NCBI GenBank assembly: GCA_963711845.1
Contig: CAVQFR010000014.1
Coordinates: forward strand, 73,644 to 137,643
Reading direction: 5' to 3'
DNA from: an uncultured delta proteobacterium
GTDB taxonomy: Bacteria > Desulfobacterota > BSN033 > UBA1163
Length of the DNA stretch: 64,000 bases
The translations under genes were made by a program, and so were the position numbers. Below are positions 1-64,000 of the stretch, piece after piece. Position 1 is the first letter of the stretch. The number at the start of each line of letters is the position of its first letter. Below the pieces are notes generated by a model. It was not told where the DNA came from. It ran no database searches and saw only the letters and a list, made by a program, of their open reading frames with translations.

Positions 1-185
1 TCCAGGAAGTTTTCATTCGCCATCGTCTTCAGGCCCGATTGGATCAGGTACGAAGCCCTGTTGAGAGCTTCTCGGGAAATATCGACTAAGGAAACCTGAA
101 ACCCTCCTTGGGCGAAAATCTGTGCCATGCCGTAACCCATGACGCCAGCCCCAACAACAACAACCTTTTGGTTTTTCTCCTTCAT
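1..185 (-). CDS. 3-hydroxyacyl-CoA dehydrogenase, N-terminal part (gene continues past window start)
   Basis: Manual minus-strand translation from ATG at 185-183 gives MKEKNQKVVVVGAGVMGYGMAQIFAQGGFQVSLVDI..., a GxGxxG Rossmann N-terminus typical of 3-hydroxybutyryl/acyl-CoA dehydrogenases; absent from ORF track because truncated by the window edge. Confidence 0.7.
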   Translation of the reverse strand, partial: MKEKNQKVVVVGAGVMGYGMAQIFAQGGFQVSLVDISREALNRASYLIQSGLKTMANENFL

Positions 186-207
186 CGGTCTATCCCCTAG
201 TCATCAT

Positions 208-549
208 TTAGTCTAGTTTGACGATGATGACTAACATTGTCGCCGGCTCCGTTCCAACCGTCTCGATACTTCGCTCTTCTCCAGGGGGAATATAGAGCAC
301 ATCGCCGGGGCCAAGCAGGTATTCGTCTTTGTTCTTGCCTCTTACCAACAAAGCGCCCGATATGCCGCAATAGACCCGTTCCGTGGGAGAAGCGTACATT
401 TCAGCTCCGCCCCCGGGGAGGAAATGGGAAACGCTTACATGAAGTCGCCGGCTACCATCTTCTTGACTAACTTTTGTAATCCCGCTCTGGCCAAAGTGCT
501 GTTTAGCCTGTTTCGGCGGTTGGCCTTGATCTTTTTTAATCAGCTTCAT
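208..549 (-). CDS. cupin-domain protein
   Basis: 113-aa ORF with small beta-barrel cupin-like sequence (GDVLYIPPGEE...HVSVSHFLPGGG); same strand and tight spacing with flanking catabolic genes. Confidence 0.55.
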   Translation of the reverse strand: MKLIKKDQGQPPKQAKQHFGQSGITKVSQEDGSRRLHVSVSHFLPGGGAEMYASPTERVYCGISGALLVRGKNKDEYLLGPGDVLYIPPGEERSIETVGTEPATMLVIIVKLD

Positions 550-590
550 TTCGTCACCTCACTTCAAATTCTTTCTCTTCGCTGTAGGTT

Positions 591-1361
591 CTAACCAATC
601 GCTGTCATCCCGCCGTCGAGGTAGATGATCTGGCCCGTGATAAAATCTGAAGCCGGGCAAGCGAGAAAAACAAAAGTGCCCGCGACCTCTTTCGGGTCGG
701 CAACCCGTTTCAGTGGCACGTTACCGAGGTATCTTTGAATCTGCTCTGGAGAGCGTGTCGCGAAAACTTCTGGTTTGGCAACCAAAGAAGGAGCGACAGC
801 ATTCACTTTAATATTATACTGAGCCCATTCCGAAGCCAGTGCCCGCGTCATCATGTCCAGGGCTCCTTTCGAAGCGCAGTAGCCCAGGTTTCCTCCCCAG
901 AGAGTGGCTCGAGAGCCCCTGACGGAAGACAGGTTGATGATTTTTCCCTTCTTGTTTTTTATCATGATTTTGCCAAACTCCCGGCAACAGAACATGACGC
1001 CTTTTACGTTGAGATCAAACAGAGAATCCCAGACATCCGCGGGGAACTCGTCGGCCGGCCTCTTTGTGGCCGACCCGTAGGCATTGACCAGTATATCTAC
1101 GGTGCCAAAGGCCGAGACAACTTCCCTCGCCAGATTAATGATACTCTCTTCATTGTTGGCATCCCCCTGAAGACAAGCGACCTTCACTCCAGTGTCTGCT
1201 TCGATTTTTTTGGCCGCATCCTGTAATTTCTGCATACCTCGACTGGCGATCACGACCTTCGCGCCCTGCTCTGCCATTCCAGCAGCTATCGCGCCGCCGA
1301 TAGCTCCTCCCCCGCCGATAATCACGGCTACTTTGCCGTCCAATCTGAACAGATCACCCAT
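591..1361 (-). CDS. short-chain dehydrogenase/reductase (SDR) family oxidoreductase
   Basis: 256-aa ORF; N-terminal glycine-rich NAD(P)-binding motif (VAVIIGGGGAIGGAIA), NAYG and catalytic Y-x3-K (YCASK). Confidence 0.85.
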   Translation of the reverse strand: MGDLFRLDGKVAVIIGGGGAIGGAIAAGMAEQGAKVVIASRGMQKLQDAAKKIEADTGVKVACLQGDANNEESIINLAREVVSAFGTVDILVNAYGSATKRPADEFPADVWDSLFDLNVKGVMFCCREFGKIMIKNKKGKIINLSSVRGSRATLWGGNLGYCASKGALDMMTRALASEWAQYNIKVNAVAPSLVAKPEVFATRSPEQIQRYLGNVPLKRVADPKEVAGTFVFLACPASDFITGQIIYLDGGMTAIG

Positions 1362-1399
1362 GATTTCTTTCTCCTCCTTTCGCGTATAAGCCTCTGGGT

Positions 1400-2278
1400 T
1401 CAGGCTTTGAGAAGCTTGAGCCCCAGTATCCTGCGTGTCTCATCCGGTGTTGCCGGTTGCTTGCCTAACTCCTGTGCGAATCTGACTGCCCGGGCCACTA
1501 ACTGAGCATTACTCTCAGCAGGTTCTCCCTTTCTGTAAAAAAGGCTGTCTTCAAATCCTACCCGGATAGCCCCACCTAAAATCATCCCGATTGTTGTAAT
1601 GGGAAATTGAGCCTTGCCGGTTGCCAACACACTCCACAGGGTATCCTGGGGCTCCGGAAGATCATCGATAAACCACGTCAGGTGCTTCGGGGTAGCGTCT
1701 ATCCCCCCATGGTACTTATGGCCAAGCACAAATTCCACATAGTAAGGCTTGTCCAAGAACCCTTTTTCAATCAAGTTTCTCACCTCACGAAGGTTTCCGG
1801 GGTTAAACACCTCCATGGATGGTTTAACCCCCGCCTCCTTCATTTTCCCGGCCCAATCTTCAAGAGTGTCACCATATCGAATTGTATACGTGCCTTTATA
1901 GGGGCCGGAGTTTCGTACCATGGTGCCCATGTCCAGTGATGCCATCTCGGGTTTCGGGTCAGCCTGCAAGCAGAGAATCCTATCCTCGACGGGAACCTGG
2001 GGACCAGTGCCTGTCGTGTCTTGAATGATGATATCGCAACCCAGTTCTCTTATCTTGCTGTGTATCTCACTATAGACCTTCGGATCCCCGGTCGGAATTC
2101 CATTCTTATCACGGGCATGGATATGCAGGATGGATGCCCCTTCTTTCCAGCACTCACAGGCTGCTCTTGCGATCTCATCCGGTTGTTCCGGAACATTTGT
2201 ATTCCGTTCTTTCGTGCGAGCCACTCCACCAGTCGTGGCCACCGTAATGATGACTTTATCTTCAGGTAATATCGCCAT
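1400..2278 (-). CDS. beta-keto acid cleavage enzyme (BKACE / 3-keto-5-aminohexanoate cleavage enzyme family, DUF849)
   Basis: ORF 1400..2335; sequence KVIITVATTGG...ILHIHARD...VEFVLG resembles BKACE TIM-barrel family; likely true start at internal Met (MAILPEDKVIIT) at 2278. Confidence 0.75.
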   Translation of the reverse strand: MAILPEDKVIITVATTGGVARTKERNTNVPEQPDEIARAACECWKEGASILHIHARDKNGIPTGDPKVYSEIHSKIRELGCDIIIQDTTGTGPQVPVEDRILCLQADPKPEMASLDMGTMVRNSGPYKGTYTIRYGDTLEDWAGKMKEAGVKPSMEVFNPGNLREVRNLIEKGFLDKPYYVEFVLGHKYHGGIDATPKHLTWFIDDLPEPQDTLWSVLATGKAQFPITTIGMILGGAIRVGFEDSLFYRKGEPAESNAQLVARAVRFAQELGKQPATPDETRRILGLKLLKA

Positions 2279-2386
2279 TTGACTATTCCTCCAGGATCGC
2301 CACGAGCCGAACCATAGACCCGTCCCCTCCCTCAACCCGGAGGGAAAAAGCCGCGATTGTGTATCGAATTCCAGTCACCTCTAACA

Positions 2387-3094
2387 TCAGGGTCTTGTCA
2401 GTTCAATCTTGAATTTGTAAAGGTCAGGGCGGCAATAGCTAATACTCATGAAGACAGGAGTCCGGTTCCTGGCATAGTATTGTCGCTCAATGACGTAAAC
2501 GGGGGCCCTTTTCTCAATGGAAAGATATTTCGAAATTCTTGCATCTGCTAATGCAACAGTCATGCTTTGGAAGGCATGGTGAACCTTGGTTTTAGATTTC
2601 TCTTCGACAAGAAGAATAATTTCGGTAGTTTCTTTAATTTCACTCCGAGAAATCATTTTCCCTAAATGAGGGGGTAAATAAAGGACCGAGTAGCGGGTCG
2701 CACCTTTTGAAGATGAGAAGACTACCTCCATCTGGAAAACCATCTGCCTCGTCCCTGTTTGGAGGAATTTTGCCACAAAGGGAGGGGGGATTGCTTCCTT
2801 ATATTCCAAAACTTTTATTCTTCCTTCCCGAGCCGACGCGATGAGGTTTTCAATTGTTCCCTTATATCTCAAATGTCTCAGTCCCACTTCCTCGCTTACA
2901 AACGTCCCCTTTCCGCGAATTCGGTATATCAACCCCTCATTGATAAGCTCCAATAGTGCCTGACGAACTGTACCCCGACTGACATGATATTCTTGAGATA
3001 GGTCGATTTCTGATGGGACAAGATCCCCTGCCTTGAGTTCATTAGAGAGAATCCTAGCCCTGAGGATGCTTTTTATTTGGAAGTAAAAAGGCAT
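2387..3094 (-). CDS. GntR/HutC-family transcriptional regulator (wHTH plus UTRA effector domain)
   Basis: N-terminal GntR HTH signature (LPSEIDLSQEYHVSRGTVRQALLELINEGLIYRIRGKGTFV) followed by UTRA-like C-terminal domain; heads the co-directional catabolic cluster; start probably internal Met at 3094. Confidence 0.8.
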   Translation of the reverse strand: MPFYFQIKSILRARILSNELKAGDLVPSEIDLSQEYHVSRGTVRQALLELINEGLIYRIRGKGTFVSEEVGLRHLRYKGTIENLIASAREGRIKVLEYKEAIPPPFVAKFLQTGTRQMVFQMEVVFSSSKGATRYSVLYLPPHLGKMISRSEIKETTEIILLVEEKSKTKVHHAFQSMTVALADARISKYLSIEKRAPVYVIERQYYARNRTPVFMSISYCRPDLYKFKIELTRP

Positions 3095-3239
3095 TGGGCC
3101 GTCTTCAAGTATCACGTTTCTCTCTCCTGAAAATGACTTTTGGCTCTACAAAGGTGTGCCCATTTGAACGTCACGAACCCCTGAAAATTGAGACGTGACT
3201 GATTGACTAGATGTCCATACATTACTACACCTGAAAAAA

Positions 3240-3625
3240 ATGTCAAGAAAAAAATTTATTGGAGTGCTTAAATCTTCTTCGGCTTATCGGTATGTGTTTC
3301 ATCGAAACCAGGAACCCATAAAAGATTTTCGTTGGGCATGGGATATCCGCTGCCGGCAAGCGGGCTTGAAAGGGAGCCTATTCCATGACTTCAGAAGAAC
3401 TACGGTAAGGAATATGGTCGGAGCAGGAGTCCCAAAGGAGTGGCAATGAACATCTCGGACCATAACACGCGGAGCGTGTCCGATCGCTGTAACATCGTTA
3501 ATGATCGGGACCTAATAGAAGCAGCTTTGAAGAAACAGGCTTACCATGAGAAGCAGAACGCATTAGTTGGAAGTGATCAGAAGCGGGGAGAGGTTATCCC
3601 TTTCAAACAGGCACAAAATGAGTAG
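3240..3625 (+). pseudogene. tyrosine recombinase/integrase C-terminal remnant (truncated and frameshifted)
   Basis: Two short ORFs in different frames (3240..3449, 3440..3625) together spell an integrase C-terminus: ...LFHDFRRTTVRNMVGAGVPKEW / ...ISDHNTRSVSDRCNIV...; no N-terminal/catalytic core upstream; lies immediately 3' of tRNA-Leu. Confidence 0.55.
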
Positions 3626-3726
3626 TCAAATAAATTTTAACCTTCGTGAGCACAATTTGGCACGGTCACCACAAAATTGAACAAAAAAAGGATTAGCTTC
3701 GGTCTTGCTAACCCCTTGGATATACA

Positions 3727-3815
3727 TGGTGCCTAGGGCCGGACTTGAACCGGCACGGTGGGGGGCCACCGAGGGATTTTAAGTCCCTTGCGTCTACCAA
3801 TTCCGCCACCCAGGC
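3727..3815 (-). tRNA. tRNA-Leu (anticodon UAA), long variable arm, CCA encoded
   Basis: Reverse complement reads GCCTGGGTGGCGGAATTGGTAGACGCAAGGGACTTAAAATCCCTCGG...GGTTCAAGTCCGGCCCTAGGCACCA; 7-bp acceptor stem pairs, anticodon loop CTTAAAA, T-loop GGTTCAAGTCC; closely resembles E. coli leuZ. Confidence 0.9.
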
Positions 3816-3903
3816 AGTCCTATGGGTTAATCGTCACTTCTTGGGATTCTTACTAAGGAATCCATCATTGCCCAGACCATTATCTTCAGAAAATCTCCCC
3901 TAA

Positions 3904-3949
3904 CCCCTCTTTGCCTGTCTAAAGACAGGAAAAGGATACCAAAGAGGGG
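3904..3949. other. nested palindrome (outer CCCCTCTTTG/CAAAGAGGGG enclosing CCTGTCTAAAGACAGG)
   Basis: Read directly; lies between the LVIVD gene 3' end and the tRNA-Leu 5' side. Confidence 0.4.
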
Positions 3950-4100
3950 GATTCCTCTGTCTAACCAATTATGGACTGACTAATAACCAAATTCTCGTTT
4001 AATAGAATTTATAATTCTTAGAAGATTATGTCAATAAAAAATGAAGCTTTATTGAGCAGGTTGATCATTGAAGAGTAAAGGGGACAAGAACGGAAAACTC

Positions 4101-5334
4101 TTACTTCTTATGCCTAAGAATGAAGAGCCCGTGATTCTTGTCCGTGATGTAAATATATCCCCGATTATCGACGATCACGTCTTCTGTCTGGGTGGCCAAT
4201 TCTTTGGGAAGCAGTCCCCTCTTCTTCTTGGGTGAAGCCGGGATGAAATAGGCAATAGGCCTGGGCACGCCCGGGGCAGCTGATGTCGTAAAGCCATAGG
4301 CCTCCACTCTCGTAACAGATATGGATGATGTTATCGACATCCGCAAGACAAGGTTGATGGTGGGGCATGTGGATGTTATGCGGCCCGAACTTTCCTCCGA
4401 GTTCCTGGAAATCTCGAACTCCTAATTCCTCCGGAGGAACCGGGATAGGGAAATTTGCAATTGGTTTGGGTTTCTCCTCATTTGTCATATCCACAACCAA
4501 TGCAAGGTTAAGCGGGTCCCGCTCTTCTTCGAGGATGGCCTCCGTTGTGGCGATCGCCAGTTTCCTCGACGGGATGGGCAAATAGGTGTGAGCTCCCACA
4601 ATGCTTCCAAAATCTCCGATGTCGATGCGGCCGAGTTGGCGAGGATGGGAAAGATCGGAGATGTCCAGGGTGATAAAACCGGCCCGACCATAGGGGAGAT
4701 AAGCTCTCTCTCCTATCACATACGGCGGACCATGGAGTTGATAGAAGCGATCCGCCTTTTCGCCTCCCTCTTCCCATTGTCCTTTAAACCACCACCGTGA
4801 AACCTCTTTGGGGTGGGTCGGATCGCTTATATCCACAGCAACAAAGATGTTTCCTTTATAACCCTTCATGTTGGCCGCAAGATACGCATATTTTCCACCT
4901 GAATAAAAGTTACGGTGGGTTCCAAAGCCTCCGGTTTCAAAAGAGCCCAGTCGCTTGGGATCCGTCGGATTCTTAACATCCCAGATCAGGATGCCTTCAC
5001 CGAAAGGCAGAGAGGGATCGTGTCCCCAGATATCGTTCCGACCCAGGATCCCATCCCCGATTCTCTCCAGAGCGGTGACCATCTTCCCCTGGGCCACCTG
5101 AACTTGTAATGTCCATGTATTGGCCGGACCGGGGATGAATTTGAGAAGCTCGGGTCGAGAGGGACGGGTGATATCCATGATGGTCCAGCCGCGGTGCCAG
5201 AAATGGCCGATATACAAGTACCAGCGGCCCTCCACTTCCTGAATCGCCATCTTGAATCCAGGCCTTTCGTCGAGGTCATGGTATGCGACCGTCTCCATGT
5301 TCTTGCTGATAAAACCCGGACTCTCACTCATCAC
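4101..5334 (-). CDS. LVIVD-repeat beta-propeller protein (apparent frameshift near 3' end)
   Basis: 389-aa ORF with about six repeats of hydrophobic-D-hydrophobic-SDP-x-x-P pattern (ILIWDVKNPTDP, FVAVDISDPTHP, FITLDISDLSHP, LALVVDMTNEEKP, LWLYDIS); final repeat continues in another frame in ORF 4101..4346 (...DVIVDNRGYIYITDKNHGLFIL). Confidence 0.6.
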
Positions 5335-5525
5335 TCACACTCCCACTAAGACTAATTCCCCCACTAGCAGGTTGTTGAAAAAGAGACTATTTCTCAGGCT
5401 GCTCAAAAATGCCCAGATGCAAGGCTCCCGAAATCCTGAGGAATGAGGCGTACTTGGAGGTACGCCGCAATGACGAAGGATGAGGGAAACGAAGCAGATG
5501 GGCGTTTTTCAGCAGCCTGCTAGAT

Positions 5526-6695
5526 TCAAGGGAGTCTCTGTCTAACTCCTCTGATGATATCGACCACATTATTCTGCATCTTTCCATCTTTGATATCTGC
5601 CACACAGATATAAAGGTCGGCGATCACTTGCCCTCGCTCGTCAAAGCGGATCGGTCCCCGCGGGCTGTTCAGGGAGACCTTGGAAATGGCCGCCAGGAAT
5701 TTGTCTTTATCGGAGAGATTCCCTTTAACGCTGGTAGCGGCTGCCAGGATGACCTTGGCGGCATCATAAGCATTCACACTGGGCAACGACGGGTCGGTAT
5801 TAAATTTGGCTCGAAAAGCGGCCACGAACTTCTTATTTTCGGGAAGATCGATGGTCGGTGTGTACGGAGTGACCACCGTATTCCCTTTGATAAAATCCTT
5901 GATCGAATCCATGATCGTTTCTTCATTGATGCCGATCCAGCCGGTCAGGGGTATCTTATCCTTGAGACCGAAGTCCACGTATTGGGAATCAAATTTCACT
6001 GCATCCGCGCCCGCATACCAGGCATATACCGCATCGATATCCCTTCTCATCTGCGAAAGGTAAGGCCCGAAATCAGGCGTATTCATCGGCGTGTAGACCT
6101 CCTGAAGAATCTGCCCTCCCATCTGCTCAAAGCCTTTTTTGAAAGCAGCCACCGAATCACGGCCTGCCGGAAAATCAATGCCAAACCCAACCATTTTACG
6201 ATATCCTTTTTTCTTATAAAGCCACTCCGCAAAGGGGAAATTCGCCTGGCTCGGTATCACCTGGAGGCGAAACGTATACTTGTTGGCCAGGGGCGGAAGC
6301 GTCAGATTCTCCGGCATGGCCAGGGGTACAATCCAGGGAACCTTCTGTTGGACAACGTAGTCCCTCATGGCCACGGCAGCAGCAGCGTTGACAGGCCCCA
6401 TCAGGACATCGATATGGTCCTTCTCCACCAGTTTCTGGGTCTTGGTCAGTGCAATGGCCGGTGACATGACCTCGTCTTCTATGATAACCTTGATGGTCTT
6501 GCCGGCGACACGGTTGGACACTTCATCAAGAGCCAGGGTAAATCCTCTGATGATGTGCGTGCCCTGGAATGTCATTGGACCTGTCTGGGACGCCAGAAGA
6601 CCGATCGTGATCGATTCTTCCGCGCTGAAGGCTGCCAGAGGGAATACGAAGAGGACGATAAAAAGGATGAGTAGCGTGTGCCGGGTCTTTTTCAT
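5526..6695 (-). CDS. ABC transporter substrate-binding protein, branched-chain amino acid (LivK/Leu-Ile-Val-binding) family
   Basis: 389-aa ORF with N-terminal signal peptide (MKKTRHTLLILFIVLFVFPLAAFSA) and type-I periplasmic binding protein fold sequence; divergent from permease/ATPase genes. Confidence 0.85.
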   Translation of the reverse strand: MKKTRHTLLILFIVLFVFPLAAFSAEESITIGLLASQTGPMTFQGTHIIRGFTLALDEVSNRVAGKTIKVIIEDEVMSPAIALTKTQKLVEKDHIDVLMGPVNAAAAVAMRDYVVQQKVPWIVPLAMPENLTLPPLANKYTFRLQVIPSQANFPFAEWLYKKKGYRKMVGFGIDFPAGRDSVAAFKKGFEQMGGQILQEVYTPMNTPDFGPYLSQMRRDIDAVYAWYAGADAVKFDSQYVDFGLKDKIPLTGWIGINEETIMDSIKDFIKGNTVVTPYTPTIDLPENKKFVAAFRAKFNTDPSLPSVNAYDAAKVILAAATSVKGNLSDKDKFLAAISKVSLNSPRGPIRFDERGQVIADLYICVADIKDGKMQNNVVDIIRGVRQRLP

Positions 6696-6846
6696 ACTGA
6701 CTCCTTTCTCTATTTTGTGATCATCTGAATTCGGTATACCCCTTTCCTCTCCGTGGTGAAATGAGAAGAAGGATTTACAATGAACTAAAATTATATTAAA
6801 CCCATGTCTGTGTCAAGATGTCCGCACCAGATAATCCATAATCGTC

Positions 6847-6867
6847 ATCCTGAACTTGTTTCAGGAT
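6847..6867. promoter_or_regulatory. candidate operator palindrome ATCCTGAA-N5-TTCAGGAT
   Basis: Perfect 8-5-8 inverted repeat in the divergent promoter region between the binding-protein gene and permease gene. Confidence 0.4.
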
Positions 6868-6890
6868 CTATGGGTTATCGAAAATGAGAG

Positions 6891-6911
6891 ATGCTGAAAA
6901 AATTTCAGCAT
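6891..6911. promoter_or_regulatory. candidate operator palindrome ATGCTGAAA-AAA-TTTCAGCAT
   Basis: Perfect 9-3-9 inverted repeat, shares CTGAA/TTCAG half-sites with the palindrome at 6847..6867. Confidence 0.4.
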
Positions 6912-7030
6912 GACAGGGATATCGTTAAGGTTTTGAAATTCGATTACGGATTATGTCCGGATGAAATCTTCTTGATTTTAACTCTCCCTCGATATACCAT
7001 GCATCTAATTCTGGAACAACCCCTTAAGTC

Positions 7031-8926
7031 ATGATCTCCTACTGGCTCACGCATATCGTTAACGGACTCTCCTTCGGCATGCTCCTTTTTGTCCTGGCCG
7101 CAGGGCTATCGCTCATTTTCGGGTTATGCCGGATCGTCAACCTGTCCCATGGTTCTTTCTACCTGTTGGGAGGGTATATTGGATTCTCAACGGTTCGCTT
7201 GACCGGAAATTTTCCCCTTGCCGTCCTCCTCGCCATGCTCTCCATGGCCGTTCTGGGAATACTGACGGAACGCATTCTCCTTCGCCGGTTCCGGGTCAAG
7301 CCCCTGGCCCAGGTGTTGTTGACCTTCGGTCTTATCTTCGTTTTTCAGGACGCGGCCATATGGATATGGGGAGGAACGCCTGTCCTGTTGAAGAAACTTC
7401 CTATCCTCACCGGCGCGACGAACCTCTTCGGTTTTTACTATCCGACCTACAGACTTCTCATCCTGTTGATCGGGTTGGTCATCCTTTTCTTTCTCTGGTG
7501 GCTCCTGATACGCACCCGGCTGGGCATCTTCATCCGGGCGGCGGTTGACGACGGAGAAATGGCGAATGGGGTCGGGATTCGCATGAATCTTCTCATGACC
7601 ATGGCCTTCGGTTTTGGCACCCTGTTGACAGGACTGGCCGGGAGTATCGGGGCGCCCTTTCTGGGGGTCTATCCCGGTCTGGATATCGAGGTGCTGCTCT
7701 ATGCGATGGCCGTGGTCATCGTCGGCGGTCTGGGCAGCTTGAAGGGCTCTTTCCTGGGCGCCCTCATGGTTGGCTTAGTCGACTCGATGGCCAAGGCCCT
7801 CTGGCCGGAGACGGGCATGTTTTCGATGTTTGCCCTGATGGCCATCGTATTGATTCTGAAACCTACCGGTCTTTTCGGCCTTCCCATTGCACCCATCAGC
7901 CAGGCATCGGTGTCGGAGGAGATCTTTCTTGAAGCGATTCCTTCAGGCGCCGGACATCCGTTGGGGTGGAGACGGAGGGCGTTGATCCATCCCTCATTCA
8001 TCTGGATCATGACGGCCTGTCTGGTGGCTGCAGGCCTGCTCTGTCCGATCATTCTTTCTACATACTACGTCAGACTGTTTACCCTGGCCTTGATTTGGGC
8101 GATCTTTGCCATGAGCCTCGATCTCATTCTCGGCCTGGGAGGAATCATCTCTCTCGGCCATGCGGTATTTTTCGGAATCTCTGCCTACACGATCGGATTG
8201 GCAGCTCGGTTCTTAACGCCCAATCTTTTCCTCCAGATCGGCCTAGCTCTGTTCGTCTCTGCCTTCGCTGCCCTGGTGTTGGGATGGCTTCTGCTCAGGA
8301 GTCGCGGGGTCTATTTCATGATGTTGACCATCGCCTTTTCCCAGGTCTTTCGGGCGATTGCCCATTCCTGGCGTTCCGTGACAGGCGGAGGGGATGGCCT
8401 CTCCGGTTTTGTACGGCCCATGTGGATGACTTCTGTCGAAACCTTCTACTACTTCGCCCTCTTCGTATTCATCGCCGTCTTTCTCTTCCTCCGATTTTTC
8501 GTCAAATCGCGGGTCGGAATCTCCCTGATCGGGATCCGCGAAAGTGAAAAACGCATGACGAGCCTTGGCTATCACGTAGACCACATCAAGCTTCTCTCCT
8601 TCGTCGTGTCGGGCGGCCTCGGCGGGATCGCCGGCCTCCTGAACGTCTATTTCAACGGGTACGTCAGCCCTGATTATTTTTCTGTGGATACATCCGCACA
8701 GGCCATCATCATGATCATTCTTGGCGGTGCAGGAACATTGATCGGACCCATCCTCGGATCGTTCTTCGTCATCTTCATGCAGAACATCTTGAGCGCCGTG
8801 ATGGAGCGATGGACCCTGGTCCTCGGCGTTCTCTTCATCCTGGTGGTGATCGGCGCCCCGGCAGGAATGGTGGGACTTTGGAGAAAACAATGGCACAAAT
8901 TCAGCCGGAGACAATCCCCGTCCTGA
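7031..8926 (+). CDS. branched-chain amino acid ABC transporter permease, fused LivH-LivM
   Basis: 631-aa polytopic membrane ORF; N-half LivH-like (…VNLSHGSFYLLGGYIGF…), C-half LivM-like (…LDLILGLGGIISLGHAVFFGISAYT…). Confidence 0.9.
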   Translation: MISYWLTHIVNGLSFGMLLFVLAAGLSLIFGLCRIVNLSHGSFYLLGGYIGFSTVRLTGNFPLAVLLAMLSMAVLGILTERILLRRFRVKPLAQVLLTFGLIFVFQDAAIWIWGGTPVLLKKLPILTGATNLFGFYYPTYRLLILLIGLVILFFLWWLLIRTRLGIFIRAAVDDGEMANGVGIRMNLLMTMAFGFGTLLTGLAGSIGAPFLGVYPGLDIEVLLYAMAVVIVGGLGSLKGSFLGALMVGLVDSMAKALWPETGMFSMFALMAIVLILKPTGLFGLPIAPISQASVSEEIFLEAIPSGAGHPLGWRRRALIHPSFIWIMTACLVAAGLLCPIILSTYYVRLFTLALIWAIFAMSLDLILGLGGIISLGHAVFFGISAYTIGLAARFLTPNLFLQIGLALFVSAFAALVLGWLLLRSRGVYFMMLTIAFSQVFRAIAHSWRSVTGGGDGLSGFVRPMWMTSVETFYYFALFVFIAVFLFLRFFVKSRVGISLIGIRESEKRMTSLGYHVDHIKLLSFVVSGGLGGIAGLLNVYFNGYVSPDYFSVDTSAQAIIMIILGGAGTLIGPILGSFFVIFMQNILSAVMERWTLVLGVLFILVVIGAPAGMVGLWRKQWHKFSRRQSPS

Positions 8927-9666
8927 AAATAACGGACCTCTTCAAAAGCTACGGCGGGCTGGAAGTTCTGGCGGACATCCGTTTAGAGATCCATCGCAGC
9001 GAATTACACGCCTTGATCGGGTCGAACGGCGCCGGAAAAACGACGCTCTTCGACATCATCTGCGGGTTTATCAAGCCCTCCCGGGGGAGTATTCAATTTC
9101 TGGGGAAGGAGATCACCTCCCTCCCTCCCTTCAGGCACGCCCATCTGGGAATAGGCCGGACGTTCCAGATCACAACGCTTTTCCGTTCCATCAGCGTCCT
9201 CGATAATCTGCGGCTCACCCTCGAGGCCCTCCCCGCCACCCGCGTCCCCTTCTTGAAGTCAAACAGATTCTCCGAGAAGAACCTGGATCCCGTGAAGGGC
9301 CTGCTCAACACATGGGGGTTGTGGGAAACGAGGAACATCCCCGTAGCCGCGCTGCCGTATGGCGTCCAGAGGCAATTGGAAATCATCATGGCCCTTCTCC
9401 AAAAGCCAAGACTGCTGATGCTCGACGAGCCCATGGCAGGACTTGAGGCGGGAAGCCGAGAATCGATGATGCGCCTGATCAAGGAATCCGGTAAGGAAAC
9501 GACCATCTTTTTTATCGAGCACGATATGAACGTGGCATTGCAACTGGCAGATCGCGTGACCGTTTTGCACCAGGGGAAAATCGTTGCTCAAGGGAGTCCT
9601 GTGCAGGTTCAAAACAACAGAGAGGTTCAACGACTCTATTTCGGGTATGAAGACAAAACGGCATAG
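8890..9666 (+). CDS. branched-chain amino acid ABC transporter ATP-binding protein (LivG-like)
   Basis: Walker A GSNGAGKTT, ABC signature region, Walker B LLMLDEPMAGL; start taken at ATG 8890 (MAQIQPETIPVLKITDLFKSYGG), overlapping permease 3' end. Confidence 0.9.
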   Translation: MAQIQPETIPVLKITDLFKSYGGLEVLADIRLEIHRSELHALIGSNGAGKTTLFDIICGFIKPSRGSIQFLGKEITSLPPFRHAHLGIGRTFQITTLFRSISVLDNLRLTLEALPATRVPFLKSNRFSEKNLDPVKGLLNTWGLWETRNIPVAALPYGVQRQLEIIMALLQKPRLLMLDEPMAGLEAGSRESMMRLIKESGKETTIFFIEHDMNVALQLADRVTVLHQGKIVAQGSPVQVQNNREVQRLYFGYEDKTA

Positions 9667-9768
9667 AGCGTAGAGCATAGAACATAGCGCATGGCGTAAC
9701 TGAGGAAGGCAAGAATGGGTCGAGCCTGCCCGCTGCAGGCAAGGTGCCCTCCAGGCATAGGGTATTAG

Positions 9769-10518
9769 ATGGAAAGTAGACCAATCCTAATAGTGGAAGA
9801 GATTCATACCTATTACGGCCAGAGCCATATTCTCCAGGGGGTCACCCTCTCCCTGGAGCAGGGGGCCATCGTTGCTGTGCTCGGCCGTAACGGCGTGGGG
9901 AAGACGACGCTCATAAGATCTCTCATCGGATTCAACATCCCCAGAGAAGGGAAGATTTATTTTAAAGGTGAGGAGATTACCCGGATGGAGCCCTACGGGA
10001 GGGTCGATGTTGGGTTGGCCCTGGTTCCTCAAGGACGCCGGATCTTTGGCTCATTGACTGTGGAAGAGAACTTGCTTTCCTCGGCAAAGAGGAGAGAAAA
10101 AAGAAAGATCTGGGATCAAAACGGAATTTTTGACCTCTTCCCTCAGCTCAAAGAGAGAAAAAAAGTCAGGGCTTCCCATCTGAGCGGAGGAGAACAGCAG
10201 ATGTTGGCCATTGGCCGGGCCCTTGTCAGCAATCCCGACCTTCTCCTCCTGGATGAACCCACGGAAGGACTTTCTCCTTCTGTGATCCGGGAATTGATCA
10301 AGATTCTTTCTCAACTGGCAAAAGAGGGACAATCCGTCCTCCTTGTCGAACAGAATCTGCAATTTGCCCTGAGTCTTGCAAGTTACCTGTTCATCCTGAG
10401 CAGAGGAAAGATGGTTTATGAGTCAACGCCCTCGGAGCTCTCCCAAAAACCTGAGGTCCAGCTCGCCTATCTCGGGGTTGGCCAGTCCGAGACGAAAGAG
10501 ATGAAACCATCCGAATAA
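9769..10518 (+). CDS. branched-chain amino acid ABC transporter ATP-binding protein (LivF-like)
   Basis: Walker A GRNGVGKTT, signature LSGGEQQML, Walker B LLLLDEPTEGL. Confidence 0.9.
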   Translation: MESRPILIVEEIHTYYGQSHILQGVTLSLEQGAIVAVLGRNGVGKTTLIRSLIGFNIPREGKIYFKGEEITRMEPYGRVDVGLALVPQGRRIFGSLTVEENLLSSAKRREKRKIWDQNGIFDLFPQLKERKKVRASHLSGGEQQMLAIGRALVSNPDLLLLDEPTEGLSPSVIRELIKILSQLAKEGQSVLLVEQNLQFALSLASYLFILSRGKMVYESTPSELSQKPEVQLAYLGVGQSETKEMKPSE

Positions 10519-10702
10519 ATTCTGAGAAAAAGTCCTTAAGGCGAGAAGACGTTGTTTCACTCACCATAGCCATCCCTTCAATCGAAAATTGGCGGAATTT
10601 GCCTCTGCCACTCCCTTGTTTCAAAAAGAAACTTGTGTTAGAGACAAATGAATACAATCTAGTGTAGCATATCTAACACCTCTTTACACCGATCCCGAAG
10701 CC

Positions 10703-10767
10703 GTCATTCCCGCGAAAGCGGGAATCCAGATTAGATACACTGGATTCCGGGTCAAGCCCGGAATGAC
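10703..10767. repeat. nested-palindrome element with GTCATTCC...GGAATGAC termini (family member 1)
   Basis: gtcattcccgcgaaagcgggaatcc...ctggattccgggtcaagcccggaatgac: two adjacent hairpins with similar stems plus terminal inverted repeat; second copy with same architecture at 40246..40359. Confidence 0.5.
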
Positions 10768-10921
10768 AAATACAGGAGAGGAACTTTTAATTCACTACAC
10801 TGGCAAAGCCATATTTCGTTCAAATCTCCCTCTCACCTTCCAGCGGGGGAGGTAGATCGTGGAGAATGTTAGAAAAACCTTTTAGACCTAGATACATCAA
10901 AATCCAAAGAAGGAGAATGCG

Positions 10922-12580
10922 ATGCGATCCGATGCGATGAAAAAAGGACTCGAAAGGGCGCCCCATCGTTCCCTCTTCAAGGCCCTGGGGCTTACGGATG
11001 AAGAGATTGAACGACCCATGATTGGAATTGCAAACTCAGCCAATGAAGTCATTCCAGGCCACCTCCATCTGCACCAGATCTCTGACGCCGTGAAGGCAGG
11101 AATCCGAATGGCAGGCGGGACACCTCTCGAGTTCTTTACGATCGGCGTCTGTGATGGGATCGTCATGGGCCATGAAGGAATGAAATACTCCCTCAGCTCA
11201 AGAGAATTGATTGCAGATTCCGTTGAATCCATGGCCATGGCCTACCCTTTCGATGGTCTCGTTCTCATTCCCAATTGCGACAAGATTGTGCCCGGAATGA
11301 TGATGGCGGCGGCCCGGCTCAATATTCCCAGCATTGTCATCAGCGGCGGTCCCATGCTGACGGGCGATTTCCAGGGAAAGGAGTACGACGTTATTTCCGT
11401 ATTTGAATGCGTCGGAAGAGTGAAGGTTGGGAAAATGACGCTCGACGACCTCAAAGAGGTTGAAGGCTGCGCCTGCCCGGGTGTGGGATCCTGTGCAGGG
11501 ATGTTTACAGCTAACTCGATGAACTGCCTTTCGGAAGTCCTTGGCCTTGCCCTTCCCTATAATGGTACGATCCCTGCCGTCTTCGCTGAACGGATCCGTC
11601 TGGCAAAGAAGAGCGGCATGCAGATCATGGACCTCGTCAAGCGGGATTTGAAACCCTCCAGGATCCTGACGAAGAAGGCCTTTGAGAATGCCATCACTGT
11701 TGACATGGCCTTCGGAGGATCGACGAACACTTCCCTTCACCTCCCAGCCATTGCGAAGGAAGCGGGAATCGAACTATCCCTCGCTGCCTTTAATGAGATC
11801 AGCGAAAAGACCCCCCATCTCTGCAACATGTCTCCGGGGGGTCCTCATCATTTACAGGAACTTCACCAGGCAGGAGGGATCCCTGCGCTAATGCTCGAAT
11901 TGAGCTGTGGAAATCTGATTCACCGGGATGCATTGACCGTTACGGGAAAAAAAGTTGGGGAGAACCTCAAGGGAAAGAAGACCCATAACCCGGAGGTCAT
12001 CCGCTCCCTAAAAAGACCCTACCATCAAACCGGAGGGCTTGCCGTCCTTTTCGGGAATTTGGCGCCCCAGGGAGCAGTCGTAAAACGCTCTGCGGTTGAT
12101 GACGCCATGCTGAAGCACCGGGGACCGGCCAGGGTCTTTGATACCGAAGAAGAAGCCCTGAAGATGGTCCTGAATGGAAAGATCTTGAAGGGGGATGTCG
12201 TGGTGATCCGGTATGAAGGACCGAAGGGCGGACCGGGCATGAGGGAGATGCTGGCCCCGACCTCTGCGATTGCAGGTGTAGGAAGAGATCGCGATGTGGC
12301 CCTCATCACGGACGGCCGGTTCTCAGGAGGAAGCCGCGGAGCAGCCATCGGCCATGTCTCTCCCGAAGCTGCCGAGGGAGGCCCCATTGCTGCGGTTCAG
12401 AACGGGGATCTGATTGAGATCGATATTCCGAATAAGAAACTGAGTCTCCTCATCTCTGAAGAGGAATTGAAGAAGAGATTGTCCCAGTGGAAGCCACCTC
12501 AGAAAAAACTCAAAGGATATCTCAAAAGGTATGCAAAGCTGGTACAATCGGCCAACACCGGAGCCACCTTCGAAGACTAA
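10922..12580 (+). CDS. ilvD: dihydroxy-acid dehydratase
   Basis: 552-aa ORF with IlvD/EDD family hallmarks ([27 protein letters not shown], Fe-S ligand region [16 protein letters not shown]); SD AAGGAGA 6 nt upstream of ATG. Confidence 0.95.
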
Positions 12581-12627
12581 TTCACGTTTCACTTAAGGGT
12601 CAATGACACGAATCACCGACACTGTCA

Positions 12628-14077
12628 CTATCTTTTAAGTACGGGCACGGAATATGGCCCTTCTCGAATGAAGGCCACAGTCGGTTCAATCCCTTTTTCT
12701 CGATAACGGTAAACAGCAAATTGGACAGCCTTCTGTACCATCTCCTGGGCCTTCTCAACGGCAGGCTTTATCCTTTTTCCCTTCATAAAATCGAGGCCAC
12801 AGACTCCCGGAAGGATGCAGTAATTTTCTCTCTCAATTTCCAGGGAACAATAAATCAGCCCGTCCTCTCCGATTTTTCTCAGGACCTTCCCCCAGACCTC
12901 GGGTTCCCATTGATCCTTTGTAAACTTCCAGCCGGAAGTTTTCAGTAAATCGAGATAGCCGTCCGGTCCCTGCAATTTTAGCAGGTGAATCAGACTTCTG
13001 TATTCCGGAGACCCGATGGGGTTGATGAAATCCCGGTTATTCGCTGCGATGATGATGACACCCCCTTCTTTCACCGCCGGGATAGCGCCCACCCCTGCCT
13101 TGGCCGTCTGGTAATGATCTCTTCCCACATATCCGCTGTGAGTCAGTACGATATCGAACTCCTCATCAAGAGGGATCTCCGCATAGCCCTTGATCATTTC
13201 AAAGGCCTTCATATTTCCCTCCACCATATCCCCTGTAAATACTCTCACGAGGCGCAAATCTTTATCCAGGTTGACGTTGATAACAAAATCAACTCCGACC
13301 GTCTGGGCAACTTCCAAAGCCTCCTCGTGACATGGATTCCCTTCGAGGACGAGGTTCGTTGCCCGGGGGTCTTCAAGATAAGGCAGGCCCGTGAAATCTT
13401 TGAATGGTCTTGACGTCCACCAATCCCGGACAAACGGATTTTCTCCCACCGGAGATCCCTGTGAAAAAATGACTCTCGACGAGTCCTGTCGCAATCTTCA
13501 GGTCCGCAAAATAGAAGTCCCGATTGACATAGACATGGGTCCCTCTTTTTGTCTTTCCGATACTCTCCAAAAGATCGTTATTCTCACAATCGTGGTCCAG
13601 GATCGTGTACTGTTTAACCACTTCCTCCCCGTACATCTCCACCTTCTCATCCGGGGTGCTTGCTCGATGCATTCCTGTCGCTACAATAATCTTGATATTT
13701 TCTTTCTTAATCCCTGAAGACTCCAGGCGTCCAAGCAGCGGGGGGAGGATGCCGCCTTCTCCTTTATAAGGAACGGGCCTTGTAATATCGGAAACAGCAA
13801 TGGCCACAGACATCTGTTCGGGAGGTTTCCCTTTTTTCCGGATGATCTCTTCCAAAGGGGGACTGCTGATGGGGGCTAGAAAAGCCTGCTCAAAGGCCTT
13901 TTGGGGATCCGGTAATACGGCAACCTCCTTCATGGTGAGTTCAACACTGTTTGGAGGCACCCAAACCTCTATCGCGTTTCTTCCAAACTCTACTGAGATT
14001 TTCTTCCAATCCTTCATATCAATTTTTTTAATAGCCTTTTTAAGGTCGCTTCGCATCGTGGTTCTCCTGACGATCAT
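12628..14077 (-). CDS. LarA-family (nickel-dependent lactate racemase-like, DUF2088) protein, interrupted by apparent -1 frameshift
   Basis: Two overlapping ORFs (13373..14077 N-part with VAIAVSDITRP, IVATGMHR, FFTGISGGRKSVCPG; 12628..13494 C-part with LEGNPCHEE) together match one LarA-like protein; frame change near 13380-13400 at a G/C run. Confidence 0.7.
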
Positions 14078-14438
14078 TTGGGGTTATGAAGTCTTGAGCT
14101 CGGCGTTCGCTCCCTCCGCGGTCGCCCTATTCTGAAACTTCTTTCTCCGAACCCATTAAGTTTAGTATAACCTGCGCCACCTCACATTACTATGTAACTT
14201 CAAATCCTGTCAAGATCAGCACCCGATCGAGCTTTTCGCCAGCTTGCGGGTGATTCTGCTTGATAATATAGAGCGCGATAGATCCACTTTAATCCAGGAG
14301 GATCGCTCGAAAAGCCTGAAGGTCGTACTTATGCCCCTAGGTATTCGGAGTGGAGATGAGGGTTTACATCGAAAGGTTGAATGGATTAATCCCTTGGAGC
14401 AAATCAGAGGCGAAAGGAAACAATTGGAGTATCGTAAT

Positions 14439-14702
14439 CTATGAAGAAGCCATCGGCTTAGGATACAAACGCAGATAAATCCCAAATACGTCATCTGCCA
14501 TTTTTTCGGTTGTCTCTTTAATCTCATGTAAACTTGATATGAAAGAGTGCAGCGATTCGTCAAGTTTCGTTATGTTCTCACAGTTCCTTTTTGAATTTTC
14601 TAATAGTTTTTTCTCCCGCTCACGAGATTCTTCAATAAGATCTCTTAACTTTTCTCTCTCTTCTTCAGTCCACTCTGACACAAGCTCATCGACTGTCTTC
14701 AT
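14439..14702 (-). CDS. hypothetical small charged coiled-coil protein
   Basis: 87-aa ORF rich in E/K/R; weak SD upstream; no recognisable family. Confidence 0.3.
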   Translation of the reverse strand: MKTVDELVSEWTEEEREKLRDLIEESREREKKLLENSKRNCENITKLDESLHSFISSLHEIKETTEKMADDVFGIYLRLYPKPMASS

Positions 14703-15030
14703 GACCTATCCTTTCTTGCGGGAGATAGGAAATATAAAAGCAAAATATATACCGGCTTCATGGGTCATCCAGGAAACCATAAAATAACTCACCTCTTCGA
14801 GGAGTTAGACAATCATAAGAAAACCCGGCGAAAACTGACCCTTCAAAAAAAGAGAAACGCTTTACTCTTTTTAGAAAAATCGTTTCCCTTTTTGGGAAGA
14901 TTGAATGGATTCGATCTGTCGAAAAAATTCGGAGGGAGGTTATTGAATCAGCAAGAGAGATCGATTTCACTTCTTATGCTGCCACTATCTCGAGCGGGCT
15001 CTCCATCTCAAAGGCGAACTGAATGCAGGA

Positions 15031-15079
15031 CCCCTCACCCTTCCCCTCTCCCCAGCGGGAGAGGGTGGGAGTGAGGGGG
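15031..15079. repeat. GC-rich palindromic repeat, copy 1 (CCCCTCACCCTTCCCCTCTCCCC / GGGAGAGGGTGGGAGTGAGGGGG)
   Basis: Read directly; immediately 3' of the peroxidase gene; related copies at 28669, 36175, 46536, 56160. Confidence 0.6.
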
Positions 15080-15083
15080 TCAT

Positions 15084-16484
15084 CTAAAGTTGGCGCATAA
15101 AAGCCACAAGATCCCTCTTCTCCTGCTCGCTCAGTTTGAGCTCAAGAATCAAATTGAAAAACTCCACCGTATCTTCCAACGTCAGGAGCCTTCCATCATG
15201 CAAGTAAGGAGGGGAATCTTTAATCCCTCGCAAAGGAAAGGTCTTGATGGGGCCATCTGCAGAGGCATATCTCCCATTAATCATCCGCGGTTTAAAGAAA
15301 CGTTCACCCTTCAAGTTGTGCATCAGATTATCGGTATAGTAGGGAGCTGGATGACAGCTTCCGCAAGCAGCTTTGCCGAAGAAGAGTACCTGCCCCCGCA
15401 TTTCCGGTTGGGTTGCCTTTTTCGGATCAAGCTTTCCGTCGATCCCAAGCTTAGGAGCCGGCGGAAAGTCCAGCAACGCCTGGAACTCCGCCATAAAATG
15501 GACCTGGCTCCCCCGCTCCAGGATGTTGACCCCTTTTTTCGTAGCAATCACCGGGTCGCCGTCAAAATATGCAGCCCTTTGTTCAAATTCGGTGAAGTCT
15601 TCGACCGACTTCAAAGCTCGCTGCGACCCAAACAGCCGCTGGATGTTCACACCCCGTAAACTAGGGGTATCCAGACGATGCCGGAATTCCTGGGGCCGGA
15701 TATCCCCAACAAGGTGTGTCGAGGCATTGGTATGTCCGTTTGCATGGCAGTCAAAACAGACGACCCCACGGCTTGGACGCTCGGACCGCCGGTCCTCGGT
15801 TTGGTTGAACTGCTGTTGCGGGAACGGGGTGACCAGTAGCCTCAGGCCTTCAATCTGCTTGGGGTTTAGAACTCCATTGAACAGCGCATAGTAGTTATCA
15901 AGAGTGACCAGTTTCCCCTGCGAAACATCTCCTAGGTCAGATCTCGTGGTCAGATAGATCGGTGCTGGGAACTCAGGAATCAAGTGATCCGGTAAGTCAT
16001 AATCCAGGTCAAAGCGCGTGAGGTCCCGACCTTCTTGCTTCTTGATCTCATCAATATGGAACTTGGGAAAGAGCATGCCCCCTTCAGGATGATTAGGATG
16101 CGGGAGCGGGAAAAAACCCGCCGGGAATACGCCCTTCTCGCGAATCTCCTCCGGACTCATTCCGGCCAATCTCTCCCAAGTCATCCCCCCTGGAAGTTTC
16201 GCACGAACGCCCTCCTGAACAGCCTTGCCGCGAGACATCGTCACCCCTGCGGCCGGACGGTTACTCAGGTCATAGCGCTCACTAAGCAAATCCATCTGAC
16301 GCTTCATCACCCCTGGCTTTGCAGCTTTCATCCGGGTCATGATCGCTTCAAAACTCTCTTTGATCACCACGGGAGAGTAACTCGACTCTCCTCTTGAAGG
16401 AGATTGGGCAAAAGTAGAAATCGAAACAATAATCAATGAGAGAGTCACACTTGCCAATCCAATGTATTTTATCGCCTTTGACAT
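15084..16484 (-). CDS. di-heme cytochrome c peroxidase family protein with long N-terminal extension
   Basis: 466-aa ORF, signal peptide, two CxxCH heme motifs (CFDCH, CGSCH) and CCP-like C-terminal motif SPPYLHDGRLLTLEDTVEFF; roughly 240 aa precede the first heme site. Confidence 0.75.
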   Translation of the reverse strand: MSKAIKYIGLASVTLSLIIVSISTFAQSPSRGESSYSPVVIKESFEAIMTRMKAAKPGVMKRQMDLLSERYDLSNRPAAGVTMSRGKAVQEGVRAKLPGGMTWERLAGMSPEEIREKGVFPAGFFPLPHPNHPEGGMLFPKFHIDEIKKQEGRDLTRFDLDYDLPDHLIPEFPAPIYLTTRSDLGDVSQGKLVTLDNYYALFNGVLNPKQIEGLRLLVTPFPQQQFNQTEDRRSERPSRGVVCFDCHANGHTNASTHLVGDIRPQEFRHRLDTPSLRGVNIQRLFGSQRALKSVEDFTEFEQRAAYFDGDPVIATKKGVNILERGSQVHFMAEFQALLDFPPAPKLGIDGKLDPKKATQPEMRGQVLFFGKAACGSCHPAPYYTDNLMHNLKGERFFKPRMINGRYASADGPIKTFPLRGIKDSPPYLHDGRLLTLEDTVEFFNLILELKLSEQEKRDLVAFMRQL

Positions 16485-16923
16485 TTTTCTTAACCTCCCT
16501 TTTATGGAATTTTTCAGGAACTGAGATTCACCTTCTTCTTCTCATGATCCCACTGCCAGCCATCTGATCCTATGAAAATACCTGCACACACCAAATAGAT
16601 TAGTATCTACGGCATTCCCGGGTGAATAGGGCAAACACTGTATTTTTCTTGAAGAAGGACAGTATTTTGAGACTAATGGGAATAAAACGATTTTGTGGAA
16701 TATCCGAGGGGATCCAATTTTCAAGAAACATTCCTCGCCCTTGACGGCGAACGATCGTACCGGGTGATGATTACCCCGAGCATCATCTTGTTTGATTTTC
16801 TAAATGATTTTTTCTCGACGTCGTTTTTCCTTGGGTTTAAGAATTCCCCCTCTTTGCTTCCATCTCTGTTTTTCCTTCATCTCCATCTCTCGATTCATCA
16901 CACCCGCCCTTTCAGGAGAATTT

Positions 16924-17136
16924 TCATCTTGAGGATTTTCGAGGTTTCATCTTGGAAACGATTCCATAAGTGCTTTTATAGATATCTATCCATTGATCCC
17001 TGAATTTTTCATAATTTAATGTTTCATTTTTTTCTGACTTAAGCAGCTCAAGAACAAGGTAACAAGAAGCAAGATTTGAAGAAATAACAACACTTCTCAG
17101 TTCATTGAGTTCCGGTGACAAGGGTTTTAAATCCAT
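16924..17136 (-). CDS. hypothetical small protein
   Basis: 70-aa ORF with canonical SD AAGGAGG 6 nt upstream of ATG; located in AT-rich islet. Confidence 0.4.
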   Translation of the reverse strand: MDLKPLSPELNELRSVVISSNLASCYLVLELLKSEKNETLNYEKFRDQWIDIYKSTYGIVSKMKPRKSSR

Positions 17137-17367
17137 ACTGAACCTCCTTTACTTATTAGATTATTTTTTTCTTTCCCTTCATCCCTTGATCCACTATTCT
17201 CCCCTTTTTCGAAAAACTCCTCCTTCGTGAATATCCCTTACTCACCAACTAACCCAGCATGGGCTTCCGGGCGGACGACCAGAAGCATGGGAAGTTCTTC
17301 AAAGGAAACGGCTTGGGGGTGTTAGGAGGCATTCCCACGGCGAGCCTCCACAGAATCGATGTGAAAA

Positions 17368-17700
17368 TTATCCTTTATCACAGCCAAAATATTTAAATAG
17401 GCCGCTCACATAGTTCCCCCATGTTGGAATCAATCTATCAATTTCGTATGACAGCAGAGTTATCTCTCCGCTATGAATCTTATTGTGTACCTCCTCCAGC
17501 TTCTCATATCTCAAAGGCCATGTCATTTTTCCGGATTGATTAACCACATAGAAAGTTTTTTGCCTCTCGTCAATTCCGACGATTCGCAATTGGTTAAGGC
17601 CATCTGCAGCCCAGAATTTTATATCCTGATCCTTCATTTCCTTTAATTTTTCCCAACTAAACAAGCACTTCGGAATAATCTCTATGATTTTCATCATCAT
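17368..17700 (-). CDS. hypothetical protein
   Basis: 110-aa ORF, AGGAG upstream of start; AT-rich context; no recognisable family. Confidence 0.4.
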   Translation of the reverse strand: MMMKIIEIIPKCLFSWEKLKEMKDQDIKFWAADGLNQLRIVGIDERQKTFYVVNQSGKMTWPLRYEKLEEVHNKIHSGEITLLSYEIDRLIPTWGNYVSGLFKYFGCDKG

Positions 17701-17726
17701 CCCCTTTTATTCTCCTAGGCCTTCCT

Positions 17727-17845
17727 GTGGAGCCCCACGGGCAAAGCCCGTGGCACCTGACTAACGCCCGAGAGGGGCGACATCCCGGCCAAAAGTTGGC
17801 GCATTCATCCACGGCCAAAGGCCGTGGCTTTCTGCTGCCGGGGTA
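17727..17845. repeat. dispersed ~120-bp hairpin-rich repeat, copy A
   Basis: gtggagccccacgggcaaagcccgtgg...ggcgcattcatccacggccaaaggccgtgg...ccggggta; about 85-90% identical by eye to 51967..52086. Confidence 0.65.
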
Positions 17846-18174
17846 GACCGTCTACCTCGCAAAGAGCGAAGCCGATTTCCTATCATCGATGATCAACAGA
17901 TTCCCCGGGTTATTCTCCTCAGCAGCCTTTTTCTCCGAATCGTCACAGCGACACCAACCGTCCTGGTTCTTTTCTGCACTCTCGCAACGTTCTGCGTTTC
18001 CTTCCAGTCTAATAGCTTAGGGGAGGCAGAGGGCTTCAGCCTTAATGGAAGTGTATTAGAGCAAGAACACTGCGTCAATAAGAATTGGAAGAATGGAAGG
18101 GTGGCTACCTCCAAATTCCATGACCTTACATCGCGTGGCTGGGCAGGCGAAGACCTGTACTCCTTTGAAATTAT

Positions 18175-18249
18175 TGGAGGCGGCAATCGGATTTGAACCG
18201 ATGAATAACGGTTTTGCAGACCGTCGCCTTACCACTTGGCTATGCCGCC
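18175..18249 (-). tRNA. tRNA-Cys (anticodon GCA)
   Basis: Reverse complement GGCGGCATAGCCAAGTGGTAAGGCGACGGTCTGCAAAACCGT...ATCGGTTCAAATCCGATTGCCGCCTCCA; acceptor stem pairs perfectly, discriminator U, CCA encoded. Confidence 0.9.
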
Positions 18250-18251
18250 CT

Positions 18252-18326
<75 letters not shown>

Positions 18327-18348
18327 ATCTTGTCTTTTCAATGGTTAA

Positions 18349-18377
18349 AAATTACAAGATTTGCCCCTCGATGTCAA
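18349..18377 (-). promoter_or_regulatory. candidate sigma70-type promoter for tRNA-Gly/Cys (TTGACA-N17-TAATTT on minus strand)
   Basis: Minus-strand sequence ttgacatcgaggggcaaatcttgtaattt about 22 nt upstream of tRNA-Gly 5' end. Confidence 0.4.
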
Positions 18378-18418
18378 TAGGGAAAAGAAAAGATGGGGAG
18401 ATGAAAAGATGTAAGAAT

Positions 18419-18955
18419 TCAGGCAATGATGGACTTCAGATATTTCCGGAAATAGTCAGCCCCGGATATAACGGCAACGACCAAAGCAACCCATAGAAAA
18501 ACCATCCCAATCGGATGGAAATCAACGGAAAAATACCTCCCATTGAGGATAAGAAAGAAGATGGACGTCATTTCGAAAACCGTTTTATATTTTCCCAAAT
18601 TACTCGCAGAAATAACAATATTTTGAGTGACGGCAATCCCTCTTAAACCGGTAATGGCGATCTCCCTTCCGACAATGACAATGACCATCCAGTCAGGAAT
18701 CTCTCTCGCTGGAATGAGTGCGATCAGAGCCGTCACGATCAGAAGCTTGTCCGCAAGGGGATCAAGAAATTTCCCCAAGGTCGTTTCCATGCCACGCCGT
18801 CGTGCGAGATATCCATCGAAGGTATCCGTAACAGCGGCTCCAAGAAAGAGCAGCGCCGTGAAGAATTGATACCCCCTGCCCGTATAAGAAAGGAGAACAA
18901 GGATAAGAGGAATGGCCAAGATCCTGAGGATGGTTACCCCATTGGGTAGACTCAT
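18419..18955 (-). CDS. pgsA: CDP-diacylglycerol--glycerol-3-phosphate 3-phosphatidyltransferase
   Basis: CDP-alcohol phosphatidyltransferase motif DTFDGYLARRRGMETTLGKFLDPLADK; membrane protein; followed by tRNA-Gly/tRNA-Cys as in the E. coli pgsA-glyW-cysT arrangement; start probably internal Met (MSLPNGVTILR). Confidence 0.85.
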   Translation of the reverse strand: MSLPNGVTILRILAIPLILVLLSYTGRGYQFFTALLFLGAAVTDTFDGYLARRRGMETTLGKFLDPLADKLLIVTALIALIPAREIPDWMVIVIVGREIAITGLRGIAVTQNIVISASNLGKYKTVFEMTSIFFLILNGRYFSVDFHPIGMVFLWVALVVAVISGADYFRKYLKSIIA

Positions 18956-19028
18956 GATCTGCCGGTAATTGAGTTTTTCCACAGAGGGATTATACTACCT
19001 GATTGATTTCTCGGCAAGCTTTTAAAAA

Positions 19029-19652
19029 TTAAGGTCGATAGGATTGATAATAGCTTAACACTTTTTTGACGTAATCCACGGTTTCCCGATACGGAGGGAT
19101 CGAACGTACCTCGGCAACGATATTCTCACCGGCATTATAGGCGGCTATGGAGAGCCGAAGATCATCATTAAAAAGGGAAAGGAGATACTTAAAATATCTT
19201 ACTCCCCCTTCAATATTTTCTCTGGGATTGAAACTGTTCGAAACATTGAGCCGCGAAGCGGTCTCCGGCATCAGTTGCATCAACCCCTTTGCTCCTTTTC
19301 TTGAGACCGCAGCGGGGTTGAATCCTGACTCTGCCCGGATGATTGCCTTGATCAACGCAAAATCCACCTGGTATTTCTTAGAAAACTCCGAAATGAGTGA
19401 GTCGTATTGATTCGAATCTCTTATGTACGAAAAGGAGGAGTTTCCACCTCCAACATCTTCTTTGCTCTCCCGGATGTAGAGCTTAAATTTGGGGTCTCTC
19501 GGGCAGTTGGTGAAATGAATGACCCCATTTTCATCTTCGTAACGATAAATCCCCGCTGACGAGGGCAGGGGCAGGAAAAATATGCAAAATAAAATCAATA
19601 GAGTGACAATGTAATTCATTAAATTTCGATTCCCAATGTCAATATTGGCCAA
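19029..19652 (-). CDS. lytic transglycosylase (SLT domain) with N-terminal membrane/signal segment
   Basis: SLT catalytic motif ESGFNPAAVSRKGAKGLMQLMPETA and AYNAG. Confidence 0.8.
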   Translation of the reverse strand: MANIDIGNRNLMNYIVTLLILFCIFFLPLPSSAGIYRYEDENGVIHFTNCPRDPKFKLYIRESKEDVGGGNSSFSYIRDSNQYDSLISEFSKKYQVDFALIKAIIRAESGFNPAAVSRKGAKGLMQLMPETASRLNVSNSFNPRENIEGGVRYFKYLLSLFNDDLRLSIAAYNAGENIVAEVRSIPPYRETVDYVKKVLSYYQSYRP

Positions 19653-19963
19653 AAACTACCATAACTTGTCACTTCTGTCAACGAAATTCTAGTCTCAAGG
19701 TATTTAGAAATTTTCTCAACCTAATGAAATCAAAGGATATTTGTGAATTTTTCTGAAATATACCTTGATAGAATAGTGCAATCTCTATGCCCATTGGCCG
19801 GCAAGCGCCCCATCTTGCCAAAGTGGGATAGGCAGGGTCCCTGCCTACCGACCCCGGTCCCAATCGAGGGCAGGGAAGACAGAATTCTCGCTTTTTCCTG
19901 AAGATTGTCGAGCGGGGTATATAGGTATAGGCAGCAGGACAAACAAAGAGGGTACGGCGTTCT

Positions 19964-22900
19964 TTAAGCCCCCTTTTTAATCGTCCACCGGCGTCGGATC
20001 CAGCCACCGAAATCGTCGAGAACCGAATACATCACCGGTACAATGAGAAGTGTCAAAAAGGTGGATGTGATCAACCCGCCGACCACTGCACGAGCCATAG
20101 GTGCCCGCATCTCCGCTCCCGCGCCGAGCGCCAAGGCCAGGGGAAGCATTCCGAAGATCATGGCCAGGGTGGTCATCAGGATGGGACGAAGTCTCGTTCG
20201 GCCTGCGGTAATGATTGCCTCCGTGCGATCCATGCCCCGGGAGCGCAGCACCTTGGCAAAGTCGACGAGCAGGATGGCATTCTTTGTCACGAGACCCATC
20301 AGCATCATGAGGCCGATGAGGGACATCATGCTGATCGTATCGCCTGTGAGCCAGAGCATCGTTGCCATCCCGATCAGAGAAAGGGGCAATGAGAGCATGA
20401 TCGAGAGGGGGTCGATAAACGATTCAAACTGGGCTGCCAAAATAAGATAAACGAGGATGATGGCCAGGATGAGAGCCTCTGCCATGTATCCCAATGATTC
20501 TGTCATTTGCTCGGCTTCTCCAGAAAAAAATACCCGGTATCCAGGAGGCATCCTGATGAGGGAGGCAGCCTGGCCTACCTTTTCTATGGCCGTCCCCAGA
20601 GGGAGATTGTCGAGGTTTGCAGAAACCACAACCTGACGAGTCAGGTCCTGCCGGTCGATCTCCGAAGGAGTGGGCTTGATGGAGTAGGTGACCAGTTCGC
20701 CCAGTGGAATGAGTGTGGGTCCATTCCCCGGTTTTTGAACGGCCAGTCTGAGTTTTTCAACATGGGATAGATCTTGCCTGAGAGTGTCCGGGAGTCTGAC
20801 GCGAACGTTCACCGCGTCGCCGTCCTCATCTTCATAGGTGGTGACCGCTTGCCCGCCCACCAATGCGCCCACCGTCCGCACGATGTGGCCCGTCGTGATT
20901 CCCACGTCAAAAGCCCGCTCCCGGTCGACCGTCAAACGGTACTCTGGGATGTCCTGCTCCAGGGTAACCTCGATGTCGACGATGCCCGGAATCTGGTACA
21001 TCTTCTCCTTTAAAGCCGCAGCATATTTCTTGAGAAGGGAAATATCATCCCCCCGGATATTGACGAGAAGGGGTTTCCGGGTATCCATCCTCCCCGCCTC
21101 CGTGATGAAGGGCAGGATGCCGGGAATCTTCTGGAGAAGGCGACGGGTCTCCTCTTGGATCGCTTTCTGTGAACGCCTTCTCTCGTTGCGGTCCGCCAGC
21201 TTGACATAAACTTTCGCATCGCGGACGGTTCCCTGGTCGCCTGCTCCAATCGTGGCATAGGTATGTTGAACCTCGGGGATCTCTTTCAGCGAAGTCAAAA
21301 CAGCATGGACTCTTCCCCGGGTCTCATCCACGGAGGCATCCGGGGCGGTCGTGAAGTTGACTTCGAATTCTCCCTGGTCGTACCCGGGCACGAACTCGCT
21401 CTGGAGAAAAAACTTGAAGACCACCAGACCGCCTACAAGCGAGAGGACTGCGATCAGGAGGACTGTCCTGCGGTGTTTCAGAGTCCAGGCGATAACGATG
21501 CGGTATTGATCCGCGGTTCGATCAAACCAGTTGTTGAATCGGTCAAGAACCCGAGCGACCAGGTGTCTCTTTCCCTTCCGCTCAATATCCGGGTCGACCC
21601 ATCGGGAAGAGAGCATGGGGTCGAGGGTAAATGAAACAAACAAGGAGACGAGAACCGCAAAGGTCACGGTCATCCCGAACTGAAAGAAAAACCGTCCGAT
21701 GATCCCCTTCATAAACGCCACCGGGACGAAAACAGCCACAATGGAGAAAGTCGTCGCTAAAACGGCCAACCCTATTTCACTCGTCCCCTCTCGAGCCGCT
21801 TCGAAGTGATCCTGTCCGCTCTCGAGGTGGCGGACGATGTTCTCCCGGACGACGATGGCATCATCGATGAGGAGTCCTATGGCGAGGGAGAGCGCCATCA
21901 GGGTCAACACATTCAGTGTCATTCCCAGGAAGTTCATGACGATAAACGATGAGATAACCGAGATGGGAAGTGTCAGGCCCGTAATCACCGTCGAACGCCA
22001 GGAATTGAGGAAAAGGAAAACGATGAAAATGGTCAAAATCCCACCGAGGATGAGCGTGTCCTGAACGTCGCGGACAGAATCACGGATCATGATCGATCCG
22101 TCACGTACAATCTCAATCTTTGTCCCCGGAGGAAGTTCCGACTGAAGTTTAGAAATTTCCTTCTTCACCAGATCCACCGTCCCCACGACGTTTGCTCCGG
22201 ACTGCTTGAGGATGTCAAGGGAGACGGCCTGGACCCCGTTCACAAAAGCCAAGGACCGCTGCTCCTCAATCCCATCCTTAATCTCTGCCACCTCTGAAAG
22301 CATGATGGGACGGCCGTTGCGCTCGCCGATGACCATTGTCTTGAATCGATCCACCGCCTCGGGCTTTCCGGAGACCCGTAAAGGGTATTCGGAGCTGTTC
22401 CGATTGAGCCTGCCGAGAGGGGTGTTGACGTTTTCCGACTGAAGCCCTGCCATCACTTCGTCCACACCCATTCCGAGCGCTTCCAGTCGGAAACGATTAA
22501 TGTTGATGTTCACCTCTCGCTTCGATTGGCCTACCAGGTCGACTTTCCCCACGCCGGAGAGGTTTTCGAAGCGGCGCTGGACCTTCTTCTCGACCAGAGT
22601 CGTCAGGTCTTTGGGAGAGAGAACATCCGAACGTACGGCGAGAGAGACGATGGGTATCGAAGAGAAATCAAGCTTCTGAATGATCGGTTCTTCTATCCCT
22701 TGGGGCAGATCCCCTCGGATGGCGTTGACCTTCGCCCGTGCCTCTTGGGAGGCCTCGTTGATTTTGACCTCTAAGTTGAACTCGACGACTACCAGAGAGA
22801 CACTTTCACGAGAGGTGGAAGTGACATGTTTGACCCCCGAGATCGGATTCACCGCCTCTTCGATCCGCTTCGATACCTCCCTCTCCACCGTCTCGGGTGA

Positions 22901-23062
22901 GGCGCCGGGGTATTTCGTGACGATGGAAAGGATTGGGATCTCCACATCGGGAAACATGTCGATGGCTAAGCGACGATAGGAGAAGATTCCCAGAGTGACC
23001 AATGCCAGCATCATCACGGAGGCGAAGATGGGTCGCTTAATCGACAGATTGGAAAGAAACAT
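19964..23062 (-). CDS. RND efflux transporter permease (AcrB/CzcA superfamily)
   Basis: 1032-aa 12-TM-type ORF with typical RND N-terminus [43 protein letters not shown]. Confidence 0.9.
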
Positions 23063-23066
23063 CTTC

Positions 23067-24230
23067 TCAGCCTCTATTCACCTGGGTGACATTTACCCGA
23101 TCGCCGTCTTTCAGGTTGAACCCACCACGGACAACCACTTGTTCATCGGTTACAAGTCCCGATATAATTTCTACAAAATCCCCCATGATTGCCCCTGTCT
23201 GAACGGTTCGTCGGTTCGCAATCTCTCCCTTCACCACGAAGAGATCTCCTTTCTTTCCAGCCACATCCCAGGAGAGAAGAGCCCCTCGAGGCACCCTAAG
23301 AATGCCCGTCCGTTTTCCTGTGCCAATTCGGCCCTTCACATAGAGGCCCCCCTTCAACTGCTCTGAAACGTTTTTGACCTCGGCCGTTACCTTCACCGAC
23401 CGATCTGATTCATTCACCACAGGGTTGATAAACATCACCTTTCCCGTAAACGTTTCTCCGGGAATAGCATCGGTCGAAAAGGTGAGCGGAAGCCCCACAC
23501 GGACCATACCCATTTCGACCGACGGAACCGTCACCGTTAGATCCAAGATGTGGGTATCAATGATTTTAAACATGATCTTTTGCGAACCCGCCTCTCCGAC
23601 AAGGTCCCCGATATTTACACCTCGGGATGAAACCACACCCTCTATTGGCGAAAGGATGGTCGTCTTGGAAAGCCGGGTCTGGGTGTGACGAAGATCCTCC
23701 TCGGCTGCCCTTAGCTGGGCCCTGGCAGCCTCGATCCGAGCAGCGGATGCCTCTTTTTCAGTCAGCCCGTCATCGAGGGCTTGCTGTGTCACAACCCCGA
23801 GCTCTTTGAGCTTCACCAGGCGACCGTACTCCCGGTTCGCCCGATTTCCCGCCACCTCCGCCTGTAAAAGGGTTGCCTTGGCCATTTCCACAGCAGCACT
23901 GGCCTTCTGTAACAGAATCTCTATTTCTCGTGAATCAATTTTCGCAAGGGGAGTTCCTTTCTTGACCCTGACCCATTCGGTAACATGAACCTCCGTTACG
24001 ATTCCAGCGTATTCAGACCTCACATCTGCCGCGAATTTAGGAGCAAGGGATCCCACCACGTCGATGCCTTCGCTGTGATCCGCCACTTCCACTTTGGCAA
24101 CTTCCACGGCGACAGGGGGACGCCCCCCCTTCTTTTCGTCCGGATTTTTACCTTCCTCCCTGCCGGAACAGCTCGAGAACCCTATGGAGAGAGCAAGCAA
24201 CATGGTTCCAAGCACAAATCTCTGTATCAT
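23067..24230 (-). CDS. RND efflux periplasmic adaptor (membrane fusion protein, HlyD/AcrA family)
   Basis: 387-aa ORF with lipoprotein-like N-terminus (SIGFSSCSG), coiled-coil region and beta-barrel/lipoyl-like segments. Confidence 0.85.
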   Translation of the reverse strand: MIQRFVLGTMLLALSIGFSSCSGREEGKNPDEKKGGRPPVAVEVAKVEVADHSEGIDVVGSLAPKFAADVRSEYAGIVTEVHVTEWVRVKKGTPLAKIDSREIEILLQKASAAVEMAKATLLQAEVAGNRANREYGRLVKLKELGVVTQQALDDGLTEKEASAARIEAARAQLRAAEEDLRHTQTRLSKTTILSPIEGVVSSRGVNIGDLVGEAGSQKIMFKIIDTHILDLTVTVPSVEMGMVRVGLPLTFSTDAIPGETFTGKVMFINPVVNESDRSVKVTAEVKNVSEQLKGGLYVKGRIGTGKRTGILRVPRGALLSWDVAGKKGDLFVVKGEIANRRTVQTGAIMGDFVEIISGLVTDEQVVVRGGFNLKDGDRVNVTQVNRG

Positions 24231-24323
24231 TTCGTTTCCCCATTCATTTCACTTCGCTAGAAAACACCTGCCCAAAAACGAGAGCCAACATGCGATTAAA
24301 CCCTTTTCAAATTTGAAATTTCT

Positions 24324-25640
24324 TTATGGGTACATCCTGCCCATGCCTCGCTCCAATTGGGCCTTGGCGATGTTGAAATCACTCAAAGCGCCGTAATAGT
24401 TCACTCTGGCTTGAGCCAGCAATGTGACCGCGTCAAGAACATCGGTTTGCGTGGCCACCTGATATTTGTACCTCTCCTCATTCATCCTTAGATTCTCTTC
24501 AGCCTGCTCGATCGCCTTTTCTGTCACGTTGATATTTTTTTCCGCAGTCAACATGTTGAGATAGTCATTTTTTACTTCCAGAGTAACGGACTCAATCAGT
24601 TGAGTCTTCGAATCTTCAGCCTGAATCACCTTGACCTTGTTCTCTCCAACCTTGAATGCTGTATTCCCCCAATTCCACAGAGTAAACGTGGCTAAGGCCT
24701 GAATCGTCCACCGATCACTGAATTTGACTCCGCCACTCATGTCGAAATCGTCGGAGAAACGATTGTAGTTGCCCGCGAGACTGATCGTCGGGAAATATCC
24801 GCTTCTGGCAATCTTCACACCCTCCTTTGCCTGGTCGATATTCAATTGAGCGGTCTTTACCTCTGGCCTCAGCCGGAGTGCCTCTTCAAGAGACTGTTCA
24901 TACGAGAGTGCAAAGGCTTGGTAAGCAAGAATATCGACCACCTCAAAGAGAGTATTGATTTCCCTCCTGAGCAATATATTGAACGAAGCCTTGGCCGTTG
25001 CTAAATCATTCGCCGCCTTGACCAGCTGTTGCCTGGCATTGGCCAGCCGCACCTCTGCCTGAAGGACATCATTTTTAGCAACAATTCCAACATCGAAAAA
25101 GGCTTTTGTCACTTCGAGCTGAGCCTCGAATTGTTTAACCTGCTGTTCGGCCACTGCCAGGAATTTCTCTGCTCTTAAGATAGTGAAGTATCCCACCCTC
25201 ACCTGCAGGACCAAATCCCGCTTTGCCGTCTCCAAACTCTCTTTTGAGAGATCCACCCCTATCTTTGCTGAACGATAATTGGCTAAGTTTAACCCTCCTG
25301 TAAAAAGGGGTTGATTGAGGGTCGTACCAAAATTGAAAATATCCCTATCGCTTACTCCACTCGGGACGGCAGCCTGCGCCACTCCGATGGTAACGGGTGT
25401 GTTATATCGAGTATAGCCATATTGTCCCGTCCACCAGGGGAGGAAATTTGTGATCGCTTCCTTCCGTCTATATTCGGAACCTACAATTCCCACCGTGGCA
25501 GAATTAAGTGTCAAGCTTCTCTCCATGGCGATCTTGATGCTTTCCTCCAGAGTGAGAGGTGCCTGAGATCCTTGCGCCCAGACAACACTTGTCGAAACAA
25601 TTGTCCATACCATGAATCCGACGAGCCATCTCATTTTCAT
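24324..25640 (-). CDS. TolC-family outer membrane efflux protein
   Basis: 438-aa ORF with signal peptide and two repeated halves rich in coiled-coil residues typical of OEP family. Confidence 0.8.
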   Translation of the reverse strand: MKMRWLVGFMVWTIVSTSVVWAQGSQAPLTLEESIKIAMERSLTLNSATVGIVGSEYRRKEAITNFLPWWTGQYGYTRYNTPVTIGVAQAAVPSGVSDRDIFNFGTTLNQPLFTGGLNLANYRSAKIGVDLSKESLETAKRDLVLQVRVGYFTILRAEKFLAVAEQQVKQFEAQLEVTKAFFDVGIVAKNDVLQAEVRLANARQQLVKAANDLATAKASFNILLRREINTLFEVVDILAYQAFALSYEQSLEEALRLRPEVKTAQLNIDQAKEGVKIARSGYFPTISLAGNYNRFSDDFDMSGGVKFSDRWTIQALATFTLWNWGNTAFKVGENKVKVIQAEDSKTQLIESVTLEVKNDYLNMLTAEKNINVTEKAIEQAEENLRMNEERYKYQVATQTDVLDAVTLLAQARVNYYGALSDFNIAKAQLERGMGRMYP

Positions 25641-25644
25641 TGAT

Positions 25645-26280
25645 CTACATCCTCCTTTCCATTTGTTGCACCCCGCCCAAAAAAATTTCCAAAACCGTGT
25701 CCAACTTCGAAATGAGTGGATAGGATTCTCGACTCATCATCCACTCGAAGATAAAGGAATTGACAACTCCCACTAAAGCATGAGCCAAATCCATGGGGTT
25801 GAGGGGTCTGAACTCTCCTTCTTCGATCCCCTGCCTCATCACTTCAGCAAGGATGTTGATATAGGCGATCATCTTCTCGTGGAGGCCCTTCCCCAACTCA
25901 TCTTTGACCGTCCACTCGAAGCGACTCCGCTCTGAAGTATAGATCCTAAAAAAATCCCGGTTTCGTTCGAAGAACTCGAACTGGAGGCCCAACACCTTTT
26001 TGATCCTCTCGACAGCCGAGGTGTTCTGCGAGAGTTCTGCTTTGACTAAACGATTGATCTCTTCCACCTTTTCATCGATGAGGGTGAAATAAAGTTCCTC
26101 TTTCGATTTGAAATACTTATAGAGGGTCCCTGTCCCGAACTCCGCCTCTCGTGCAATATCACTCATCGTGGTAGGGAAAAATCCTTTTGCAGCAAAAACC
26201 TTTTCCGCCGCCGAAAGAATTTCCTCGCGATGCGTCAAATATTCTCTTTCTTTTCTGCTAATCTTCTCGGTCTGAATCAT
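25645..26280 (-). CDS. TetR/AcrR-family transcriptional regulator
   Basis: N-terminal TetR HTH (LSAAEKVFAAKGFFPTTMSDIAREAEFGTGTLYKYFKSKEELY); first gene of the efflux operon. Confidence 0.85.
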   Translation of the reverse strand: MIQTEKISRKEREYLTHREEILSAAEKVFAAKGFFPTTMSDIAREAEFGTGTLYKYFKSKEELYFTLIDEKVEEINRLVKAELSQNTSAVERIKKVLGLQFEFFERNRDFFRIYTSERSRFEWTVKDELGKGLHEKMIAYINILAEVMRQGIEEGEFRPLNPMDLAHALVGVVNSFIFEWMMSRESYPLISKLDTVLEIFLGGVQQMERRM

Positions 26281-26313
26281 TGCTTATACCTTTAGACGGG
26301 AATTGAGAACATT

Positions 26314-26330
26314 TATTCACTTTGTGAATA
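26314..26330. promoter_or_regulatory. candidate TetR operator: perfect palindrome TATTCAC-TTT-GTGAATA
   Basis: 7-3-7 inverted repeat about 35-50 bp upstream of the TetR start codon. Confidence 0.5.
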
Positions 26331-26551
26331 GGAGTTCATTTTTACATCAAAAAAAGAGTGCTGTCAAGTGACATTTTTGAGGAAACCTCTCACATCCTCT
26401 TCGGGTTCAAATGATTCGATCACGCCTTGAAGCAATTCTTCCATCTCCCCCATTCCCTCCTCCTGAACAAAATTCAATCCGTCTCCCTGGGTGTGGATAT
26501 ACCGCCCCCCTTCCCTGTGCTGCCGAGGCTTACCGCCGGAAAACCAATGAC

Positions 26552-27166
26552 TCAGGGTTTGGGTGAAAGACAGGCAATCTTTCCACTTACCGACAGAATA
26601 TGGACCATGACCCCTTTTAAGGATTCGATCATACCCAGATAAATGGGTGAATGTTTGGGCACACAAATCCCATTAATCAATCTCTCTTCGTGCACTTCGG
26701 AATAGCCGTCCGCAGTTTTGAAAATGGTCCTTCCCTCTTCCCCGATCTGTCGGGCGAGGGATTTGCTCTCCGTAGTCAAGAGATTCGGAAGGTTTTCTAA
26801 AAGTCTTACGGTTTCTTGGAAGACGCCGTTCACTTCCTTGACGGCCTGATCACTGAAGAGAATATGGTTTTCAGACTTGCCTCTTACCCGATCCAAAACT
26901 CCTTCAATATTGTAAGCCATGCGATCCAGACCGGTGGCGATCGAGAGATAATGCTTGACCCGCTCCTTCTCCTTCTCGCTCGACGAACTCTTGGAAATAA
27001 TGAACCCGGTCAACTCCGACAAATACTGATAAATCTTATCTTCGAACTCTTCCGCTTCCTTGAAAGATTCTTCGTTGGGCCTCCGAAACCCGTCAAAAGC
27101 CAATTCCAGCATCCTCATCAAGCTCTGACAAACCAGGATCATCTTCTCCCTTATTTCTATGTCCAT
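26552..27166 (-). CDS. PhoU-domain protein (DUF47-like)
   Basis: About 205-aa helical protein with PhoU-like repeats (…SIATGLDRMAYNIEGVLDRV…); start may be 27181 or 27166. Confidence 0.55.
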   Translation of the reverse strand: MDIEIREKMILVCQSLMRMLELAFDGFRRPNEESFKEAEEFEDKIYQYLSELTGFIISKSSSSEKEKERVKHYLSIATGLDRMAYNIEGVLDRVRGKSENHILFSDQAVKEVNGVFQETVRLLENLPNLLTTESKSLARQIGEEGRTIFKTADGYSEVHEERLINGICVPKHSPIYLGMIESLKGVMVHILSVSGKIACLSPKP

Positions 27167-27402
27167 CTTCCCTCTCCCCAATGAATTGGCACTTTTGTCT
27201 CTCTAAGGATGACCGGCCCTCTGCTTCAGCAATATTTCTTAACACCGGGCGTCTTCGTGCGTCCTCACATGATTAAACGTGACTTGGATGGGAAACCCAC
27301 AACCTCCTGCCATGACCATGAAAAGGATCCGAGTTGAGGTTTACGTTCGCTTCGCTCACAGGCTAAGCTTAAGATTTAGGCTTCGGGACTATTCACCTTA
27401 AC

Positions 27403-28653
27403 CTAAAATAATTTTAGTTGCTCTTTTACCTCCTCCCCTCCCTTTCTCTCAGGGAAGAGATTGATTTTCCCATAAACGCCGTCATGGCCCGGAATAATTG
27501 AAACCTTTCCCTGCCTCATTCGGACAATCCCATCCAGGACATGGGGCGGAACAAAGGAAGCCAATTCATCGGGAGTGGCGTCGAGTAGAATTCTAAATTC
27601 TGATCCTCCCCTCTCGATCAACCTTTCATATTCAGCCTCCACCGCCTTCGTTCCAACTCGAACATCCAGTGCCTCGGCAATAATCTCTTCCAAAGGGATG
27701 AGATGGATGGAGGGAATGGCATTCTTCGGAATAAAACCCTCTCGGCGGTCAGCGAGCTCTTCCACGCGATGCATCACCCCGATGGTCAACTTCTTACCAC
27801 AATTCGGGCAGAGAGACTGGTTTGCCCTGGTCTGAGACGGAGAGAAGATCACTCCACACTGCCGATGACCGTCATAATGATACTTTCCCTCCTCCGGAAA
27901 GAATTCAATGGTGAAGAGAAGTCTCTTCCGGTCCTTCTTTCGAATCGTTTCAGTGATCTCTCGATAATCCAATGCGCACTCGAAGACGTTCGCCTCCCTT
28001 CCCAATCGGTTTGGGGAGTGGGCATCTGAATTAGAGAGGAGGGTCATGGAATCGAGGGCGGACAATCTCCAATTCATTTCAGGATCTGATGAGAGACCTG
28101 TTTCAACCGCATGGATATGAGGAGACACTTCTCCAAAACATTCCTCGATGGAGTCGAACCCCGAGTTCGCCCCAAAAATCGAAAACCAGGGTGTCCAGAC
28201 ATGGGCGGGGACGATCAGGCAATCCATAGAGATATCCAAGATCATCTTCGCCAATTCTTTTGCACTAAAACCAAAAATGGGTCTTCCATCCGACGAGAGT
28301 TTTCCAAGGTTCCCCAACTTAGAACGAATGGCCTCTGCCACCTCGAAGCCGGGGGCGAAAATGAGATTGTGGATCCGCCTTCCCTTCCCATTCTGAGTAT
28401 AAATATTGCACACCTCTGTCGTTAAAATATACTGGACTCCCTGTTCTCCCTTCTTCAGCTTGAAAAGGCCATTTCCCGAGGGTTCTAATTTTGATCGCAG
28501 CTCTGCAAAATAGGTGGGATGGGTGAAGTCTCCCGTCGTGAGAAGAGCAATTCCTTTTTTCTTTGCCCATCGCGCAAGGGTTTCCACCTCCATCTCCTTA
28601 CTGGTGGCTCGACTGAATTTGGAATGAATATGAAAATCAGCAATGAATCGCAT
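27403..28653 (-). CDS. PHP-domain protein with C-terminal zinc ribbon (EndoQ-like / TIGR00375-type)
   Basis: PHP motifs DFHIHSKFS and LSNSDAHSP, CPNCGKK zinc-ribbon; start taken at MRFIADFHIHS since upstream ORF extension is encoded by a GC-rich repeat. Confidence 0.6.
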   Translation of the reverse strand: MRFIADFHIHSKFSRATSKEMEVETLARWAKKKGIALLTTGDFTHPTYFAELRSKLEPSGNGLFKLKKGEQGVQYILTTEVCNIYTQNGKGRRIHNLIFAPGFEVAEAIRSKLGNLGKLSSDGRPIFGFSAKELAKMILDISMDCLIVPAHVWTPWFSIFGANSGFDSIEECFGEVSPHIHAVETGLSSDPEMNWRLSALDSMTLLSNSDAHSPNRLGREANVFECALDYREITETIRKKDRKRLLFTIEFFPEEGKYHYDGHRQCGVIFSPSQTRANQSLCPNCGKKLTIGVMHRVEELADRREGFIPKNAIPSIHLIPLEEIIAEALDVRVGTKAVEAEYERLIERGGSEFRILLDATPDELASFVPPHVLDGIVRMRQGKVSIIPGHDGVYGKINLFPERKGGEEVKEQLKLF

Positions 28654-28668
28654 CGTCAACGAAAGACC

Positions 28669-28718
28669 ACCCCTCGCCCCTCCCTCTCCCCTGAGGGGAG
28701 AGGGGAAGGGTGAGGGGG
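28669..28718. repeat. GC-rich palindromic repeat, copy 2
   Basis: cccctcgcccctccctctcccctgaggggagaggggaagggtgaggggg. Confidence 0.6.
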
Positions 28719-28730
28719 AATTGTGAAATT

Positions 28731-29831
28731 TCAATCTGCACTCTGCAATTTCCGATCTGAAATCTCATTAAAATGGCCTAACCGCTTGATAGCCTCCACC
28801 TTTTCTCGATCCCCTACCTTGGCTTTATCAATCGCACCTCTTAATACCTCAATCGTCTGATCATAGACCTTTCGGTCTACGGGATAAGGATGGCCATCTT
28901 TTCCACCATGGGCAAAACTGAATCGCGTTGGGTCTTTGAAGCTGGGTGAGATCCCATGGATCAGCTCTGAAATCAGGCTCAACGCCCGCAGACTTTTCGG
29001 GCCCACCCCCCGCATTCCAAGTAGTTCCTCAAAATTCGTCGGTGAGTGTTCATGGATTTGAATAAATATCTTCTCCAGCTTCTCCAGGCGAATTTGTTCC
29101 ATGGGAACAGGATGTTCTTTGGGGAGGTAAAGTTCATTGACTCTCTTCCCTTCAGAGATCAGAAACTCAGGTTTCTCTTGGGAAAGCTCAGCGATGGATT
29201 GTCTGGTCTTTTCACTCTCATGAGCCACGAGATTCAAACCCTCTTTGGTTTGATCACAGCACACCGCCCAGTGGGGTTCACAGACAAAGTCTTTTACTCC
29301 CGGGCTAAACCAATGATATCTTCGGGCATATCGGCTCGCTTCATTCATGCCCTGTTGAACCACTGCCCACCGCCCTGACTGAGTAAAAAAGAAACTATGA
29401 TGATAGATTTGGTAACCATCCTGAACGGCTGCGCTATCGACCTTTGCAGACATTCGACTTGCATAAATCAAAGGCCCCCCGTCCATGCCCCTTCGTTCGC
29501 AAATCTCCTCGATCTCTACGGGGGTCTTTCTGGAGGTCTTTCCTTTCCCCCCCGCAATGAAAAACCCCACTTCGTTTTCGATTCCCTTGATCCCCTCCTT
29601 CAGGGCACCACAGACGGTCGTGGTCACGCCACTTGAATGCCAATCGAACCCCAGCGCGCACCCGAAGGCCTGGAACCAGAAAGGGTCAGAGAGCCGGGAA
29701 AGCATTTCTTCCGTTCCATAAACGTCGATGATGGAAAGGGTGATCTCTTTCGCCAGGCTTTTCATCCTTTGGAAAAGCCATGACGGCGCTTTCCCATAAT
29801 GGAGTGGAAGATGAGCCACGCCTGTCTTCAT
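28731..29831 (-). CDS. conserved hypothetical protein (possibly DUF763 family)
   Basis: 366-aa ORF, full-length coding periodicity, no motif I can assign with certainty. Confidence 0.5.
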   Translation of the reverse strand: MKTGVAHLPLHYGKAPSWLFQRMKSLAKEITLSIIDVYGTEEMLSRLSDPFWFQAFGCALGFDWHSSGVTTTVCGALKEGIKGIENEVGFFIAGGKGKTSRKTPVEIEEICERRGMDGGPLIYASRMSAKVDSAAVQDGYQIYHHSFFFTQSGRWAVVQQGMNEASRYARRYHWFSPGVKDFVCEPHWAVCCDQTKEGLNLVAHESEKTRQSIAELSQEKPEFLISEGKRVNELYLPKEHPVPMEQIRLEKLEKIFIQIHEHSPTNFEELLGMRGVGPKSLRALSLISELIHGISPSFKDPTRFSFAHGGKDGHPYPVDRKVYDQTIEVLRGAIDKAKVGDREKVEAIKRLGHFNEISDRKLQSAD

Positions 29832-29991
29832 CCGACCGGATTCCTTCCCAAACTCAATTGTTACCCGGAGCGCCTGACCGTTTGCGTTCCGACAGAAATG
29901 TCGTTGCGGGCGAAGATCGATACCTATTCAAGAGCCCCCTGTTCACCCCGTTAGAAAACTTCGCAACATCCCATCCCCTTACTAACGAGGT

Positions 29992-30249
29992 TCACCCCGC
30001 GACTTTGTAGACGACGTCGTGTTCTCTCACTCGGTCCTTTATCTTAATCCCGATATCCGCACCCGGGCCTGCTTCCTGGACACTCTTGTTCTCAATCTGC
30101 ATGGAGTCGATGGTTTGAGTCACATCAGTCGTATGGCCGACGATGTGGATGGACTCCCCGACCTTCAACGATCCCTCTGATAACCGTATCGCGGCAACGC
30201 CAACCTTTCCGAAATATTTGATCACTTCCCCTATTTTCCTCTCCTCCAT
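29992..30249 (-). CDS. small beta-barrel protein (EF-Tu domain-2-like)
   Basis: 85-aa ORF MEERKIGEVIKYFGKVGVAAIRLSEGSLKVGESIHIVG…. Confidence 0.4.
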   Translation of the reverse strand: MEERKIGEVIKYFGKVGVAAIRLSEGSLKVGESIHIVGHTTDVTQTIDSMQIENKSVQEAGPGADIGIKIKDRVREHDVVYKVAG

Positions 30250-30264
30250 TTTCCCCCTCCTTTC

Positions 30265-31311
30265 TCAGTTTTTCAATTCAATACCTATTTTCTCCAAGCC
30301 TTCTAAAACCTCGCCCACTTCAATCGCTCTTAAACATTCAAGATCATTACATTGAATGAATCTTTCTTGAGGACATGGAGAGCAAGGGACTCCCCTGCAA
30401 ACCACAAATGCCTTTTTTCCCTTCGGCGACCAAACCTTTTGGTCTGTGGGCCCAAAGATGACCAGCGTAGGAAGTCCTAAGGCAGCGGCCATATGAGAAA
30501 TACCGGAGTCATTTCCAATAAAGAACCCACATCCTTCCATCACAGAGGCCAGCTGGAGAAGGGTAAGTCCCTTTGCCAGAATGGGGGCCTTGGGTCCCAT
30601 TCCCTCGAAGGCCCTCCGCACTTCTGGCCCTTCGGCTGGACCAAGAACGATGAGGATTTTTGAGCGGAGACGGTCTTGAAGTGTACGAACGAGATTTAAA
30701 AATCGATCAAGGGGCCAAACCTTTTTCTTGCTCCCACTCCCGGGATGGAGGATGATCACTTTCGATCGCTCTACCCGTGGCACCCCTTTGCTTTTCCAGA
30801 AATCCCTCGCCCACTCCCGATCCGACTCTTTCAAATAGAGTTTCGGATTTGGCTTGGATCTGGGAAACCCGTATCGGGTGAATTGTTTGAGAAGATGCTC
30901 GGTGATATGAACCTTCTCATCCCAGGGTGGAAAAGAATTGATGGGAAGGATTCGCCCCTGACAAACCCTCCTTAGATTCCCGATGACCGTTCCTTCTGCG
31001 TCTTTTCCAAAGACAGCGATGAGATCGAATGTTTTGAAAAATTCAGAGAGCGTAAAATCCAGATTCCCTTCTCGATTGAAGAAAGAGGCCATCCCCCTTT
31101 GATCGATGGAGAAGATCTCATCGGCATAAAATCGCCTTTCCACCAACTCCAAAATCCTTGGATATCCCATGATCACTGATTTCGCATGTGGAAAGGCCTT
31201 TCGAAGGGTTTCGAGGGCAGGCAAGGCGAGAATGAAATCACCCAGAGCGCCCTGATGAATGACCAGGATGGATTGAAACTCAGGCGTTTTTTGCAAGACA
31301 GAAGAGTCCAA
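30265..31311 (-). CDS. glycosyltransferase family 9 (heptosyltransferase-like)
   Basis: GT9 hallmark FIGNDSGISHMAAALGLPTLVIFGPTD and KVIILHPGSGSKKKVWP. Confidence 0.85.
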   Translation of the reverse strand: MDSSVLQKTPEFQSILVIHQGALGDFILALPALETLRKAFPHAKSVIMGYPRILELVERRFYADEIFSIDQRGMASFFNREGNLDFTLSEFFKTFDLIAVFGKDAEGTVIGNLRRVCQGRILPINSFPPWDEKVHITEHLLKQFTRYGFPRSKPNPKLYLKESDREWARDFWKSKGVPRVERSKVIILHPGSGSKKKVWPLDRFLNLVRTLQDRLRSKILIVLGPAEGPEVRRAFEGMGPKAPILAKGLTLLQLASVMEGCGFFIGNDSGISHMAAALGLPTLVIFGPTDQKVWSPKGKKAFVVCRGVPCSPCPQERFIQCNDLECLRAIEVGEVLEGLEKIGIELKN

Positions 31312-31329
31312 CGATTGACCTCCTCTCGG

Positions 31330-32361
31330 TCAGGAGATTCTTTCCAGACGCTTCCGAATGTGTTCATCATCGGGTGTGATCTGAAGGATCTTTCGATATT
31401 CCCTTCTTGCCTCTTTCCATCTTTCCTGATCCTCGTAGAGTACACCCAAATTGATTCTTGCAAAGAGATAGTCGGGGTTGATACGAAGGGCCTTCTTCAA
31501 TTCAATGGCGGCTTCCTCATATCGTCTCCGATCGCTATAAAGAAGGGCTAAATTATAATGGAGATCTGCGTGCTGAGGGCTCATACGAACCGCCTTTTTC
31601 ATACACCGAAGGGCTTCACGGGTACGGCACATCAAACCATAGACATAACTGAGGTTCGCATATCCCATGCCATAGCAGGGATCGATCTTCAAAGCTTTCT
31701 GAAATTCCTGAATCGCCCTGAGGTAGGCTCCTTGATAGGTATGGACCGTTCCAAGGTTTGCATGAAAAATAAATTCATCAGGTTTCAGCCTTGCGGCCTT
31801 TCGAAGCTCATGGATCGCCTGGGTGGATTTCCCTTTTTTGGCCAGATAGAGACCGATGAAGTTCTGGAACTGGGCGTAGTGGTGGTTCAAATGAATCTTT
31901 CTTAAAACCCTTTCTGCTTTCTTATTAAGTTGGACTACGCCTCTCTGCCATACTCCTTTCTTTCTGTAATAGTCTCGATAATAGGCGTGGTACTGGATGG
32001 CTTTATGAATTTGAGCCGCGGCTTCCTTCTGCTTTCCGGCGCGAAGATACAAAATCCCCAAGACATGATGAATAAAACCATCCTTCGGATATTGTTTTGC
32101 TTCGGGGAGAAAAATCTCTTCGGCCTCCTTCCATCGCCTCATTTCAAGATATAAGAAACCTAAATTAAGAATGGCCTCTCGATACTTCGGGTTCACACGG
32201 AGGGCCTCTAAAAAATGATTCCTCGCCTTTTCCATCTCTCCCTTGACCATCAAAAGAAGAGCGAACTGATTTTGGAGATCCGCATAGTTGGGATGGAGCT
32301 GAACCTCTTTTTCAACCTCCCCCAGGATTCGCTTATAAATTAGATTCCGGCTTGTTCTCAT
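31330..32361 (-). CDS. tetratricopeptide repeat (TPR) protein
   Basis: Multiple TPR-like 34-residue repeats (…AIQEFQKALKIDPCYGMGYANLSYVY…). Confidence 0.8.
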   Translation of the reverse strand: MRTSRNLIYKRILGEVEKEVQLHPNYADLQNQFALLLMVKGEMEKARNHFLEALRVNPKYREAILNLGFLYLEMRRWKEAEEIFLPEAKQYPKDGFIHHVLGILYLRAGKQKEAAAQIHKAIQYHAYYRDYYRKKGVWQRGVVQLNKKAERVLRKIHLNHHYAQFQNFIGLYLAKKGKSTQAIHELRKAARLKPDEFIFHANLGTVHTYQGAYLRAIQEFQKALKIDPCYGMGYANLSYVYGLMCRTREALRCMKKAVRMSPQHADLHYNLALLYSDRRRYEEAAIELKKALRINPDYLFARINLGVLYEDQERWKEARREYRKILQITPDDEHIRKRLERIS

Positions 32362-32674
32362 CCTCTCCTTCCTCTTCCCTTACATCCACTGGTACCCAAT
32401 GACCCCTTTCCTTTCTCCAGTTGAAAAATTGAAAATTAACGTCGACCACACCGGGAATGCTCTTAACCTTCTTTTCTAAGGAATAGAGAGCGTGGATCGT
32501 TAAGTGCGCCGTCTTCGCTTCATCCCCATCGGCAGGAGGATTGGAAATTTGAAAAATGCCTCTGATGTAGACCACTCCCTTCACTGTCCCGAAATCTATT
32601 CTAGAACAATCGATGGAGGTACGGATCAACATTCGCCGAATATTGGATTGAATTACAAAATCTTCTTTTAACAT
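32333..32674 (-). CDS. hypothetical protein
   Basis: 113-aa ORF between the response-regulator and TPR genes, same strand. Confidence 0.35.
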   Translation of the reverse strand: MLKEDFVIQSNIRRMLIRTSIDCSRIDFGTVKGVVYIRGIFQISNPPADGDEAKTAHLTIHALYSLEKKVKSIPGVVDVNFQFFNWRKERGHWVPVDVREEEGEDENKPESNL

Positions 32675-32701
32675 CTTGTCTCAAATTAACCCTAACTCAT
32701 C

Positions 32702-33091
32702 TCACGGTTGATCAGGTTCTTTCTTCAATGCTCGGCTCACTGCATCTAATAGCTCCTCAGGGTCATAAGGTTTCTTAACGTAAAAACGAGCCCCCAGTGC
32801 CATGGCCTTTTCCTCTGAGTTCTTCTCTGGACTCCCCGTCAAGAAGATCACGGGAATGGCAAGGGTATTCACGGATTCCTTCAATTTCTCGGCAACGCTA
32901 AACCCGTTCCCCGCCGGCATTCGGATATCGAGGATGATGAGATCCGGGTTTTCTTTGTGGGCCGTAAAAATACCTTGGGCCCCATCAAAGGCGGTAACGA
33001 CCTCATATCCGGCTCCTCGAAGCCGGATCGTCAATGCCTTGATAATATCCCGTTCATCATCCACAATGAGAATCTTTTTTTTCTGCTCCAT
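32702..33091 (-). CDS. single-domain response regulator (CheY-like receiver)
   Basis: KILIVDDERDI…DLIILDIRMP…IPVIFLTG with conserved Asp pocket. Confidence 0.85.
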   Translation of the reverse strand: MEQKKKILIVDDERDIIKALTIRLRGAGYEVVTAFDGAQGIFTAHKENPDLIILDIRMPAGNGFSVAEKLKESVNTLAIPVIFLTGSPEKNSEEKAMALGARFYVKKPYDPEELLDAVSRALKKEPDQP

Positions 33092-33098
33092 ATTCCCC

Positions 33099-34418
33099 TC
33101 ATTCTACCCGTCCATCTTTTTTATTTTCTCCCTCTTCTACTCTCTTCCAACCAGGTGAATCCCCTTGAAGCCAACCCGACATCTCGTCCCTTGTTTGGTG
33201 GAAAGTCTCCATTTCTCCTTTTTCGATGGGAAGGCCCGTAGGAAAGATTTCTCTCAGCGGGTTCCGGAATTGTCCGTCTTTGGCCAGCCGATAGTCCAAA
33301 TGAGGCCCGGTGGAAAGACCGGTCGATCCCACATATCCGATGGTCTGTTTCTGATTCACCCTTGCTCCTTTTCTGACCCCAGAGCCAAAACCGGAAAGGT
33401 GACCATAATAGGTGATGTACCCATTACTATGGCGGAGGATCACCTGATTCCCGAATCCGCCGCTCCATCCGCAAGAGGCAACGGTTCCGTCTGCCACAGC
33501 CCATATCGGTGTGCCGGGCGGAGCCGCATAATCCACGCCATAATGAGGCCGCACTCCTCCCAGGATCGGGTGTTTTCTGGCCCGGCTGAATTTCGAACTG
33601 ATCCGGTTAAACCTTAAAGGGACTTTTAAAAAAGCTCTCCTCAGAGAAATCCCTTTTTCATTATAATATCCCTCTTTATACCGGATCCCTTGAATGATCC
33701 TTTCTCCCCTCTGATACTCCACGGCACGGATCGGTCCATATTGGATAAACTGATCTCCTTTATAAACCTTCTCCACCACCATTTTAAATCGATCTCCTTC
33801 CCGCACGTCTTTATAAAAATCGATCTCCCAAGCCAGGATTTCCGCAAAAGCAACGGTCAAAGGATCTTGTTCTCCCGCCGCCTCCATCGCTTCAAAGAGA
33901 GAGGAATGAATTTCTCCAACGACCTTCACCAGACGGCTTTCGAGGGGAACTTTCTTTCTTTGAGCCACATATTCTTCGGAATCTTTCTCAATTTCATAAA
34001 TCTCCGTAGGACTCGCTTCGTAAACAAACTTCACCAGCTCCCCCTTCCCATCGGTGGTGAACCGGTAAGTTCCTCCTTTCATCTTCTTGAAATTCACATA
34101 GGGTTTCAATTTCGAGATTATCAGATCGATCCACCGAAGAGGAATGCGCTTCTCCGATAAGGATTGGAAAAGGGTGCTTCGTTCTTTCACATCCCCTTCA
34201 ATGGTATGGAGAGAGGGATCCTGGGGAGTCACTGGAGTGGAGACAGGAGGGGCATCGGAAAGCGGTGGAGGGGTGGGAGGGAGTACAAAAAAGTAGGTCA
34301 GGAGCAAAAGTCCAACCAGAAGAAACCCTGAAAGAAGAACCCGCTTCCTTCTCCTCCTGTTCGCCTCAAAAGGCCTCCCTTCAAACCGACCCAATTTTTT
34401 AAAATCTAAAGGCTCCAT
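33099..34418 (-). CDS. M23-family metallopeptidase with N-terminal membrane anchor
   Basis: M23 motifs HYGVDYAAPPGTPIWAVADG and GYVGSTGLSTGPHLDY. Confidence 0.85.
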   Translation of the reverse strand: MEPLDFKKLGRFEGRPFEANRRRRKRVLLSGFLLVGLLLLTYFFVLPPTPPPLSDAPPVSTPVTPQDPSLHTIEGDVKERSTLFQSLSEKRIPLRWIDLIISKLKPYVNFKKMKGGTYRFTTDGKGELVKFVYEASPTEIYEIEKDSEEYVAQRKKVPLESRLVKVVGEIHSSLFEAMEAAGEQDPLTVAFAEILAWEIDFYKDVREGDRFKMVVEKVYKGDQFIQYGPIRAVEYQRGERIIQGIRYKEGYYNEKGISLRRAFLKVPLRFNRISSKFSRARKHPILGGVRPHYGVDYAAPPGTPIWAVADGTVASCGWSGGFGNQVILRHSNGYITYYGHLSGFGSGVRKGARVNQKQTIGYVGSTGLSTGPHLDYRLAKDGQFRNPLREIFPTGLPIEKGEMETFHQTRDEMSGWLQGDSPGWKRVEEGENKKDGRVE

Positions 34419-34435
34419 TCTGAACTCCCCATCCC

Positions 34436-35422
34436 TTAGATCATCCCTCTTAAGAAATTCGCGGCATCTTCAGGGGGAGTGGGGTTGACAAAAAAACCTG
34501 TCCCCCATTCGAACCCTTCCCGCAGTCCGATTCGTAATCGGGTTTCCATGTGCCAGTGGTATTCTGGCCGGTGGAATCGAATCTGAACAGGAGAAGTATG
34601 CAACGTAAGACTATACGGCGGATCAGCAAGGAGTTTAAGAAAACAATGGAACAGTGACTGGATCCCGACGGAAAGATCTCCCACCTCTGCTTCGGTGATG
34701 TTGTGAAAATCAGGGCAGTGGACCTTCGGGACGATCCAGGTTTCAAACGGGTAGCGTGAGGCGAATGGGGCGAAGATTAAAAAATGGACGGTTTCCAGAA
34801 TCACCCTTTTTTTCATAGAGATTTCTTCTTTGAGGATGTCACAGAAAATACAGCGTTCCTTGCGTTGATAGTAATCCAAGGTCCCCCAGATCTCTTCGTC
34901 AATTCGCTTCGGGATGACCGGCATCGCCATGATATGAGAATGGGGATGGCGGTTAAAGATGCCCGGGTAATTCTTGAGAATCAGGAACTGCTGGAATCGC
35001 TGATCCTTTTCCAAATCGATCAGCCTCCCCTTATAAGCCAACAGGATTTTTTCAATCTGCTTGGGTTCCATGGTAGCCAGGTTCTGATGATGTTCAGGGG
35101 CCTCCACAACAATCTCATGGGCGCCGATGGCCTCCATGACATCATACATCCCCTCCGGTCTTCGGTCGAAGTTCCCTTCGATACGGAAGAAAGGGAATTT
35201 ATTCGGGATCACCCGGACAGACCATCCTCCTCCCTCCCGGCTCAGTGAAAAAGTTTCTTGCGGGGTCATCCCTTCATTCCCCGGGCAGAAAGGACAGGGA
35301 CCCTCCGCCTCCCGGCGGCCATAGGGGGGTTTGAAGGAAAGGTAATCCGATGGACTTTTGGGATCGTCGTTGGTCACGACCACCCACATTCCCGTAACAG
35401 GCTCTCTTCTCAGTTCTGCCAT
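34436..35422 (-). CDS. galactose-1-phosphate uridylyltransferase-like (GalT / HIT superfamily)
   Basis: Zinc-site CPFCPGNE and active-site HPHSH (H-x-H) motifs; start taken at MAELRREPVTGMWVVV. Confidence 0.7.
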   Translation of the reverse strand: MAELRREPVTGMWVVVTNDDPKSPSDYLSFKPPYGRREAEGPCPFCPGNEGMTPQETFSLSREGGGWSVRVIPNKFPFFRIEGNFDRRPEGMYDVMEAIGAHEIVVEAPEHHQNLATMEPKQIEKILLAYKGRLIDLEKDQRFQQFLILKNYPGIFNRHPHSHIMAMPVIPKRIDEEIWGTLDYYQRKERCIFCDILKEEISMKKRVILETVHFLIFAPFASRYPFETWIVPKVHCPDFHNITEAEVGDLSVGIQSLFHCFLKLLADPPYSLTLHTSPVQIRFHRPEYHWHMETRLRIGLREGFEWGTGFFVNPTPPEDAANFLRGMI

Positions 35423-35432
35423 CGCACTCTTC

Positions 35433-36020
35433 TCAGGAAAGGAGCGATTGGTAAATATATTGCCTTCCCCGATGGGAATCTTCCTTTCCCATCGTCGCCC
35501 GCTCCACTCGCACGACAAGACGCTTCTTGTAAAGATTGAGAAGCCGCGTGCCGCTCGTGTTCATCCCAATCCCTTCCTCCTCGGATAATTCCCTCAGCGT
35601 CAACTGCCTTCTCTTCATCACCCGGGTGAGGGTGTGGATCAGATAATTATTCAGAGAACCGACGAGTTGCCATCCTTCCGTCCCGGTGGTCAGTACGGCC
35701 AACTTTTTTCTTTCCAGGGCCACGCCGATGTTCTCCGCCTGGGAAGGACTGAGGCTCTTCAGGACGAGAAATTTCTCTCCATACTCACCGCTCCACAACC
35801 GGGAGATCATCTTGGCCACGACTTCGTCGGCCCAGGAAAAATCGACAGAACCCATCCCTGAGAAATCGAGGACCAAGCAAATGGATCCTTTTTCCTCCCC
35901 TAAAATTCTTTCAAGGCCCTCCCGAATCCGGATGCCTCGAGAGCGGCCGGTCATCTCCCTCGATCCGTTCTTCAAAAGGGTCTGGGTCAGCTTCTTTAAA
36001 GAGAGCGTCCGCTTTTCCAT
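35433..36020 (-). CDS. hypothetical protein (STAS-like/DUF4325-like N-terminus, possible C-terminal wHTH)
   Basis: 195-aa ORF; tentative domain guess only. Confidence 0.4.
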   Translation of the reverse strand: MEKRTLSLKKLTQTLLKNGSREMTGRSRGIRIREGLERILGEEKGSICLVLDFSGMGSVDFSWADEVVAKMISRLWSGEYGEKFLVLKSLSPSQAENIGVALERKKLAVLTTGTEGWQLVGSLNNYLIHTLTRVMKRRQLTLRELSEEEGIGMNTSGTRLLNLYKKRLVVRVERATMGKEDSHRGRQYIYQSLLS

Positions 36021-36174
36021 TCTTCTTCTTCAATTGATTCAGTTGAACCAATTAATCATAAAGTTTATCTTTTGTCAAGTGATTTTTGAGAGAACTCTGA
36101 AATGCAATCTCTCTGGGTTACACAGATTTCAGTAAATGAATAAACAAATTCCCCTTCTTCTCGATGCATTTCTA

Positions 36175-36270
36175 CCAGGAATCTCCCCCCCCTTTGTGGG
36201 GGAGGGTGGGGGCGGGTTGGAGAAGTTTGGCTCCCCTCCCTCCTTCCTCCTCTCCCACCGGGGGAGAGGA
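36175..36270. repeat. GC-rich repeat, divergent copy 3 (…cctcctctcccaccgggggagagg…)
   Basis: Shares CCTCTCCC/GGGAGAGG core with the other copies. Confidence 0.45.
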
Positions 36271-36480
36271 ATATTTTTTAGATATTCTAAGTAGGGCGGG
36301 ATCGCCGATCACGCCGATCAGACGGTGCGTTCGGGGAACGCACCCTACAGGAAAGATAAAATTATTTATTGCGTTTGCATTGGACTTTTTCCGAAATCTC
36401 TTTGAGAGATCTTATATCTTCAAGGCAGGATTGGGCAGGGCCCGTCGGGTTTCATGAGGAAGAACCGCCGGAGGGCGGTG

Positions 36481-36792
36481 TCAATGGAGAAGCGAGTCCG
36501 GATCTGTTCGGATTTGAAAAGGACCTTCCCAAGGGTGCTGAATCTCACCCACAAACCGATCTCGGCAACTCTTACACATGATCAAAGTGATCTCTTCGTA
36601 GACATCTTTCTCCAACTCCTTGGGATCCAAATGTTGGACCTCTTCAAGCAGACCCTTCAATTGTCGATCAATTCCTTCCGCTGGTTCTGAAAGGATGCCG
36701 TCAAAACCCGAAACAACCCTGATATAGACCACATAGAATGAGCTACCCGGCTGGAGTCTCTTCCCACATCTAAAGCAATTTTTCTCTTTCAT
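36481..36792 (-). CDS. hypothetical zinc-ribbon protein
   Basis: 103-aa ORF with paired CxxC motifs (CFRCGK…CKSCRD). Confidence 0.4.
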   Translation of the reverse strand: MKEKNCFRCGKRLQPGSSFYVVYIRVVSGFDGILSEPAEGIDRQLKGLLEEVQHLDPKELEKDVYEEITLIMCKSCRDRFVGEIQHPWEGPFQIRTDPDSLLH

Positions 36793-36824
36793 CGGTTCCT
36801 CTCTATGATTGGGTTTTCCTCTTT

Positions 36825-38132
36825 CTATCCTTCACATTTCCTCTTCCACTCTTCCATGTCTTTCAAAGCCCGCCTCGCCATCAGAAGCCGTCTCCCCCTG
36901 CCTCTGTTCTTCTCTGGTAAAGGAGGAAACAGACCAAAGTTGATGTTCATGGGCTGAAAGGGAACAGCGCTCGAATGGGTGATGTAATCGACCAACGCAC
37001 CCATAGCCGTCGTAGGCGGGGGGACAATGGCCGGCATCCCATTCGCATATCGATGGGCATTGATCCCGGAGAGTAGCCCGATCGCAGTCGATTCCATGTA
37101 CCCCTCTACCCCTGTGATCTGCCCGGCGAAGAAGAGGCTCGGTTGAGTCTTCAGTTGGAGGGATTCCCTCAGCAATCGAGGGGAATCAATAAAGGTATTG
37201 AGATGCATGGAACCCAGTCGAACAAATTCTGCTTTTTCCAACCCCGGAATCATCCGGAATACCCTCTTCTGTTCTTCATGCTTCAACCGAGTTTGAAACC
37301 CCACCAGATTGAAAAGCGTCTCAAACCGGTCCTCCTGCCTCAGCTGGACGACGGCAAAGGGCTGTCTTCCTGTCTTCGGATCAGTGAGGCCAACCGGCTT
37401 GAGAGGCCCAAAAGCAAGCGTCCCCCTTCCCCGTTCCGCCATCTCTTCAACGGGAAGACATCCTTCAAAGAAATATCTTTTTTCAAACGGGTGCACCAGC
37501 GCTTTTTCCGCCTGATTCAACGCCTCCACAAACCGGCCATAGGCTTCTTCATCCATTGGACAATTGACATAGTCGTCTCCCCCTTTTCCATACCGGGACG
37601 ACTTGAAGGCATACTGATAATCGATCGAATCAGCGGCCACGATGGGTGAGATGGCATCGTAGAAAAAAAGGTGCCGGGATCCTGTCACCTTCTGAATCTC
37701 CTTGCTCAACATTTCTGACGTCAGGGGACCTGTCGCAATAATCGTGATCCCGTCCTGGGGAATACAAGAGATTTCCTTCCGGATCACCTCCACATTTTCC
37801 AAGTTTTCTAAGGTTTGAGTGATCTGTCTCGAAAAAACTGTTCGGTCCACGGCCAGGGAGTCTCCCGCCGGAACTCTTGCCTCTTTCGCAACTTTTAAGA
37901 TGAAGGATCCTAAGAGTCCCATCTCCTCCTTCAGAACCCCCGAAGCGTTCTCAATGGATTCTGATTTAAGAGAATTGCTGCAGACCAATTCTGCAAAGAA
38001 AGGAGAGCGGTGGGCCGGAGAATAGGCCTCCGGCTTCATCTCATAGAGGATGACCTTCCCTCCTCTCTTAGCAATCTGCCAGGCCGCTTCGCACCCCGCC
38101 AGCCCTGCGCCGATAACGACAATCGGTTCCAT
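36825..38132 (-). CDS. trmFO: methylenetetrahydrofolate--tRNA-(uracil54-C5)-methyltransferase
   Basis: FAD-binding N-terminus MEPIVVIGAGLAGCEAAWQIAKRG and TrmFO/Gid-family body. Confidence 0.9.
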   Translation of the reverse strand: MEPIVVIGAGLAGCEAAWQIAKRGGKVILYEMKPEAYSPAHRSPFFAELVCSNSLKSESIENASGVLKEEMGLLGSFILKVAKEARVPAGDSLAVDRTVFSRQITQTLENLENVEVIRKEISCIPQDGITIIATGPLTSEMLSKEIQKVTGSRHLFFYDAISPIVAADSIDYQYAFKSSRYGKGGDDYVNCPMDEEAYGRFVEALNQAEKALVHPFEKRYFFEGCLPVEEMAERGRGTLAFGPLKPVGLTDPKTGRQPFAVVQLRQEDRFETLFNLVGFQTRLKHEEQKRVFRMIPGLEKAEFVRLGSMHLNTFIDSPRLLRESLQLKTQPSLFFAGQITGVEGYMESTAIGLLSGINAHRYANGMPAIVPPPTTAMGALVDYITHSSAVPFQPMNINFGLFPPLPEKNRGRGRRLLMARRALKDMEEWKRKCEG

Positions 38133-38352
38133 CGTTCTTTATTCTATTTGGTCTCTCATAGATTTGCAAAGTAAAATTCCAACATCTTATTGGCCCCTTG
38201 GGGTCCATCAAAAATGGACCTTCCCTCTTCCTCATTAAAACTCCCTTTCCCACGAAGTGGAGCCAAATGGAAATTGCCATAAAATCAAATTCTTGGTATA
38301 AATAGGTCAACTTCTGGGGGTGATTGACAATTTCACTATGATGAGAATTTGA

Positions 38353-38910
38353 GTGAAGTGGCGATATATTGGTTTTTGTAGGAGGGACGGAATTCAGAAC
38401 GATCGAAAAGTGAGGGGGATGAGATTTCTGGAAGACAAAATAAGTGCAAGAGTTCAACAACGTCCCGCAGACCCAAAATCGCCTATCATCACACACGCTT
38501 TTGCTGTAGATAAGGGTTCTTATGGATATATTTGGAAAATTTATATCGAAGCAGAGGGTCCAGACGGGGATATGGATAGAATTGCCGTAGTTGTGGACCA
38601 GACAGGTTACGGTTATTACTCAACGGATTGGATCATCCTAAAGCCCCAATGTCGAGAGCATATTATAGGATACCTTCAATGGAATACTTTCAGTTCAAAA
38701 GGTTCGTATTTACCGGAGTGGACACAGATTTCCGCGAAGGTTTCCATTTTTGACAAATCTGGGAATGAAAGCAACGAAGTGATTTTCCCATTTACATTCG
38801 AGTCTGGGGTAAAAAACCAATATGAAAACCAGCTCCCTGCTCCGTTCGATAAAAGGAATATCCCACGGTTAGGGCATATTATGATTGATCTTTATTATGA
38901 AAGTAGGTGA
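38353..38910 (+). CDS. hypothetical protein
   Basis: 185-aa ORF (GTG start; alternative ATG at internal MRFLEDK); no recognisable motif. Confidence 0.35.
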   Translation: MKWRYIGFCRRDGIQNDRKVRGMRFLEDKISARVQQRPADPKSPIITHAFAVDKGSYGYIWKIYIEAEGPDGDMDRIAVVVDQTGYGYYSTDWIILKPQCREHIIGYLQWNTFSSKGSYLPEWTQISAKVSIFDKSGNESNEVIFPFTFESGVKNQYENQLPAPFDKRNIPRLGHIMIDLYYESR

Positions 38911-39036
38911 AACCGATTAGATCTACCGATGCCTCGTTGGAAGACCTTTTTGGATCAACCCTACGCAATACACTTTAGCATTTTTGGGCTACAGCTTCCG
39001 TGGCGCGCATGATCTCCATTCCCATCCTTCACTTCC

Positions 39037-39285
39037 TCAGACCTTGAATGCTCCTTCTCTGCCGATATATCTCTTCCTCAGTTTTGTCTTCTCGATCTTG
39101 CCGGTTGGGTTCGATGGAACCTCGCCCAAAAAGACCTTCCGGCGCCGCTTGAATTTCGGCAGTTTCTCACAGTATCGAAGAATCTCCTCTTTGGTGAGGG
39201 ATTTGCCCAAGGTTTCCTCTCGGCGTTCACAAGTGAAGAGGGTCGTGATTCCCCATGAGGCAATAAACATGGATGATGGCTCCAT
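39037..39285 (-). pseudogene. acyl-CoA synthetase (AMP-binding) C-terminal fragment
   Basis: …WGITT…EEILRYCEKLPKFKRRRKVFLGEVPSNPTGKIEKTKLRKRY matches the last ~70 aa of AMP-binding enzymes; no upstream body. Confidence 0.5.
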
Positions 39286-39308
39286 AACGATGATGGGCGG
39301 ATTCAGGG

Positions 39309-39530
39309 TTATTTTCGAAACAGTGTAAACAATAATGTCAGGATGATACTGATGAGAATGGAGGTGGTGAGGGGAAAGTAGAAAGTAAAGTTCTTTTTTC
39401 TAATGAGGATATCCCCGGGAAGTTTTCCGATCCATGGAATTTTCTCGCCAAACAACAGAAGCAACCCGATGAGAATAACAAAAACACCCAGCAGGATGAG
39501 CAGTTTTCCTAAAGCACCAAAGCCAAGCAT
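39309..39530 (-). CDS. DUF2905-family small membrane protein
   Basis: 73-aa ORF with GKLPGDI…FYFPLTTSILISIILTLL pattern. Confidence 0.6.
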   Translation of the reverse strand: MLGFGALGKLLILLGVFVILIGLLLLFGEKIPWIGKLPGDILIRKKNFTFYFPLTTSILISIILTLLFTLFRK

Positions 39531-39650
39531 CCGGCCTCCCCCAAAAACGTGACTCGTGCCCGTGTCTTGTGTCCGTATCCTAAGTGCCTAAAGTTAAAAG
39601 TACCTAAATTGACTAAAGTCATCTCCTGGCATTTAAGTCACTTTAGTCAC

Positions 39651-40199
39651 TTAAGGCACCTTATTGTGGGCTTTGCCCATGTATCGTTCTTTCTCGCTGT
39701 AGATGCAGCCACAATATTGCTGGCGGTACAGTCCCAGGGACTTGGATACCTCCAGTCCCCTTCTCCATCCTTGCCGAAAATCTTCGTAATAAAATGGAAT
39801 CCCTATCTCTTGAGCGATGCGCTCCCCGGTTTCCTTGATCTGAGCATGATTTTGATGGGAGCTTTGGAGAAGGGTGCTTGAAAATCTATCAAAACCCTGA
39901 TCCCTCGCCTCGCGAGCTGTGGCTTCAAGACGGATTGAATAACAAAACTGACATCTTTCCTTAACTCGATGGGAGACATTTCTTAGGAACTCTTCCAGGA
40001 GATATTCATCCCGATAGATCACCTTCAACCCAACTTTTTGGGAGTATTGTTTCAACGCGTCGAGTCTTTTTTGGTATTCCTGGTAAGGGTGAATGTTGGG
40101 GTTGAAAAAATATCCGATGGCCTCCTCCCCTTTTTCATCGATTCGCTCAAGGGGATAGATAGCACAGTTGGCACAACAAATATGGAGGAGAATTTTCAT
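39651..40199 (-). CDS. queH: epoxyqueuosine reductase QueH (DUF208)
   Basis: MKILLHICCANCAIYP N-terminus and C-terminal YCGCIYS cysteine cluster. Confidence 0.85.
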   Translation of the reverse strand: MKILLHICCANCAIYPLERIDEKGEEAIGYFFNPNIHPYQEYQKRLDALKQYSQKVGLKVIYRDEYLLEEFLRNVSHRVKERCQFCYSIRLEATAREARDQGFDRFSSTLLQSSHQNHAQIKETGERIAQEIGIPFYYEDFRQGWRRGLEVSKSLGLYRQQYCGCIYSEKERYMGKAHNKVP

Positions 40200-40245
40200 T
40201 CTACTCAAACTTCACAAAACCACACTTAAGGCTTCCTCTAAAAAT

Positions 40246-40359
40246 GTCATTCCTGCCCCGATTTTCATCGGGATAGACTCCAGCAGGAATCCATAAGCTC
40301 TTGACATAACTGGACTCCCGCCGGAGTTTACCCCGTACTGGATACGGGGCGGGAGTGAC
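40246..40359. repeat. nested-palindrome element with GTCATTCC...GGAGTGAC termini (family member 2)
   Basis: gtcattcctgc…gcaggaatcc…actggactcccgcc…ggcgggagtgac; same two-hairpin architecture as 10703..10767. Confidence 0.5.
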
Positions 40360-40430
40360 GAATTGAAAATTATTATGGGGTCCCCTAACGCTCTGGGGAT
40401 TCGAATTCAGGGTTAGTTAGCAGCAAGGGT

Positions 40431-42896
40431 TCACTTTGCAGAATCTTTCCTCCGGGGAATTCCCAGCTCCTTCTCGACCTGTAAGATTCTATCGGTCGTC
40501 TTGATGACGGTATCAGGGTTGAGGGAGATGCTGTCGATGCCACACCGGACCAGAAACTCGGCGAATTCCGGATAATCGCTGGGAGCCTGGCCGCAGATGC
40601 CAATCTTCCTTCCATTCTTCTTGGCGCTTTCAATCAATGATTGAACCATTTTTTTCACCGCCGGATCCCGCTCATCGAAGATATGAGAAACTTTCTCTGA
40701 ATCACGATCCAATCCCAATACCAACTGGGTCAGATCATTCGATCCGATGGAGAATCCGTCAAAAACCTCGGCAAATTCATCAGCCATGATCACATTGCTG
40801 GGGATCTCACACATCACATAGATCTCAAGGCCATTTTGCCCCTGGATCAGACCGTGCTTTCTCATCTCCGCAATGACCAACCTCCCCTCCTCCACCGTCC
40901 TGCAGAAGGGAATCATCAATTTTACATTGGTCAAACCCATCTCATTCCGAACCTTTTTCATCGCCTTGCATTCAAGAGAAAACCCTTCCTGATAAGACTC
41001 ATCATAATACCGGGAGGCTCCCCGGAAACCAATCATGGGGTTGTCTTCAACAGGTTCAAATTCGCTTCCACCGATGAGATTGGCGTACTCATTGCTCTTA
41101 AAATCGCTCATTCTCACGATGACATCTTTAGGATAAAAGGCAGCAGCGATCTTGGCCACCCCTTGAGCCAGCCGATCGACGAAGAAGACCTCCTTATCTT
41201 CATACCCGATGGTCAACTGTTCAATCTCCTTTTTAATATGACTATCGCTGATTGAATCAAATCGGACAAGCGCCATGGGGTGGATTCGTATAAAATTATT
41301 GATAATGAATTCCAGTCTGGCCAGACCCACCCCGTCATTGGGAATAAAGGAAAGGTGGAAAGCATTGTCCGGGTTTCCCACATTCATCATGATTTTTGTT
41401 TGAGGCTTCTCCAGATGTGCCATATCGAAGTGCCTCACTTCATAATCGAGGATCCCTTCGAAAACCAATCCCGTCTCCCCTTGCGCACAACAAACGGTGG
41501 CACTTCGATAGTCTTTCAAAAGCTCGCTTCCATCCCTTGTTCCCACCACACAGGGAACGCCCAGCTCCCGGCTGATGATGGCCGCATGACATGTCCTTCC
41601 CCCGCGGTCGGTCACAATGCCCGAGGCAATTTTCATGATGGGTTCCCAGTCCGGGTCCGTCATCTGGGTGACCAATATCTCGCCCTTCTTAAACTTCTCT
41701 ATCTCTCTTGGACTGGTGATGACATTGATGGGGCCAGCGCCAATCTTTTCACCGACGCTCTTCCCCTGGACCAAAACATTCCCCTTCTCCTTTAAGTAGT
41801 AGGTCTCCAGAACATTCATCGCTCGCTGGGATTTTACCGTCTCGGGCCGTGCTTGAAGAATAAAGAGTTCCTGGGTAATACCATCCTTGGCCCACTCAAT
41901 ATCCATGGGCATGTAGACCCCTGCTTTTTTCGAATAGTGCTCTTCGATCCTCACCCCCCATTGGGCAAGGAGGATAATCTCTTCGTCGCTCAGGATGAAA
42001 TCCGCCCTTTCTTGTGCGGAGACAGGAACATTCTTGGTTGACCCCTCTCCCTCCAGGGTGTAAATCATTTTGATCTCTTTACTTCCGAGGGTTTTCTGAA
42101 TGATGGGTTTATAATTTCCTTTAATGCAGGGTTTAAATACATAGAATTCATCGGGATTGATAACTCCCTGAACAATATTCTCCCCTAATCCATAAGCACC
42201 TGTGATGTACACCACGTCAGGAAAGCCGGATTCTGTATCGATCGTGAACATCACCCCAGAACAGGCCTTATCGGAGCGCACCATCTTCTGAACTCCGATA
42301 GAAAGAGCGACCGAAAAGTGGTCAAACCCCCTATGGGTTCTGTAGGAGATGGCGCGGTTGGTAAAAAGGGAGGCAAAACATCGTTTGCAGGCTTGAACGA
42401 GGGCGTATTCCCCGCGGATGTTGAGATAAGTCTCCTGCTGACCGGCAAAACTCGCACCAGGAAGGTCTTCGGCTGTTGCGCTGCTACGGACCGCCACATC
42501 CGTATCCTCCCCATACTCCTTGCACAACTTCCGATAGGCTTTAACAACCTCCTCAACGATCTCCCTGGGAAACTCCAAACTGTGGATAAGCCTCCGGACC
42601 CGGCTTCCCCTCTCTGAAAGGTTTTCCACATTTTCGACATCGAGATCAGAAAAGATCTCTCGAATATTTTCTTTGATCTTTGGTTTACTCTTACCATCAT
42701 GCCAGTCTTGGACAATCCCTTCGTCCAAAAGGGCATGGTAGGCATTCACGGTTACAGCAAATCCATTAGGGACACTCACCCCTTGTTTCGTCAGTTCCTT
42801 TCGCATCTCTCCCAAGGAGGCATTCTTTCCTCCAACTGTGGGAAGATCGTCGAGTCCAATTTCGTCAAACCAAAGAATGTAAGGTTTTTCCCCCAT
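40431..42896 (-). CDS. ppsA: phosphoenolpyruvate synthase (pyruvate, water dikinase)
   Basis: 821-aa ORF with PEP-utilising enzyme mobile domain (phosphohistidine region GGRTCHAAIISRELGVPCVVG) and PEP/pyruvate-binding TIM-barrel. Confidence 0.95.
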   Translation of the reverse strand: MGEKPYILWFDEIGLDDLPTVGGKNASLGEMRKELTKQGVSVPNGFAVTVNAYHALLDEGIVQDWHDGKSKPKIKENIREIFSDLDVENVENLSERGSRVRRLIHSLEFPREIVEEVVKAYRKLCKEYGEDTDVAVRSSATAEDLPGASFAGQQETYLNIRGEYALVQACKRCFASLFTNRAISYRTHRGFDHFSVALSIGVQKMVRSDKACSGVMFTIDTESGFPDVVYITGAYGLGENIVQGVINPDEFYVFKPCIKGNYKPIIQKTLGSKEIKMIYTLEGEGSTKNVPVSAQERADFILSDEEIILLAQWGVRIEEHYSKKAGVYMPMDIEWAKDGITQELFILQARPETVKSQRAMNVLETYYLKEKGNVLVQGKSVGEKIGAGPINVITSPREIEKFKKGEILVTQMTDPDWEPIMKIASGIVTDRGGRTCHAAIISRELGVPCVVGTRDGSELLKDYRSATVCCAQGETGLVFEGILDYEVRHFDMAHLEKPQTKIMMNVGNPDNAFHLSFIPNDGVGLARLEFIINNFIRIHPMALVRFDSISDSHIKKEIEQLTIGYEDKEVFFVDRLAQGVAKIAAAFYPKDVIVRMSDFKSNEYANLIGGSEFEPVEDNPMIGFRGASRYYDESYQEGFSLECKAMKKVRNEMGLTNVKLMIPFCRTVEEGRLVIAEMRKHGLIQGQNGLEIYVMCEIPSNVIMADEFAEVFDGFSIGSNDLTQLVLGLDRDSEKVSHIFDERDPAVKKMVQSLIESAKKNGRKIGICGQAPSDYPEFAEFLVRCGIDSISLNPDTVIKTTDRILQVEKELGIPRRKDSAK

Positions 42897-43115
42897 AATT
42901 CCCTCCCCGGGAGCCTATGTTATTTTATTGCTTTTTTTGTAGAAGCCTTCCGACGTATTACTATGTAAATTTATCCGAACCGAACTGCCTTGTCAACCCC
43001 GTTAGATAAGTAACATAACGGATTTCCCTTTTTTCTGAAATCCTTGCATTAACATTTACACGCTTAAACCATTAAGACCTATCTAACGGGGTCAAGGACG
43101 GGTCTCATCGATTTG

Positions 43116-43136
43116 ATTTGCAAATGATTTGCAAAT
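43116..43136. promoter_or_regulatory. tandem perfect palindromes ATTTGCAAAT-G-ATTTGCAAAT upstream of ppdK
   Basis: Two identical 10-bp palindromes 1 nt apart, about 70 bp upstream of the ppdK start in the ppsA/ppdK divergent region. Confidence 0.45.
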
Positions 43137-43202
43137 GAGAATTGATTTTTGAATGAATTATTATTAATATAAGATGTTATCCTAGAGAAGGAAGTGAAAT
43201 TC

Positions 43203-46031
43203 ATGAAAAGTTCGAAATATGTCTACCTTTTTGAAGAAGCCGATGGGACCGATAAGAAACTCCTTGGCGGGAAAGGAGCGGGTTTGGCCGAAATGACCCG
43301 TATGGGTCTCCCTGTTCCGCCTGGATTTATCGTCACCACCGAGGCTTGTCTTCATTTTTATGAGAACAAAAAGAGACTTCCTAAAGGCCTCCTGGAAGAG
43401 GTGGAAGTCAATCTGAAAATGGTGGAGGAAAAAACAGGCAAAAAACTTGGAAGCGCTCAAAATCCCCTCTTCTTCTCTGTCCGGTCGGGCGCGGCGATGT
43501 CCATGCCTGGAATGATGGACACCATTCTCAATTTGGGCTTAAACGAGAAGACTCTTGAGGGTTTGATCCAGATCACGTCGGATGGAAGATTTGCCTATGA
43601 TGCTTACCGAAGATTTATTCAACTTTTCGGAAAGATCGCCTTGGGGTTGGAAGAAAAGGAATTTGACCAAATCCTTAACCAGACAAAAGAAAGAGTGGGG
43701 GCCAAAGAGGATATTGATCTCAATGCTGATTATCTCAAGGACATTTGTAAACAATATCTGGGATTAATCAAAAAAAGGACGGGAACCCCTTTTCCTCAAG
43801 ACCCGATGGTTCAACTCAGACTCGCCATTGAAGCGGTTTTCAAATCCTGGATGGGCAAGAGGGCGGTGGATTATCGAAAGGAATTCAACATCACCCGTGA
43901 CATGGCGAACGGAACCGCCGTCAATGTCTGCACCATGGTTTTTGGGAACATGGGTTTTGACTCGGCAACGGGGGTTGCGTTTACACGAGACCCGGGCACA
44001 GGAGAGAACATTCTCTATGGGGAATATCTTGTGAATGCCCAGGGTGAAGATGTCGTGGCCGGGATCCGGACACCCAAACCCATCCAAGAGATGAAGAAGG
44101 AAATGCCGAAAACCTACCGAGAGATGGAGCGGATCAGAAAAATCTTGGAAGAGCATTTTCATGAAGTTCAGGACTTCGAGTTCACCGTGGAGAAGGGGAC
44201 CCTCTATATCCTTCAAACTCGAAATGGGAAGATGAACGCTCAGGCGATCGTTCGAACTTCTAAAGACATGGTCTCTGAAAAACTAATTAATAAGGAAAAA
44301 GCTGTCCTGAGATTGAAACCTCAAGAGCTGGAACAACTCCTCCATAAGCGGATCGATCCAAATTTCAAGGGGAAACCAGTCTGCGTCGGCCTCGCAGCTT
44401 CCCCGGGAGCAGCCTCCGGAAAAGCAGTGTTCGATGCGGATGAAGCAGAAAGGTTGGGAAAACTTGGGCAAAAACTCATATTGGTGCGAGAGGAAACGAA
44501 ACCCGAGGATATTCATGGCTTCTTTGCTGCCCAGGGGATCTTGACGAGCCGGGGAGGAAAGACCTCCCATGCCGCAGTGGTCGCAAGGGGTATGGGCAAA
44601 CCCTGTGTATCTGGATGCGAAGAGTTGCACATCGATCCACAGAAGAGAGAGACCACCGTAGGGAATATTCACATCAAAGAAGGAGATTTCATCACCATCG
44701 ATGGCTCCAGAGGCGAGGTCTATCTGGGAGAGGTCCCTACCGTAGACCCTGAAATCAGCAAAGACCTCCTTACGCTCCTGGGTTGGGGGGATGGGATAAG
44801 AACGTTGGGCGTTCGGGCCAATGCCGATACCCCTGAGGCCGCGATCAAAGCAAGGCAGCTGGGTGCAGAAGGGATCGGTCTCTGCCGAACAGAGAGAATG
44901 TTCAACGCCGCGGATCGGCTCCCCATTGTTCGGGAGATGATCTTGGCGGGGTCGAAAGAGAAGAGGGCAGAAGCGATTGCAAAGCTTCTTCCCATGCAGC
45001 GCAGCGACTTTAAGGAGATCTTCAGGGCCATGGAAGGACTGCCGGTGACCATCCGTCTCCTCGACCCACCGCTTCATGAATTTCTCCCATCCGCCGAAGA
45101 ACTGGCCGAAGAATTGAGAAAGCTGAAGGAGATTGATACCGCCTTTTCCACCATGGAAAACATCTCTGATGCGATGAAGTTTCTGGATCCCTCTTTCCGC
45201 GAATCACTGGGACTCCTCGACCACGTGGTGACGGATATCGTCGAGATTAAAGAGAAGAGGCTCGATAAGAAGCTCATCCGAAAAGAGCAGGAAACTCTCA
45301 GGAAGGTGAAAGAGATGATGGAGGTCAACCCCATGCTGGGTCATCGAGGGGTCAGGTTGGGGATTACCTATCCAGAGATCTATAAGATGCAGATTCAGGC
45401 GATTCTGGAGGCCGCCGCCGAGTTGATCAAAGAAGGTCTTGATATTCAACCTGAAATTATGGTCCCCCAAGTCTGCACCGCCCAAGAATTGAAATGGGTT
45501 TCTCAACTCGTCTTAAAGGTCCAAAAGGAAGTGGAGAAACAATTTAGAATCCGGATCCCCTTCAAATTCGGGACGATGATCGAAGTGGTGAGAGCCTGTA
45601 TGAGGGCCGGGAGATTGGCGGAGGTGGCAGACTTCTTCTCCTTCGGGACCAACGACCTCACTCAGGCCACCTTCTCTTTCTCCAGAGAAGATGCGGAAAA
45701 CAAATTCCTGCCCCTTTACAATCAGCGGAAGATTCTCCAGGACAATCCCTTTGAAGTATTGGATGTGAAAGGCGTGGGAAGGTTAATGATGATCGCGATC
45801 GAGTGGGGAAGGAGGACAAAACCGGATCTGAAGATTGGGATCTGTGGTGAACATGGTGGGCATCCGGAATCGGTCGAATTCAGTCACAGCATCGGACTTT
45901 CCTATGTCAGTTGCTCTGCTCCACGCCTCCCGATTGCGCGTCTGGCAGCCGCCCATGCCAAATTGAAAGAGAAGGAGAAAAAACCTTCGGAAAAATACGA
46001 CCCCGATGTTTTTGGCATACCCTCTGTTTAA
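43203..46031 (+). CDS. ppdK: pyruvate, phosphate dikinase
   Basis: About 940-aa ORF with PPDK N-terminus (KYVYLFEEADG…GGKGAGLAEM), phosphohistidine domain (GGKTSHAAVVARGMGKPCVSG) and C-terminal PEP-binding barrel; ATG 43203 preferred (SD AGAAGGAAG). Confidence 0.95.
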   Translation: MKSSKYVYLFEEADGTDKKLLGGKGAGLAEMTRMGLPVPPGFIVTTEACLHFYENKKRLPKGLLEEVEVNLKMVEEKTGKKLGSAQNPLFFSVRSGAAMSMPGMMDTILNLGLNEKTLEGLIQITSDGRFAYDAYRRFIQLFGKIALGLEEKEFDQILNQTKERVGAKEDIDLNADYLKDICKQYLGLIKKRTGTPFPQDPMVQLRLAIEAVFKSWMGKRAVDYRKEFNITRDMANGTAVNVCTMVFGNMGFDSATGVAFTRDPGTGENILYGEYLVNAQGEDVVAGIRTPKPIQEMKKEMPKTYREMERIRKILEEHFHEVQDFEFTVEKGTLYILQTRNGKMNAQAIVRTSKDMVSEKLINKEKAVLRLKPQELEQLLHKRIDPNFKGKPVCVGLAASPGAASGKAVFDADEAERLGKLGQKLILVREETKPEDIHGFFAAQGILTSRGGKTSHAAVVARGMGKPCVSGCEELHIDPQKRETTVGNIHIKEGDFITIDGSRGEVYLGEVPTVDPEISKDLLTLLGWGDGIRTLGVRANADTPEAAIKARQLGAEGIGLCRTERMFNAADRLPIVREMILAGSKEKRAEAIAKLLPMQRSDFKEIFRAMEGLPVTIRLLDPPLHEFLPSAEELAEELRKLKEIDTAFSTMENISDAMKFLDPSFRESLGLLDHVVTDIVEIKEKRLDKKLIRKEQETLRKVKEMMEVNPMLGHRGVRLGITYPEIYKMQIQAILEAAAELIKEGLDIQPEIMVPQVCTAQELKWVSQLVLKVQKEVEKQFRIRIPFKFGTMIEVVRACMRAGRLAEVADFFSFGTNDLTQATFSFSREDAENKFLPLYNQRKILQDNPFEVLDVKGVGRLMMIAIEWGRRTKPDLKIGICGEHGGHPESVEFSHSIGLSYVSCSAPRLPIARLAAAHAKLKEKEKKPSEKYDPDVFGIPSV

Positions 46032-46113
46032 ACGTCTAGACCAAGAGCTTTCTCTGCCTCCGAAGACTTACTTGGATACAACCAAAGCCAAACTCTAAAA
46101 AGTTTGTTCTATT

Positions 46114-46389
46114 CTATTGCCGACGCCGGAGCCTCTCAATGGCAAGGCGCAAGCTATCCTGCATGCGTAAGATCGCTTCGGCCAAGTTCCCTATTTCATC
46201 CCTGGATTTAATCTTTATTTCGGCGCCCATGTCCCCGACGCTGATCCTTTCAGCGACCTCAGTCAACTTTTTGATCGGTGTACCAATCTCCCGGCCTAAG
46301 AACCAGGCAATAAGGATCACCCCTAGGGTGGTTATTCCCAGAAGAACGTAGGTAAAAACCTCCGCATCCCTTAGGATCTTATTGGCCCA
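46114..46389 (-). pseudogene. orphan transmembrane-helix + HAMP-domain fragment of a sensor protein
   Basis: Open frame back to stop at 46390 encodes …FTYVLLGITTLGVILIAWFLGREIGTPIKKLTEVAERISVGDMGAEIKIKSRDEIGNLAEAILRMQDSLR…; no sensor or kinase domains follow. Confidence 0.45.
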
Positions 46390-46468
46390 TCACTTCAATT
46401 CCGGCCCGCCTTTTCCTCTTCCAAAGATCCCGCGAAAAATATATTTTCTCCTCTCAGCCATGAACAGA

Positions 46469-46533
46469 AAATCCTCCGGTACAATCCCTTTGAAGTATTG
46501 GATGTGAAGTGCGTGGGAAGACTAATGAGGATC
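46469..46533. repeat. ~65-bp duplicate of an internal ppdK segment (source 45730..45795)
   Basis: acaatccctttgaagtattggatgtgaag.gcgtgggaag..taatga matches ppdK coding sequence about 700 bp upstream at roughly 85-90% identity. Confidence 0.7.
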
Positions 46534-46535
46534 TG

Positions 46536-46574
46536 TCCCCCTCTCCCCTCAGGGAGAGGGGAAGGGTGAGGGGG
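46536..46574. repeat. GC-rich palindromic repeat, copy 4 (partial)
   Basis: ccccctctcccctcagggagaggggaagggtgaggggg. Confidence 0.6.
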
Positions 46575-46593
46575 AAATTTCAGATATCTTTGG

Positions 46594-46936
46594 TCAGATT
46601 TCAACGGGAAGGATTTTTCTTTCCTTTACATTGACGTAGCCTTGGTGGGTAATTCTCAGGTGAGGGAAGGCAGGTGTTCCAAGAGTATCGACGGTGAAGA
46701 CTGGCTTATCCCATTTTACACCATTCTCTCTCAGAGACTCATCGAGCTTTCTAACCTCTTCTCTCACGATCTCCATGGGTTTTCTCGTCTTGGGCAGGAT
46801 CATGATCAGGACCGACATAGGCAATCATTCCATCCTTGATCCAGATGGACTGCTTCTTAATAAACTCTCCTGTGAAAACGTTGAAGAGGACACCGTTGGT
46901 GATGAACGTATCAGGGGGAATATTCCCTAAAGCCAC
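46594..46936 (-). pseudogene. decayed N-terminal fragment of an amidohydrolase-family gene
   Basis: ORF 46751..46936 encodes FITNGVLFNVFTGEFIKKQSIWIKDGMIAYVGP (amidohydrolase N-terminal beta-sandwich pattern), then frame breaks; no catalytic domain. Confidence 0.3.
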
Positions 46937-46937
46937 T

Positions 46938-47741
46938 TTACTGAGGATATTTCTCTTCTCTGTCTCGCTCAGGGTGGTTCACCTTTTTCCATCCTGTTCT
47001 CGCGCGGCATAATTCCCTGCCCTCCCCTTCCCTGGAAACACGATGAAGAAAAACGGGGGGAGATTCCTGAAGAGTCTCTGTCTGGATCGATATGGCATCC
47101 TCATAGGAAGATTCGGCAAGGAAATTGATCTCGAAGGTATGAATTTGATGGGTCCGGTTGATCTCAAATGGAGCGCTGTCCAGAATCCATTCAATGTATT
47201 TGATATTGTTCACATGATGGTGGATATCGATATCGCTGTAACGGACCTCATAAGACTTCGTCGATTTAGGCTGGACAGGGGCAGGAAGCTTTTCAGGCTC
47301 CTCGGCAGGACGAAGTGGATCGAACAAATGACGAAGATGTCTGAATAAAGGCTCAATCTTTTGAGGCTTCCGGTTCTTCAGATCGAGGACCAACCAGGCA
47401 CTCCTGGCGGTCCCCAGAATCTTCCCCGCTAGATCAGAGATCGAGAATTGACGAAGGGCAAAGAGACGGCCTGTCCCTGTCAGCCAGGTTTTTACTCTGA
47501 TCCGGTCTCCCCAACAGGGATATTTCTCCATCTGAACAGACAAACGGGATAACACCCAAAAATATTGGTGCCCCATCAGGTCGGAATAACCCACCCGCAG
47601 ATGATCGGCATGATGCCAGGCGGTCTCCTGCATGAAACTCCAAAGGACCGGCAGGAACACCTCGTTCTTCGCATCCACCTCATAAAAGGAGATCGAATAT
47701 TCATCTTCCCAGCTCGTTTTCATCGGATCACTTTCAGGCAT
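46938..47741 (-). CDS. acyl-ACP thioesterase
   Basis: 267-aa ORF with double hot-dog thioesterase pattern (…YFWVLSRLSVQMEKYPCWGDRIRVKTWL…ARSAWLVLDLKNRKP…). Confidence 0.7.
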   Translation of the reverse strand: MPESDPMKTSWEDEYSISFYEVDAKNEVFLPVLWSFMQETAWHHADHLRVGYSDLMGHQYFWVLSRLSVQMEKYPCWGDRIRVKTWLTGTGRLFALRQFSISDLAGKILGTARSAWLVLDLKNRKPQKIEPLFRHLRHLFDPLRPAEEPEKLPAPVQPKSTKSYEVRYSDIDIHHHVNNIKYIEWILDSAPFEINRTHQIHTFEINFLAESSYEDAISIQTETLQESPPVFLHRVSREGEGRELCRARTGWKKVNHPERDREEKYPQ

Positions 47742-47756
47742 CCTCTGATCCTGCGG

Positions 47757-49301
47757 CTATCTTTCGCGGCGGTTTGAATTTGTAAACTGTCTTACCACGT
47801 CGTCCTTTATAATCTTGCCCATTCTGTTTCTCGGGAGCTCTTTCAAAAAGACGATCTCTTTCGGGCATTTCCAGTCTAAGAGGCGTTCTTTACAGAATTG
47901 TTTTATTTTATCAATGGCGGGTTTCACACCAGGTTTTAAAACGACCCCAGCCACCACTTTCTCACCCCACTTTTCATCAGGGACCCCTACGACACAGGAC
48001 TCGGATATCTCCGGGTGGCGGTCGAGGACGGATTCCACCTCCTTGGGTGAAATATTTTCTCCTCCGGAGATAATAATGTGCTTCAAACGGTCTGTGATAT
48101 AGTAGTATCCCTCATCGTCCTTCTTACCCAAATCGCCGGTACGAAACCATCCGTTCACAAAGGCAGCTTCCGTCTCCCGGGGCTTCCCCCAATAACCCGG
48201 TGTGACGTTGGGCCCCCTTAACCAGATCTCTCCCACCTCGCCTGTGCCTAAGTCTTTGAAGCTTTCCGGATCTACGATTCTGACTTCCACACAGGGAAGC
48301 GGAAGGCCGATGGAACCGGGCTTCTTCTTACCCCGAAGAGGATTAGAGAAATTCATTCCTGTCTCGGACATTCCTTCTCTCTCTAAAGGCTCCTTCCCGA
48401 AAACTTCCTTAATCCTCTCAAATTCTCTCGGAGGCAGTGGAGCTGACCCCGAAGCCAACAGTCGAATGTGGTTGAAATTCCCGATTTCCTTTTCTAATCT
48501 GTCCATCATCTTCACATACATGGTCGGAACACCCATGAACATCGTGCAAGCCAGTTCTCCTTCCTGATGGGACAGAATATCATTGACAGGCTCGCTGGAA
48601 AACTCATCCAGCATCACGATCTTTGAGCCCGCGATGAGCGACGTATGAAGGGCAAAGCATAAGCCGTGGATATGAAAGAGCGGGAGGGCGTGGCAGAGAG
48701 TGTCTCTCTCGGAGATCTCCCAAATTTGGATCACATTCCGGGCATCCTGGATCAGGTTCTGCTGGGTGAGGATCGTTCCCTTGGGTTGACCGGTCGTTCC
48801 CGAGGTATAAATGAGGATGGCAGGATCGTGGAGGTTTCCACGGGGAGAGGATGTCCGAGAGGGAGAGGATGGAAATAGTTTCTCTTCCGAAAAAGGGGAT
48901 TCTGTATCAACAGACAAGATCCGTCTTTTGGAATCAAGGGACCGGATAAAGTCTTCCTCTTTCTTCCCCACAACGATGATCTTTGCATCCGTATCCTTTA
49001 AGAAATAAACGACCTCATCTCGTTTAAATCCCGGGTTAAGGATCACCGAGATTCCTCCGGATTTTTGGATCCCCAGGTGTATCACCACTGCCTCGACGCT
49101 CTTCGGCATATCGAGAATGACCCGATCCCCCTTCTCCAGCCCCATTTCCTTCAGGCCGCTCGCGACCCGGTCAGAAACCTTCTTCAGGGAAAAGTAGGTC
49201 ACCCGGCTCTCGATTCTTCCCTTTTTCAGAAAAAGGATCGCTTCCTTTTGGCCTAACCGGAGTGCGGTTTGATCAAAAAGGGAGCTTAGCGTCTCAATCA
49301 C
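47757..49301 (-). CDS. acyl-CoA synthetase (AMP-dependent synthetase/ligase)
   Basis: AMP-binding motif ILIYTSGTTGQPKG, C-terminal …LPRNRMGKIIK. Confidence 0.85.
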   Translation of the reverse strand: MIETLSSLFDQTALRLGQKEAILFLKKGRIESRVTYFSLKKVSDRVASGLKEMGLEKGDRVILDMPKSVEAVVIHLGIQKSGGISVILNPGFKRDEVVYFLKDTDAKIIVVGKKEEDFIRSLDSKRRILSVDTESPFSEEKLFPSSPSRTSSPRGNLHDPAILIYTSGTTGQPKGTILTQQNLIQDARNVIQIWEISERDTLCHALPLFHIHGLCFALHTSLIAGSKIVMLDEFSSEPVNDILSHQEGELACTMFMGVPTMYVKMMDRLEKEIGNFNHIRLLASGSAPLPPREFERIKEVFGKEPLEREGMSETGMNFSNPLRGKKKPGSIGLPLPCVEVRIVDPESFKDLGTGEVGEIWLRGPNVTPGYWGKPRETEAAFVNGWFRTGDLGKKDDEGYYYITDRLKHIIISGGENISPKEVESVLDRHPEISESCVVGVPDEKWGEKVVAGVVLKPGVKPAIDKIKQFCKERLLDWKCPKEIVFLKELPRNRMGKIIKDDVVRQFTNSNRRER

Positions 49302-49402
49302 TTTCTATCTCTCCATCTTGCCCATGTAGATTTTCTTAACAAAATTCAAAGCTTGGTGTCAAATATTTAGGACATCGTCAATAATGTATTACTAACTTAG
49401 TC

Positions 49403-49431
49403 TTGACTTACTTTATTTTATATGATATACA
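49403..49431 (+). promoter_or_regulatory. candidate sigma70-type promoter (TTGACT-N17-TATACA) for the AbrB/PIN pair
   Basis: Spacing-correct -35/-10 hexamers about 30 bp upstream of the antitoxin start; GGAG SD before ATG 49460. Confidence 0.4.
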
Positions 49432-49459
49432 TTTGTAAAAAGTTTTACTGGAGACTTAA

Positions 49460-49720
49460 ATGGAAACATCAGCAACTATCAAAGGACAGGTGGTCATCCC
49501 GGCAAAGATCAGGCATCGTCTGCGAATTAAGAAGGGCACCAAATTCTATGTCGAAGAGCGAAAAGGGGAAATAATCCTTCGTCCCCTAAACAAGGAATAT
49601 TTTCAAAAGATGAGTGGTGTTCTTAAGGGAGGAGGACTTATCAAGGCATTAGAAGAAACCAGGGCCGACGATCTTAGGCGAGAGGAGGAGAAAATTGGCC
49701 GCCGCAAAGGTTCTCGATAG
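49460..49720 (+). CDS. AbrB/MazE/SpoVT-family antitoxin
   Basis: N-terminal swapped-hairpin motif TIKGQVVIPAKIRHRLRIKKGTKF…GEIILRP. Confidence 0.7.
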   Translation: METSATIKGQVVIPAKIRHRLRIKKGTKFYVEERKGEIILRPLNKEYFQKMSGVLKGGGLIKALEETRADDLRREEEKIGRRKGSR

Positions 49721-50096
49721 TTGGGCCCTTCTCTGCTACCTTGAGCAAGAACCCGGTTATGAGAAGATAATCGACCTCTTCGACAAAGCTGTTGAGTCCT
49801 CCAAGCCTCTCTTAATGTGCATCGTGAACTGGGGAGAGGTTTATTACCAGGTGATGAGGCGGTTTGGAGATCAAAAAGCACAAGAGATTGAGCAGCTCAT
49901 TCAGACCCTACCGATCACACTGATTGAAGCCAATAAAGAAATTACGCGGGAGGCGGCGCGCATAAAAGCCACAAAACGGATGGCCTATGCGGATTGTTTT
50001 GCCGTCGCCCTCGCCCGCCTAAAAAAAGCAGAACTTTATACAGGGGATAATGAGTTCAAAGCCGTGGAGAAAGAAACAAAGATTGTTTGGCTTTAG
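49695..50096 (+). CDS. PIN-domain toxin (VapC-like)
   Basis: PIN acidic residues in VLDSWALL…, AYADCFAVALA, TGDNEF; TTG start overlapping antitoxin 3' end. Confidence 0.7.
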   Translation: MAAAKVLDSWALLCYLEQEPGYEKIIDLFDKAVESSKPLLMCIVNWGEVYYQVMRRFGDQKAQEIEQLIQTLPITLIEANKEITREAARIKATKRMAYADCFAVALARLKKAELYTGDNEFKAVEKETKIVWL

Positions 50097-50404
50097 CGGT
50101 TAAAGTTAGTGTTTGACCTTATAGACACTATAACATTTAGCGTTGATTTCTTCCTGAACTCTTCAAATCCGTACGGACCATATTCATCCAATGTTTCAGG
50201 TGCAAATCACTAAGGCCGTGACCGAACTTCTGATCTCGAATTTCTGATAGGGGAAAATCGGCAATAATCGGTAATAAATGTGACATTTTCCCCTTGACTC
50301 TCATTTCGATTAAGAGTACTTTCAAGTCGTCGTTTCCTGCTGGCCCTTGATTAGACTCAAAACGTCACCCATGACCATTTTGATTGAGGGAAGGAGTTAT
50401 ATAA

Positions 50405-50623
50405 ATGGGCTATGGCAATGAGGTTGACAAAGAAAGAAACTGGATGGCATTAGAGCGGATAGGATTTCATCTGGATGAGGCTATGCGGTTTTGTAAGCAA
50501 CTGGACCTTTCCGGACTCGGCCCGTTAGAGCAAAGAGAATGGGAAACCAGAATGAAGGCCTGCAAAGATGCTATTGAATTTACCAACGAATCAGCCCGGC
50601 AATTGGTTAAGATTCTTGTGTAA
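50405..50623 (+). CDS. hypothetical small protein
   Basis: 72-aa ORF with strong SD (GGAAGGAG) 9 nt upstream of ATG. Confidence 0.45.
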   Translation: MGYGNEVDKERNWMALERIGFHLDEAMRFCKQLDLSGLGPLEQREWETRMKACKDAIEFTNESARQLVKILV

Positions 50624-50778
50624 TTTCTATTTCCCCTAAGCCCCCTTGCCTGTTTTAGACTTCTCCATTCCTTCCTGAAACATTCTCTTCCCCAATTTGT
50701 GAAATGGGTGTATATTACAACTGCACATAGTGGGCGCTATCGATCTCAACGATAACAGAGACACTGCCATTCAGTTAT

Positions 50779-51384
50779 TTGCGCTCGTCAATTCAATTGA
50801 TGTCGGATAAGATGGGAACGAGTCCGGGTATGAGTGAGTCACAAAGCAAGCTGCCTGAGGACGTCGGTATTAGCGTCGAAAGAATGATTCGCTTCTGTTA
50901 CCTTGCGGAGATGCAGTTCGAATATGCCTCCGGCGACACAAAGACCCTGCCCCTTCACTTGACCCGATTTGGCACATTGCTGCTTGAGACTGCCAGCTTT
51001 CTGTACTCCCTCTTCGAAGAGAGACGCGACTCGATCAACTTATTGGATGTCTGGCGGGGCTTTGACCATCCTTTTAGCGAGGAACTTCATGACTGTGTGA
51101 GGAAATTGGATCCATTCAAAAAAGAGCTGCGGCAAGTACGAAATCGCATCGGTTTCCATGGAAGCCTCAATCGAAATCGTGAACGCTCCGGACTCGGCAT
51201 ATTTGATGTTGATAGTTTACGGGTGCATGACTTTGCCCGCCTCATCGGGGAAATGCGGGAACTGTTTCTGCATATGATCGAATGGTATATAAAGAGAATG
51301 GACGAGTCCGCGCGGCCCGATGAGATGTGGAAGGAGTTCGTTGCTGAGCTGAAGGGCCGCTCACGAATCCGGAAGTCATCATGA
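50779..51384 (+). CDS. hypothetical protein (predicted all-helical)
   Basis: About 195-201-aa ORF; start ambiguous (TTG 50779, ATG 50800 or 50812); no recognisable motif. Confidence 0.45.
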   Translation: MRSSIQLMSDKMGTSPGMSESQSKLPEDVGISVERMIRFCYLAEMQFEYASGDTKTLPLHLTRFGTLLLETASFLYSLFEERRDSINLLDVWRGFDHPFSEELHDCVRKLDPFKKELRQVRNRIGFHGSLNRNRERSGLGIFDVDSLRVHDFARLIGEMRELFLHMIEWYIKRMDESARPDEMWKEFVAELKGRSRIRKSS

Positions 51385-51450
51385 CGCTGCCCAATAACGC
51401 GTCTTACCCAACATCCGCGTCAACCGGATCGCCCAAACCGGATAAGATAA

Positions 51451-51708
51451 ATGACCATTCTCTTAGTGTTCTATGTAATCGGTGGCGTAATTGGGGTTTT
51501 GATCAATCTACGCTTTTTCTTGCCAGTGGCATATTTTGATGTGAGGAATGCCTTTGGATTGATTGGGACATTGCAAACCATTGGCTATCAGTTGATACGA
51601 GTCTTAATATTGAGCTGTGTTGCTTTCTTTCTTTCGTGGATTTCTGTTGGCTATTTAGTCATTCACTACGAAAACTTCAAACGTGACCTCGAAAGAATGA
51701 AATTGTAA
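51451..51708 (+). CDS. hypothetical small membrane protein (two predicted TM helices)
   Basis: 85-aa ORF MTILLVFYVIGGVIGVLINL…LIRVLILSCVAFFLSWISVGYLVI; lower GC than core genes. Confidence 0.45.
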   Translation: MTILLVFYVIGGVIGVLINLRFFLPVAYFDVRNAFGLIGTLQTIGYQLIRVLILSCVAFFLSWISVGYLVIHYENFKRDLERMKL

Positions 51709-51966
51709 TCTCTTTCTAACGGAAATCATCAGTCGTTAATGCAGATCGATCCTCGCTCTTTGTAGGTGAAGCGGTTGTCCTGAAAGTCTTTGTCAATTCA
51801 AGTCTTAAGTTTTATAAAGTAAACCGCGTTAGAAAGGGCAGAGCTTTGACACCGCCCTCAATAAGGAGCTGATACTTTCTATTCCACCATCCCCAGCATA
51901 AATGCTGGGGCTTTCTAACGGGGTAAAGCTCTCTGCCCACAGAGTGGGGCATTCTTCATCATTTTC

Positions 51967-52086
51967 GTGGAGCCCCACGGGCATAGCCCGTGGTACCCTA
52001 CTTCACGCCTCAGCGGGGCGACATCCCGGCCAAACGCTGGCGCATTCATCCACGGGCAAAGCCCGTAGCCTTCTGCTGTCGGGGTA
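51967..52086. repeat. dispersed ~120-bp hairpin-rich repeat, copy B
   Basis: gtggagccccacgggcatagcccgtgg…ggcgcattcatccacgggcaaagcccgtag…tcggggta; partial extra copy of the 3' part immediately upstream (about 51905..51960). Confidence 0.65.
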
Positions 52087-52187
52087 AAAGATCTGGTTCA
52101 AAAAATAGGGAGGCTAAAACCCCCATGCCCTCGGGGGTCAGGTGAAAATGGTTCAGATCAATGACGATATCTCACTAAATTTATTAC

Positions 52188-52595
52188 TCATGTTCTTTTG
52201 CTTTTTGATATCTCCCAAAATTCTCTTGGAGTTATGATTGGGACTGAATGGAACTTCTTCAGCACAAGAAGATCCTTATCTCCAGTAATGATGTAATCGG
52301 GTTTGGCTACTTCAGAAAGACCAAGAATTTTGACATCATCAATATCTCTGCAGGCGTCTTTATCTAACCTTTTATGGTCGCTGAATGTACAAAATTCCTT
52401 CAAATATTCAGTGATCATGAGAACCTTATCCTTAGGCATCTTCATTTTTTTCTGTAAATTCCTTTGAACCTCAGATAGGATGTGTTCGCTGATAATGATT
52501 TCATGCTTTTCCAGGCAGAGTTCAAAAAGGGCGTGGGCCAGCCCTCGCCCTGCAAAGGCCGCTAAAATAACATTTGTATCGAGAATTACTCTCAT
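52188..52595 (-). CDS. PIN-domain toxin (VapC-like)
   Basis: MRVILDTNVILAAF…DIDDVKIL…ITGDKDL; 4-bp overlap with upstream antitoxin. Confidence 0.75.
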   Translation of the reverse strand: MRVILDTNVILAAFAGRGLAHALFELCLEKHEIIISEHILSEVQRNLQKKMKMPKDKVLMITEYLKEFCTFSDHKRLDKDACRDIDDVKILGLSEVAKPDYIITGDKDLLVLKKFHSVPIITPREFWEISKSKRT

Positions 52596-52810
52596 GATAC
52601 TTCTTTATAGACATCCTCGTCTGTAAGGATGCCCTGGGCCTCTGCAAAAGGGAGAACCATATTTCGAAGTCTACGAAACCGGTAGATGGCTATATACCTC
52701 TTCAACGATTCTCTAACGAGATCGCTAATGGGTTTCCCCTCTGCCTTACTGATCTCCTGTAATCCCTCTCTTAAATCATCAGGAATTCTGATGGTCAGGG
52801 TCTGATTCAT
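52592..52810 (-). CDS. ribbon-helix-helix (CopG-like) antitoxin
   Basis: MNQTLTIRIPDDLREGLQEISKAEGKPISDLVRESLKRYI; ORF track extends upstream into glyS 3' end, start taken at internal Met. Confidence 0.65.
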   Translation of the reverse strand: MNQTLTIRIPDDLREGLQEISKAEGKPISDLVRESLKRYIAIYRFRRLRNMVLPFAEAQGILTDEDVYKEVS

Positions 52811-52892
52811 ATTCACCCTCCTTTGTAATACAACGTAACACAGACGACGAGATTTGTCAATTCTATTAAAGTTTTCAGACAAAAGGCGGTAA

Positions 52893-54956
52893 TTAGGTGA
52901 GTTTGGAGAAGTCGGCGATTCTGAGGAAGAGTTTTCCGATCTCATCGAGGAGGGCAAGGCGATTGTTTCGGATCTTCTCGTCTTCAACCATCACCATGAC
53001 CCCATCGAAGAATTCATCAATCGGTTTCTTCATCTGGGTCATTTCGAGGAGTGCAGAGGGATAGTCCCTTTTGTTAAGAAGGGAATCGATTTTTTCTTTC
53101 GCCTTGAGAAAAGATTGATAGAGGTTCTGCTCAGCAGATTCAGCAAAGAGGGACGGGTTGATTTCTCCTTTTGGAGGAGACCCCTTCAAGATATTCATCG
53201 CCCGCTTAAAAGCGATCACAATCGACTCAAAATCCTTCCATTCCCTTGCCTTCCTCAGGGCATCAATTCTGCCCTGAACATCCAGCAGCTCATCAAATGA
53301 AATCGAAAGCACAGCGTCGGTCACATCGAAGGCGTATCCCTTGTCTAACAAAAAGTTTTGATAACGGACTCGGAAGAAATCGAGAACGTCATTTCTTACT
53401 TCCTCTACAGGACGTTCCATCTTCTCCTTCAACTGCCCTTCACTCGCTTCGACCAATCCCCTTAAGGAAAGAGAGTACTTTTTTTCAAGGAGGATCCGGA
53501 TGATTCCCAGGGCTTGGCGCCTCAGCCCAAAAGGATCGGCTGTTCCCGTGGGCACGAGACCCACTCCAAAGCAACCCACAATGGTATCCATTTTGTCAGC
53601 GATGCTGACGATATCTCCAACGGGCCCGGAAGGAAGTCGATCTCCTGCAAAAGCGGGAAGGTAGTGCTCGTAAATTGCCTCCGAAACCTCCGGCCTTTCT
53701 TTGGACAAACGGGCATACTCCCTTCCCACAATTCCCTGAAGTTTCGGAAACTCGCCGACCATTCCGGTCACCAAATCGGCTTTGCATAAGTGCGAGGCTC
53801 TTTCAACCGCTTCCTGCAGCTTGGGATCAATTCTTTCTGCCATCCATAAAGCCAATTGTTTAAAACGCATCATCTTCTCATAAGAAGTGCCCAGTTTGGC
53901 CTGAAAAACAACTTTCTTCAATTGCTCCACCCTGGTGTCGAGAGGAATCTTCAGGTCATCTTCAAAGAAGAAAGCCGCATCCGACAGCCTCGCCCTAAGG
54001 ACTCTTTCGTTTCCCTTCACCACGACTTCTCGACTTCTTGGATGAATATTGCTGATGCAGACAAAATGAGGAAGCAAGTTTCCATGGTCATCCACCACGG
54101 GAAAATATCTTTGATGCTCCTTCATCGAATGGATGAGAATCTCCCGAGGAAGCGAAAGAAATTTGCTGTCAAAGGTTCCGCACAAGGCGACCGGATACTC
54201 CACCAGAAAATTGACCTCATTGAGGAGATCCTCATCTTTAAGGATCCTTCCTGAAACTCTGGCCCCTTCTCGAATCATCTCCTCCTCGATCCTTTTCTTC
54301 CGCTCCACAGGGTCCACAATCGCAAAGGCTTCTCTTGTCTTTTGAAGATAGGATTGAAAATCCATCACGGGAATAGGGCCGGAGTGCATGAACCGATGGC
54401 CGAAGGTCATCTTTCCACTTCGGATATTCCCTACCTCGAAAGGAACCACTTCTCCGCCGAAGAGGGCTAATATCCAGTGAATCGGCCTGGCAAATCGAAT
54501 CGGGACATCTGCCCAGCGCATCGATTTCTGGAACGGGATGGAAAGTATCCATTTGGGAAGGAAGGTGGAGAGGAGCTCAAGGGTCGGTCTTCCCGGCTCC
54601 TTCTTCACAGCACAGACATACTCGCCTTTCCCGGTTTCAACCAGGGTCAGGGATTCGACAGGAACGGATTGCCCTTTGGCAAAACCGATGGCCGCTTTCG
54701 TCGGATTTCCTTGGGCATCAAAGGCGGCCTGTTTCGAAGGACCTATCTTTTTGGTTTCTTCATCTCTCTGTTTTTCAGAGACAGCCTCCATCACCAGAAC
54801 GAGGCGTCTCGGAGTCCCAAAAGTTTTTACCCCTTTGAAATCGATCCGGCTTGCCTCCAGTTCTTTTTGGGCGAAGCTCTCCAACCCAATCAAGGCCTGC
54901 GGAACAAACCCGGCCGGAATTTCCTCTGTCCCGATCTCCAATAGAAGTTCCTTCAT
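52893..54956 (-). CDS. glyS: glycine--tRNA ligase beta subunit
   Basis: 687-aa ORF with GlyS N-terminus MKELLLEIGTEEIPAGF and downstream of glyQ. Confidence 0.95.
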   Translation of the reverse strand: MKELLLEIGTEEIPAGFVPQALIGLESFAQKELEASRIDFKGVKTFGTPRRLVLVMEAVSEKQRDEETKKIGPSKQAAFDAQGNPTKAAIGFAKGQSVPVESLTLVETGKGEYVCAVKKEPGRPTLELLSTFLPKWILSIPFQKSMRWADVPIRFARPIHWILALFGGEVVPFEVGNIRSGKMTFGHRFMHSGPIPVMDFQSYLQKTREAFAIVDPVERKKRIEEEMIREGARVSGRILKDEDLLNEVNFLVEYPVALCGTFDSKFLSLPREILIHSMKEHQRYFPVVDDHGNLLPHFVCISNIHPRSREVVVKGNERVLRARLSDAAFFFEDDLKIPLDTRVEQLKKVVFQAKLGTSYEKMMRFKQLALWMAERIDPKLQEAVERASHLCKADLVTGMVGEFPKLQGIVGREYARLSKERPEVSEAIYEHYLPAFAGDRLPSGPVGDIVSIADKMDTIVGCFGVGLVPTGTADPFGLRRQALGIIRILLEKKYSLSLRGLVEASEGQLKEKMERPVEEVRNDVLDFFRVRYQNFLLDKGYAFDVTDAVLSISFDELLDVQGRIDALRKAREWKDFESIVIAFKRAMNILKGSPPKGEINPSLFAESAEQNLYQSFLKAKEKIDSLLNKRDYPSALLEMTQMKKPIDEFFDGVMVMVEDEKIRNNRLALLDEIGKLFLRIADFSKLT

Positions 54957-55039
54957 GCCTGGTCCTTTGTTAGATTTGTAGCGCCCTCATTTATTGAGGG
55001 CGAAGATTTTCGTCGGCATTAAATGCCGACGCTACATCT

Positions 55040-55912
55040 CTATTTGCGGTTTAAAAGCGGAAATCCCATCTCTTCTCTCTGTTTAAGATACCCTTCCGCG
55101 CAGAGTCTTGCCAGCGTCCTCACCCTCAAGATGTACCCTACCCGCTCGGTCACGCTGATCGCGCCCCGCGCATCGAGAAGGTTGAAGACATGGGAGGTCT
55201 TGAGGCAATAGTCGTAAGCCGGGAGGACCAGCCCTTTTTCAACCAACGTCTTCGACTCTTCTTCAAACATCTCAAAGAGACGGAAGAGCATCCCTACGTT
55301 CGCTTCCTCGAAATTGTATCGTGAAAATTCGACTTCGCCCTGGTGATGGATGTCTCCATATTTTACCCCCTTCAGCCATTCCAGGTCATAAACATTATCC
55401 ACCCCCTGAAGATACATGGCGATTCTTTCAGTCCCGTAGGTGATCTCCACCGGGATGGGACTCAGTTCGATACCGCCCACCTGTTGGAAATAGGTGAATT
55501 GGGTGATCTCCATGCCATCCAGCCAGACCTCCCACCCCAGCCCCCACGCACCCAGCGTTGGGGATTCCCAATCGTCTTCGACGAATCGAATATCATGATC
55601 AAGGGGATCGATTCCGAAGGCCTTTAAGCTATTGAGATAGATCTCCTGAATATCAAGAGGGGACGGTTTCATGATCACCTGATATTGATAATAATGTTGA
55701 AGCCTATTGGGATTTTCGCCGTATCGGCCATCGGTGGGACGGCGGGAAGGCTCGACATAGGCCACTCGCCACGGTTCAGGACCTAAGGACCTGAGAAAGG
55801 TCGCAGGGTGAAAAGTCCCGGCCCCCACTTCGGTATCATAGGGCTGTTGAATTACACACCCCTGATCCGCCCAGAATCGCTCCAGGGCAAAAATCAATTC
55901 CTGAAAATTCAT
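55040..55912 (-). CDS. glyQ: glycine--tRNA ligase alpha subunit
   Basis: [48 protein letters not shown]…; highly conserved GlyQ sequence. Confidence 0.95.
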
Positions 55913-56078
55913 CACGCCCCCGTTATTGGCTGATAGCTAATGGCTAATAGCTTATAGCTTTTGTCCAATTGCCGTCTGTTATTTACCAAGAAGCTATGCT
56001 CTGTGTCATCTTCTCTCTTACGGAGCACGGTGTAGCACTTTTGAGTCTCGGATGTCAACACGGTGGTTAACCGTAAAT

Positions 56079-56106
56079 CCGAAATTCGAATATCGAAACT
56101 CGAAAC
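56079..56106. repeat. four tandem heptamers (cCGAAat tCGAAta tCGAAac tCGAAac) upstream of glyQ
   Basis: Read directly in the glyQ 5' intergenic region. Confidence 0.5.
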
Positions 56107-56159
56107 AAATTGTACATGACGGGTTCGTCACCCCCAGACCATGAAAATCTATCTCATTA

Positions 56160-56250
56160 TCCTCCCCCTTGACGGGGGAGGACTAAGGTGGGGGTGGACA
56201 GGATGTGCTCCCCCTCACCCCCACCCTCTCCCGCAAGGGGAGAGGGAGAT
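56160..56250. repeat. GC-rich palindromic repeat, copy 5 (with adjacent CCTCCCCCTTGACGGGGGAGG hairpin)
   Basis: cccctcacccccaccctctcccgcaaggggagaggg. Confidence 0.55.
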
Positions 56251-56396
56251 GACGGACTATTTTCCATGTAATCCAAATTTCGAATTCCAAAATCCCAAAC
56301 TATTTCTATCTGTTTGGGTCATTTGTATTTTCAAAATTGGTGCTTGTTTCGGATTGATCCCTGCGGGATGCTTCGCCCGCGCTTCGTATTTCGATA

Positions 56397-57161
56397 TTAT
56401 CCCTTAATTTCCCTCAATGTCTTCAGCGACTTCAATTCCTTTCCTAATTGATAACTGATAAATCTGGGGAGAATCTCTCGACTTTCGGACAAGGACTGTT
56501 GGGTGAATTTCAACCGTTGAATCTTGGGCCATTCCATCTGGGAGATTTTCTCTATTAATCTGGCCGTTCCTAAGGAAAAAGGGATGAGGTTATTCCACAT
56601 CTTCGAGCACTTTTCACAAACCAAAGCCCCTTTTTCAAGTGAGAAAAAAACTCCCGGAATCTCTTTCAAATCCTCCCAATCCTTTTTACATAGATTGCAT
56701 CTCCCCATATTGGGCCGGTAGCCGAAGAGGGAGAGCATCCGGATCTCGAAAAGTCTCAATTGTTCCTCCTGTGGCTCTATTCCTTCAAGATCCGATAAGA
56801 AGGACAAAAGAAGTTCGAAGACCTCTCGATTCCCTTCCCGCTCTCCAGCCATCTCGTTCGCTAATTCAAGATAATAGGTTCCATAAAGAATCTTTTTGAG
56901 GTCTTCCCTGATTTTTGGAAAAGAGTGAAGGATATCACAACCCTCCGCCCTCACCAACCCCATCCCTTCTTTATCGAAAAAGATGAGGCGAAGATGAGAA
57001 AAAAGGCCAAGGGCATTCTGAAATCGCTTCCTGCTTCTCCTCGCCCCTTTGGCAATTCCCTTCAGCTTTCCAAAATCCTTGGTGAAGAAGGTAACGATCT
57101 TGTCGGACTCACCGTAGTTTGAGGATCGAATGACAATGGCGTTTGTCTTGAAGAGAGGCAT
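56397..57161 (-). CDS. recO: DNA repair protein RecO
   Basis: 254-aa ORF with RecO N-terminal OB-fold sequence and zinc-binding CNLC…CEKC. Confidence 0.85.
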   Translation of the reverse strand: MPLFKTNAIVIRSSNYGESDKIVTFFTKDFGKLKGIAKGARRSRKRFQNALGLFSHLRLIFFDKEGMGLVRAEGCDILHSFPKIREDLKKILYGTYYLELANEMAGEREGNREVFELLLSFLSDLEGIEPQEEQLRLFEIRMLSLFGYRPNMGRCNLCKKDWEDLKEIPGVFFSLEKGALVCEKCSKMWNNLIPFSLGTARLIEKISQMEWPKIQRLKFTQQSLSESREILPRFISYQLGKELKSLKTLREIKG

Positions 57162-57250
57162 TAAGAAATCGTTCCTATCGTTTGGATCGCTCCGGTCGTT
57201 GGTATCGCTAAAAACCTTCCATTCACTTTGCGAACATAACGAACCAAACG

Positions 57251-57979
57251 CTATTTTGACGGATCCCCTTTCTTGCCTGATGGAGTCGCTGGTCCCTGCA
57301 TCTTGATGATCTCTGTCCCGGGCGGAATGGCAAATTGGAAGAAGGAATGGGAGATTCCCACGTTCGTCTTGATATTGATGAAACGGGTTCGAGTCAAATT
57401 TCCCAACCCGTCGAAGACATCGGCCTGAAGGACAGTATACGTCTTCTTATCCACCGTCAAAACCAATTTCGACAGAGTGCCAACGGGGTCTTTAGGAGCC
57501 AACTCGATGACATAGTTGTCCTCCTTCTGAGAAACAGACTCATTCAGATTGAGGAAGTTGAAATCCCGGCTGAGATTTCCCTCCCCGGCCAAGAAAGCCA
57601 AAGGTGTTCTTTCTTTGAGGATGCTTGAGACATCGGAAACGAGAACCTGCTTTTCTTCGGGCTGATAATACCAAAAGTTGTGACCATCCGAAATAAGCTT
57701 CTGGCTTGGAGCCGTATAGTCCCACCGCATCATCCCCTTCTTCTTGAAATAGACCTTTCCTTCTCCCCGGTTCGACTGTTTCATCCCCTTGCCGATATAT
57801 TCCTGAATGAAACTGGCTTCAAAGTCGTTTGTCTTTTCATACCGGTTCTGGATTTCGCTCAATACCTCCTGACCGGTTGTGCAAAAAGCCACTGGATGGA
57901 AGACCAATGGAAATAGCATGAACGCGCAAAAGTTCAGTAGAAATATTTTTCTCATCTTCATCAACCCCTTGCTTTCCAC
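57251..57979 (-). CDS. LolA-family outer-membrane lipoprotein carrier-like protein
   Basis: Signal peptide then LolA-like beta-barrel sequence; conserved position immediately downstream of ftsK. Confidence 0.65.
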   Translation of the reverse strand: MESKGLMKMRKIFLLNFCAFMLFPLVFHPVAFCTTGQEVLSEIQNRYEKTNDFEASFIQEYIGKGMKQSNRGEGKVYFKKKGMMRWDYTAPSQKLISDGHNFWYYQPEEKQVLVSDVSSILKERTPLAFLAGEGNLSRDFNFLNLNESVSQKEDNYVIELAPKDPVGTLSKLVLTVDKKTYTVLQADVFDGLGNLTRTRFINIKTNVGISHSFFQFAIPPGTEIIKMQGPATPSGKKGDPSK

Positions 57980-58025
57980 ATTATAACGATGAACGATAAA
58001 CCGTGAACAACGAACTGTTCATCGT

Positions 58026-60263
58026 TCACGGTTCAATCTTTTTGACCAGAACCTCTCTGGGCTTAACCCCATCGGAAGGCCCCACCACTCCTTCCTCTTC
58101 CATCTTCTCGACGATGCGGGCCGCCCGATTATAACCGATTCGAAATCGCCTTTGAACGAGGGAGATGGAGGCCTGTCCAACCTCGGCGACAAAGGCCACT
58201 GCCTCATCGTACTTTTCGTCGTATTCCGCCTCTTCTCCTCCTGCGGCCTCTTTTTCCTTTTTCACTTCGGCGAGAACCGAAGGATCTAAATAGGAAGGCT
58301 TCCCTTGCTTTTTCCAGAATTCGACAATCCGTTTGATCTCTGCGCCTGAGACAAAGGCCCCATGAAGACGTGTCAGTTTCGAGCTGCCGGGTGGAAGGAA
58401 GAGCATATCCCCGGCTCCCAGGAGGTGCTCTGCACCAATGGCGTCCAGAATGGTTCGAGAGTCTACTCTCGAGGTCACCTGAAATGAAATCCGTGCAGGG
58501 AAGTTTGCTTTAATAATTCCAGTGAGCACATCCACCGAAGGCCGCTGGGTGGCCAGCAAAAGATGGATGCCCACCGCCCGTGCCATCTGCGCGAGCCGAG
58601 TGATCGATTCCTCCACATCCTTCGAAGAGATCATCATCAGGTCTGCCAGCTCATCGATCACCACCACAATATAAGCGAGCCTCTCCATCGGCTCCGTTAC
58701 CTTCTCCTCGTTTCCCTCTAAGACATCCCCCTTCCGTTTATAAACTTTCCCTTTCTCTTTCAGTTCCTTCTCCATTCTCTGATGGTAATGTTCAATATTC
58801 CTCACTCCTTTTTCAGCGAGAACCGTGTACCGCCGTTCCATCTCTTCCACCAGCCACCGGAGGGCAGCCGCCGCCTTTTTCGGATGGGTCACCACAGGCA
58901 GAAGCAAATGCGGGACGCCTTCATAATCGGAGAGTTCTAACATCTTTGGGTCGATCATGAGGAATCGAACCTCGTCCGGAGTCGCCTTAAAGAGAATGCT
59001 GCAGATCATGGCATTGATGGAAACGCTTTTCCCGGAACCTGTTGATCCGGCGACCAGGAGATGCGGCATTCTTGCGAGATCAACGACAAAAGACTCTCCT
59101 GAAATGTCCTTTCCCAGCCCAAAAGACAGTTTCGATTTAAAAGTTCGGAAAGGGTCGGAATCGATGATTTCTTTGAGATAGACTGTCTCCCTGTTTTTGT
59201 TAGGAACCTCAACGCCCACGACGGCTTTGCCGGGGATGGGGGCGACGATACGAATCGACAGAGCGCTCAAGGCCAACGCCAGGTCATCGGCTAAGTTGAC
59301 AATCCGGGAGACTTTCACGCCGGGGGCCGGCTCGAATTCATAGACCGTGATCACGGGACCGGGCCTCACCTCGACCACCTTCCCTTCCACCCCATAATCC
59401 AGAAGTTTCTTCTCCAAGATACGGGAATTCATGATCAAACTCTCCCGGTCGATCTTCTGTCTTTTCTCTACATCGGCTTCGAGCAAAGAAATGGGAGGGA
59501 GTTGGAAGGTTTTCGAGGATTCAAGAAATTCGAACGTCTCTTGTTTCATCTCCTCCTCTCTTTTCGAAGGAAGGGATGGTTTTTCTATGACGACCGTTGG
59601 GGGAATCTCTTTCGCTTCCTTTTTCTCCTGCTTTTGCTTCACCAACTTCCTTTCCCTCTCCGCCCCCTCTCTTCTGACCATTTTGAACGTCCCAATCTTT
59701 CCGATCAGTTTTTGAAGAGACTCTCCCAGATGCTTGACGAGAGAGATGAAGGAGATCCCCGTCCCCAGAACGAATGAAAGGATCAAGATCATCAATAAAA
59801 GGACGGTCGCCCCTGGACGATTAAAATACCGGACAAGATTTCTCGAAAAAATCTCTCCGATAAACCCTCCCATTAAGAGGTCCTGACTGTAGATACGGAT
59901 GGGGCTCAACCATAAACCAAAGAAGGAAGAAATGCTGATGAGGAGCACCGCCCAACCGGCAATTTTCAAAGACAAGTATTTCCACTCCCACCTGAAAATA
60001 AAACTGAAGGCGAAGAAGACCAGAACGAAGGAAATCAAAAAAGAAGGAAAGCCGAAGCTTTGAAAAAGGAGGCCGGAGAGATAGGCCCCGACAATCCCCA
60101 TCCAATTATGAATCCCCTTGACCTTTGCCGAGGTGTAGGAGAAGAAAGAGGGATCCATGGGATGGTAAGAAATCAGACTCAGGAAGAGAAAGACTCCCAA
60201 GGCAATCAGCAAGATCCCCACAATCTCATGTCTCAGCTTTTCTTTGATAGAATCCTCCATCAC
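58026..60263 (-). CDS. ftsK: DNA translocase FtsK
   Basis: N-terminal membrane domain, linker, C-terminal motor with Walker A GSTGSGKS and FtsK gamma-type C-terminus. Confidence 0.95.
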   Translation of the reverse strand: MMEDSIKEKLRHEIVGILLIALGVFLFLSLISYHPMDPSFFSYTSAKVKGIHNWMGIVGAYLSGLLFQSFGFPSFLISFVLVFFAFSFIFRWEWKYLSLKIAGWAVLLISISSFFGLWLSPIRIYSQDLLMGGFIGEIFSRNLVRYFNRPGATVLLLMILILSFVLGTGISFISLVKHLGESLQKLIGKIGTFKMVRREGAERERKLVKQKQEKKEAKEIPPTVVIEKPSLPSKREEEMKQETFEFLESSKTFQLPPISLLEADVEKRQKIDRESLIMNSRILEKKLLDYGVEGKVVEVRPGPVITVYEFEPAPGVKVSRIVNLADDLALALSALSIRIVAPIPGKAVVGVEVPNKNRETVYLKEIIDSDPFRTFKSKLSFGLGKDISGESFVVDLARMPHLLVAGSTGSGKSVSINAMICSILFKATPDEVRFLMIDPKMLELSDYEGVPHLLLPVVTHPKKAAAALRWLVEEMERRYTVLAEKGVRNIEHYHQRMEKELKEKGKVYKRKGDVLEGNEEKVTEPMERLAYIVVVIDELADLMMISSKDVEESITRLAQMARAVGIHLLLATQRPSVDVLTGIIKANFPARISFQVTSRVDSRTILDAIGAEHLLGAGDMLFLPPGSSKLTRLHGAFVSGAEIKRIVEFWKKQGKPSYLDPSVLAEVKKEKEAAGGEEAEYDEKYDEAVAFVAEVGQASISLVQRRFRIGYNRAARIVEKMEEEGVVGPSDGVKPREVLVKKIEP

Positions 60264-60991
60264 TGTTTTTCCCCGCTCTCTTCCTGAGAGATCAACTTAA
60301 AGTTCTCGGAGATCGTATCTCTCACCTTCTTCATCAAGGACTCCCTATCCTTTAAAGAATAACGTTGGATCTCGATGGGGTGCCCCACGAACATTCGAAT
60401 CCCTCCGGGGCGAGCAGTCAAACTATCCTTCGGCATGATGTCCCGGCTTCCACTGATCGCAACCGGAACGATAGGAACCTTGGACTTAATCGCCAAGGTG
60501 AACCCTCCTTTTTTAAAAGGCAGAATCGAGCCATCCGGACTTCTTGACCCCTCAGGAAAGATGACCACGGACATTCCATCTCGAATCTTCTGAGCTGCCT
60601 CGTTCATAGCCTCCACGGTGTCCCGAGTTCCCCCCCGATCGATACTGATATATCCTACGGCGGCCATCGTCCAACCTAAGAATGGAACGGAAAAGAGCTC
60701 CTTCTTAGCCAACCATTTAAACTGATAGGGAAGATGGCCCAGCAAGGTAAAGATATCATAGAAACCCTGATGGTTTGACATAAAGATGTAGGGACCTGCC
60801 GCATTCAGATGCTCCATCCCTTCTACCCTGACCTTCACCCGGTTGGCCAGCAGAGCAATTTTTCCCCAGAGTTTTGCACAATAATGACCCGCTCTTCCCT
60901 TTCGGTCAAAGGGATAGGTCATGAAAGTAAACACTCCCAGGACCAGTGTGGCGACGACAATGCAAGACCAAACAAAGATTGTGCGAATCAT
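60260..60991 (-). CDS. 1-acyl-sn-glycerol-3-phosphate acyltransferase (PlsC family)
   Basis: Acyltransferase motifs NHQGFYD (H-x4-D) and FPEGSRS; start taken at MIRTIFVW because upstream ORF extension is encoded by tandem repeats. Confidence 0.75.
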   Translation of the reverse strand: MIRTIFVWSCIVVATLVLGVFTFMTYPFDRKGRAGHYCAKLWGKIALLANRVKVRVEGMEHLNAAGPYIFMSNHQGFYDIFTLLGHLPYQFKWLAKKELFSVPFLGWTMAAVGYISIDRGGTRDTVEAMNEAAQKIRDGMSVVIFPEGSRSPDGSILPFKKGGFTLAIKSKVPIVPVAISGSRDIMPKDSLTARPGGIRMFVGHPIEIQRYSLKDRESLMKKVRDTISENFKLISQEESGEKQ

Positions 60992-61013
60992 CAGCTTCGC
61001 TTCGCTCAGAAGA

Positions 61014-61045
61014 GGAATATTGGAATACTGGAATATTGGAATATT
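61014..61045. repeat. four tandem octamers GGAATATT/GGAATACT
   Basis: ggaatattggaatactggaatattggaatatt read directly, about 25 bp upstream of the preferred plsC start. Confidence 0.6.
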
Positions 61046-61085
61046 GCACGATAGAACAAAAGGTCTTCTCTGTTCAATTCCATAC

Positions 61086-61142
61086 CCATTATTCCATTCT
61101 TCCATTCTTCCATATTCCATTACTCCATCATTTCATCATTCC
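61086..61142. repeat. tandem CCATT(C/A)TT-type octamer repeats
   Basis: ccattattccattcttccattcttccatattccattactccatcatttcatcattcc. Confidence 0.55.
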
Positions 61143-61147
61143 TGCTG

Positions 61148-61921
61148 TTAGATTCTCTTCTCCAATTCCTTGAGGATGGCACTCACTTCTTCCTTAATTT
61201 TTTCGTCAATGTCGTACGGAGATTTCCCTTCCCTATCCGATTGAAGAACCTTAGGATTAAAACTCATGTGGCCTAAAACCGGAAAATCGGAAAGGTTTTC
61301 CTCAATAATCCTTCTGTCTTCTTCTGAAGTCACTTTGTTTCCAACGATCATTATTTTCTTAATATGTAGATCTTCTCCCAGTTTCTTGATCTGCCTGGCT
61401 GTGTTGATGGCCCTCTGCCCTGGTTCCACGACGATGACGAGAGCATCCACATATCCTGTGCTTCCTCTTCCGAGGTGTTCCAAACCTGCCTCCATATCAA
61501 TGATCAGGACTTCCTCCCTCTGAACGAGAAGGTGACGAACCAGATTCTTCAGGAGGACATTCTCCGGGCAGAAGCAGCCCCCTCCTCCCTGGGGGATACA
61601 ACCCAAGAGAAGGAGTTTAACCCCTTGATAAACGACTCCCATGTCATCAGGAATATCATCCACTTTGGGATTAAGTTTGAACATCGTCCCATAGCTCCCT
61701 TTTTTGGCACCCGTTCGCTCTTCAATCATGGAAGTCATCGAGGCAATGGGCGAGAGTTTGGCGAGAGCTTCTTTGGGAAGGCCGATGGCCGAAGCTAGGT
61801 TTGAATCGGGGTCAGCATCAATGGCGAGGACCTTTCGGCCTTGATGCGCCAAAATCCTAGCCAGGACTCCCGCTAGCGTCGTCTTCCCAACTCCTCCCTT
61901 CCCCGAAATCGCGATTTTCAT
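61148..61921 (-). CDS. CooC/AcsF-type nickel-insertion ATPase (MinD/ParA superfamily)
   Basis: Deviant Walker A ISGKGGVGKTT and the CooC-characteristic CxC motif (GGGCFCPE). Confidence 0.7.
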   Translation of the reverse strand: MKIAISGKGGVGKTTLAGVLARILAHQGRKVLAIDADPDSNLASAIGLPKEALAKLSPIASMTSMIEERTGAKKGSYGTMFKLNPKVDDIPDDMGVVYQGVKLLLLGCIPQGGGGCFCPENVLLKNLVRHLLVQREEVLIIDMEAGLEHLGRGSTGYVDALVIVVEPGQRAINTARQIKKLGEDLHIKKIMIVGNKVTSEEDRRIIEENLSDFPVLGHMSFNPKVLQSDREGKSPYDIDEKIKEEVSAILKELEKRI

Positions 61922-62065
61922 TTTCTCCTCCGGTACTTATCATAATCAATAAATGATCAAATGTCTATTCTGGCGGAGGTTTCCCCCTTGCACCGCCTCC
62001 ATCTAAATACGATTTGACAAAGATAGGCTGATCATCAATAATGATACTTCTTAAAAAGAAAAACC

Positions 62066-63238
62066 ATGAAGCCCAATAAAAAGGCGTTGGCCATTCTCAG
62101 CGCTGCCCACCTGGTCACAGATATCAATCAAGGGGCTCTCCCTGCTCTTCTCCCTTTTTTCAAAGAGGCTTTGAACCTTTCCTACACGATGTCAGGGGTT
62201 ATTCTTCTGGCCGCGAATCTAACCTCTTCGATCATTCAGCCTGCATTTGGACATCTCTCGGACAGACGCCCCTTCGGATGGTTTCTCCCCTTGGCTCCTT
62301 TCATCGCCTGTCTTGGATTGGCGCTTACGGGTCTCGTTTCTAATTACTCTCTCCTCCTAGGTTGTGTCATTGTCACTGGCATCGGGGTTGCCAGTTTCCA
62401 TCCTGAAGGGTTCAAGACAGCGTATTTTTTCACTGGCGACAAAAAGGCAACAGGTATGTCATTTTTTGCAGTGGGCGGGAACTTTGGGATTGCCATCGGT
62501 CCAATTTTGGCACTTACGCTTGTGACCTCCTATGGTCCCAAGGGAACGTTAAGCTTGATCCTACCGGGAATTCTCATCGCCATCATCTTGTTCTTCAACA
62601 TGTCCACTCTCACCGCCCCTGTTCAAGCCGCTCACAGAGAGGCGAAGAAGGAGATCAAAGCGCCCCTCTCCAGAAATCAACTGACTTCATTCTCTCTTCT
62701 CGTCACCGTCGCCACGATTAGAGCATGGATCTCAGCCGGACTCGTCGCCTTCATCCCTTTCTATTACATCAATTATCTTAAAGGAAATCCTCTCTATGCC
62801 GGGAAACTCGTGACAACCTTCCTCATGGCAGGCGTTCTGGGGGCACTCCTCGGAGCTCCGCTGGCGGATCGATGGGGTCATAAAACATTCCTCTTAATCA
62901 CCTTGATCGTGTCATTCCCTCTCCTTCTTCTTTTCTATTATAGCAGTGGTCTCCTGGCTTTTATCTTTTTAGGGATGGCAGGGATGGTGTTGATCTCTTC
63001 ATTCGCCCTCACGACCGTGATGGGCCAGGCCCTCCTCCCTCAATATCTTGGAATGGCCTCGGGCATGATGGTCGGGTTCACCATCAGCGCAGGAGGAGTC
63101 GGGGTTACGCTCCTCGGAGCCATCGCAGATACGTGGGGGGTGCCGATGGCAATAAAAGCAGTCTTTGTGTTGCCTCTCATTGCAGCGGCTCTTACTTTGC
63201 TGGTAAAGTATCCTCTTGAGAAAAAAATAGGTGAGTGA
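62066..63238 (+). CDS. MFS transporter
   Basis: 390-aa 12-TM-type ORF with MFS-like loop motif (GHLSDRRPFG). Confidence 0.8.
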   Translation: MKPNKKALAILSAAHLVTDINQGALPALLPFFKEALNLSYTMSGVILLAANLTSSIIQPAFGHLSDRRPFGWFLPLAPFIACLGLALTGLVSNYSLLLGCVIVTGIGVASFHPEGFKTAYFFTGDKKATGMSFFAVGGNFGIAIGPILALTLVTSYGPKGTLSLILPGILIAIILFFNMSTLTAPVQAAHREAKKEIKAPLSRNQLTSFSLLVTVATIRAWISAGLVAFIPFYYINYLKGNPLYAGKLVTTFLMAGVLGALLGAPLADRWGHKTFLLITLIVSFPLLLLFYYSSGLLAFIFLGMAGMVLISSFALTTVMGQALLPQYLGMASGMMVGFTISAGGVGVTLLGAIADTWGVPMAIKAVFVLPLIAAALTLLVKYPLEKKIGE

Positions 63239-64000
63239 TGAGCACAATTCTCGTGACGGGTGGGGCAGGATTCATTGGCTCCCATCTTTGTGAACGTCTC
63301 CTAAGCGACCGGGTCAACGTGATTTGCCTCGACAACTTTGACAGCTTTTATGATCCCAATATAAAGATCAAAAACGTGGAGAGCGTGAAGAAGAAGTTTC
63401 CAGAGCTGTTTGAGCTGGTCACAGGAGATATTCGAAACCCTGATCACCTCAAGGGGGTTCTTCAAAAAAACCAAATTGACACCGTTGTTCACCTGGCTGC
63501 CAGGGCTGGGGTGAGGCCTTCCATCTCTGATCCCCTTCTTTACCAGGATGTAAATATCCGCGGGACGATCGTTCTTCTGGAAGCCTGTAAAGCGCATGGA
63601 ATCAAAAACTTCATCTTTGCTTCCTCCTCCTCGGTTTATGGAGAAAACCAAAGAGTTCCCTTTACGGAAGAGGATCTTGATATCCAACCCATCTCCCCTT
63701 ATGGAGCCACCAAACGGGCCGGAGAACTTCTCTGCTATTCTTATCATCATCTTTATGCGATGAATATCGCCTGTCTGAGAATCTTCACAGCCTATGGTCC
63801 AAGACAGAGGCCTGAGATGGCGATTCATAAATTCACCCGTCTGGTTGACCAAGGCGAGAAAATCCCGATTTATGGAGACGGCTCTTCCCGGAGGGATTAT
63901 ACCTATATCGATGATCTCGTTGACGGGATCCTTGCCGTTATCCATCACCATAAAGGGTTTGAGATTTATAATCTCGGGGAATCCCAGACCACCTCCTTAA
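63238..64000 (+). CDS. NAD-dependent epimerase/dehydratase (UDP-sugar epimerase family), 3'-truncated by window end
   Basis: ILVTGGAGFIGSHL Rossmann motif, catalytic YGATK (Y-x3-K); ATG at 63238 overlaps MFS stop. Confidence 0.85.
   Translation, partial: MSTILVTGGAGFIGSHLCERLLSDRVNVICLDNFDSFYDPNIKIKNVESVKKKFPELFELVTGDIRNPDHLKGVLQKNQIDTVVHLAARAGVRPSISDPLLYQDVNIRGTIVLLEACKAHGIKNFIFASSSSVYGENQRVPFTEEDLDIQPISPYGATKRAGELLCYSYHHLYAMNIACLRIFTAYGPRQRPEMAIHKFTRLVDQGEKIPIYGDGSSRRDYTYIDDLVDGILAVIHHHKGFEIYNLGESQTTSL

Follow-up and report, generated by a model that had tools for sequence, protein, structure and literature searches.

A tandem-octamer hairpin in the cooC-plsC spacer of an uncultured delta proteobacterium: a probable ORF-less member of a dispersed element family associated with PF05635 genes

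The two blocks of tandem octamers that separate a cooC-like gene from plsC in this genome make up one extragenic hairpin element, each block being one of its inverted arms. Comparison with related loci and with arrays of the same kind elsewhere suggests that the element is probably an ORF-less (miniature) member of a dispersed, apparently selfish family, IVS-like and STRR-like in character, whose full-length forms carry a PF05635 gene between their arms. PF05635 is the family of proteins encoded within the intervening sequences (IVS) of 23S rRNA. The octamer tracts are very probably not a dedicated control site for plsC. The main interest lies in the element class and its consistent association with PF05635, rather than in the copy found in the window, by which is meant the whole 64-kb stretch of DNA that was analysed.

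Both tracts lie wholly inside the 156-nt spacer between the stop of the cooC-like gene (61148) and the start of plsC (60991), and the preliminary description was right that repeats fill this intergenic space, all 156 nt of it. Tandem Repeats Finder places the first tract at 61014-61046 (period 8, 4.1 copies, 92% match, GGAATATT) and the second at 61086-61142 (period 8, 7.2 copies, 82% match, CCATTATT), and these are the best-scoring short-period arrays of the whole window. The tracts are real and far beyond chance. The 14-mer GGAATATTGGAATA, allowing at most 2 mismatches, has 5 matches in the window, all of them in the cooC-plsC spacer, against an expectation of 0.9, and none of 100 shuffles reached 5; the lag-8 self-identity of the spacer (0.541) was reached at lags 4-12 in none of 5000 shuffles (maximum 0.434). 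What had been overlooked is that the cooC-like gene and plsC share the minus strand, and that each block is an inverted copy of the other. The features of the locus are the following.

60260..60991, minus strand: plsC, 243 aa, true start ATG at 60991 (PF01553; orthologues align from residue 1).
60992..61120, minus strand: spurious 43-codon N-terminal extension of the plsC ORF, a read-through of the repeats (ORF list).
60996..61008, plus strand: leader motif TTCGCTTCGCTCA, between the plsC ATG and the four-unit arm and abutting both.
61007..61144, minus strand: whole hairpin as in the cooC-plsC transcript, 42 bp with 6 G-U pairs among them, imperfect (predicted RNA fold).
61014..61045, plus strand: arm 1, four tandem octamers GGAATATT GGAATACT GGAATATT GGAATATT (Tandem Repeats Finder, repeat search, direct reading).
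61046..61087, no strand assigned: 42-nt loop with an apical mini-stem at 61054-61075 (GAACAAAAGG...CTCTGTTC) (predicted folds).
61088..61142, plus strand: arm 2, seven units complementary to arm 1 (Tandem Repeats Finder, inverted repeat pairs).
61150-61148, minus strand: stop codon TAA of the cooC-like gene, 5 nt from the hairpin element.
61148..61921, minus strand: gene for a CooC-like P-loop ATPase (Pfam PF01656 (CbiA), PF13614, PF10609).

Read along the plus strand, the layout is the leader TTCGCTTCGCTCA, (GGAATNNT)x4, the loop, (ANNATTCC)x7, 5 nt and the cooC stop. The units of arm 1 can be summarised on this strand as GGAATAYT, and those of arm 2 are, in order, ATTATTCC ATTCTTCC ATTCTTCC ATATTCC ATTACTCC ATCATTTC ATCATTCC, which on the minus strand read as GGAATNAT-type units. 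The two arms are reverse complements of each other, with 72-81% complementarity, and in unit length, copy number and complementary arrays the element belongs to the class of intergenic tandem 7-9 nt repeat hairpins (STRR or long-SSR inverted pairs), which is recognised by units of 6-9 nt in 3-4 or more imperfect tandem copies outside genes. The complement of the leader, GAGCGAAGCGAA, includes the mini-hairpin sequence GCGAAGC. The loop resembles that of the orthologous locus L012 and is unlike that of the closest relative, L081.

On the mRNA strand the 156-nt spacer RNA has a predicted minimum free energy of -44.6 kcal/mol, and a 171-nt stretch reaches -47.8 kcal/mol (z = -3.8), a stability equalled in none of 200 shuffles. 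The opposite strand folds too (-38.6, z = -3.1), and with DNA parameters the hairpin energies are -16.7 and -20.9. A promoter scan of the spacer found no sigma-70-like promoter. A scan of both strands of 60700-61500 found no terminator-like site. The stem is rich in A and U and runs on into CUCUUCUGAGCG, with no U tract, so that an intrinsic terminator, with its GC-rich stem and U tract, was rejected. A search of the window spacer and seven family loci against Rfam 15 returned microRNA-like hairpin matches only, all sub-threshold. The spacer has no rRNA match, and the site lies between two protein-coding genes, not in helix 25 or 45 of 23S rRNA.

The genes on either side are well delimited. 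Homologues of the CooC-like protein with 93-97% identity are named CooC or CO dehydrogenase maturation factor (NCBI, JGI), and an exact look-up found no identical protein on record for the window's CooC; plsC overlaps ftsK (60263-58026) by 4 nt. The ORF list holds a 286-aa ORF (60260-61120) that passes through the repeats, and the suspicion voiced in the preliminary description that its N-terminal part is false was well founded. Eighty related loci match PlsC from residue 1, MIR(T), and the product called independently on a JGI contig (L209) is the identical 243-aa protein. The 60992-61120 extension is not conserved: the spacers of orthologues are of other sequence and length, or consist of 4-6 nt, and the DNA upstream of plsC is unrelated between lineages. 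The converse case that had been allowed for, in which the repeats would be coding and the true plsC start would lie further upstream, does not hold: the start is the ATG at 60991 and the repeats are noncoding.

The content of the orthologous spacer differs greatly among relatives. The genome loci closest to the window have PlsC identities of 67-88%. In the basal lineages L020, L021 and L023 the spacer is 4-6 nt; because cooC and plsC abut in these relatives, the ancestral arrangement was probably an operon. A GGAAT-type hairpin occupies the spacer of seven orthologous loci (L012, L007, L015, L025, L024, L081, L139), and in other lineages the hairpins are built of 6-8 nt units of CGAAAT, CAAAT, CCAA, GTGATTCG, ATCAGG or AAGGTT. 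Two non-complementary blocks, with a fold z near 0, are found in L002, L008, L019 and L027, a GIY-YIG ORF occupies the spacer of L001, and a DUF559 ORF with GC-rich hairpins that of L006 and L082. Small nested insertions occur in L083 and L015, and the spacer of L024 resembles that of L025 minus an internal stretch, an apparent deletion. The closest relative by CooC (97%) has the same GGAAT unit as the window in fewer copies and with a different loop. A comparison of copy number had been proposed in the preliminary description, and unit counts do differ from one related species to another, with 3-7 units in the 5' arm and about 4 in the 3' arm.

Turnover extends to the species level. Contig L209 is conspecific with the window (plsC 99.45% identical in nucleotides, protein identical, ftsK start 98.6%), and the 156 nt upstream of its plsC contain the end of a DUF559 gene and a GC hairpin; there is no GGAAT array in these 156 nt, at which point the contig ends, so that a more distal element is possible. 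Since spacer content turns over both between relatives and within the species, the spacer is a site at which small extragenic elements settle, and plsC can do without the GGAAT hairpin, which is polymorphic. The wholesale difference within one species favours replacement over gradual change of units in place, two histories that the single-protein tree is too poorly resolved to separate. The next spacer downstream, between ftsK and lolA, likewise holds alternative hairpin types or none across relatives. An RNA of the CsrA type, with GGA motifs, was ruled out, as orthologous hairpins are built of units without GGA.

The same spacers bear on the possibility that the hairpin is a selected intercistronic RNA element of the cooC-plsC operon, serving as a partial terminator, processing site or mRNA stabiliser, whose sequence would drift while slippage made the arms periodic. 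Despite their different sequences, 17 of about 24 orthologous spacers each fold as a single long hairpin (z -3 to -7). There is a weak strand asymmetry, in that 14 of 21 fold more stably in the sense direction (by a mean of -3.4 kcal/mol; Wilcoxon p = 0.026, the loci not being independent). In the same comparison the window hairpin has 8 G-U pairs in the sense fold and 2 in the antisense fold, and a comparable role in transcript stability, translational coupling or termination has been proposed for the cyanobacterial STRR hairpins between hupS and hupL (PMC2670836). However, neither the conspecific spacer, as far as it is sequenced, nor the basal lineages have the element, the blocks of L002, L008, L019 and L027 do not pair, and a U-tract terminator is lacking. 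Across the wider GGAAT family no folding bias between strands is seen (12 versus 15, p = 0.56), and with it no sign of strand selection at the RNA level. Together with the leader motif and the PF05635 link described below, which indicate an imported element, these findings make a selected RNA element of this operon unlikely.

A position directly upstream of a start codon and a copy number that differs between species are also what a contingency locus would show, in which slipped-strand changes in copy number turn plsC on and off. The preliminary description had raised such a slipped-strand hotspot, and the data speak strongly against it. The units are imperfect (82-92% match), and equivalent arrays are identical across population contigs, in one case 4 (L085-L088) and in another 10 (L215-L224). 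Moreover, plsC is a housekeeping gene, and the repeats are outside both promoter spacers and coding sequence. A switch of this kind is accordingly extremely improbable.

Beyond the cooC-plsC locus, the element belongs to a widely dispersed family. A metagenome scan for arrays of at least four GGAATNNT units yielded at least 120 contigs. Among the 80 contigs compared, which range in GC content from 27 to 64%, only L139 is a cooC-plsC locus (tblastn with PlsC and CooC), and 150 ORFs flanking arrays span 202 Pfam families. In 38 of the 80 loci the GGAAT block is followed on its 3' side by a complementary ATTCC block, in none is it preceded by one on its 5' side, and the window has the same order; because an inverted pair reads alike on both strands, this polarity of 38 to 0 is genuine. 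Just outside the GGAAT arm, a leader of the form AACTTAG-TTCGCTTCGCTCAC-AATT-GGAAT, or its variant GGGGCTTCGCCCC, is found at 18 of 120 unrelated loci among the matches listed. Its density is 0.83 per kb in the 45 nt next to an array against 0.032 per kb in other sequence, a 26-fold enrichment. The window carries its leader 13-mer in the family position, outside the GGAAT arm, and this shared placement argues for homology with the family leader rather than convergence.

These findings bear on a purely local origin by slippage, in which the tracts would be a long simple-sequence repeat born in place and unrelated to elements elsewhere. In many bacteria heptamer and octamer repeats are more frequent than expected, and polymerase slippage has been named as their source (Mrazek 2007, as cited in PMC4692102). 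The arrays in 1.45 Mb of loci are mostly of period 7, 8 or 9 nt, unit number varies between species, and the L024 and L025 spacers apparently differ by an internal deletion. What local slippage leaves unexplained is the inverted pair of arrays with its fixed polarity, the non-repetitive leader common to unrelated loci and the identical arm type around PF05635 genes, and a local origin is for these reasons quite unlikely.

How the arms pair was also considered. At the variable positions, mirrored units are about 50% complementary at every register shift, and permuting the units of the 3' arm does not weaken the fold; the real order even folds slightly less well, being better than the permuted mean in 16 of 45 cases (p = 0.0055). 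The register-shift and permutation tests thus indicate that hairpin pairing rests on the conserved core alone. Templated copying from arm to arm, or compensatory pairing, was rejected because neither test revealed in-register complementarity.

This pattern is the one that might be expected of arrays of double-stranded DNA binding sites, recognised by a regulator or nucleoid protein with control over plsC or over transcription at large. Tandem binding arrays of similar period are known, as in the 8-bp metboxes for MetJ and the 7-bp heptads for the omega repressor. Only the TGGAAT core is conserved, permuted 3'-arm units fold no worse, as would motif arrays, and about four units per array is common; such a role was proposed for paired tandem octanucleotides in Geobacter metallireducens, with IHF or HU as the binding protein (Aklujkar 2009, PMC2700814). 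Against this, unit families differ both between loci of a single genome and between sister lineages at one locus, and members of the species differ in spacer content. Most sites, moreover, are at the 3' ends of genes: of 43 arrays flanked by two ORFs, 28 have co-directional, 10 convergent and 5 divergent neighbours. Binding sites of this general kind are improbable as an explanation, and a plsC-specific role of the arrays is very unlikely. The suggestion in the preliminary description that the repeats are regulator sites for plsC is not upheld, as the element is absent from the available 156 nt of the spacer in the conspecific strain and from basal relatives, and some 200 unrelated gene families adjoin such elements.

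The preferred reading, membership in an imported element family, is also supported by the genes that such arrays enclose. PF05635 is the commonest family flanking GGAAT arrays, with 4 of the 150 ORFs (L162, L174, L180, L181). In L162 and L181 the PF05635 ORF lies between the GGAAT and ATTCC arms, and L181 has the leader too. The reverse test started from five PF05635 homologues (L211-L215) chosen blind to the surrounding DNA, on protein similarity and on the length or number of the contig; each of the five is preceded by TGGAATNN arrays of 3.6 to 59.5 copies and followed by NNATTCCA arrays. GGAAT and ATTCC arms bracket PF05635/TIGR02436 four-helix-bundle genes in 9 of 9 loci examined. Three divergent PF05635 ORFs on these same array contigs are accompanied by other heptamer units, AGTAAGG/CTTACTC (L167), TCGAGTT (L128) and GAGTTTA/GAATTAA (L158). 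The unit family of L158 recurs in two spacers: that of cooC-plsC in L002, L008, L019 and L027, and that of ftsK-lolA in L006.

The association extends to plasmids. A tblastn search of plasmids with a PF05635 protein of the GGAAT type gave no match, and plasmid genes were found with a more typical family member; homologues in PLSDB are concentrated in Nostoc, Calothrix and related genera, from which STRR repeats have also been described. Ten of ten sampled plasmid PF05635 genes (Tolypothrix, two from Nostoc, Oscillatoria, Leptolyngbya, Pseudanabaena, Picosynechococcus, Anabaena, Azospirillum and Gemmatirosa) have a tandem 7-8 nt array directly on either side; each gene has its own unit, and 9 of the 10 pairs are inverted. 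The Azospirillum gene lies inside a 23S rRNA gene and is therefore a genuine IVS, and the arms of this IVS, on A. lipoferum AZO_p2, are tandem GAGGACG heptamers. In the control region, 50 kb of Nostoc punctiforme pNPUN02 with 40 genes, only the four-helix-bundle gene is so bracketed, and the other arrays in this region are gene-less hairpins.

In all, the basis of the association is a set of 22 distinct loci together with one control region. Of these loci, 12 are metagenomic and 10 are plasmid genes; they represent at least five phyla, and every one of them has arrays. In 21 of the 22 the same period and, save for two additional unit types at L227 and L233, the same unit family occur on both sides. 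The exception is L128, whose contig covers one side of the PF05635 gene only and has an array there. The repeat unit differs between subfamilies of the PF05635 protein.

A search for PF05635 genes in the 64-kb window and in 88 related loci found none, and the 42-nt loop of the window hairpin contains no ORF and no recognisable remnant of a PF05635 gene or promoter. The window copy is for this reason classed with the ORF-less derivatives or relatives of the family, and not with its full elements. The loops of most ORF-less copies are unlike full-length elements; two weak cases of PF05635 remnants are seen, in L203 and L198, most matches being trivial repeats. Although inverted arms are present, loops are not conserved among copies and the flanks read have no target-site duplication, features by which a MITE would be recognised. 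No transposase family is among the 25 commonest families of the 150 flanking ORFs, and no empty/filled site pair or mobilising enzyme was found for the GGAAT elements. The occurrence of one PF05635 protein on 14 contigs was considered as a sign of mobility and discarded, since all 10 places listed are the same locus.

Among known systems, one close parallel is the IVS of 23S rRNA in Coxiella, Leptospira and others, a selfish stem-loop with an S23p ORF inside a stem of terminal inverted repeats that is excised by RNase III (Warrier 2016, PMC4990558). The likenesses are the terminal inverted repeats that form a long stem, full-length relatives with a PF05635 ORF in the loop, a presumed selfish nature, a sporadic distribution and the existence of short ORF-less forms. 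In contrast, the window copy lies in an mRNA spacer and not in helix 25 or 45, lacks an ORF, and has arms of tandem octamers with periodic mismatches in a fold that is predicted only, where the IVS has a near-perfect 28-bp stem. Cyanobacterial STRRs share with the window element the tandem 7-8 nt units, the intercistronic hairpin, the many copies per genome and the variability between strains; they differ in that the STRR unit is a heptamer and the window unit an octamer, and that the host here is a Syntrophaceae-like member of the Thermodesulfobacteriota. No published link between STRRs and PF05635 was found, yet the sampled cyanobacterial PF05635 genes are bracketed by such arrays. More generally, searches by sequence and by family name, whose coverage of the literature is incomplete, found no paper tying PF05635 to tandem arrays.

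The GGGAATC heptamer arrays catalogued in Xanthomonas (Rehm 2015, PMC4692102) and the paired arrays of Geobacter metallireducens are similarly intergenic, with about four units and often in convergent inverted pairs, and occupy the same positions in related species while varying in length and sequence. Those genomes have essentially one or a few units, whereas in the clade of the window the unit family can differ by locus and lineage, and the published G-quadruplex and IHF/HU readings do not fit the GGAAT unit. REP/BIME sequences with their RAYT proteins offer a further likeness, as extragenic palindromes biased to gene 3' ends and intra-operon spacers, with an associated protein gene bracketed by repeats and most copies gene-less; the window copy would correspond to a solo REP. 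Unlike these, the present family has no HUH/Y1 transposase, the bracketed gene being a small PF05635 four-helix bundle, and its arms are tandem octamer arrays instead of a single 20-40 nt palindrome. REPs are known to stabilise mRNA and to decouple cistrons, and by analogy such effects are a plausible model for the window element.

In the transcript of cooC and plsC, the 42-bp stem would be a candidate substrate for RNase III or a barrier to exonucleases, as are IVS stems and REPs. Processing at the stem may uncouple the cooC and plsC cistrons with little effect on fitness, and the length of the arms presumably changes through replication slippage.

A broader proposal can be made tentatively, and it may well prove wrong: that the inverted arrays of 7-8 nt units are the cognate cis-elements of PF05635/TIGR02436 proteins (S23p, Avd-like), each gene lying between its own arrays with a unit characteristic of its subfamily, the gene-less hairpins being dispersed copies and the window hairpin a target in trans. 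Its putative PF05635 partner would then be encoded elsewhere in the genome. The proposal would cover cyanobacterial STRRs, Desulfobacterota hairpins and perhaps the Xanthomonas and Geobacter arrays, with gene-less hairpins scattered in operon spacers and in helices of structured RNAs in a REP-RAYT-like or IVS-like manner. According to PMC10053308 and the work it cites, the PF05635 protein is a pentamer and a homologue of Avd, the accessory protein of diversity-generating retroelements (DGRs). A pentameric four-helix-bundle protein would bind some 4-5 units, as DNA or as RNA, and such binding could serve either spread, with a reverse transcriptase as for Avd in DGRs, or RNA excision. To our knowledge no catalytic activity is known for the PF05635 four-helix bundle.

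Intergenic heptamer and octamer arrays have been catalogued repeatedly in bacteria (cyanobacterial STRRs, Xanthomonas, Geobacter, Beggiatoaceae) with no accepted origin or function, and the S23p or 'four helix bundle' family has no known role outside DGRs. The association of arrays with PF05635 joins these two open questions and makes both testable. There is also a lesson for annotation, in that such hairpins in operon spacers are imported elements that give rise to false ORF extensions, and not gene-specific regulatory sites. The feature in the window, a dispensable extragenic hairpin, is ordinary for its clade. Further arrays lie in the window at 57983-58028, 39548-39668, 9661-9692 and 55929-55959, and related loci carry about one such array per 10 kb.

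In plsC, the conspecific strain represented by contig L209 shows 4 differences from the window over 732 nt. The content of the cooC-plsC spacer is wholly different between the two (L209 1-156 versus window 60992-61147), that of L209 consisting of the end of a DUF559 ORF and a GC hairpin. The similarity is lost right upstream of the plsC ATG, and a break so placed suggests that recombination or element replacement occurred exactly at the gene boundary. No recognisable Shine-Dalgarno sequence for plsC was found in most of the hairpin-carrying lineages (window 60992-61010 and orthologues). In the related locus L010 the hairpin arm stops 3 nt short of the plsC ATG; in basal lineages without the spacer, GAGG or AGGAAG adjoins this ATG.

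Repeat arrays and palindromes are also found elsewhere in the window, as follows.

57983-58028, minus strand: second hairpin with repeat arms, TGAACGATGAACAG-TTCG-TTGTTCACGGTTTATCGTTCATCGTT, the arm unit being the heptamer AACGATG
39548-39668: CGTGnCn heptamer run, then a hairpin with AGTGCCTAA/AGTGACTAA 9-mer arms
9661-9692: single heptamer array in a spacer, GCATAGA x4.6, directly past the stop codon that ends gene 8809-9666 (plus strand)
55929-55959: single heptamer array in a spacer, GCTAATA x4.4, immediately upstream of the gene that begins at 55915 on the minus strand
15031-15078: GC-rich palindrome, CCCCTCACCCTTCCCCTCTCCC / GGGAGAGGGTGGGAGTGAGGGG
5395-5519: inverted repeat of 43 nt, 72% complementary, with 39 nt between copies, CAGGCTGCTCAAAAATGCCCAGATGC... 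/ ...GCAGATGGGCGTTTTTCAGCAGCCTG

The second repeat-armed hairpin is positioned immediately 3' of the ftsK stop (58026). At the orthologous site, L003 and L005 carry AACGATG hairpins that are larger than that of the window, the arms are GAGTTTA/GAATTAA in L006 and GGAATT/GGGATT in L013, L017 and L002, and the hairpins of L008 and L011 are GC-rich; in further orthologues the spacer is absent altogether.

The CGTGnCn heptamers match in type the CACGG block found in the plsC spacers of L002 and L008. The 9-mer family of the adjoining arms occurs with identical polarity in the Desulfobacterales loci L036 and L043, and arrays of this family are found in L041, L042 and L127 as well. The GCTAATA array has a counterpart in L002 (AGCTATC, 9980-10010) at an orthologous distance. 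The GC-rich palindrome is of the type seen in hairpins beside DUF559 endonuclease-like ORFs in the cooC-plsC spacers of L006, L082 and the conspecific L209; L003, L016, L008 and L011 have hairpins of this type without a companion ORF. The inverted repeat at 5395-5519 looks like a further extragenic palindrome family.

Tandem-repeat arms are found in a classical 23S rRNA intervening sequence also: the PF05635 ORF of L230 (Azospirillum lipoferum AZO_p2, 13683-15439) lies in a genuine intervening sequence whose two arms consist of tandem heptamers, GAGGACG x3.9 on the upstream side and a complementary array, x4.1, on the downstream side. On three cyanobacterial plasmids, the repeat-bracketed PF05635 gene lies within a CRISPR-cas operon, between cas6 and cas4 (L231, L234) or between cas10 and cmr3 (L232). 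Array arm length can run away one-sidedly, as in the metagenome locus L211, where an extreme array of about 60 or more TGGAATNN units (>500 nt; 884-1417) precedes the PF05635 gene versus about 16 units downstream. On the ORF sense strand, the array upstream of PF05635 genes is nearly always the purine-rich version (L162, L167, L158, L215, L225-L234), often Shine-Dalgarno-like (AGGAGATA, AGAGGAGC, GGAGTAA, GAGGACG). Its CU-rich complement makes up the array downstream of the gene. The exception to this pattern is L128 (TCGAGTT).
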